Counted from the first letter of the whole stretch, positions 1-63,065 are shown. The stretch: DNA of 63,065 bases, filler included, from Platydemus manokwari (GCA_037951405.1; 6 parts of 6 records of this genome joined end to end with filler, not necessarily neighbours in it), one strand, 5' to 3'. Notes: generated by a model from the letters alone, not told the origin. Numbers and translations: made by a program.

Positions 1-847
1 GTTCAGCGTTATAACAATTTGTGTTAATAAAATACCTGCATAAAAACATGAATAACTTTTGACTCAACCTGGTATGTAATCACATATCTTTTTAGTTACT
101 ACTTTTTCGATCCAAATACAATCACAATTTAAAAAGCCTGAACAAGAAAATCTCTCGGTGAAATAAAGATCTAAACTTAAACACAGCGAAAAATACATGA
201 TATTCACCTTGTTTTATCAAGCCATTGTTTAATTATTTATTTGTATTATATAATTATCAATTTTAGAAATTATAATCACTGATAATAAATATAAATTAAC
301 TAATAAATTAAATTAAAAATAAACTCCAACAAATTATCCAAAAATCATCGATCAATGAAATAACTTGTTTGTAAGACTTATTTTTAATAATTTTTCAAAG
401 TTGCGCTATTAACATTATTTACATAATTCATTCTACTAATTATTATAAGTAGAAAATGATGGTTTGATAATGATTTTGTTAATTAAAATGATATTAATTC
501 TAAAATATTTATAAAATCAGGTCTTTTCATTTCTGTAATTTTCGAGATGGTCTCTCTAATATGTGATTTTAGTTACATTATTCGAGTCGAAATTGTTTCA
601 AGACTTTAAATTTTCTTAACTGACTGTATACTGGTTATTAATAAAAAATTTAATAAAATTTCTAAAAGGACAATAAATCGGTTAGAATATTATTTTGTAA
701 CATTTCTGTAATTTATTGTTTTCTCCTATTTTATTAATATTGATTGCCTTAGAGTCACTTTGCAGATTTTGTGTGTCAAATTACGTGTGTGTAATAATAT
801 AAATAACGCGATATTTCATTAATATCAAATATATTGCTCATCTATAG

Positions 848-951
848 GAGAGGTGGCCAACTTTTGTGTACGTAAGATCGACTTTTCATTTGAATTATAT
901 CTCAGGCGACGACAAAAATTGGCTTCAAGATCGACCGGTTGGCCACCCCTG
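848..951. mobile_element. 104-bp hAT-type MITE with 8-bp target-site duplication
   Basis: Left end GAGAGGTGGCCAAC (848-861). Right end GTTGGCCACCCCTG (938-951), whose reverse complement is CAGGGGTGGCCAAC. Both flanks read ATCTATAG (840-847 and 952-959). An 8-bp TSD and CAGGGGTGG ends are typical of hAT elements. Confidence 0.85.
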
Positions 952-3900
952 ATCTATAGATTCAGAGGATTCACAAAAAACTCCAAACATGTTTTTAAAT
1001 GAATTGCTTTGATTTGTTTGAATTATTGCTGATATCAGGCACAAGTTTTATGAAACAAATCAATATGCTTGTACGTTAAATCTGATTATTTTAATAAATC
1101 ATGTCACTTAATGTGTCTCATATTTTTAACACTTGACTCTCTTTATATAAAAAATCTGTTATCTTTAATTATGTTTATATCCATTGAAAACAAACATGAT
1201 ATAAATGTGTGCCACAAAATACCACTGCCTTTGCGACTTGACTATGTTTCTCACTCAGAATTGTCTCTGCGGTTCAGTTTCTTCAACAAATATCGAAAAT
1301 AATTTCTTGTTCTACCCCTACCGTACACTTCAATTGTCAACATGAGGATAAGCTATGAATATGTGAATCTATTGCAGGACACAAATGTTTAGTGCAGTTA
1401 ATTAATCAAAAACATTATATATTTGCTAATATTATCAATCCCCTGTTAACAATATTCTCTTGATGGAAAAATTAAATTGTATTTTCATTTAACAATATGA
1501 GATTATTGACTGCCTCTGGAATAAAGAGTTAACTAATTTCTGGGATCATAAAAACTTCCTAGACTATTTCAAAATATCTTTGTTATTGATATATTTGTAT
1601 CTACAATTCCAGAAAAACCTTTACCAACTGTTTCATTAATTTAGATGCACAATCGAATTATTCCAATGAATTCAAATGCTACCGCACAGTTATTGTTGTT
1701 TATTAATTCCAGAGATTAATAGCTAAACAATTACAATAGCAATGATCGCATCATGTTTAGATTGGAATTGATATTGCATTCACCGGATGTTTATAGATTT
1801 ATCGTTATATCATTAATATAGAACACCATCACTATTTGTGTGTCTGCAGCATCCTATATTTGATTTTAAATAACATCAAGTAGCTAATTAAATTTGCTAA
1901 ATTTATTGTCTTATTATTGGCCATTTATCATTCAATTCATTTAATCATCAAATGTTGAATTGATATGGAGGCAACATAAATATATTCGAAATAATCGCTG
2001 TAAATATTATTGAAATAAATGAGTTTTATTTCAGATATCCAGAAGAAAATGCTTGTAAAAATAAAGAAATCACAAAATTTGTGAGACTTGAAATGCATTT
2101 CAGTTATATATTAATTATTTTATATCTTATCTGTGATTGTGTAGCTACTGTTCCAGTGTTTATCCAGGGCACTTGTAATATTTTATGATCAATCATTGAT
2201 AAAATAAGATATCATTTGGAACTAACAGTTAGTAACTTCAGGGATATTAAGATTTACTGTAAGATGTTCTGTCGAGTATCATAAAGCGTGTGATTTATTT
2301 AATCCGTCATCAACTGAATGCATTGAATTAATCGTAATGATTTCTTGCAAATGATAAGATATTTATGACTATCTTTAATTTGTGAGAGATGAATCGTATT
2401 GCCTATTTTATTCACAAATATATCTGCATGTCATAGGCCTTGTCGAACATAAATCATTTTAACGCAAATTGGCATTAAAGGATTTCAATGATCCTAGAAA
2501 TTGCTGTTTTCCGTGAATTTGACAAATATTCTTTAATCGTATTTAATTTTTTTTCAAAGATTTAATATTAGCTTTCATAAATTATTATAAAGTTATTTTG
2601 GGTTATCAAGGCACTTCAATAGCTATGCTACTAGACAAACTGTGTCGAGTTTGATTCAAACACATATTTAGATTATGATTGGTGTTTCAATAAACTGATG
2701 TCTGTAAATCAAAATATGGTGAAACAGCTGTATTGTTGAATAAATGCACAATATAACGGACCAATCAAATGATATCACAATTTAATGCAATAAATATTTC
2801 CAAATAAACTGATAATAATAAACTCCAATAATAACACAACTGTATAATAATAAAACTGACCAATCGAATGTCATCATAATTTAATCCAATAATAATTTGA
2901 AAATAAAAACGATGAATCAGTTGCATTAAATGTGTTGTAAAATAAATCAAAACGATTCATATAAATTGATAAACAAGACTAAATGGATCTGGTCACTACG
3001 GAAAATCAGATAAAGCTATGCGATATCATTATTAATCTTGAAAATTTAATTGAATTCCATTATTAAATGATTCTATTTGATTATATTTATATTTGTTATA
3101 TTTTTGAATCGATTGAATTACTGCGAAAAATCCACTAATATCAAGAATTTTTTGATATTGAAGACCAAATTTCGAAATAGAATGAAATCTTGATAGTAAA
3201 ATGATCAAAAAACCTACTTGATGACACCCAAAATCTTTACAAAATTCAATTTCAAATTCTTTCACAAGCTCCCTCATTTATTAATCAAAATGACACTTTT
3301 TATAATAATTATTAACTAAATAAATGATTGTCTTTGTTAAATAAATATTTCTTTTAGTTTAAACTGGTAAGCATGAATATCTTTTCTATTAATAATCTCA
3401 AAAACATATTACTATGTGCTAGATATCAAATATTTAACTGACGGTGGGAAATTAAATAAATAGTCTAAATAAGACTTTACTTCATGATTATCGAGGATAA
3501 TTTTAAAATGTTGTTGTTATTAACCCGAGTAAATCTACTGATTATTGTCAGTAGAATAAATTGCAAACTTCAATCAATTATAATTATTAGTCATTTAAAT
3601 TGTTTAAGTAGTGAAAATTATTTCCAGTGTGTAAATAATGTATATTTAAGCTTAAATGAATTTAGTTAAATCATTCAACAAACAAAAAGAGAAACTATTG
3701 TCTATTGAATGCTTATAATACATGAAAATACAAATAGTTTCTCTTTTAAATATTTTTTGCTAGGCAAATTTAAAAACGATTATCTACTAGATATCGCAAT
3801 CCAAAAAATAAATATTTATTTTTATTAAAAATATTAAATAACCAAAACTTCATAATGGTAGTAACTCTATTCTTAAAGTGATACAATTTTTATATTTTTT

Positions 3901-5299
3901 CGTCGTCAATAGGCTTCCTTCTTTTTAATTATAATTTTTCATTTTTAATATATCAATTTCAAAGTATTTCAGACATTAATCAATAACTTATATTTGTCAT
4001 TTCAATAGCAATTTTATGATTTGATTAGCTCTTAGTTTTAATTTTATATAAAATTATTAATTTTAATACTTGAGAAACGAAAACAATACTAATGGTCATT
4101 AACATTAAAACATGATGAATATTTTAAATAAAAACACTATATAATTTTAATTTTTTCTAATATTCTTGATATTTTATGTTTGTTTTAATAATTAATTAAA
4201 ATTGAAATTTTAAATACATTCTCATTTAATATTTTTTTAAATATTTATGTATTAAATATAATATATCAGCTTTACTGAAATTGATTTAAAAGTTTTCCGT
4301 AGACAGTTGATATTTTTGTTGGTTAACGATTCAGATTCATTTTGATGAATAATTAAACATTTTTATTTTCAAATTATGAACATTTTAAATTTCATTTTGA
4401 AGTAGTTATTTATGTGATTGTATATCTATTTTCTTGATTTATAGATAAAATTAAATTGTTTTCAGATATTTCAAGTTTCATTTATCCACTTTGAATTAAG
4501 CAACTCATGTGAAAGGCTACCAATGTTATAAGAATTTATTTTATTTAAATTTTGATTCCAGCTACTGATTGAGTAAAAATGAGAATTCAGTCAGTTAATA
4601 AATATTTGGTTTTGATTATTTCATCCAAAGTAAAGAATCTGTATATTTCATTAAAGAATCTCGATAAAATTCAATAAGATACTTTTCCGTAATCCAGTAA
4701 AGGAAGACCAATATCCCAGTTTTGCATTTGAAAATTATTTTGTTTTGTAATTAAATAAATAAAATTATTTCTATCTGTTAATAAATTATTATAATTATTG
4801 AGTATTTGTTGGTGAGATTTGATTGGTGAATTGCATTTATCATTTTATTGTAGTTTTGATTACTGTTTTGATTAATTTAATTTTTGATTAAAATTGGCAA
4901 TTATAAAATATAAAAGATATTTTTTTATATTTCAAGTAGTGATTAACTAGAAATTATCGCTCATGATTTTCTTGGAGATTTTAACTTTTCTAAAGCCATT
5001 GATCAGTTGATTAAAATGAAAATATGTGTTAAACATTAATAATCAAGGTCAATGAATGAACATGAAAATATAATTAAAAATTATATTGGGATAACAAAAT
5101 TTAAGATTTATTTCGATGAAATGAGAGATCTACATGGCTAGTTGGGAATAAATGCTCAAGCCAGCTTAGTTATTTGATTTTCCATTCGATTATTTATAAC
5201 TTGAGGAGTTAGATGTCACATAGTGGGAAACATATTCAATTGAAGTAATTTTAAAACAATTTCCAACGTTTGTTTGCTTTAATATTTTTGATTTTTGCG

Positions 5300-6490
5300 C
5301 GTGAAGTAAAAACTTTAAAGATGAGTTGTTGTTGGATTTGATTTAGGTAGGCCATTCATGGTTCGAAGATATCTATAAGTTGGAGCTTTGGTGGTTTATC
5401 TAGCAAGTAGGATTGACGTTTGTGTTGCTGTTGCGATTTTATAATATAGCAAAGCACTGTTTAAGAAGTAAGAAATTAAAATGACCTCTCTAGCTTTTCA
5501 TGGGCAGAAGTAAAAGGAATTTACAATAGAAGATTTGTATGTTTATGTTTTTCAAACACTGTTAGTGATATGCCTTTACCGTTGTATTATTTTAATCAAT
5601 ACTTGTGTATAAAATATTCTGGTTGTATTGATTGTTTAAGTCTACATTGTGAGATCCTTTTTCCAGTGATTGGTTTAATTTCAATATAATTTTCTTGATC
5701 CTCATTGATTTTCCAATGTACGAGACCTTATTCGGTGCTATTAAAAGAGTAAACACGGTTTTTCTCTCGATATTTTCATCTATTTTAATTCTTGACAGTG
5801 TATCCGCAGAGGCATTTGATTTTCCAAATCTGTGTTTAATTTCAATATAATATGGTTGGAGCGTCATTAATCTGCTAGCCACATCTGATTAATAAGCCAT
5901 CATAGGGAATGATGATCTGTGTATATTATAATTTTGTGTCCTTGTAGGTATTGTCGAAATTTTCTTTTGCTGTGAAAATGATTGCTAATTATTTTTTTAT
6001 AATTAAATGAACCAACGTGATCCTTTTTATCCTCATCTTGACGTCCCACTACAGCGCCAATAGAAAATCCACTTCAGTATGTCGTTCAAACAAAAGATTT
6101 CTTTATATCTGGATGTCGCGATATGAGATTGGCTGTTAATTTTTGTTTTCATAATTCAAACTTCTTTTTGTTGTTTTTGCCTTTGAAATGATGCATTTTT
6201 CTATATTGTGTTAAACGGAAGAGCAATGTGTGAGAAATTTTGTAAAAATTTCCTATATTAAATTAGCAAGAGCAAAAATTATCAAATTTCATCAACATTA
6301 GCTGGGCTAGAATATTTTGTCGATTTGTCCTGGGTTGGTTTCAAGCATTCTCCGGAAATAATATGGCCAATATGTGTGACTCCTGGCTTGGCCCATTCGC
6401 ATTTAGAAGATCTAATCTTCAAGTTTTCTAATTTTAATCTTTGAAATACTTTTCTATCTCCATTAAATGATCTTCAAAAGTTCCTTGATA
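5300..6490 (-). mobile_element. Decayed Ty3/gypsy LTR-retrotransposon pol (RT C-terminus, RNase H, linker)
   Basis: Minus-strand translation gives TFEDHLMEIEKVFQRLKLENLKIRSSKCEWAKPGVTHIGHIISGE (RT), SGFSIGAVVGRQ (RNase H start), KFRQYLQGHKIIIYTDHHSL, and LQPYYIEIKHRFGKSNASADTLSRI (RNase H end). These are interrupted by stops and frameshifts. The lower boundary is approximate. Confidence 0.9.
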
Positions 6491-7660
6491 CAATGAAAAA
6501 CAAAAGTTGTCTTTTTAACAAAGATTTCTTCTAATTGCACATTAAAATTTGTGAATTGTTATAAAAATAATATTCGTTATGCTGACTAGTAATTTCCAAC
6601 GAATAGGTTTTTGTAAACTGACGCGCTAAATAAATAAACTCGCTACAAAATAAATCAATAATAAGTCATGTGAATTGATAAGCAGTATTAAATAAGCTTG
6701 ATCATTACCAAAAATATTTGAAAACATGATCATTGTTGCATTATACGAGAATAACTGATCATTTCCAACATTAAATCAATGCTCTCATCTAAGAGATAAA
6801 GCTTTGAAATGCCTTCGATAATCTTTAAAATAAAACAGACTCAAATCCCACCATAAAAAAATGAAACTGGATTATCTTGGATGGATTTCACATTTATTTT
6901 TTGATGAAAAGAGCAAACCAAATTACTGATTGTCAAGAAATGTTTGATATTAAGGAGCAAATTATCAAAACAGATTCAAAATTTGTAAGTAAAATAATCT
7001 ATAAATCTATAAAACATAGCCTTATATCGATTATATTTTAACACAAAAAATGCAGTCATCTGAATTATATGAGTGTAAATTTTGATATTTGAGTTGAAAA
7101 TATAAATTTTTTAAATCATTTACATCTTTGTTTAAATAGGAATAACAGGATAAAACACCCTTGTTAGGTGATTTCAAATTTAAAAATCGAATATGCGAGA
7201 ATAAACAATCAATACTTGAATGAGGTAAAAACTGATTACAAAAATGCACAAAAACCAGGACATCAATAAACAAAATTATATGTCGATTAAAACAAATCGA
7301 AGACATAATATATGTTATGAAAATCGAAATAAATCATTTATTGATTATTTATTACATTAATTGAATAAATTGTTATCTTTAGAAACAAAATATATTTTAT
7401 GTAAATCATTCATTTAAAGAAATATTATTTATTTCAAAACACAAACTGTGCCAATACAATTTATTATCAATTATTAATTGGTTATTTCAAATCAATAAGT
7501 AGTATTTGATTAAAACAATACAAACAACGCATTTATTTTTCATAACAACAATAATCAATAAGAATATTATAAAATTTTTTTAATAATTATCTCTTAGTTT
7601 TCCAAGTCATTTTTGGTCATCAAAACAGCATTTAATAATATTTGAGAAATAATGTCATGA

Positions 7661-10600
7661 CTATTGCTGATTGAAATAATCTTGATCTACAAATAAAATG
7701 TCAACAAATATAAATGCGATTAATCGATATTTTATAAAATAACATTCACCTTCACAAATGTTCACATATTTAATGATGAAGTGATTGATGTAATCGTAAA
7801 TGAAAGCATATTGATCCTGAAAATAGATATTAAATAATTATTAATCAATGATTTGATATCAATTAACAATCAATTTAAATTTGAATTTGGAAATTATTGA
7901 GGAGGGACTCACCAGCTATAAGAGTTTGACAATTTTTATCCCATTAACAAATACTTTTATACTAGCTTGGTGTTAAAATAATAATTTGATTTTTGCCAGT
8001 GTTTTATGTTCTCTGAATTTTGATTGGTTGTTTTTCTGAAGAACAAGAATTATCACTAATTATAAAGACATTTTAATCGTAAGTGACATTTTATTGTCAT
8101 GAAAAGCTTTATTATTCGATAATAATATTTTTATTCTTTTCCATGCGATTTCTTCCAATATCTATCGAGTGGGTATTTAGCGATCAAAATGCCTAGCTGT
8201 GACTGGCTGTGATTCATCACAATTACTTAGCTATAAATAGTAATTTGATGTACCTAGTCAAATATTATTTATTTCCAAAATTATCTCATGTAACTATAGA
8301 ACATTTGCATTGGCTTAGGTAAGTTCTGGTCATACAAGTTGCTGAGGCTCACCAGGGGCCAATAAACATTAAGATTAAATAAAAATATTAATCTGCTTAA
8401 GCCAGCGATATTAAGTTTATTTAAAATTTCTGAATATGGTTGCATAGCGATATCCTCAATATTGATTTAGTCAAGAGATTTAGACAAAGCTGGCATCACG
8501 GAATTTGCAACTGTTAATCAAGTATTGAATGAGAAATACAAAAATTGTTGATCATCATCAAAGCTACGTGATTAGTAAAAAATTATTCTCAAATAATATC
8601 GTTTAATATTTATTTATAACTTTACCCGGTTCTGAACCATAAAATTGCGATATCTTCGTAAATTCAAGACTGTATTGTAAATATCGATTTCTTGACATCC
8701 GCTTATCAATTGTTTAATGATTCGATCGATACAAATGAATGTTCCAGTGTTCCCAACACCTGCACTGAATAAAGTACATGTCAATACAAAAATAGATGCT
8801 ATATAAATCGCAGATATATCTTTAACAATTCATGCGTGCATTCCTTATCATGTTATTGATAATCTTAATTAGAAATCGCGCACAGCTAGATAATGAATCA
8901 TTTATCAAATTTATTTTGAATTTAACGAATTTATCTATTTGTTTACCAGATATTTAATTTCGTTTTTTAATATTTAATATTAATTTATCTTTATATTTAT
9001 AATTATATTTTTATTTATTTTTTTGAAATATTTTTTAAAGATTTTTTATTTTAATATCGAAGTTATTAGATTTTTACCTTTATTTATCAGATTCATTCCA
9101 ATCCAATCATTTTTCAATAAAAGATATCAATAAATACTCAATTTAAACTCACCAGCAGTGAACCAAATATGGGTGATGAACACCCTCATTGTTGAGCTCG
9201 TGAAACCGAAAAAGCATTTTATCAAAATGATCTAAATTTGGAGCCAACTGATCCAGCCATGTATTCATGTGAATCTGTGTGATGTCTCTTTTTTCATTAA
9301 TTTTCTACACACATTCATCAAAAATAGTTATCAAAATCTTAAAACTGGAATACCACATTTTCTATCACCAGATGTCTCTCAATGAATGAATATTTTTCAT
9401 TTTCTCCAATCAAAGTTACATTAAACTGGTTTGCATCGCCATATGTGACCAATTCATTATTATGATTTGGCCAATACTGCGCACATCCAAATTTATCTCC
9501 CTCCATTGTTCTATATTTCGATAACGAAATTTCATTTATTATTCATCAATAATCACCTTGTCAACATGATTACACAATTGATATTTTGTTCCCAAATCAT
9601 TTCCCAAAACTCTGACAAAGTGTCATCCATTGGTCCGTGAGCAGCAATGTATTCAATTTTGTCATCATCATTTGCAAAAGGAATAAAACTAGCATTGATG
9701 TAATCACGAGGAAATCCTTTCTCACCAACTTTAACTCGGTTTTGATCGACTTTATCAATAATTAATTGTAAAGTAATTAAATGAAAAATAACAAGGTAGA
9801 ATGTTCACAAATCGATTATTATTTCTATTTCTCGAATTTGTGCCAGCCTCAAATGTTAGACCCAATGATTTCTGAAGGACTTTGGTTTCAGTTGATAAAC
9901 ACTTTTGATAAAACAACGAATAATTGCAGAACAATTCCATAAATATAATACTTCATATTCCTCAACAATTCTGTTCTTACTTGGTCTGTCGTGAAACTCA
10001 GAAATTGCAACAACAGAGTTAGATCTATTGATTTGTATAAATGTATTTGTTAACTGATTTAAAACTGTATTACTTGGCTAGTGGAAATGCTTTCTGCTTG
10101 ATGTCTCCAGATGTTTCACTAATCATTTGATATTAGATATTTAAATATATCAAATATTAACCTCGATATTATCCTTGGTTTGGACCCCTTGCTCTCGATA
10201 TATGGTGTTTTAACATAAATAGGACTAAAATACCAAATTCATCAAATCACAATCATAATATATAATCAATAAAATCACCACAACAAACCAGAGGATATTT
10301 TGATATATTTTAATAAAAATGAGTTCAATAAAATTAAATACAAATTATTAATTATTGTTTTATTAAATTAAATAAATCAATATTTATTTATTATAGATAT
10401 TATGAAATAATACTCGGATCTATCTGTTGTTACCAATGAGACTTGATATAAAGATCCACCATTTCTTTTGTAAAGAAAACTTCGAAATCAATAAATAAAA
10501 TAAACAAATGTAAATATTTACTTGTTTTGATTGATTAGTTTACCACTCCTTAAAATCAATATAAAACCAATAATAAAACAAATCAGTAGAGAAGCAATGA

Positions 10601-10853
10601 GAATGATGGTTATTGTTATTCTTAAACGAGGCTCTTTCGATTCACTTTGATTAATTGTTGAATCTTTCTTGATCAATTGATGAATTCCCATCATGTTGAT
10701 GCCGAAGATCTCGACTGAATAATTGGACAGCATTTCATCAAATTTGAAGAGAACAGAAAATGAGGTGTTTTGTATTGGAAATGTTTGATTTTGTAAATCA
10801 ATACATTTAAGCAATCGATTTCTGGAATTGTGTTGTGTTTCATTTAAATATAT
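7661..10853 (-). CDS. Receptor-type protein tyrosine phosphatase, 3' part (end of ectodomain, TM helix, single PTP domain); 5' end lost at spacer
   Basis: Twelve GT-AG exons join in frame: 10853-10522, 10479-10414, 10224-10162, 10118-10074, 10024-9952, 9901-9793, 9749-9557, 9510-9354, 9304-9153, 8764-8626, 7816-7750, 7686-7661. They encode TM ITITIILIASLLICFIIGFILIL, then NNRFVNILPFDQNRV, DYINAS, YIAAHGP, FWEMIWEQ, CAQYWP, WLD, VHCCAGVGNTGTFI, MVQNRDQYAFIY and a TAG stop. Confidence 0.93.
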
Positions 10854-10929
10854 CTTGAAATAAAATCAATAAATATAATTAAAATATCTAAATAAAAAAT
10901 TAAATATTTATTGATAAAAATCCAATGAC

Positions 10930-11029
10930 NNNNNNNNNNNNNNNNNNNNNNNNNNNNNNNNNNNNNNNNNNNNTTAATTAATTAANNNNNNNNNNNNNNN
11001 NNNNNNNNNNNNNNNNNNNNNNNNNNNNN
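10930..11029. other. Artificial contig spacer (44N-TTAATTAATTAA-44N)
   Basis: The same 100-nt construct occurs five times. TTAATTAATTAA places stops in all six frames. Confidence 0.98.
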
Positions 11030-11058
11030 CATTTCATGGGATATCATAGAATGTTTAC

Positions 11059-11482
11059 CATGTGAAGTTTGAAGGCACTCTTCCAAATTGATATCATCAT
11101 TTAATGGATCACTAAATATATCACCGAGTTCTGAAAGATGAGTCAATATCTAAATCTCACATTCTACAAGAACATTTACCCTGTGAATCCCGAAAGCACT
11201 CATCAAGATTGATTTCATCGTCTGAAATAATAACATATCACATTAAATTCAATGAATTTTCATTTCATGTTTACCTCCAAAAATCTCCTTGAAAGTATCG
11301 TCAATGTCTTTTTGAGTAAGAAAACCTGAAAAGAAAATTATAATGATAAATGACATTTTATCAATTAATACTCAATATATTAGAGTCGTCCTCAACAATG
11401 TCAGATTGTGGAATGGAATTGTTCTGAAAATATCGATTATTAAACAGGAAATCGTTGGAAAATCATTTACAATTCGTTGCAT
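11059..11482 (-). CDS. Micro-exon acidic-repeat gene, paralogue A (5' part; truncated at spacer)
   Basis: GT-AG exons 11482-11471 (12 nt), 11423-11372 (52), 11325-11275 (51), 11221-11180 (42), 11130-11059 (72) give MQRI|NNSIPQSDIVEDDSNILS|FLTQKDIDDTFKEIFGD|DEINLDECFRDSQE|LGDIFSDPLNDDINLEECLQTSH. Homologous to the genes at 17520-18433 and 20993-21827. Confidence 0.8.
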
Positions 11483-11859
11483 TGATTTGTTAAATTTTTG
11501 GAATTGTTTCCTTGACGAATGTTATTTATATTGTTGAACAAATGGTAGTAAAATTTATGATGACAAAAGGATTGGAACGCTGTTTCCGTTATGGGGATCG
11601 GTTTTTTGGAAAAATATATTTATTTATGAATAATAAAATTAAAAATCGAAAATCGATAACAAAATTTTCTTCAAAATTATGAACTTTCAAATTTATTTAT
11701 AATTCGTAATTGGATACACTCAAATCAATTTGACTTCAATTACAAATTAATTAATTATTGATTTAATTAATATTGTTTCTTATTGATTTATTGATTTTCT
11801 TTTTCTTCTTCTCACCAAAAAATAAAAAATAAAAAAATGATAGGCAAATCCCAATACTC

Positions 11860-12015
11860 GATGCTGTCATAAACAATGGAATGCAGATTGATTTCTCGTC
11901 CAGTACCAGGACTAACAGTGTAAAACGAAATTAATCAATTTTTATAACGTCAATGTGAGGGATTTCTCCACCGCCTAATGTAGACCATGTTTATGTGTAA
12001 TAAATATTGATTTAT
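11860..12015 (+). mobile_element. 5'-truncated 3' end of a non-LTR retrotransposon (same family as 22900-24350)
   Basis: Aligns by eye to 24198-24350, e.g. ATGTGAGGGATTTCTCCACCGCCTA...TAATAAATATT versus ATGTGAGGGATTTCCTACTGCCTA...TAATAAATATT. Confidence 0.6.
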
Positions 12016-14029
12016 TTTCAATAATTGGGAGCATGCTATGATATTTTTAAAATTCCTCGGAAATCACTCTCAATCTTATAGAAATGATTTTTCAACTTGT
12101 TGCTATGGCGATAAATGACCACTCCTCTATCCGATTACACAATTGAATCAATTTCCTTTTTATGGCCATCATCATTACATAATATTTTCATCATTAATAA
12201 GACAATCAATGATTTTCATATTTTTTTTAACAAATAACCACTTCAATATATCGATATCAATGAACGTTAAAATTATTTATTTATGTTTGTCGACTTTGTG
12301 TAGCTGACACTTCTTTTGAGTGGAAATAACTCATCACAGATATTCGTGGAGAAAGTTAAGAAAGAAGTTAATAAAACTGTCGCAGAAATTCAGGTCATAG
12401 TTTTCTAGGAACTCGATTGATCATAAAATATATCCTCTTGATAACTGGAAACAATCCCTTGAGGACAGGGGACAGTCAAAGTATTGAATAAACCGAATAC
12501 AAAAATGTCTTAACGGCAAGCCATTAATTGAGATATTTTTAGTAAATCATGTGCAAATGAATTTTTAGAAGTTTTTTCAGACTTTTTGCTGTCAAAACGC
12601 CGAATATATGTGAAGGAGAATGCATGTAGGAGAATGCATGCAAGGAGAATGACAATATGATGGATGTTTAAAAAGATCTTTAAAATTAATTTACATTTTA
12701 GGTTTCCAGATTTCAAGCAAAAAATAAACATTTGCTGCATTTATATTGCTGTCGTCAATATTTCTCAGTTGATGTTGCCATAGAAACAACATTATTTCGT
12801 AGAGATCATAATTGATTATCAAAATATCATTTCATTCAATTTTGATAAACTCATGTTTACCGAACCAACTTTCTTCCGAATACGATAAGAAATTCTAGCA
12901 ATTTATAAACATCACAAAACATAAAATTGTGAAGCAGAGAAATTTTAAACACGAATTTTTCGAATAATTGAGAAGTGCTATTATTGATTGTTAAAAATTT
13001 TAGTGCTGATTTATTAAAGAACAGTTTGATTATTATTAAGTATAATTTCAAATATTATTTACTTACAAAATGTAAGTAATATAAATTACATATAAAATTC
13101 AAATGATAAAAGATTATCTAATTATACACCTATCACGACATACTAAACATACACAATTGAAGACTTAGACAATTGTTATTTTAAGAGATTTATCGATATT
13201 TATCTATATTTTTATTGACAGAATTGTTATTATAATATTATTATTAATGAATTTATATTTATTTAATCTATATTTGATTGAAGTAGTTATTGAACCTTAT
13301 GTCTCACGATTTTAATCCGGGGAATTCAGAGCATCGTAGAGTCTCACTCTTCAGGTCACCATTATTTAATTTCAATCCTCAAAAATTTTCATAGGTAGAG
13401 CAAATTATCAGTGATCAAGTTGTTCTGGACTTCAACTCATGTCGAGAATTGCCATACGTTTTCCTTTTCTAAATCTAACTCCCTTACACTATTTAAGTTC
13501 ACACTGAATCAAACAGGTCGTTCTGGTTAATAAGCTTAATTTGTAACATTAAGTGTACAAAAAATTGATCTCTCGGGTTGCAACCAGGGTAAAGAAAATA
13601 CATGTCTCAGAGTTTGATAAACTTGGTTCCAGTTTCAAACTTCTTCTGAAATTACTTCTGGGTACTATCACAAAATATTCCAGTAACAAGTCCTGCTTCT
13701 TTACAATACTCATTACTTACATAGTAACTCAAAAGATAATACTTGTAAAATGCATTAGTTCATATGGTTCCAATGTGAATTTAAAGAGTTAACCCTCCTA
13801 TTCAAATTCCTATTTTCAACATTCGTCACTTCAGTGTGCTTTCTATTCGTGTGTTCACATTCAACATGAATATTTACCTACTGTTGCTATCGATTATAAT
13901 TAACACTTACCTTAAAAATCAACGTACGTCCTTTTTAATTAAACTAGCATTCGGTTGTGTATATCACAAATCAATCAAAATGGTCACAAGAATCAAGGAA
14001 AAACTCTAAAAAATATTCGATACACACAA

Positions 14030-14400
14030 ACTCAATAAGCACATGTGCCGTAAACCAATCAGATTCATTCTAATGTCAATCCATATTTAATAGGAAAGAA
14101 TAGACAGGCACTTGCCTGAAAACGGCAGCAAGCCCAAAAATCGTCCAACAGTACGAGAGATTTAAGGAAAATCCACAAACAAATTCAGCGAATTGAAAAC
14201 GAAGATCAATGACATAAAGCAGAGACACCGGATGGGTCTATAAAAGAGGTTAAATTCCATAGTCGGTAACTTTAGTGCTTAGCTTATGTGTGATTTTCGT
14301 AATCAGTCTTTTTGAATACTCTTCATTCTGTTTTTGACTTTCAGACGTGATCCCATCTTGAATGATTTTCTTTGTGAATTGCGTAGAGGTTTGTTATTGT
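14030..14400 (+). repeat. LTR-like dispersed repeat (copy 1; inverted relative to 18880-19275)
   Basis: Shares blocks with the reverse complement of 18880-19275: CACATGTGC..AACCAATCAGATTCATT, GACAGGCAC, GTACGAGAGAT, GAAAACGAAGATC, TATAAAA, CATTCTGTTTTTGACTTTC. Contains CCAAT and TATA motifs. Confidence 0.7.
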
Positions 14401-17400
14401 TATTATTGAGATTTTGAGTGTATTATTTTGGTTAATACAGATTTGTAGATCCAAAGCGTTGTTTGATAACGCAACACTTCTCAAATCGCCTAATATTTAT
14501 TTTGATTTATATACTCACTATTTTTGGAATTATACTTATCATTCTCATTGAAAATATTATTAATTATCTTTTTTTTTACTTTGATCTATTTTTACCTTTT
14601 ATTTTATTTATATTTATAATTGTGCTCTTGATCTGGTTCATTATTACGATTCCCATATTTCTTTATTTATTGGATCTATTAAATTCGTGGTAAAGTATTT
14701 GATGGATTGTTTAGTAACGATCTTTTGGTAGTGGATAACTCAACAATGTCCTGCAATAAATGGTAATATCGGTGGTTACGTTCAGAGTAATAATAAATAA
14801 AGGAATCGGATCAAAGTAGATTGAGATTTGTTTTAATACAGTTCTGCGCTCAACCCAATATGTTAGTTTGTTTACATTATAACCAATAAACCTTAAAAAT
14901 TGATTTACTAAAACCCAAATCACTTATACGACTAAAAATATAATACTGATGCCTTTCAAAGGTTTATTTCATTTAGTTATCTAAAAAAATGAAAGGGAAT
15001 CTGAGATCGATTCTACCTATAATGCTTTCAATGACTAAAATTATCAACTTTAACAATATTTTTAATAAATAAATAATCGATATTTTTTATTATTAATAAT
15101 AGCTGATCAACACATTTAAATAATTTATGCTTTGAATATAAGTCGCCACTATTCGTAGGTGGATTTTAATTAGTTGGGTTTTAGTTCTCATTAGATCTTT
15201 CTTGTTTAGACTTTAAATTCATTGAAAATTATTTATGATTGATCTTTGGTGGCCTTTGAAACTTTTGTTAAGAATGAAAACAATTTAAATCAATAAAACC
15301 ATCATCAATATTTATAAACCAATAATCTCATGTTCATCAATAAATGTAACGAGAAATCAAATCACGTCTGCAAACATTGGAACAGTTTCATTTTATGCAA
15401 AAGTATTTAAAGTTAGCAGGAAATCATTTTAAAATCCAAATCAATGCGAGGTGATTGACGGAAGCAAAAACAATATATTAAACCTACAGGATATGGAACC
15501 TTTTAAAATTTATTGGCGTTGGTAATTAAATCTTTTAAAAAACTTTTAAACAAGCTTGGAGTAAATAAAAAACTGAAAATATAGTCGACAGTGGGAATTA
15601 AATCTCTTAAACATCGTGGAAAACTCTAAGAGAATAATATTATCAATTTTTAATGAAATTTTAAAAACTTAAATCGGGCTTTAAATTTAAAATTTAAAAT
15701 AAAACAACGAAACAAGTTAAATGTGAAACGTAACAATAAAATACCATGAATATCAAAACGTGTAAACAATAAATGTTTACGTTATATGCCTTACGAAAAT
15801 AAATGAAATTACCATATCAACCTAAGTTGTTACTATGGCAATTCATATATTATTAAGATAAACTTTTTAAAACCAATCAATCACATACAGGTTAAGCGTG
15901 AAAAGAAATTCTATAAGTTCAATTATCAAATCACAATAATTTGCGCAAATAGTAAGAGCTGTCTTCGAATCAACAATCAATCATAAGCAAATTTTATAAT
16001 AGATGTCATAATAATGCTCATTATGGAATTATTAACCATTTACAAACCGGTCAAAGTTCTTAAAGAACCTTAGACATCGTTCTAACTTACTTATTCTTAG
16101 ACTTTCTTTTCACTCCAGATTATGCTGCATTTGTTCTTAACATTGATTGTTCAATCCTTCAATGGAAGTCAGGTGATACACAAAATTTAATACATCTCAC
16201 AATAGCTATCATATCGTTACGATATTATTATTTATGCTCTAATAAGTCCATGTGAATTATTTTAAATCAGCTTGAGTGGAATAATTTGATTGTAACATCT
16301 TCTAAAAGACTCTTGAGAAAAAACCATTTTGAGTTATGTAATCATATATGAACTGAATTTTAGAGGCAGTTCCATAATTGGCATTTTCTTACTATTTTTG
16401 AAGTTTTACGAGTACAGAGAGCAGGTTGTTGATGATAGTCCGCAAATTTGAGAAGACAATTTTGATACTGTTGATGATATTGTTCCAAATGAAGTTTATT
16501 TCGGGAGACTAAGCGTTGAACTTGAAGCTTTTAAAATAATGTTTATCTGGAGCTTTTCCTTTAGTTTGCCTACCGAGAGTTGGTTATGATTGAAGACGAA
16601 TATGAGGTTGATGTTGCTGTTGATAATTGTCCACGAGTATAGAGTGATAGTTGGTATAATGTTATGAAGATTGATTTATTGCTCGACTCTATAGTTCGAT
16701 TTGGACTTATCGTATTATCAAAGATCACAAAATTATGGAAACCAATCTATGTTTTTTTCTTGATCATCAGTGAAGGTGCTCAAACGTAGTTAGTTAAAGG
16801 CTGTGTGAATAACTAAATGCTTTTCGCGATTATGTGATTGTCGTGCTTTATTCTTTAATCCGAAACATTCAAATTTTTGGTGACCAACTAGCAGTACTAA
16901 ACAATGCACATATCTACAAGAATTTTGGCTTTGAATTTGAGTCATGCACACCACGAGCCATATAGACCTGAGCCATAATGAGCTCTTATAAAGCCAATTG
17001 TTTAAAAATTGACTTCAGAAATAATACCTTTATTGGATATGATTGAATATTAATAGCAACCAATAATTTACAAAAATAATGGATTAGAATTAGAGATCTC
17101 ACATGAAAATTTTTTGTCCAGAGTTTAATTTAAATTTTTACCAATTTTCTGAACTTATGAAAATTTTACCATTGAAGTTGTAGTTTTTTAAGGAAAACCA
17201 GGTGAATCAGATACATAAAATTACACACAACACACAAAAATACCAATGAGAACTAATCAATAACAATTCCAATATTTTACAATTTATTTCATATATTTGA
17301 TTTCGTGTCGAATCAAACTTCATAAAATTATCAATAATATGGAACGGCAAGATACAACCAGTTAACCGATGACGTATTATTCGATAAAAATAGAACGATT

Positions 17401-17519
17401 TACAATGACAAACTAGATAATTATTGAAAGAAATAAAAGTCATGATACGGGATAATAATCATCACAGACACCATCTCAACTTTCATCCAAACCATCAAAA
17501 CTGGTTTGGTTCCAAAATT

Positions 17520-18433
17520 TTAAATATCTAATTTCCTTTTCTTACGAATATTATCGGAATCTTCAATGATTTTCGAATTGTATAAATATTCATGATTTTC
17601 TGAATCGAATTGTCTCTTTAAATTGGTCCTTGATGAATTGATTTCCACCAATGATTGATTGGTGATTGTTTTATAAGAATCTTTGAGCATTCTTCTATTT
17701 GGTGGTAATTGGCCAAATTTATCGATTGTCGTAAAACCAGAAGAATATCCACTAGAATCATTAGAATTATCAAATCTGGTGTTTTTCGTCCACATTCCAT
17801 TAGATTCACTGATTACTTGATGTGGGACGTGGTTGCCATAGATATGACCGAATTGGTTATTTGTGTTGGAATTATATCTCAATTGATATTGTTGTGCATA
17901 TTGGTGATGATAAACATTATTATTGATTGATGGAAAAGTTGGTCGAACGTTGCCATAACAATTGCCATGGAATCCATTATAATACTGATAATTGAATGGA
18001 TATGAGTGATTATTGACCAAGATCATATTGGCCTCATTAAAAGTATTATCATTCTGTAATCCACCATAGAGAATGCCATCATCGATTTCTAAAATAGACA
18101 ATCATATACAGTGAAATTTGTTGAAATAAAATTAACCGTTTGATTCCAAAAAGCATTCATCTAAATTGATTTCATCATTTGAATCAAAATTTTCATGATC
18201 ACTACAATTTCTTTCAATAGAACGTAATGTTTCTTCCACTTCTTTACTATTCAAGAAATCTAAAATTAAAACAGAGATTTTTCCCCTCAATATCTAATCA
18301 TTAAAACAAACTTGATGGATCGATAAATAGGTCCAATTTTGGCAACTCATATAGGTATTGATTATTCTATTAACGTAATAATCAATAAATTATCATAATA
18401 ATCAATAAGTAAAAATATAACAATTGGTTCCAT
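17520..18433 (-). CDS. Acidic-repeat family paralogue B, complete (252 aa): acidic N-terminus, N/Q/Y/H-rich low-complexity middle, C-terminal NLS-like motif
   Basis: Exons 18433-18422 (12 nt), 18366-18312 (55), 18259-18137 (123), 18088-17520 (569) total 759 nt and stay in frame: MEPI|NNQYLYELPKLDLFIDPSN|FLNSKEVEETLRSIERNCSDHENFDSNDEINLDECFLESNE|IDDGILYGG...YQYYNGFHGNCYGN...HHQYAQQYQLRYNSN...KRQFDSENHEYLYNSKIIEDSDNIRKKRKLDI*. Confidence 0.82.
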
Positions 18434-18879
18434 TGATGTACTGAATGAATTCTGATATCAAATGTATTTATAATAAAGTATTAACTAATAAAAAAAATCA
18501 ATAAAATAAATATTATGACATAATTTTTAAATTAGTCGAAAAAACAATTTTTTGCCTTTGAATTTCTCAAATTTTATAAAAACAGATGAGAGTCGGGACG
18601 TTAATCTAACATTGTAATAAATCGATGCTGATGTACTCATCGAAATAATTTCTGATATATTTAATTATGGTTGACAACAAAATTCCAATAAATTCTCCAT
18701 AGTAACCAAATCAATTATGTAATACAGTGTAATAAAATCAATAATTTTTATTGATTTTTTTAGTTTCAGGTAGAAATTTGAATAACAAATCTTGAATATA
18801 CCAGTTGGATGTATTAATCAACAATTAGATCTGAAAGCTATGTTATCCAAAATATCACAATTGTAATCTTGACAACCAC

Positions 18880-19275
18880 AAACAAATCTTTTTACAACTC
18901 ACAATGGTCAATCACAAGACGGGATCAGCACCCGAAAGTCAAAAACAGAATGGAAATTAATAAAAAAGACTAATTACTAAAAATCACACAAAGACAAGCT
19001 TAACACGCGAGTTACCGATTAAAAAGACTGGCAATTATTCATGGAACTCTTTTATAAGCCTATTGGGTATGTCTGCTTGATGTCACGGATCTTCGTTTTC
19101 CATTTGCTGAATTCGTTCGTAGTCCGATTTACTTGAAATTTACCTCGCATCTCTCGTACCATTGGCGGATAATTGAGCTTGTTGCCATCTGTAGATATGT
19201 GCCTGTCGATTTTGCGTCTAAATATGGATTAATATTAAAATGAATCTGATTGGTTGACAGCACATGTGTTTATCG
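18880..19275 (-). repeat. LTR-like dispersed repeat (copy 2)
   Basis: Its reverse complement aligns with 14030-14400 over about 370 nt with moderate divergence. A shorter, more diverged piece lies at about 30150-30240. Confidence 0.7.
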
Positions 19276-20597
19276 GGTCTGATATGATGATTAGGTTTCT
19301 ATTGGCCACGACAAAATTTTTCTTTTTAATGTTGAAATATTTAACGAATTTAAATGGTATTTTTCGTTGATAATTTTGAAAATGATTTCAATGAAATTAA
19401 CTATAGTTAGTACGCTACACAATGAACTACTTTTTGAGCACTGATTTTTATCGATTTTTTTAATGTGACCTTATCATTAATTAATCTAATAGCCAAGTGA
19501 ACTATTCTATATAAGTTTTCGTACTCAATAATCATTTTCAAATAGCAATAAAACCTGCTGTATTTATTGGAAAAATTTATCTTAATTTTGAAATATAAAC
19601 AGTAAAAAAATAAATATGTGATACTCAAAAATACAAATATTATATATCTTGTGAGTTACACATTGTTAATCTCAACACGAAATACATTGATAGTCCAGAT
19701 TTATAGCCATTTTTACTTAATGAAATTAACTTATCAGACTTAATAAGAATTTACCAACATTAGCAACCCTTCTAATCGGACGAGCAATGATCGGCATGGA
19801 ACTTAACAGATATGAACTTAACCACATATAATATTACAGAACTAATCTCTAGGAAAGTCTCTAGCATTCTGGTGGGGAAAGTTATAGAATCTTATTCTGA
19901 CAAAGTTATTTTAAAATACAATTTTTATGAAATAAATATTTATTTATAACGTATTGCAAATCACATCCATCATTCAATAATGATATATAGTTGTTACTAC
20001 GGGCGACTGTTGCCTGTTACAAATGGAATTAGTTCCACATTAGTATATCTTTCACAACGATACTGACATAAATTTTATCCCAATTAATATTTATAAATAA
20101 AACGGTAGAAATTATTAGAAGGCTTCGAAATTAGACAAAACTTTGTCAATTCTACCCATCAGTTACCATAGGAAATTACCTTTAAATATTGCAGATGCTT
20201 AAATAAACTGAAATCAGTCAGTTCAATCACACTTCATTCAATACATGTACTTTGTAAACCAATACAGGAAGCACTTATTTTAATATGTTTTAAATCATGA
20301 ATATTTTCCATTTCATTGGTAAGGTTTGCAAGATTTTCTAGCTCTACCATGGTTTAACATAATTACTTTAATCACGGCATCGGGTGTGTTTAGAGTCTTC
20401 CAAAAACTAATAATAATAAAAGGGCTGGGTAAATTTACCAATACATGTTCTATATTATTCACTTATATTTTCAGATGATGTCTGTTAAACCTTAAAAATT
20501 CTCTGCGAATAATATTCATCTTTTAATATTCAACAATTCAATGAATATAAAAACCTCTGTAAAAGTTATTCTTTGTAAAGATAAATAGCGGTTTGAA

Positions 20598-20629
20598 AAA
20601 TTTCCCGCTTTTCTTGCGACCACCCTGTA
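20598..20629 (-). mobile_element. Lone Tc1/mariner-like terminal inverted repeat
   Basis: Minus strand reads TA|CAGGGTGGTCGCAAGAAAAGCGGG. TA followed by CAGGGTG is a typical Tc1/mariner end. No partner TIR found. Confidence 0.35.
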
Positions 20630-20992
20630 TATTAATAATATCACGAAGACGTCATCATTATTGTTGCTAATGGAAACTGTTGGTGTGATATAACTGATTT
20701 ATAAATTTGTAAGCCATTCAAATCACAAGTCGGGAAATGTTCTAAGTGAGCATATCATTTCTTAAAGGATATAAAATGAAAATAAGATTTTTCCCATGAT
20801 CCAATTAATGACCTAAAAGTTATTTAATATCGCTAAATTTTTAGAATACTAATAAGTCAATCAAATGTTTATTCTCCAAAACCAATCCCTCAAATTATTT
20901 GTCGACCGATCCCCACCGTTTCCTTAATTTTTTTTATTTAAAATTTCCTCATATAAATAACGAATTGATTTTCTCCAAAATACTAATCTGAA

Positions 20993-21827
20993 ATGTTAAA
21001 AACAGTAAATCAAGGACATTCAAAGACCTATTTTTAATAATTTTAAATTTTTCAGAAAAATTCTATCATAGCACCAAAGAAAAAGTCATCCGAATCTGAT
21101 ATTGTCGTTAGGGACTTTGATTCGTCAAGTATAAATTGATGAAACTAATTTGTAGATTTTTTTAATAATTTTGATATCGTTTCAGATTGTCTTACGCAAC
21201 AATATCTGGATGATACTTTTAAGGAAATATTTGGAGGTGAGAATGGAATGAGATTTTAATGGGTTTACTTTTTCTTAAATTATTTTAGATTTCGAAATTA
21301 ATCTTGATAAACGATCTCCAGATGCAAAAGGTAAAGATTCATTGAATTTGTAATAAAATGAGATTTAAATATTGATTATTCATGTAGAACTCGATGTCAT
21401 AGTTAATGATTCGTTCAATGACGAAATCAATTTCGATAATTTTCCTCAAGATTCCAAAGGTAAAATTTGATAATGTAACCGTAGATGAACAATTTGATAT
21501 TGGTTTATATTTCAGATCTCGGTGACACATTAAATAAACTATTAAATAATGGTTGATATAGTTTCAGGTTTGCTGACAGAACAAGAAGTTGAGGATGCTC
21601 TCAATAATATTTTTGGAGGTGTGTAGCATAAATGGGATTTATTATATTTACTATCACATACTATTTCAGATGAAATCAATCTTGATGAGTGCTTTCGGGA
21701 TTCACAAGGTAAATATTGTTGTGGAATGAGATTTAAATATTGATTCTTCTTTCAGAACTCGGTGATATATTCAGTGATCCATTAAATGATGATATCAATT
21801 TGGAAGAGTGCCTTCAAGATTCACATG
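20993..21827 (+). CDS. Micro-exon acidic-repeat gene, paralogue C (5' part; truncated at spacer)
   Basis: GT-AG exons 20993-21004 (12 nt), 21056-21128 (73), 21186-21236 (51), 21289-21330 (42), 21388-21459 (72), 21516-21521 (6, tentative), 21568-21618 (51), 21670-21708 (39), 21756-21827 (72). Translation: MLKT|KNSIIAPKKKSSESDIVVRDFDSSN|CLTQQYLDDTFKEIFGD|FEINLDKRSPDAKE|LDVIVNDSFNDEINFDNFPQDSKD|LG|LLTEQEVEDALNNIFGD|EINLDECFRDSQE|LGDIFSDPLNDDINLEECLQDSH. Confidence 0.82.
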
Positions 21828-21856
21828 GTAAACATTCTATGATATCCCATGAAATA

Positions 21857-21956
21857 NNNNNNNNNNNNNNNNNNNNNNNNNNNNNNNNNNNNNNNNNNNN
21901 TTAATTAATTAANNNNNNNNNNNNNNNNNNNNNNNNNNNNNNNNNNNNNNNNNNNN
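21857..21956. other. Artificial contig spacer
   Basis: 44N-TTAATTAATTAA-44N. Confidence 0.98.
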
Positions 21957-21960
21957 AAAA

Positions 21961-21964
<4 letters not shown>

Positions 21965-22021
<57 letters not shown>
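21965..22021. repeat. Compound (TA)n(TG)n microsatellite at contig start
   Basis: Directly visible. Confidence 0.95.
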
Positions 22022-22022
<1 letters not shown>

Positions 22023-22899
22023 TCGTGTGTTCGTGAAATCCAGGTAAATGTAAAGAAATAACTCAAAAAAAATAATACTTTATTTAAATCACGAAATAAA
22101 ATCAGCTAATCAGCTACGACAAATTAGCAAACCAACTGAAGCGTTAATTGGCAGAGAACAATCGATTAGTTGAATCAATTCAAAAATCGATTTCGGAAAT
22201 GAGCAAAAATAAATGTTTGATTAAAATTCTAAAGGCTCTTAATTAAAAATGATGCGAAATAGATAATTAAATGTCACTGAAATAAACGAATTGAAAACCA
22301 TTGTTAATTATAAAGAAATAATTTCAGAAATCAAAGTAATTGTCAATAATAATGACAGAATTATATTGATTATTAGTGTTGCCAGTGGTGCACTCCAAAA
22401 TGGTAACAACCTTAAATTTTCGATATTAAAATACGAATACAGCGGGTATGTGGATATTGCAATCATAGTACCGTCATTTGTGGTTTAACCCTGTCCCATG
22501 TAAGTATGTATGCGTGTGTGTCACTGTCCGAGGAAGGATTTCAAGGCAACATTGATGACAGGAAGGGATGCAAAAATATGATTTCTAGCGGATTTTGGCA
22601 TCAAAACATCAATAATTTATATGAGGGTAGGTCTCTCAAATATTAAACCATTATTAAACGAACCAAGCATCTTTGAAATTCGATTGTTGAGACACATAGA
22701 AGCTTTTTTATACTTTGGATTTGAAAGGGAATTAATAATTGGCATAATATCACGAAACAGATTCGAAATGTTAGGTGAAAAGACTCAGTTTTGATGAAAT
22801 CAATTATGGAATCGACTGAAAATCTGTCTCTATTAAAAATTGATGAATAGAGAGCACAATAACAAACGTTAACATTTCTCAAAATTCAAATGCTCAGTT

Positions 22900-24350
22900 C
22901 AAATTACAGATAGAATTAAGACAAAAATAACTTTTCAGCTTATAACCCGAATCAAAATTTAGGGATCGATTTCCTGGAATTTATCAGAAAAATCAATAAC
23001 TGGCATTAAACAGTTGAATTATTGGCTAAGAAAATCGAATCCAGAAGCAGATGCAGAACTGAGAGGGAATAAATACAAACGAAAACTACCCATTTATTGC
23101 ATGAAACACATTTTAAGAACACTATATAGCAGAACCAAAGATAAGAAATTTCAAGGCAGTTAGTGATAGTGGTCATTTTAGCCGATTTTCGTTCAGAAGC
23201 AAATGATTAATTTCCTGATGTCAAAGTCCATGATTTTAGAGAAATAATTTTTCACGGGCTGCTCATCAGATCAAAAAATTAACTACATTCACGGTGAAAA
23301 TGAGACTCAATACCCAAATTATGTGTTCATCACATATTCGATACAATAACCGACACAATTTCCAAAAATCGAGAAAACAAATTTTCCATTACACAACACA
23401 ATGAAAATCAACTCCGAACAACCATATCGACCAACACTCAACCAACATTATGATTTTTCTACTCGACTTCAATTCACTACCCAAACTCTACTCGAATTCC
23501 GAATGAAATTAATGCCTTACAGTTTAGCCAAAGTTCCATTTACTGAGCAATCTCTAGTATGCGTAGCCCTCCTCCTCCACACACAACTAGACCAGACACT
23601 AACTGTTGATGCAGCGCAACTGTTATCTATTTATCTCAAACAGTTCTCCGTTGCCAAATTGTATCATTCTGATCCTGCTCATTAAATATTGTCTTATTGA
23701 AGATATCAAAAATGGGCTCACCGGAATAAATTATCAAATTTTCAGCATTTTCTATCTCTTTCCAGATGCTTAAGCTTGACAGAAAGAGGTCTATACATCT
23801 ATGAAATCGACAACTCAGTATGGTATTCTATGCGCAGATTAAGATATTCTCACATATCTCAATTCCAATATATGACATCCTGTCAACCCAAACTTAAAGA
23901 AAAACTTAAAGTTCGTCAACAATTTCAACAAAAATCCACCACAATGCACTCACACAAAATATCCATTTCTACAAACACATTTTCCGACTTGGAATTTTCT
24001 AACCGAATTAAATGACGTCCCAGCAATATGAATTTAATATAAGATCCTAATAAATGTGTTCACAATTTCATCAATCTCCCAAATTATCCAGCAGAATAAT
24101 AGTAAATTCGAACGGTCTTCTTGATTCCCGCATCAATCTGCTCATTAACTCCCTACATCAAAAAATCAAAAGAAATCACAGCAAGTCTCAACATTCGGTG
24201 CTGCATCAACCATGGATTGTAGAAGCATTTCCCAACCAGTTTCAGGAATTACAGCAAAAAGCGATATTTACCTAATCAAATAAAGCTGATGTGAGGGATT
24301 TCCTACTGCCTAGTGAAGAACTTGTTAATGTTTAATAAATATTAGTTATT
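22900..24350 (+). mobile_element. Decayed 3' portion of a non-LTR retrotransposon (probably RLE-type, NeSL-like)
   Basis: The sense strand is strongly A/C-skewed and carries broken ORFs. It ends in the GATGTGAGG...TAATAAAT terminal motif shared with 11953 and 42479, the latter following an RLE-like C-terminus. The 5' boundary is approximate. Confidence 0.5.
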
Positions 24351-39950: not shown

Positions 39951-41161
39951 GAACCAAAGAAGACAAAGGAATAAAATAACAATAGCAACTAATCTAATGA
40001 TGAGTAAAAATAGAAGCTCAACTAAGGGAACCCACAGAAATGTGGAATGAATTCTAATAATGTCAATAAGTTCAAACGATAACATGGGAAAACAATATCA
40101 AATTTAAATATTGTTGAAGTAGTTGATGTAGGTTGAGATTTACTCGACAAATATTCGACTCTTAACTGAAAAAAATTTGTTTGAAAATAAACATTGAACT
40201 CAAATTTGAATGTTGAGCCGCCTAGTTAATTCGACCAGGGTATTTATACCTCGCTGTGCAGTCCCCCGCACTTCTATTTTTGGCAACACATTCACCGTTG
40301 GTGACGGCCTCTGCTTGTTCATTTACATATTATAATTTTCTCATTGCCATATATAATAGTTGATTTTTGTTCCATTGTAACTTTTTAATAATTATATTTT
40401 ATTATTTATTCTATTGTAACTCTTTATGGATAAATTTTATCATTTATTCTATAAATAAATTTTTTACACTTTATCGCAGTATTGTGATTCCGCATAATAT
40501 TATATTAATTTTTTATTATAATTTATTGTGATTTTGACGTGTCATTGAATGCGTATCATTCGAGTAATGAAATTGTTTTTATAACGTTTTTGCAGCAACA
40601 TTTTGACAGTAATTTTCAACTTGATTGGATTCGTGCGCTCTCCATTCATATTCAAAGACGTTGTGTTATATGTGCATATTTATGCTATGTATATAGTAGC
40701 TTGCCATCATAATAGAGGGTTATCAGGGTAAAATGTAAACTTGGGTTGAATGCGGATGTAGTGAGCACTGTGTTGACTGTGTATGTTTAGGTGGGGACTC
40801 CCAACAGATATTTAATTGCAAATTCAACAATCTTTACTGATTATTCATTGATAGTACAGTGGATTCATTGTCTTTTATATTAATGAAAATTAAGTAGGAC
40901 TTAAAATTCATTACTACACAATTACTTCATCGGTGTATTAGAAATCAGTTCTACTTTATTCTATTTCTATTGGCCATTCTTGATCACCATTCGTGTTAAT
41001 ATTTTGGTTTCATATTATCATTCTAATCGCAGTAAAATAGACAGCTCTATGTTTGCTCTACAGGTTGATAATATTTGATCCAAAGCTTTGATAAATTATT
41101 TAAAGTTATCAGATGATTGTACTAATTTAATTAGATATTCATAAATTCAAGATATTACACA

Positions 41162-41192
41162 TTCACCCAGGGTTCGACTCCCGGTCAGAGAA
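41162..41192 (+). pseudogene. 3' fragment of tRNA-Glu (T-arm and acceptor 3' strand)
   Basis: TTCACCCAG-GGTTCGACTCCCGGTCAGAGAA followed by a T-run. It resembles the tRNA-Glu 3' end (GGTTCGAyTCCCGGTCAGGGAA), but the 5' half is missing and the variable region is shortened. Confidence 0.55.
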
Positions 41193-41685
41193 AATTTTTT
41201 GCTATATTCCAGCTCGTTACCAATAAACATATAATCAGCAACCTTAATGGTCAACAACCATTTGATTTATCCAATGTACATCTCAAATTTTTGCTCAACT
41301 GCGCCTTCTAATATCTAAGGTTATTAATATACCTTATATTGGAGTCAAGTATTTATTATTCGTTGTTATTCAACAATAATAATACAAATAATAATGAAAT
41401 AATAATAATCATCATCATAAAATATATTTTCGAAATTGAATTTAACATGTTTATTTGTTTGTTGTTCTAATTTAAAAATTCAGAAATTGCGGAACCCTTC
41501 GAGTGTATCGTATAATATGCCGTAAATTTAGAATATAAATAAATTCCACACGGAATAAAGTAATTTTTAATTTATCCTAGAAATAATTCATTAATTTATA
41601 TCAATCATCAAATAAAGAAAATATTTATTGAAATAATTGACAAATGGCAATTATTATTTGAAGTGTTTCTTTGAATTTTAGCTCA

Positions 41686-42959
<1,274 letters not shown>

Positions 42960-43163
42960 CTAAATGAATAATTTATTTTTCATATATATGATTTCACTTC
43001 TGTATACCAATGAGATGATTTATACTTAAATTTTAATAGTATTTTCATAAGACTTTCTATCAAACATTTTTAAAAATACACTTTTTATAGGCATTGATCT
43101 AAAATAATTATAAACATTATAACATGAAATGTAGACTCTTTTAAAATTGGAAGATTAGCATAT

Positions 43164-43263
43164 NNNNNNNNNNNNNNNNNNNNNNNNNNNNNNNNNNNNN
43201 NNNNNNNTTAATTAATTAANNNNNNNNNNNNNNNNNNNNNNNNNNNNNNNNNNNNNNNNNNNN
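43164..43263. other. Artificial contig spacer
   Basis: 44N-TTAATTAATTAA-44N. Confidence 0.98.
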
Positions 43264-43891
43264 TATACGACTAAAAAATACATTTTTATAAAAATGTCAT
43301 CTGCAGCTAATACGCGCTGCAGCTTATACTCGGGATTTTATAGTATTTAAAATATTGTGATTAGAATAGGATTTTGGTTTTAAAACTATATTTTGTCCTT
43401 ATTTGACATACGAAAAAGTCAGATATTAGCCGAATTATATGAATAAATTAAACATCGTAGTTATATATAAAATTAGAAATAAATTTTTATCATATGCACG
43501 AAAATTCATTATTACGAAAACAGATAAAAGGGCTCCTTTTTTAACTTTAGCATGACTTTCCATTTTTATTTCATAATTGATTGGTTGAAATAGTTTAATT
43601 ACAGATATATTTTAAACAATCAAAAGAAAAATTAAAACTAATATAATTATATGCAAGCTGGTTTTCAGATTTTTTTGTGATGGCTTCTCAAATTGAAATT
43701 AATTTAAGATATTTATCAAACATTACCTAGTTTTTTTGAATTCATAACAGTTATGGCTTCAAAAATAGATTGGTATTTGTAGTTGAATGTTTAAAATTTC
43801 AAATTAAATGAGATATTGAGCCATAAGATTTCTAATTTGAAAATATTCTTAAATATATTATAAATGAATTCAACGTTTAACATTAATTTAG

Positions 43892-46800
43892 ATTACATGT
43901 CTATCAATCACTTTTGTGAGAGAAACTTTACCAATAATCCAGGAATATTGGAAGTTGAACGATAAGATTATTCACCAAGAGAAAGATTTTTTTACCATCG
44001 TTGAAAGCACTCATCCGTATGAACCAGCTAAACTTTTGCAACACACTGTAATTGTTGTATATATCATTTGCTTTCTGACATCACATTCCATGTAGATAAA
44101 GTTTCCCGAATCTGTACAAGCAATTAGTATCAGTTTTGACAGTCACTGTATAACTTCTCAACCCGAAGACTATTTAACAATTCAGGCAAGGTCTAATAAA
44201 GTTGATTCAAATCAATCAGAAACCGGTTGGAAGATTATCTTTAAAAATCTCAGCAATATTCAGTCGGAATGGCCGAAAAAGGCAATTATAATTCCAGGTA
44301 AATAAATTGGTTAAATATCATTTTAAACTAGCTTATGAGCAGGAAACGAGGTTTATATTGAATTTCACACTGCTTCGCTCTATGAGGAATCTTTGGAATC
44401 ATCATATGGATTTAAGTGCAGTATCGTTGGACACTGCTCGAACAATAATTCAGTAAGATATATTTTTGTTGCTTTTTTACTTGTCCCAAATTCATAAAGG
44501 AACTGAGAAGATTGAATAGTAATATAAATTATTGAAAAATATCAATAAAAATATTAAGTAATTCGTGTTATCAATTATTCTCCAAATAATCTCATTTCAT
44601 TTTTCTTTGATACGCCTATAAAAACTTTTTGATTAAAAAAAATAGTAATAATGTCGTTCAAAAAACTTAATTAATCAAATCAGAATTGACATTATCTGAA
44701 ATATATTTTTCAATTTTACACTGTAATCCTTTTGAGATAATTTTCTAATAAAATTTTTCTAATATAATGATTACCATTTCTTGATAATATTTACAGTGCT
44801 TTTAAAATTGTGTTTATTTCATTTTTGTTGTAGTCTGTAGAAATTATCGAAAATGCTCTGACGTATTTAGCATCAAAATGTGCTTCTAGTCTGTTAGGAT
44901 TTCGCAACAAATCGAAATTGGTAAAATTGCTACACGATACCAATATTCTACAGGTAAGTTCACGTGAGGTAATCGCTCCAATAAATTATGATGTGATTTT
45001 CAGAAATGTGCACCATATCGAAGCATTTTGGATCAGGGTTTATCGCTTTCACGATTGCCGACATTAACGGATTGTTTGAATAAGGTTCAATTGGAATATG
45101 TCAACTCAATACAGGTATTTAATGGGACAGTATCCTATTGTTACGTATTCGTGACAATTGTTCCTCATTTTTTTATTATGGGTTTTCTTTATGTGTGAAA
45201 AAAATTATTTCATATTGACGTTATCGAATTACAATTTTACAAAATATTGAATGAGAATTCTCTGATTCTTTTTTCTCATTAAAATTAAAGGATTAATTTC
45301 ATATGAGATGTTTATAATCATTATTATACGCTATCATTGATTGTTATACTTCACCATACTAAGACGATATGGTGTAGAAAATAAGAACACAGACGAACAT
45401 CCAATCAAAATCCAGAAAAAACCAAATATAATATTGGACAAAATAAAATGCAAATGTTACACACGTATTCCTTCCTAATTTATTATAAAATACGGTGGTC
45501 TTTAAATTAAGGTTAGACTTTTCAAATATCTAATATATTGCACCACTTTAAATGAAAAATTTGAACCACAAAAATACATGTTCGGTAAAATGCGATAACT
45601 TTTAGATGGGATTTGCATTTTCAAGTGGTTTATGATTGATGTTTTCAAGACTAAATATTGAGCTTGATGAGAATTTATAAATACGAGTCTTTATTATGAT
45701 CAGCATTATTATTATTAATCAGCATTTGCAATTCATTTTCAAACAATTTCTACTTGTGATAATGATATCCATTTTTTGTTGTAATTTTCAAATTTTACGG
45801 ATTTATTTATTCTAAAGATAAATTTATTGACTATAAAAGTATTTTTGGTAATGGAATCTTAATTATATATTGATATCAATTATCGACTTTATTAATCAGC
45901 AATGTTCCTTACTGTCTTCATTTGATTTCATATAAATCAAATATCTCATATTAAATATGAATATTTTCAACAATATCAGATTTTTATCATTTGTGAGAAT
46001 TTTAAATTGAATCAAAAATTTTGTACAAATTTGATTTTATATAAAATTATATTAATTTGTTTTAATGTTTTTATTTAAATACGTAATGCGATGTCGTGTC
46101 TTTTCAGTTCGTTGCCGATGCGACTTTTATAAAATAGTAGCGACTTACAACATTGATCATATGGTGAATATTTCTAGTTGAAACTATAGTTTTAAATCTA
46201 TATTATTATCATTCAAATATTGATCGAATTAAATCGTGAATCGATATTTTTCAACTGGTTTCATCATATATTATAAATAATTGTTTTTGTAATTTAATAT
46301 GTAAATAATCGATTTATCTCAGACAACATTCATCAAGAAGTTCGTCGAAGGTTCAAATTACTGTAACGAAACATCTTCATCATCACCCGCAGTTCAATTA
46401 GCTAATTGGCTTCAATCTTGCTCTGTGGTCATTGTTGGTAACTGTCGATTAAAGGTTACACCATCATCAATATCAGAACAATATTTGAATGAATTGAAGT
46501 AATATTATTTATTTTTGAATGAAAAAATTTATTTTTAAAATAATAAAGTAATTACAAAATAAATGTGTGAAATACATCAAAAATCATAATGACAATCCAT
46601 TCTTTTAATCGAAAGGGAATTTTAGGCTACTTTATGTGATGGGAAGATGATTTTAATAGAAGAATATATAAGAAGTGCAATTTTATTTGTTTAAATATCA
46701 AAATTCTGTGTTTGATATTTTATAATTTTTAATTAAATATTGTTTTTAATTTCACTTTACCGAAGTATTTTAGTTTTCTCACAAAATACAACTTTGGCAA

Positions 46801-49800
46801 GACATGATGAATGTCTAATAAATTCTTGAAGTATTTGAGAGATATTAAAAAAACTATTAATATTTTAAAATTTTAATAATGTATTTTAAAAAAAATATTA
46901 ATATTTATTTTAAAATAATTTAATAATAATAATTAATTATTTACATTATCGAGAAACATAGAGACAGGTCACAGAAATTATATAGGGTTGTAGCTGGAAT
47001 ATTTTTTTTGTCAATCTAGCCAAAAATCACAAATTATATATTTTTTCCATATATTTTCTGATATTTTGTTACGGTTGTGTGCTTTTTTATGATATATTTA
47101 AGAGTATAAAGGATCTTATTAATAAAGTTTTCACGACTCAGTTCCTATTGGTAATTTAATTTCTATAATGCCGATGCTATTTATAAATATTTCAAAATCT
47201 GACTTCAGTAGGTGTGGTTATTTTAGAAATTATGGCACTTTTTTTATTTTGAAGTCGACTCTTATTCCTTGAGCGCAAGACTTGAATGACATTTGAACCT
47301 TAAAGATAGTTAAGCCTAAAATTTCACAAACCACATCAAATAATTCAATTTGAAATTAGAATTTAGTTTAGTTATTGATTAGACTGGGTTCAAGCAAAAG
47401 AAATTATTAACGTTTACAATATCCATTAAATTTATCATAATAATGAGATTCTTGAAATTATCAATAGCTTTGCAAGAAAAATCTTTTTATACTCGTACCT
47501 GTAGAAATTTCATAAATGTATTTTCTGAAAAATTTTATTGCGTTTTTCATTATGAATCTTTGCCATATATACTGCTTTTGGTTTCTTTCTTTTTTGAGTT
47601 TTTTTTTCTTCTTTTTAATTTCTTATAAACTCTGCAATTATTCTCTCGTCCTCAGTTTGAGGATATTGAATCTTAATCCTAATTTAGCGTATTATAAAGC
47701 AGATCACTTCCAGTCAATGACGTAAGCGAGGAAAATGAATTCTAATCCACTGGTGAGAGAATAATGACAATGCTGAGTTTGATGTTCTGTAACTTAATTC
47801 TGAAATTGCTGAAAATCTCTAAATATTACTCGATCAGACCGTTATTGTCATGTTTTCTAAGCTTTCATTGTTTTTAAAGAAAGAAATAATGGTTTTAACA
47901 ATTTAGAGCTTATTGATGATTTAAGTTCTTACGTATAAATCCTAATTAATTTATTAATAATATGAATCCAATTGGTGTAGTTTTATGAAATAGGATTTGT
48001 TTTATATTTGTGAATTATGAATGAACAATAATCGATGTCATTAATAAAATATAATTTCAAAAGATAATTTCTACAATAAAATATGAATAACATATGATCA
48101 ATAATAATTAAAAAAACAATAATTAAAAAGTAACAAAAAATAATAAGAAAATTTATTTACATTATTATTGAGAACTCCTTTATTCTTTATAGATTTTACA
48201 GTCGATTATTATGCCTGTAAGCGTTGAAGACCTCTTGTTCCACTGGAGGTATTTAGGAATTTGGATTTCATGGTGTTGCTGAGTTTAAACGAAATTTATT
48301 TATTGGCTGTACTTAGTTCAAGCCAAAAAGATAAATTGGAAATTTTTCTATATCCATTCAAATGTTTACAATAATGAACGTTGTGATAAAAATTTGAAAT
48401 TCTAAAACAGTAAATTTCTTGTTCACGCAATAAGATTTTTTTGAAACAGCTGCAGATGGGTTGCAAATTTGTTTTAATATTTGAATCGATTTCTTTATAT
48501 TGATTAATTCTTTAGCAATCATAGTTTTTGTCGGATATTAATACATCTATTTAAATCTCTATTCAATGAATTGATATTGTGAATCATGAATAATCAATAT
48601 TGGGAGAATTTTTAATTGGATTAAATTTTATATAAAATCTATTAATTTATTTATATAATTGTATTTAAATACACAATTTGATGTCATGGCTTTTCAATTT
48701 GTTTTTAATTTGTGTCTTATATTTAAACACAACTAGTAAAACAAATTCATTTGATTTTTCATAAAGATTTTATACAAAGGTAAATATTTTATATAAAAAC
48801 AAATTTTTAATAAAAAATTTAATCTTTAAAAATTTTAATTCAATTTAAAATGCTTACAATACTACTTATATTGCAATTCAAAAAATTCAAATTTACGAAT
48901 TATCCAAACAAATTATTTACCATCAATAATAGATCTATGTCTTCATTTCGGGACCAAATTTTTATGTTGGGGCTAGGATTTTATGACTCATATTCTAACG
49001 TGAGTTCTACACTACCGATTGAACGCAATGCCAATCCGGTATAATCAATAATCAAGAACAAAGATTGACTTATTTTAATATGTATGCATAAATTTGAGAA
49101 ATGTTACAAGATATAATTAATAAGTAATATTTTTGGGCGTTTCTGTTTAATAATCTACTGTTATCTGTACTATTTCTGATATCATTTTGTCATTATTTTT
49201 CTTTTCTAATATTTTTATAATATAAATTTTTGTATCTTTAATTACTTATTTCTATTTTTAGGTGTTTATTGCTCATTGATCTTTTGTATTGAAATAATTT
49301 TTATTTTATTTTTGTATTTATTTTTAATTTTATTAATCATCTTTTATGGAAAATTTTAGAAAAAATTATATATGATAATCGATATTTGGGTGAGGTTTGT
49401 GTACCCAATATTACACATTTTAAAATAGTTTTAAAAATCGATGCATTGAAAATCAAATTTTGATATGATTGATATCATTATTATGATATCGAACATGCAA
49501 GTTTTGAAAAATGCAAAAATTAAAACTGTGAGTCTATTTGAAAATATTGAAGAGATTTTCAAAAACAATCAAAAATGATTTACACTTCAATTTAATGAAA
49601 GTTTTTCCATGATAATGAATTCTTTATCTGGGAAAGATCAATTATTATTTTTACGACTGAATTATAAATTGTTCTGAAAATGTAATTCACGAAATGACTA
49701 TTGATTATCCGATAGATGTTTTCGAAAATCAAATATCCATTAACATGATTCCATGACAATTTATCATTGCCGTTATGTTTTGTAAAAAATAATTATGAAA

Positions 49801-50746
49801 TATCATAACATTAATTTACACAAAATCGTTCATTTAGTTAATCAACATTAGATCGATAATCAATATGATTAACTGTACTATTTGATGTATGTTCACTGAG
49901 ATAATATTTATTTTTTTAAATAATTATTTTTAAAAAGATAATTTTGTTGACGTGACAGTTTGTTGTAAAATAGTAACGGTTTTTATAGCAACCATGCTTT
50001 TGGGTTCGATTTTGAGAAGGTCCATGGTATAGGAATATATAAGAAGATGAATATACAAAGAAGATGCGGAGAAGATATAGAAAAGATGAAAAGAAGCTAT
50101 TAAGAAGATTCAAAAAAGTGAGAAGAAATAGAGATTTCCATTTAGGCAAATATGTGGAAAATTCTCATTATAGAGATATTAATGAATGCGTAGATCAATA
50201 TTATAATGAAAAATTAGAATTAAAAAAAAATTATGAATGATATTAATTAGTTTAAATTATTGTTTTTAGAAAGATAATTTTGGTTTCGCGATTTTTCAGT
50301 TCGTTTTCAATAGTAGCGGCTTACATGCATCTTGAAATTTTCTTATTAAATATTGATTAAAATTTATTAAATCGATATTGAAAATATTTTCAACTTAATA
50401 TGATTTACAAACATTTTAGAAATGTTTCCGAAACAAATATTGTTGGCAATTGCTTACCGTGTGAATTAAATAAAGAAGTCAGTCTCCAACTGGAATTGGT
50501 TGATCAGTATGAGAATCGAGTTATGTCACCGATGTGTAACATTGATATCATTTTGAACTACAACCATAAAGGCAACAATCCATCCATCAATGTTGTGTTG
50601 TTTAATGAAATAATCTGTATAATAATTTATGTTTCATTTAGATCAATGAAAAACTATTCGGTGGTAATCCAGTTCCAAATACAACAATTCCATTTGAAAA
50701 GACTGCAGTGGGCAAAGATGTCTATCAATCCATCACAATGATGAAA
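43892..50746 (+). CDS. MYCBP2: PHR-family E3 ubiquitin ligase (MYCBP2/Highwire/RPM-1), internal fragment
   Basis: Eight in-frame exons: 43892-44047, 44096-44297, 44343-44452, 44834-44953, 45004-45114, 46323-46498, 50420-50591, 50642-50746. Blocks IVESTHPYEPA, KFPESV..FDSHCITSQPEDYL, WPKKAIIIPGNE, YGFKCSIVG, ILDQGLSLSRLPT, QLANWLQ, VDQYEN, FGGNPVP, YQSITMMK match, in order, the recalled MYCBP2 blocks VESEHPYKPA, WPTMVLVLPGNE, YGFKCFAIG, ILGKGLALSHSPT, RLARWLQ, KDQYGD, FGGLASP, YIAITMMK. Confidence 0.92.
49964..50325 (-). repeat. Solo-LTR-like repeat with TGTAA...TTACA ends in a MYCBP2 intron
   Basis: Bounded by TGTAAAATAGTAACGG (49964) and AATAGTAGCGGCTTACA (50325). Homologous to 29762-30148. 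Confidence 0.6.
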
Positions 50747-53001
50747 GTTCGATTTTTATATAAATGTATTTCATTTTAATAAATTTTTGCATAATTTATT
50801 ATCGAGATCAAATAAAATCAACAAGTGATAAAGAAAAAATCATTCGATTTTCATTGAATAATTGTTGGTGATTTACCTTAATAAACAAGATATTCTTTCA
50901 TATTTCACACACCATTTAAAAGTCTTTATTCATTAAGTTAAATAGTTATAAAATGATATTTAAGCAATGGAAACATTTTCGTTTTAGTTTAGCAAAACCA
51001 TTAAAATCTAAAATATCAAAAACTTACTCTATATAGATTTATGTTCACTTTAACCTGATTTGACATTTAAATCTTGCGTTGGATTTTTTTTTACCTGAAG
51101 TTCGATTTCGAAGATTATTCCTGTGTAAAATCTTGATCGATGGTAGTCTTGAACTGTCACCTTTCAATAAAAATTATTTTTATGATATAAATAAGAAAAA
51201 TATTAATTATAAAATTGTATTGAATACAATGATAAATCATTATGTAGAAATTCTCACATAAATATAACATGATATATTATATTTCAGAAAGAGATATCAC
51301 TTTAAAATGCCGTAGACATTGTCTGCAACACTTCAAGCTACAAAAATATTAAAATATATTGGCAAAGTAGTTTACTGGAATTTGTAAATTTAATTATACC
51401 ATGGAATTATTTTTTGAAAATACATGAGCTTTGAGTGAGACTATGTGGATTCTCTTTTACAATCAACATCCGTAACAGATGATAGTTTTAAATTGAATTT
51501 AATTCGGATTAATATGAAATCAATGCTCTGATATTTTACTATGCTACCAACTCTGTACTGTACGATTGACTTCAATAAATTTAATTGTAGCTAAATCAGT
51601 AAGTATTGAATTGTATGGCGCTGAATGTCTGTCAAATTATTGCGAAATTTGAGAATCGCGAAAGGATATTTATAGATAACGTTTATTTGATGTTATTTTT
51701 TGACTTTTTCGTTCCTTCTTCATTTAGTTTTTATGGTTATTTTCTTTTTTTCTGCATTTTTATTTCTGTTGTGTGTAAATCAAATCTCATTTTAATTTGT
51801 AACTTTGTCAAGCGTTGCTTGATTTTATTCCTTTCGTCTTATTTCATCACTTGATCTATTTAGCCCAGGTCTTTATTTTCTGTATATGTTTATTCTTTTT
51901 CCTTTTCCTTTTCTTGTTTCTTTTTTCTTTAAACGGCATTTTATTGAAGTATTTGTTTATAATCAGTGTGCACCGGAATTAGAGTAGGAGGCCGATTTAA
52001 AAAAATACAAAGCCCTTAAGTTAGAACAGTTCTAATCTTAACAATTCAATCAAATGATTTAAACAAATTGATATTTTAAATATAAATCCTAAATATAATT
52101 ATTTTTAATATTAATTCATTTTCAAATTCTCACATACATGATGGTGGAATTTTTCATGATTTTATTAAACAAAAACTTCTGGTTGAAACATAAATGTATA
52201 AGCTATTCATCTAACCGATATCATTTTCTGTAATTTATAATTCTTATATGGAGTTGCTTCGATTCATAATAGTTGAAACTCATCTAGTTTATATTATTTA
52301 CAACATTTATTGTGTTCTGATGAACATAATATACTAGCATTATAACGTTTGTTATTTATTTATGCATTGATGGACTGAATAAAATAAAAGGAAATACTGA
52401 TAAAATACAGACGTGGTAACTGTTTGATCCAGTCGGGAAATATCTATAAATTTAGATCAATCCTACACGAATCATAATCTATTCGAGTAGACACATTTGT
52501 AACTTTGAGATATTATTTAAAATATGATGATAAATTATATTAAATTCTCTCCTGAGGATTTTATTTTACGCTGTTTTGATCGAGATCGGTTTGATTTGCA
52601 AGTTAGGTGGCGTCGTTGTCAGAAATTAGGAAAACAAATTATTTTCATTTTTGTTTTAATATGCATAGGAAATCAGAAGGTCAGCTTTTATGTCACTTTT
52701 ATTCGAAGAAGCGGTTGTTTTTAGGAGAGCAATCAATTTAAATAGGAATTCTTTGGAGATTATTGTCGAGATTTGGATATCACATAGTTTAATCACAAAG
52801 GCCTCTTAAATATATAGAAAATGAAATGATTACCACGGGATATAAGATGTTACTTCGATTGTTTAAAGAAAAATATTCAAATAAAATCTAACCTTATTTA
52901 TAAATGGAAACATATTGGTTTATAAAATTAGATATTAATAAAAAAAACATTTTCACAGCCATCTCTTAAGCTGCTCATGCGAATAAACATATTAAGCACT
53001 T

Positions 53002-53101
53002 NNNNNNNNNNNNNNNNNNNNNNNNNNNNNNNNNNNNNNNNNNNNTTAATTAATTAANNNNNNNNNNNNNNNNNNNNNNNNNNNNNNNNNNNNNNNNNNN
53101 N
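53002..53101. other. Artificial contig spacer
   Basis: 44N-TTAATTAATTAA-44N. Confidence 0.98.
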
Positions 53102-53220
53102 ATTATTATTGTTATTATTGTTATTATTATTAATATTAATAATAATATCATTATTATTATTATTAATATTAATATAATTATTAATATTATTAGTATTATT
53201 ATTATCATCATTATTATTAA
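53102..53220. repeat. Imperfect (ATT)n low-complexity tract
   Basis: Directly visible. Confidence 0.85.
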
Positions 53221-56200
53221 AATTTGAAATCACAATTTTCTTTCGATTTTAAAAGTCGTATATATCATTTACTGCAATGGGGTTCGAGACCCTCCAATAT
53301 TTATTAATTTTAAATTTAATGAATTAAATAACTCTTAAAAGCAATCTTATCTTAGAATTCTTCTAGCTTGAAAGCTTTAAAGTATGAAGGAAGACCAAAA
53401 CCATTACTCATGCCATTGATTATTAAAAACTTAAAAACGTCTATTGGTTTAGAATTCCGCTTTATATTCGATATTATTTTATCAGTCATCTAAATTGATT
53501 AATTTTCCCGCTAATTAATCCAGTTATTAATATTTTTAATTACTCCTCATTGGTCCAAAATTTATAAAATTCTCCATCGATATTATTTTCTTAAGGTTTC
53601 GAAAAGAGATTTAACATGTTTATTTCGAAAGCTAAATTATTGTCAACTCGATCCTAATTCACATAATCGAATTTTAAATTTTCTGTTATTATAATTGATA
53701 AACGTACCTAAAGAAAAAGTTTATCATACGAAATCGATAAATTATTTGTTTATCTTATTCTATGGAAATGAAAAAACAATGAACATTCATTTCCTTGAAG
53801 ATTTACAGGCATAACACTAGTTTTCCCAAGATAATATCGAAAAAAATTTCAACGGGTATTTTACAAAAACTTTTTATTAAAAAAATGCTTTATTCATGTA
53901 TTAAATTGTTTTGCAAATAAAACTGATGCGGACAACTGAAAAGATGCAAAACAAAAGAAAAATTCACTGAGAAAGCACTGTATCCAATGGAATGATTATC
54001 ATTACAGAACAGATCTTAGAATTTTGGATACATTTCTGAATGTTTTAATAAGAGCGAAAAATAAAAGATTTCCAACCGATTATGTCGTTGACAATGATAA
54101 AGTTGGGAAAATAAAGATAATTGAGATATTGTAAATTTCGTAATGTCTTCTGTGACTCTTGAAATAATGATCGGGTTTGAGAATTAATTGATTATTTCTG
54201 ATTCTCGATATAGACTGGTGAATGAATTATGTTACTGTTGTCATTATCGTTACATTAATATCTCTCAATTTGTATGTGAAGGAGCTGAGTTAGCTTTTCT
54301 CACCGTCTGCACAATACAGTCATCCGTATTGGATTATTTATTTATTTATCGATTTAAGTTATGAAAAAGGATCTTTTGACCTACTTTTATTGTGATGAAT
54401 TTTTGTGTATAGGTAATTACAAAATTTGATTTTCTCAGATTTAATGTACAAATGCATTTTTATAAAATTCTTTTATTTTAGATCAAAATTCCATGAATTA
54501 ATTAATTGCCCTGCGTTATTGTGGTTTAAAATAAATAAACGTTGATAAACGAGGTTTGGAAGACGTCTGTACTATCTCCAATAAAACGTATAAATGATTT
54601 ATATGGCACTTGATCGTCTTCAATTAAATATTAAGTAAAACTTTTAATGTAAACTTTATCTTTAACTTGTAATTTTGCTTCTAGGAATGTGGAATGAAAA
54701 CAAGAAGAAACCGCGATATCAAAAAATTATGTATAAGTAAAATAAAATTATATACATAAGTTTTATTTTTATAATATTTCTTATCATTGTAAGATATTTG
54801 ATCTTTTAATATAGTTCAGTTAGTAGCTCACTTCTTAGGAAATCGAATAGGCTCAAAACGGAATTATTAAAACAAGATTTTGCATATTTAAATTTTTCTC
54901 AATTACAAATCGACTTAGTAAACTCTCGATGTGTTTAATAATCTTATATCACGTGTTTTCGTAAATCAATTTAAAAAAAAATTATTAAGAATAATATACA
55001 ATATGATTAACGTGGAATTTAAATTTTATTAACGGGACTTTTTGAACTCTGTAAAACAAATGACGTTTATGTCGATGGAAAACTTATTTCGTAATTTTAT
55101 AAATCATTCCAACATGCTATTTTCCATGGATAAATATTTATCATTGATACCAATACAATCTCTTTTCAAATCACATTAACCAACACCATTGCAAAACAAC
55201 AGAAATCCATCAAGAAAATCTTAAATTTCAAACTGTAAATCAATGTTTTAAGTAATTGAAATGGGTTTTTAAAAAGTTATTTATTCACAATCCCACATAA
55301 GGAATTGATTTGATTTTACAGGAATATTAATTCGAAATATTCTCATCAAAAAAAATGGAAAAACTTATTAAATGAAAGACAAAAACAAAACCAGAACCAG
55401 ACAGAAACCAAATACCATCACAGCAACTTCTATGTTGTGTTTAGAATACAAATACAGATAATATTTCCTAAGAAATGAGATATTGAGAAATGATTTTGAC
55501 ATATTATATTTGTATTCTCAGTGAGTGTGGAAAATATCTTGTTCCAGTATTATAAGATAAATGCTGTAAATGAAAACCAATAATAGAAAACCCAATCAGA
55601 AACTAATCGATTATTTTTTAGATCCGTCTAATTCTTTTTTGTTTTACCTCACTAAAGGTACAGCTGTGATCCCCGATGTATAAGCTACTGAACAATCGCA
55701 TTTGTTTGATGACGTATTGGGTATTGCAAGAATATTGAAAGGATTAATACACGATTATTTTTATACTGAACGTATAATTTGTTTATTATTTTCTTATTTA
55801 TTGATTTATTTGTAATTAACAGAACGAATTATCATATTGTAAAAAGATCCTTTGAAGAAAGATTTAAATTTCCTTGACCATTTACAAGAAGAGTCTGGAA
55901 TTTCGTTGGACAATTCTGTCGACAATTCAACACTTTATTTTGTTATTTTAGTCTGTAAGATTGATTGATAGGTCACTTTTAATTGTCACGGGATAAAAAT
56001 TAGCTATCAAACCATAGATATTTCCAACATTTGAAGAATCAATTATTTGATTTCTAGTCACCTAGACTCATTAGCCTTGAATAGTGAGTAGAAAACAGCT
56101 TTTCATCTCATTCTCATATTTATGAATTCGAACTCAAGACAAATTCACAATATCACTTACCAAAAAAACAATGATAAAATCGATTCCCAATGTAAACCTT

Positions 56201-58400
56201 ATCATATCCTTGATATTTACTTCTCAATTAACTGTATATCTCAAGAGAAATAAATTGACAAAATTAATCTTCAAAACCGAACCCTTTGATTTTCATTTAA
56301 TTCGGAACACACAAAACTTCTATCATAATATAATTTATAAATTGAAGAGAAGAAAACTACGTCATAGCAAAGGCTGTTCAAATCCAGGAAACAAGGAATG
56401 ATATTTATATATGTTAAAAATCTTTAAAAGAATTCTAAAATCTCTTTAATTTATTTCTGTGCTAAATAATATAAATAATAAGCAGACTTCTTAGCAATGT
56501 TTACGCTTGATTTCCATAGCTAATATCGAAGACCAGTTGGTAAAAGTGTAATAATAGGTCAGTCTTCTAGACAGAGAATATATTAATATTAAAATGCAAG
56601 GTAAATATTCCTTGAGGTCATTATGCAATCTCAGATTACCTGAAAGCCAATAACGAAAAAAAATTAATTAATTTTTTTTATTTTAATGCTAGTTTATTTT
56701 CTATTCTTTTTTAAATATTTTCCCATCATCAAGACCACATTTTCTCAATCTTTTTTTTGAAAATAATTAAGATATTATCAAAATGAAGAATCGAAATGAA
56801 TTATCTAATGCCTCGTTTTTTGCACAGATATCATAAATATGTAAGCAAAATAAATTTCAAATGGATTATTCTTATTCATTTAAACAAAATTTAACCTATA
56901 AAGAATATAAATTATTTATATTATATTATATTATTTTTATTTTATATTATTTTGATAATAATATATTATAATATTTTTCATATGCGCTTGGAATATAAAA
57001 TAAGTTTAAAAATATTATTTTATATATTTACCATATCATTTTAATAATGATTGATTTTTAAAGACAAATTTAATGACATAATATGTATACATATTGTGAA
57101 AAGATGAAACCAAAACACCAGATAAAGCATAATAATCGATATATTCTCATAGAAATGGATTGTTTTGAAATAAAATTTTGAATTATTGGAAAGTATTGAT
57201 TGAGAAACTCATTCTAAATCACAAACGATAATCATCAATGGCATATAATTGATATTACACTTTGTAGCTTCAAACAACGAAATAGTATTGTTTTCCAACG
57301 ATCATTTAAAATCAAACACAATTTATGATCTAATTATTCATGTTATTAGCATATTAAACCCCTCAAAAATTCATTATCTTCCCAATATGAGCTTTCACTT
57401 CAAAAAAAGCTAATCAGAAATTTCAGAGCTGATATCCATTTTTGGTTATCTAAATGTTACCAATTCCTCCAGAATTCATTGGTTTTCAGATGGCATATTC
57501 GCTGATGTTACAGTATCAATAAGCAATATTTGAAGAATTGTGTAAAAAACATTCTCCAAAAATCATGAAATGATATCATTTTATGTTTATTATAAAATGG
57601 AGATGCATTTAATTTAATAGAAAATTAGATCTGTGTTCAACGTTCTCAAAGTATGTTTAAACAGGAAGAGATATCTTTTGATTAAGCTAAACAAACTATG
57701 TTTCAAAATTATTTCAAAAAAGCAGATTGTGAAATGAATTTTTTTGCAGTTTAATTTTATTATTTTATGCGAATGATTAATATTTATGAAATAATTATTG
57801 TGTTTATTATTATATTCGATAATTATAATAACCTGATATATGTATATTGTGTTAAAGGCAATTTTAAAATGTATACATAATCACTAATAGATTCGCAAAA
57901 TGGAAACAGTGGAAAGAAATAAAAATAATTGCAAACCCTTAAAAATACGATAATTAATAAAATAATAATTTTAACCAAGATGAAATTATTAATTTTGCAT
58001 AATAATTAAAATGCGAAAAATAAATTTAAAAAAATAAATTATTAAATTTCTATAATAATAAGAAGATTTTGAAAACCGAAACAGAATTAAGGATGTATTT
58101 TAGGCCCTACATTCACTCAACTCATTTTGAATTAATTCAAGATTCAATATATAATTTTGCTTACAATGCTATGAGATTTAATTTTTTATTCTAAAACATC
58201 AGATTTATCAACGAAATTTTATCAGGTAATGCTTTTATCGATTAGATTTTTTTTCATACCGACATACCCAGTATCATCTTTCTGCATGATTTTTGTTGTT
58301 TTACCTTCTATAATGTATAATCGGTAAATTTATGTATCGATAAAAGTATGTCGTTTAATTTATTTGATGGTTTTTGTTTTCATTTTTCCAAATTATAAAC

Positions 58401-58504
58401 TGTGGGTCACAGAAATTTGCTTGACCATAGTTTTTGTACTTTAAAATTAAAAATCAAGTTATAATTAAATTGTTGTTAAGAACTGAAAAATTTCGTGACC
58501 CTTC
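58401..58504. mobile_element. Small MITE-like inverted-repeat element
   Basis: Left TGTGGGTCACAGAAATTT; right AAATTTCGTGACCCTTCA, reverse complement TGAAGGGTCACGAAATTT. Confidence 0.5.
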
Positions 58505-59842
58505 AATGGAATTGTTTAACTTTAATAACATAAATGTACTATCAATTAATAATTTCAATTATCATTGTGAATATTAAAATTCATAATCGTAAAGCTAAAA
58601 TTAAAATTAAAACTCTAACGATCAACTTTAGTTCATTGATGATAAAAAATAAAATATTTTAATTTATAAGTCAACTGCCTCTCATTCAGTTTCCATCTTC
58701 ATTATTTAAATCCATTATTAAATCCATTAATTCGCTTTCTTTTGATAGTTTTTTATTACAACAATGAATACTCTGATATTCTTCATTGGAAAATTACCTT
58801 TCCCATTTGAATTTTTCTCATAATTCCCCAGAAATTTCAACGAATATCAACAAATGGAAATTTATTTTAAAAACATTTTTCGACAATAAGCACTAAAACG
58901 TAGATAGTATTTTTTTGTTTTCAATATCGATTATTAGAAAATCTCATCAAAGTTTTATTAAAATTAAATTATCAGACAGTTTATGATGAGCATCGTATGA
59001 GCGTACAATAAAAAAATTGTCATGTGTTTCTTTCCATTGGTAAGAATGATAAAAAAAATAATGATGACGATGATAATGATGCTGATTTTATAAGATTTAA
59101 GCAGCCTTTCAAGAATCAAGCTCACAATCTATCATCAAAACTCTCAGCAATCTCCCGGACATGAACTTTCTTATGAAATTGAAATTTTATACTCAGGTGA
59201 TATGTTTTGTGTGAGGGGGGGGGGGTTGATGAGAATATGTTCAAGTTAAAAGATACCCAATCAAATAAGGTAGTGAATTATAATCCATGTTGAATACGTT
59301 TCTAATAATGTTTACATGTGTATTATATATTCATAGAGAATATATTTCAGTTCGATTCCGTCTCGAAGATGGAATATTTTATACGGTTCTTCAATTCAGA
59401 CTTAGGCAACAAGTACATTTACAAGCAGTCACAGCTTCTTACAATTTTAAATGGTTGATTGCAATGAATTATTGTATGATTGCGAGGTGTGTCGTAGTGA
59501 GCTGTAGTAATTTTGTCTTATTCCACTGGTTGCTGCAAAAGCAGAGGGAAAAAAGCTGCATTTACTCTAACGGAAGGGGGATGATGATATTATAATAATG
59601 AAAATAGAGATAAAGTCATTATCCATTCATCTGTTTCAACCAGTCAGGGAAATGATATACATGAACAAACGTTTTCTTATTTATAACAGATGCCTCATTC
59701 AATTACATTACTCTTCTTTTTGCTAGAAAACAGGTACATTTGGTTTTTTAATTTTTTTAATAATTCTAATATGAATTTATTTTAACTTTGTATTCATTGA
59801 TTTTGCATGTATATGTTTATTTAATAATTATTTACGGTGTAC

Positions 59843-59884
<42 letters not shown>

Positions 59885-59888
59885 TATT
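59843..59888. repeat. (ATT)n microsatellite
   Basis: Directly visible. Confidence 0.95.
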
Positions 59889-61514
59889 AATATTATTAAT
59901 ATTGATTTTCAATTTTTTATAATTAATTAAAAATTAGAATGGGAGAATCTTATAAAATTTTTAATTTAAATTAAATTTAAAATTATCATAACATGAATTA
60001 AGTCACTCAAAAACGGGCGTGGAGAATAAAATATCTTTCACCGAAAAGAATTCCTAATTAAAGTTGATAAAGAAAAAAATGTTAAGAAAAAAGAAATAAT
60101 TGAATGGAGACGTGTTGAAATATGTCAGCCAGCGGCCGTATTGGGCAAACCGAAAGAAAAGTAAAAAAAAAGAAAGAAAAATTTATAAAATTTCTTTTAT
60201 GTTTATTTTATGGATTGCTGTTGATGTTTGTTGATATTTTATTCATATTTCATTATCAACAGGAAAATATAATCATTGTCTGATCGATTGTGAATATAAA
60301 ACATAAATATTTTTCTCACTCATTTCCGATTCATAATTAGATTGCCATTGAAGAATTATCTCTTTCAACAACAGGAAATACGTAGAGTGATGAGGGGCCA
60401 ATGACTCTCTTTATAAAGTGTTTAACAACCGTCTTGATACAGTGACCAAAAAATATTGATTGATTTCGAAAATGAAATGAAAATAATAAATTTATTTCAT
60501 CAAATCTATTTACAATATCGATTATATTAATCCACTTGAAAGGTCCAACATAATCAATGAAAAGATATTTATGAAAAACAAATGATAAAACATTTTTATT
60601 ATTCATCTATAATGACGAAATGGAAAAAATCAAATCATAATACGATTATCATTCAATAATTACCAAATTCGAAGAAATCTGCCTACGACTTTAATCTTTT
60701 CTAAGCTCTCTCAATTGATTTATAATAAAATCTTTGTACGGATGTCAGATTTGTAGAGGGGAAAAAATATAACGAAATTGCAAAAAAGAAATTATGTTGC
60801 AATATAGATGATCAAAATAATAACAATCTACTAAGTAACATTTTATAATTTTCCACTCTACACCTAATGGGAAATTATTCAACAATGAGTATTGGAGAGA
60901 ATGTGTCCCATTATTATAGCGGTTAATAAAAATTGAGTAAAATTAATTTACAAAAATAATTGCATTGAAATAATTATTCAATCCGAAAAAATTAATCAAT
61001 TTGTATTTATTAAATAAATATTAAATATTTGTCATCAATTAAAATATTGTTAAAAATATTCATTCAAACAATAAAATAATAATCCAATGAGGAATCCATT
61101 GCATATTAGCAACCGGTTTATTAATTAAAAAAAGAACAAAATTCTAAAATCAATTTTCACAATTTAAAACAGAAATTTCCCATGAAAATTCTATCATTCA
61201 AATCTTTCGATTAAAAAAACAATTCGATAATATTTGATTGTTTTGCAACGCTCTGCCACAGATCTATATCACAGTAAAACTATAAATCGAATCTTGGAAG
61301 ACTAGAAATATTGTTGTACGATTTTACAAATTCCAGCCAACAATATCTCAGTTTTCCAAGACAATTATAGTCGATCTACCCAAACCATCATCACATATCA
61401 CAACAAATCATTTTTCCAACAAAAAATTTCTTTACAAACAAAAAAAAGGCCAAAAAATAACAATCAATTTTAATCACGGGTTTCCTTTATTCATAAAATA
61501 CTGATTGCAACTAT

Positions 61515-63065
61515 CTAGCGTTCCATCAATTTGATAGAATGATCTCTTTCGATTTCTTTAATCAATGACTCCTTGTAAGTATAAATATCTCCTGGCCATT
61601 TCGTGACAGTACCATGGTTACACACCCAGATTTCTTCAGCTACTCGACCAATCAATCTGAAATCGTGACTCACAAGTAACAAACCCCCTTCAAATTCATT
61701 CAATGCATCAGCAAGAGAATCAATTGTTTCCAAATCCAAATGATTTGTGGGTTCATCAAGTAACAACATGTGTGGACATTGTTCGGCTAACCATGCAAAT
61801 ATAATTCGACATCTCTGACCATCAGAAAGTGATTTAATTGGACAGACTTGTTGCGATCCGGTCAATCCATATCTTCCCAGTCGTTTTCGCATTTCATCTT
61901 TTTCTTTGATGTCTGGAAATTTCTTCATCATCCATTCCAAAGCAGAGGTATTCAAATCGAGTATTTCATGAAGATGTTGATGATATCGACCGATTCTGCA
62001 ATGTGAATTTCTTCGAATAAGTCCGTCTGTTGGTTCCAGTTCAGATGCAATCAATTTTAATAAAGTTGATTTTCCAGCACCATTCGGTCCAACAAGAGCT
62101 ACTCTTGTATCGAGATCAACACCAAAATCGATGTTATTGTAAATTAATGGCTGAAATATTTATTTCAATAAATGTTTATTGTTGGTGTTAATGGATAATC
62201 AGATATTATTATCAACATCGATTTATTTTGCCATTTTATATTATCAGCTTTAACATAATAAGTTCATTTAATGCTATTTCTTGTTATAATATTGTTTATT
62301 GACTTTGTGGTTACCATGGCAATTAGTATAAACAAATTTATCAACCATCATCACATCATTTAAAAATACATCATTAAAATTGTACAAGCCGTGTTAAATA
62401 ACAGATTTAATTCAACAAAATTAGCCTTTAATTTTTTAAATAGTATTTCTGCTTTAATTATCATTAATTATAAAAGAAAAATTATTTAAAATCCCACGAT
62501 ATTATAAACACATTTCGCTATTATTAAAACAAAGCCATTATAATTATTTTTATGGAGAATAATGTGATGAATTTTTATATAAAATATTATTCTAATTTGA
62601 CAAATTAATAAAAAGAATTACCTTATTTTCTGCATATCTAAAACTGACATTCTGAATCTGAATAACTGGTGGAGGGATTTCTCCGCAGCTGGGAAAATAG
62701 AAAGTCAAATTTTTATCAACTGTCACCTTCTTTGTTAGACCACCATCTACCATTTTCTTCAATGTTTTCTCTTTACTTTGAGCTTGTCTTGCTAGCTTTT
62801 TACTACCATGACCGAATCTAGCTATGTAATCCTTCATGTGTGAGATCTGATCTTGTTCCCATTTATATTTCTTCATTTGATTTTCCTCCAATTCCATCTT
62901 CGTCGTGATATATTGATCATAATTACCAGTATAATAGTTTAATTTCTTGTCTTGCATATGAATGATATTTGTACAAACACCATTGAGGAAATCTTCTGAA
63001 TGAGAAATAATAACAAGAATTCTGTTATATTTGCTCAATTCCTTTTCCAACCATACACAAGCATT
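61515..63065 (-). CDS. ABCF2: ATP-binding cassette subfamily F member 2, 3' part
   Basis: Exons >63065-62622 and 62150-61515, separated by a 471-nt phase-0 intron. They encode [47 protein letters not shown]|[55 protein letters not shown] and VSHDFRLI, characteristic of ABCF2. Confidence 0.96.

What the first reader, a model, noticed from the sequence alone, without database searches (positions are those of the whole stretch)
11059..21827. Unrecognised three-gene family built from symmetric phase-1 micro-exons encoding acidic 'DEINLDECF' modules
Seen: three paralogues on one contig (A 11482-11059 minus, B 18433-17520 minus, C 20993-21827 plus). Each has a 12-nt first coding exon (MQRI, MEPI, MLKT) and a second exon ending in phase 1. 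Cassette exons follow that are all multiples of 3 and flanked by phase-1 introns of 46-57 nt. A 51/42(39)/72-nt exon triplet occurs once in A and twice in tandem in C. In B a single 123-nt exon (=51+72) carries the first and last modules fused. The encoded motifs are acidic with spaced hydrophobic residues: xLTxxx(I/L/V)(D/E)DxFxxIFGD and (D/E)EINL(D/E)ECF. Established: symmetric micro-exons can be skipped without frameshift, as in Schistosoma micro-exon genes, though those encode secreted proteins. Inference: this is a lineage-specific nuclear regulator family with no signal peptide, in which the number of acidic modules changes by exon duplication and possibly by skipping. It is the best candidate for an undescribed system in this window.
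Basis: partly seen in the sequence, partly recalled or inferred. Interest (0 to 1): 0.82.

Follow-up and report, generated by a model that had tools for sequence, protein, structure and literature searches.

The report
Orphan acidic-repeat gene family, symmetric exons
Three neighbouring genes of an AT-rich eukaryote look like a real family with no detectable relatives, encoding disordered acidic proteins built from duplicated short in-frame exons, but there is no expression data and the nuclear-regulator role is only inferred.

Summary
All 17 exons lie at the stated coordinates with GT..AG borders. The cassette exons (51, 42/39, 72 and 123 nt) are all phase 1-1, and the acidic motifs recur in the same frame.

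A loose GT..AG chain of open exons is common by chance here. The support comes from other evidence:
- A strict splice grammar recovers gene A exactly; 0 of 300 simulations gave four exons.
- B ends in a 193-codon ORF (0.007 expected).
- TATAAAT lies 39-48 nt upstream of all three ATGs.
- Exon borders are homologous across the paralogues.
- There is a modest synonymous excess (p about 0.01).

A and C are cut off by the contig ends. A is an inverted copy of C's 3' triplet (95% identity).

No relatives turned up in Pfam, two word searches, a profile search of 1.84 billion proteins, PDB, the ESM Atlas or JGI metagenomes. No RNA run exists, so expression and exon skipping are untested.

All three proteins lack a signal peptide and pass a published composition rule for acidic activation domains. 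B is predicted disordered and ends in RKKRKLDI.

Verdict: a plausible taxon-restricted gene family. The architecture is a known evolutionary pattern. Its function is inferred, and interest is moderate to low.

The parts
11059..11482 (-). Gene A, 3'-truncated by the contig end. Coding exons: 11482-11471 (12 nt), 11423-11372 (52), 11325-11275 (51), 11221-11180 (42), 11130-11059 (72). 76 aa are seen, with net charge -17.
   Evidence: The strict splice-grammar search recovers exactly this four-exon chain.
17520..18433 (-). Gene B, complete, 252 aa. Exons: 18433-18422 (12), 18366-18312 (55), 18259-18137 (123, equal to the 51- and 72-type modules in one exon), 18088-17520 (N/Y/S-rich tail ending RKKRKLDI, then stop). 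All three donors are GTT.
   Evidence: The borders of the 123-nt exon coincide with the acceptor of the 51-nt exon and the donor of the 72-nt exon of A and C. The tail is predicted disordered.
20993..21827 (+). Gene C, 3'-truncated by the contig end. Exons: 20993-21004 (12), 21056-21128 (73), 21186-21236 (51), 21289-21330 (42), 21388-21459 (72), 21568-21618 (51), 21670-21708 (39), 21756-21827 (72). 137 aa are seen, with net charge -23.
21516..21551 (+). Dead remnant of a 72-nt-type exon inside C's 108-nt intron. It is 36 nt, open in phase 1, and 27/36 identical to the first half of exon 21756-21827. Only 16 nt separate it from the next exon, and read-through meets a stop.
   Evidence: and direct reading of the sequence.
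11524..11530 (-). TATAAAT 48 nt upstream of A's ATG.
   Evidence: There are only 20 TATAAAT on both strands of the piece.
18466..18472 (-). TATAAAT 39 nt upstream of B's ATG.
20952..20958 (+). TATAAAT 41 nt upstream of C's ATG.
21357..21375 (+). Conserved intronic element AATGAGATTTAAATATTGA, just upstream of C's first 72-nt exon.
   Evidence: The piece holds 3 matches (0.07 expected), each in the intron before a 72-nt exon.
21725..21743 (+). The same intronic element before C's second 72-nt exon. It is 19/19 identical to the first copy, although the flanking exons are only about 70% identical.
11143..11161 (-). The same intronic element (3 mismatches) before A's 72-nt exon.
11031..11219 (.). 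Left arm of the terminal inverted repeat, pairing with 21669-21855. Identity is 95% over the last 129 nt and 92% over the next 63 nt, falling to 78% at the 51-nt exon.
   Evidence: I1, I3, I6.
21669..21855 (.). Right arm of the terminal inverted repeat.
   Evidence: A Logan contig with exactly A's differences lies on this stretch (record 7).

Best explanation
This is a real gene family with no detectable relatives. At least three paralogues sit on one contig, in an AT-rich eukaryote with minimal introns of about 50 nt.

Each gene starts with a TATA-box promoter, a four-codon first coding exon and a short second exon that ends in phase 1. Symmetric phase-1 exons follow, and each encodes one acidic amphipathic module. 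Two module types occur:
- xLTxxx(I/L/V)(D/E)DxFxxIFG, predicted helical.
- (D/E)EINL(D/E)EC(F/L).

Shown: the array grew and shrank by tandem duplication and deletion of exon-plus-intron units. The 3' parts of A and C were homogenised recently, probably by gene conversion between the inverted copies.

Inferred: the products are intrinsically disordered intracellular proteins, probably nuclear. Their repeated hydrophobic-x-x-hydrophobic-hydrophobic motifs in an acidic setting (FKEIF, LNNIF, LDECF, LEECL) would work like acidic activation domains. That is, they would bind a coactivator-type surface weakly and multivalently, so that module number sets avidity.

Expression, localisation and exon skipping are not shown.
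For: Gene reality:
- Splice borders are canonical and the frames stay open.
- The strict-grammar search recovers A's chain exactly, and 0 of 300 simulations gave four exons.
- B's 193-codon ORF is expected 0.007 times.
- TATAAAT lies at -48, -39 and -41 of the three ATGs.
- Intron positions and phases are the same in diverged paralogues, including both borders of B's 123-nt exon.
- Synonymous differences exceed non-synonymous ones in the older comparisons. C triplet 1 against triplet 2 gives pS 0.50 and pN 0.28; B against A gives 0.63 and 0.43. The pooled one-sided Fisher test gives p = 0.012.
- The genes sit at single-copy depth of about 13, unlike the neighbouring repeat.

Duplication:
- The triplets align with their introns.
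- A remnant exon survives.
- Identity between the inverted A and C copies declines inward, 95% then 92% then 78%.

Function:
- No signal peptide; net charges are -17, -12 and -23.
- 12, 8 and 18 39-aa tiles of A, B and C pass the published acidic activation-domain rule, which is charge <= -9, W+F+Y+L >= 7, plus a diagonal term (rule read). 72% of that rule's predictions on human transcription factors were active when tested (PMC10550315, read).
- AlphaFold models module 1 of B as a helix (residues 4-21, pLDDT 80-88) and the EINLDECF part as a short helix of lower confidence.
- B's tail is predicted disordered (pLDDT 36) and ends in RKKRKLDI.
Against: - There is no transcript evidence at all.
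- With bare GT..AG rules, spliced ORFs of this size arise by chance.
- All three donors in B are GTT, and its second-exon acceptor (aatag) is weak.
- The 51-nt exon of A against C's second copy shows pN >= pS, so constraint is weak.
- An intron element is better conserved than the exons. This could mean the unit is constrained as DNA or RNA rather than as protein.
- No DNA-binding or other domain was found, so nothing would tether an activation domain.
- The composition rule was calibrated on human transcription factors, not on arbitrary acidic proteins.
- The nuclear signal is a short basic run, seen at the C-terminus in B only.
- A and C are incomplete.
Confidence: 0.5

Rival explanations
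1. The genes are real but the job is different. The acidic modules are short linear motifs for another partner or ligand, for example a histone- or basic-protein-binding chaperone or decoy, a cation binder, or a cytoplasmic scaffold. They would not be transcription-related.
For: - The gene evidence is the same as for the best explanation.
- No DNA-binding domain was found.
- Each EINLDEC(F/L) module has a conserved cysteine that activation domains do not need.
- The composition rule gives false positives (PMC10550315, read).
Against: - The EF-hand-like look of the LTxxxIDDxFKEIFGD helix drew no Pfam match, even at E = 10.
- Nothing matched in PDB.
- B carries a classical basic cluster at its C-terminus.
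Confidence: 0.25
2. These are not functional genes. They would be decaying or never-expressed ORFs in a repeat-rich, gene-poor stretch. The 'exons' would be units of a duplicated DNA segment whose open frames and splice-like borders survive by recency and chance.
For: - Loose spliced ORFs are common by chance.
- The intron element is as conserved as the exons, or more so.
- One unit is visibly degenerate.
- There are no relatives anywhere and no RNA data.
- The contig is otherwise without convincing genes and carries a repeat of very high summed depth.
Against: - The strict splice grammar is beyond all 300 simulations.
- B's 193-codon ORF joins in frame to a module exon.
- TATA boxes sit at matching distances in all three genes.
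- The only length difference between homologous exons is a multiple of three (42 against 39 nt).
- Synonymous differences are in excess.
- The frame is kept between B and A/C at only about 50% nucleotide identity.
Confidence: 0.17
3. They are members or analogues of the micro-exon gene (MEG) class of secreted, alternatively spliced parasite proteins.
For: Short symmetric exons make up most of the module region.
Against: - There is no signal peptide.
- Introns are 46-108 nt, not kilobases.
- Exons are 39-123 nt.
- There is no sequence similarity to anything.
- MEGs are defined as secreted proteins with exons of 3-81 bp and long introns (bioRxiv 10.1101/2023.06.21.545858, abstract).
Confidence: 0.03
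4. Gene A is an assembly artefact, a fold-back or chimeric inverted copy of C's end, so the family here has only two members.
For: - The two contig ends are inverted repeats that stop at the same homologous base.
- The Logan contig carrying A's variants has depth 7 against about 13 for the flanks.
Against: - The arms are 95%, 92% and 78% identical, not 100%.
- A has its own promoter, first two exons and a single triplet.
- A's variants are present in an independent contig build of the run (record 7).
- A third variant of the 72-nt exon (21760 C>T, depth 22) points to still more copies.
Confidence: 0.05

Closest known systems
Schistosoma micro-exon genes (MEGs)
   Same: The coding region is built largely from short symmetric exons. 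Units can therefore be added, lost or skipped without a frameshift. Both are taxon-restricted and fast-evolving.
   Different: MEGs encode secreted proteins with a signal peptide. Their exons are 3-81 bp and their introns reach 5 kb (bioRxiv 10.1101/2023.06.21.545858). Here there is no signal peptide, introns are about 50 nt, exons are 39-123 nt, the products are strongly acidic, and no sequence similarity exists.
Acidic transcriptional activation domains (VP16 H1, CITED2, Gcn4 and p53 type)
   Same: Both are disordered and strongly acidic, with interspersed F/L/I. Hydrophobic-x-x-hydrophobic-hydrophobic motifs lie on a predicted amphipathic helix. The proteins here pass the published charge plus W/F/Y/L rule (PMC10550315, PMC8137143).
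   Different: Known activation domains sit on proteins with a DNA-binding domain or on defined cofactors. No such domain is seen in B, and A and C are incomplete. The modules here are tandem and each lies on its own exon. Activity is untested.
Symmetric (1-1) exons encoding intrinsically disordered modules, expanded by tandem exon duplication
   Same: This is the general pattern described for human genes: phase-symmetric exons, enriched in disorder, serve as units of modular evolution (PMC3632108, abstract's companion search). All cassette exons here are 1-1, and the products are predicted disordered or helical.
   Different: That description is a statistical trend in large vertebrate genes. 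Here the whole protein region is built this way in a compact gene with minimal introns, and the introns were duplicated along with the exons.

Membership tests
Schistosoma-type micro-exon genes (MEG) | Most of the coding sequence lies in short symmetric exons | tested here: met
   The cassette exons of 39, 42, 51, 72 and 123 nt are all phase 1-1. They are larger than typical MEG micro-exons.
Schistosoma-type micro-exon genes (MEG) | N-terminal signal peptide; secreted product | tested here: not met
   The highest 10-residue Kyte-Doolittle mean in the first 35 aa is 0.37-0.70, so there is no hydrophobic core.
Schistosoma-type micro-exon genes (MEG) | Long introns between the micro-exons | tested here: not met
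   Introns measure 46-57 nt, with one of 108 nt.
Schistosoma-type micro-exon genes (MEG) | Sequence relatedness to a MEG family | tested here: not met
   No hits in the profile search of 1.84 billion representatives, the word searches or Pfam.
Schistosoma-type micro-exon genes (MEG) | Protein variation by exon skipping | not testable with these tools
   No RNA run holds the locus.
Acidic activation domain (functional class) | Composition: 39-aa tiles with net charge <= -9, W+F+Y+L >= 7 and the diagonal term (PMC10550315, eq. 1) | tested here: met
   A has 12 of 38 tiles passing (residues 27-76), B has 8 (residues 40-85) and C has 18 (residues 69-137).
Acidic activation domain (functional class) | Disordered region able to form a short amphipathic helix | tested here: inconclusive
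   AlphaFold on B's 40-aa module exon gives helix 4-21 at pLDDT 80-88 and helix 32-39 at about 60. B's tail has pLDDT 36. Both are predictions from very shallow alignments.
Acidic activation domain (functional class) | Carried by, or recruited to, a DNA-binding protein in the nucleus | tested here: inconclusive
   No DNA-binding domain in B. There is a basic RKKRK cluster at B's C-terminus and PKKK in C. A and C are truncated.
Acidic activation domain (functional class) | Activates a reporter when tethered | not testable with these tools
   Needs a GAL4-DBD fusion assay.
EF-hand calcium-binding motif | Match to EF-hand profiles; canonical 12-residue loop with Gly at position 6 and Glu at position 12 | tested here: not met
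   The LTxxxIDDxFKEIFGD helix recalls the first helix of calmodulin (from memory). However, Pfam gave no EF-hand hit at E <= 10. By direct reading, the following DDEINLDECFRD lacks the loop glycine and the terminal glutamate.

The most novel reading that the evidence does not exclude
A taxon-restricted family of nuclear cofactors made of several activation-domain-like modules. The number of acidic modules per protein would be set in evolution by duplication of exon-intron units. In the cell it would be set by regulated skipping of the symmetric 72-nt cassette exons, controlled by the conserved 19-nt intronic element that precedes each of them.
Probability: 0.1. Interest if true: 0.55.

Novelty: new variant of a known kind. 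Interest (0 to 1): 0.3.

Why it matters
If the genes are expressed, they are a clean small example of how a new disordered protein family grows. One short linear motif sits on each symmetric exon, each exon was copied together with its minimal intron, and gene conversion occurs between inverted paralogues.

If the modules do act as activation domains, the family would be a natural series of proteins with 2, 3 and 6 or more copies of the same motif. That series would help in studying how motif number affects binding to coactivators.

Without transcripts, an organism name or any relatives, it remains an unannotated orphan family of the kind most new eukaryotic genomes contain.

Tried and rejected
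- RNA evidence: the single public holder is a DNA run kept as contigs, so the junctions could not be tested.
- Rfam at E <= 0.1 and a tRNA scan of the whole piece found nothing.
- Pfam on B's tail, B's module exon, a 72-nt exon and the whole visible C protein gave only sub-threshold noise: CUB at E = 0.02, DUF5760 at E = 0.14.
- Word-index searches with B's tail (candidates 103-329 aa) and with C's 137 aa (candidates 75-240 aa) found nothing.
- The exhaustive profile search of 1.84 billion representatives gave 0 hits. Only 23 profile positions were used, so a protein with a single module could not have reached significance.
- JGI metagenome contigs: 337 pattern matches, none confirmed by tblastn. 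A first attempt failed for lack of a conserved stretch.
- PDB sequences: nothing.
- ESM Atlas: only unnamed clusters for the module exon and no usable hit for B's tail.
- Exact look-up of B's 168-aa ATG ORF in public assemblies: not on record.
- tblastn of A, B and C against the piece found no further copies in the 6 kb between A and B or elsewhere in the piece.
- Tandem Repeats Finder does not see the exon array, because the copies are too diverged.
- EF-hand idea: rejected.
- MEG membership: rejected (see the membership test).
- The bare GT..AG spliced-ORF argument was rejected as evidence after the null model.
- The organism could not be identified with the tools at hand.
- I did not use the third word search. 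I judged that it would add little after the exhaustive profile search.


Full report
**What the piece is.** Places 11030-21856 are one 10.8-kb contig of a eukaryote with 25-34% G+C. Its apparent introns are about 50 nt, with gtaa-type donors and tttcag-type acceptors. Apart from the three genes of the finding, six-frame reading shows no other convincing coding stretch. Rfam and the tRNA scan found nothing.

**Observation.** I rebuilt the three models from the sequence.
- A (minus strand) has coding exons of 12, 52, 51, 42 and 72 nt.
- B (minus strand) has 12, 55, 123 and 569 nt, stop included.
- C (plus strand) has 12, 73, 51, 42, 72, 51, 39 and 72 nt.
- Second exons end in phase 1, and all later internal exons are phase 1-1.
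- Introns measure 46-57 nt, apart from one of 108 nt in C.
- The encoded modules recur as described: xLTxxx(I/L/V)(D/E)DxFxxIFG on the 51-nt exons, and (D/E)EINL(D/E)EC(F/L) on both the 39/42-nt and the 72-nt exons.
- B's 123-nt exon begins at the position of the 51-nt exon's acceptor and ends at the position of the 72-nt exon's donor, in the same phases. It is the two-module unit without the internal exon and introns.
- B is complete at 252 aa.

**Corrections to the picture.**
- A and C both run off the contig, 29 nt into the next intron, at homologous bases.
- The contig ends are inverted repeats. Places 11031-11159 pair with 21727-21855 at 95%, the next 63 nt at 92%, and the 51-nt exons at 78%.
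- A is therefore an inverted paralogue of C. Its 3' part was homogenised recently with C's second triplet, while its 51-nt exon is closer in protein to C's first triplet. A and C also share promoter sequence.
- The shared break point suggests that the copies become too similar to assemble further out.
- A is not a fold-back artefact. The arms differ, A has its own 5' exons, and a contig with exactly A's differences exists in the run's independent contig set.
- The 108-nt intron of C contains a 36-nt remnant of a 72-nt-type exon (21516-21551). It cannot be spliced in, because only 16 nt separate it from the next exon and read-through meets a stop.

**Is it more than chance?** The spliced open frame alone is not.
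- With bare GT..AG rules, introns of 44-60 nt and exons of 36-130 nt, open chains of 4-7 exons appear in most Markov simulations. The longest real chain of this kind lies in intergenic DNA.

The case rests on other points.
- With the splice grammar these genes use (TT[TC]AG acceptor, GT[AG] donor), the search returns A's four exons exactly. Real intergenic DNA gives 0-2 exons. 300 simulations gave 1-2, and 3 only once.
- B's last exon is a 193-codon open frame, expected 0.007 times in the piece. It joins in frame to a module exon.
- TATAAAT lies 48, 39 and 41 nt upstream of the three ATGs. Only 20 such heptamers occur on both strands of the piece.
- The four-codon first exon, the phase-0 first intron and the N-N/K-N start of exon 2 are shared by all three genes.
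- Homologous exons differ in length only by a multiple of three (42 against 39 nt).
- In the older comparisons, synonymous differences exceed non-synonymous ones. C triplet 1 against triplet 2 gives pS 0.50 and pN 0.28; B against A gives 0.63 and 0.43. The pooled one-sided Fisher test gives p = 0.012.

Three weak points remain. Constraint is modest. The 51-nt exon of A against C's second copy shows no synonymous excess. All three donors in B are GTT.

**Intron conservation.** The 19-nt sequence AATGAGATTTAAATATTGA occurs three times in the piece (0.07 expected). Each copy lies in the intron just upstream of a 72-nt exon. The two copies in C are identical, although the adjoining exons are only about 70% identical. 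A looser form of the motif sits in the intron before B's 123-nt exon (reading). Part of it (TTGAT, about 14 nt before the AG) could be the branch site of a minimal intron. The rest could be a splicing control element, which would fit regulated inclusion of the 72-nt exon. It could also be a conversion tract. This cannot be settled here.

**Relatives.** None were found.
- Pfam gave only noise.
- The word-index searches with B's tail and with C's 137 aa were blank.
- A profile of the EINLDEC module searched exhaustively against 1.84 billion representatives gave no hit at E <= 0.001. With 23 profile positions, only proteins carrying several modules could have scored.
- JGI metagenome contigs gave 337 pattern matches, none confirmed.
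- PDB sequences and the ESM Atlas gave nothing useful.
- B's ORF is not in the public gene-position index, so the source genome seems unannotated.
- The only public run that holds the DNA is a 2024 DNA data set. Expression is therefore untested.

**What the proteins look like.**
- None has a hydrophobic N-terminus.
- A, C and the first 64 residues of B have pI about 4 and net charges of -17, -23 and -13.
- B's remaining 188 residues are N/S/Y-rich and near neutral. AlphaFold predicts them disordered (mean pLDDT 36, single sequence). They end in RKKRKLDI.
- C has PKKK near its start.
- AlphaFold models the first module of B's exon as a helix (residues 4-21, pLDDT 80-88) and the EINLDECF part as a short helix of lower confidence.
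- In module 1 the hydrophobic residues sit at positions 1, 2, 7, 11, 14 and 15, which forms one face of a helix.
- Both module types contain a hydrophobic-x-x-hydrophobic-hydrophobic core in an acidic setting: FKEIF, LNNIF, LDECF, LEECL.
- All three proteins pass the published composition rule for acidic activation domains, with 12, 8 and 18 tiles respectively (rule from PMC10550315, read). That rule's predictions on human transcription factors were active in 72% of tests. It was not calibrated on other kinds of protein.

**Mechanism.**
- Shown: a family of small genes whose module region is a tandem array of exon-plus-intron units. The array changed by duplication, partial deletion and conversion.
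- Inferred at moderate odds: the products are intracellular, disordered and probably nuclear.
- Inferred at lower odds, about 0.3: the modules act like acidic activation domains, each binding a coactivator-type surface weakly, so that copy number tunes avidity.
- Against this, no DNA-binding domain or known partner is seen, and the conserved cysteine in each EINLDEC module has no role in that model.
- Rivals are another ligand for the acidic motifs, or non-functional ORFs in a repeat-rich region.

**Comparison with known things.** Membership in the Schistosoma micro-exon gene class fails on signal peptide, intron length and sequence (bioRxiv 10.1101/2023.06.21.545858). Only the symmetric-exon logic is shared. 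The architecture fits the general rule that phase-symmetric, especially 1-1, exons encoding disordered segments are units of modular evolution (PMC3632108). A resemblance of module 1 to the first EF-hand helix was not borne out.

**Verdict.** The genes are probably real and have no detectable relatives. The nuclear-regulator reading is plausible but inferred, and the skipping idea is untested. This is an orphan family with a tidy, already understood mode of growth, and not a new kind of system. Interest is 0.3.

Noticed in passing
window 14040-14440 (+) and 18860-19282 (-): Two inverted copies, about 80% alike, of a roughly 400-nt element that contains CCAATCAG and TATAAAAG. In the run's contigs the summed depth over 18885-19282 is 9,000-13,500, against about 13 for flanking DNA, and many variants carry internal deletions. 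It is therefore a very abundant dispersed repeat. It has no Rfam or tRNA match and no long ORF.
   Followed up: partly
window 20477-20675: Summed contig depth is about 247, against about 13 for the flanks. This is a second repeat of moderate depth, lying 300-500 nt upstream of gene C.
   Followed up: no
window 21671-21856: Depth is about 43. Besides C's own sequence and A's variant contig, a third variant is present (21760 C>T, depth 22 of 29). At least one more near-identical copy of the 72-nt exon therefore exists elsewhere in the genome.
   Followed up: partly
window 11592-11601 (-) and 20906-20915 (+): CCGATCCCCA occurs only twice in the whole window, about 110 and 87 nt upstream of the ATGs of A and C. 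Each is followed by ACGGAAAC or its reverse complement. It may be a shared promoter element, and it is not seen upstream of B.
   Followed up: partly
window 18421, 18311, 18136 (minus-strand donors of gene B): All three introns of B begin GTT (gttata, gtttgt, gttaat). All 13 donors seen in A and C, including the two at the contig ends, begin GTA or GTG. Either this organism tolerates +3 T, or B is spliced less efficiently.
   Followed up: no
window 11030 and 21856 (contig ends): Both ends of the contig stop at the same homologous base of the inverted repeat. This is as expected if the assembler broke where the two copies become indistinguishable. One Logan contig runs 30 nt past the right end.
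   Followed up: partly
window 12611-12651: A short 14-nt tandem repeat (TGAAGGAGAATGCA, 2.9 copies) in intergenic DNA.
   Followed up: no
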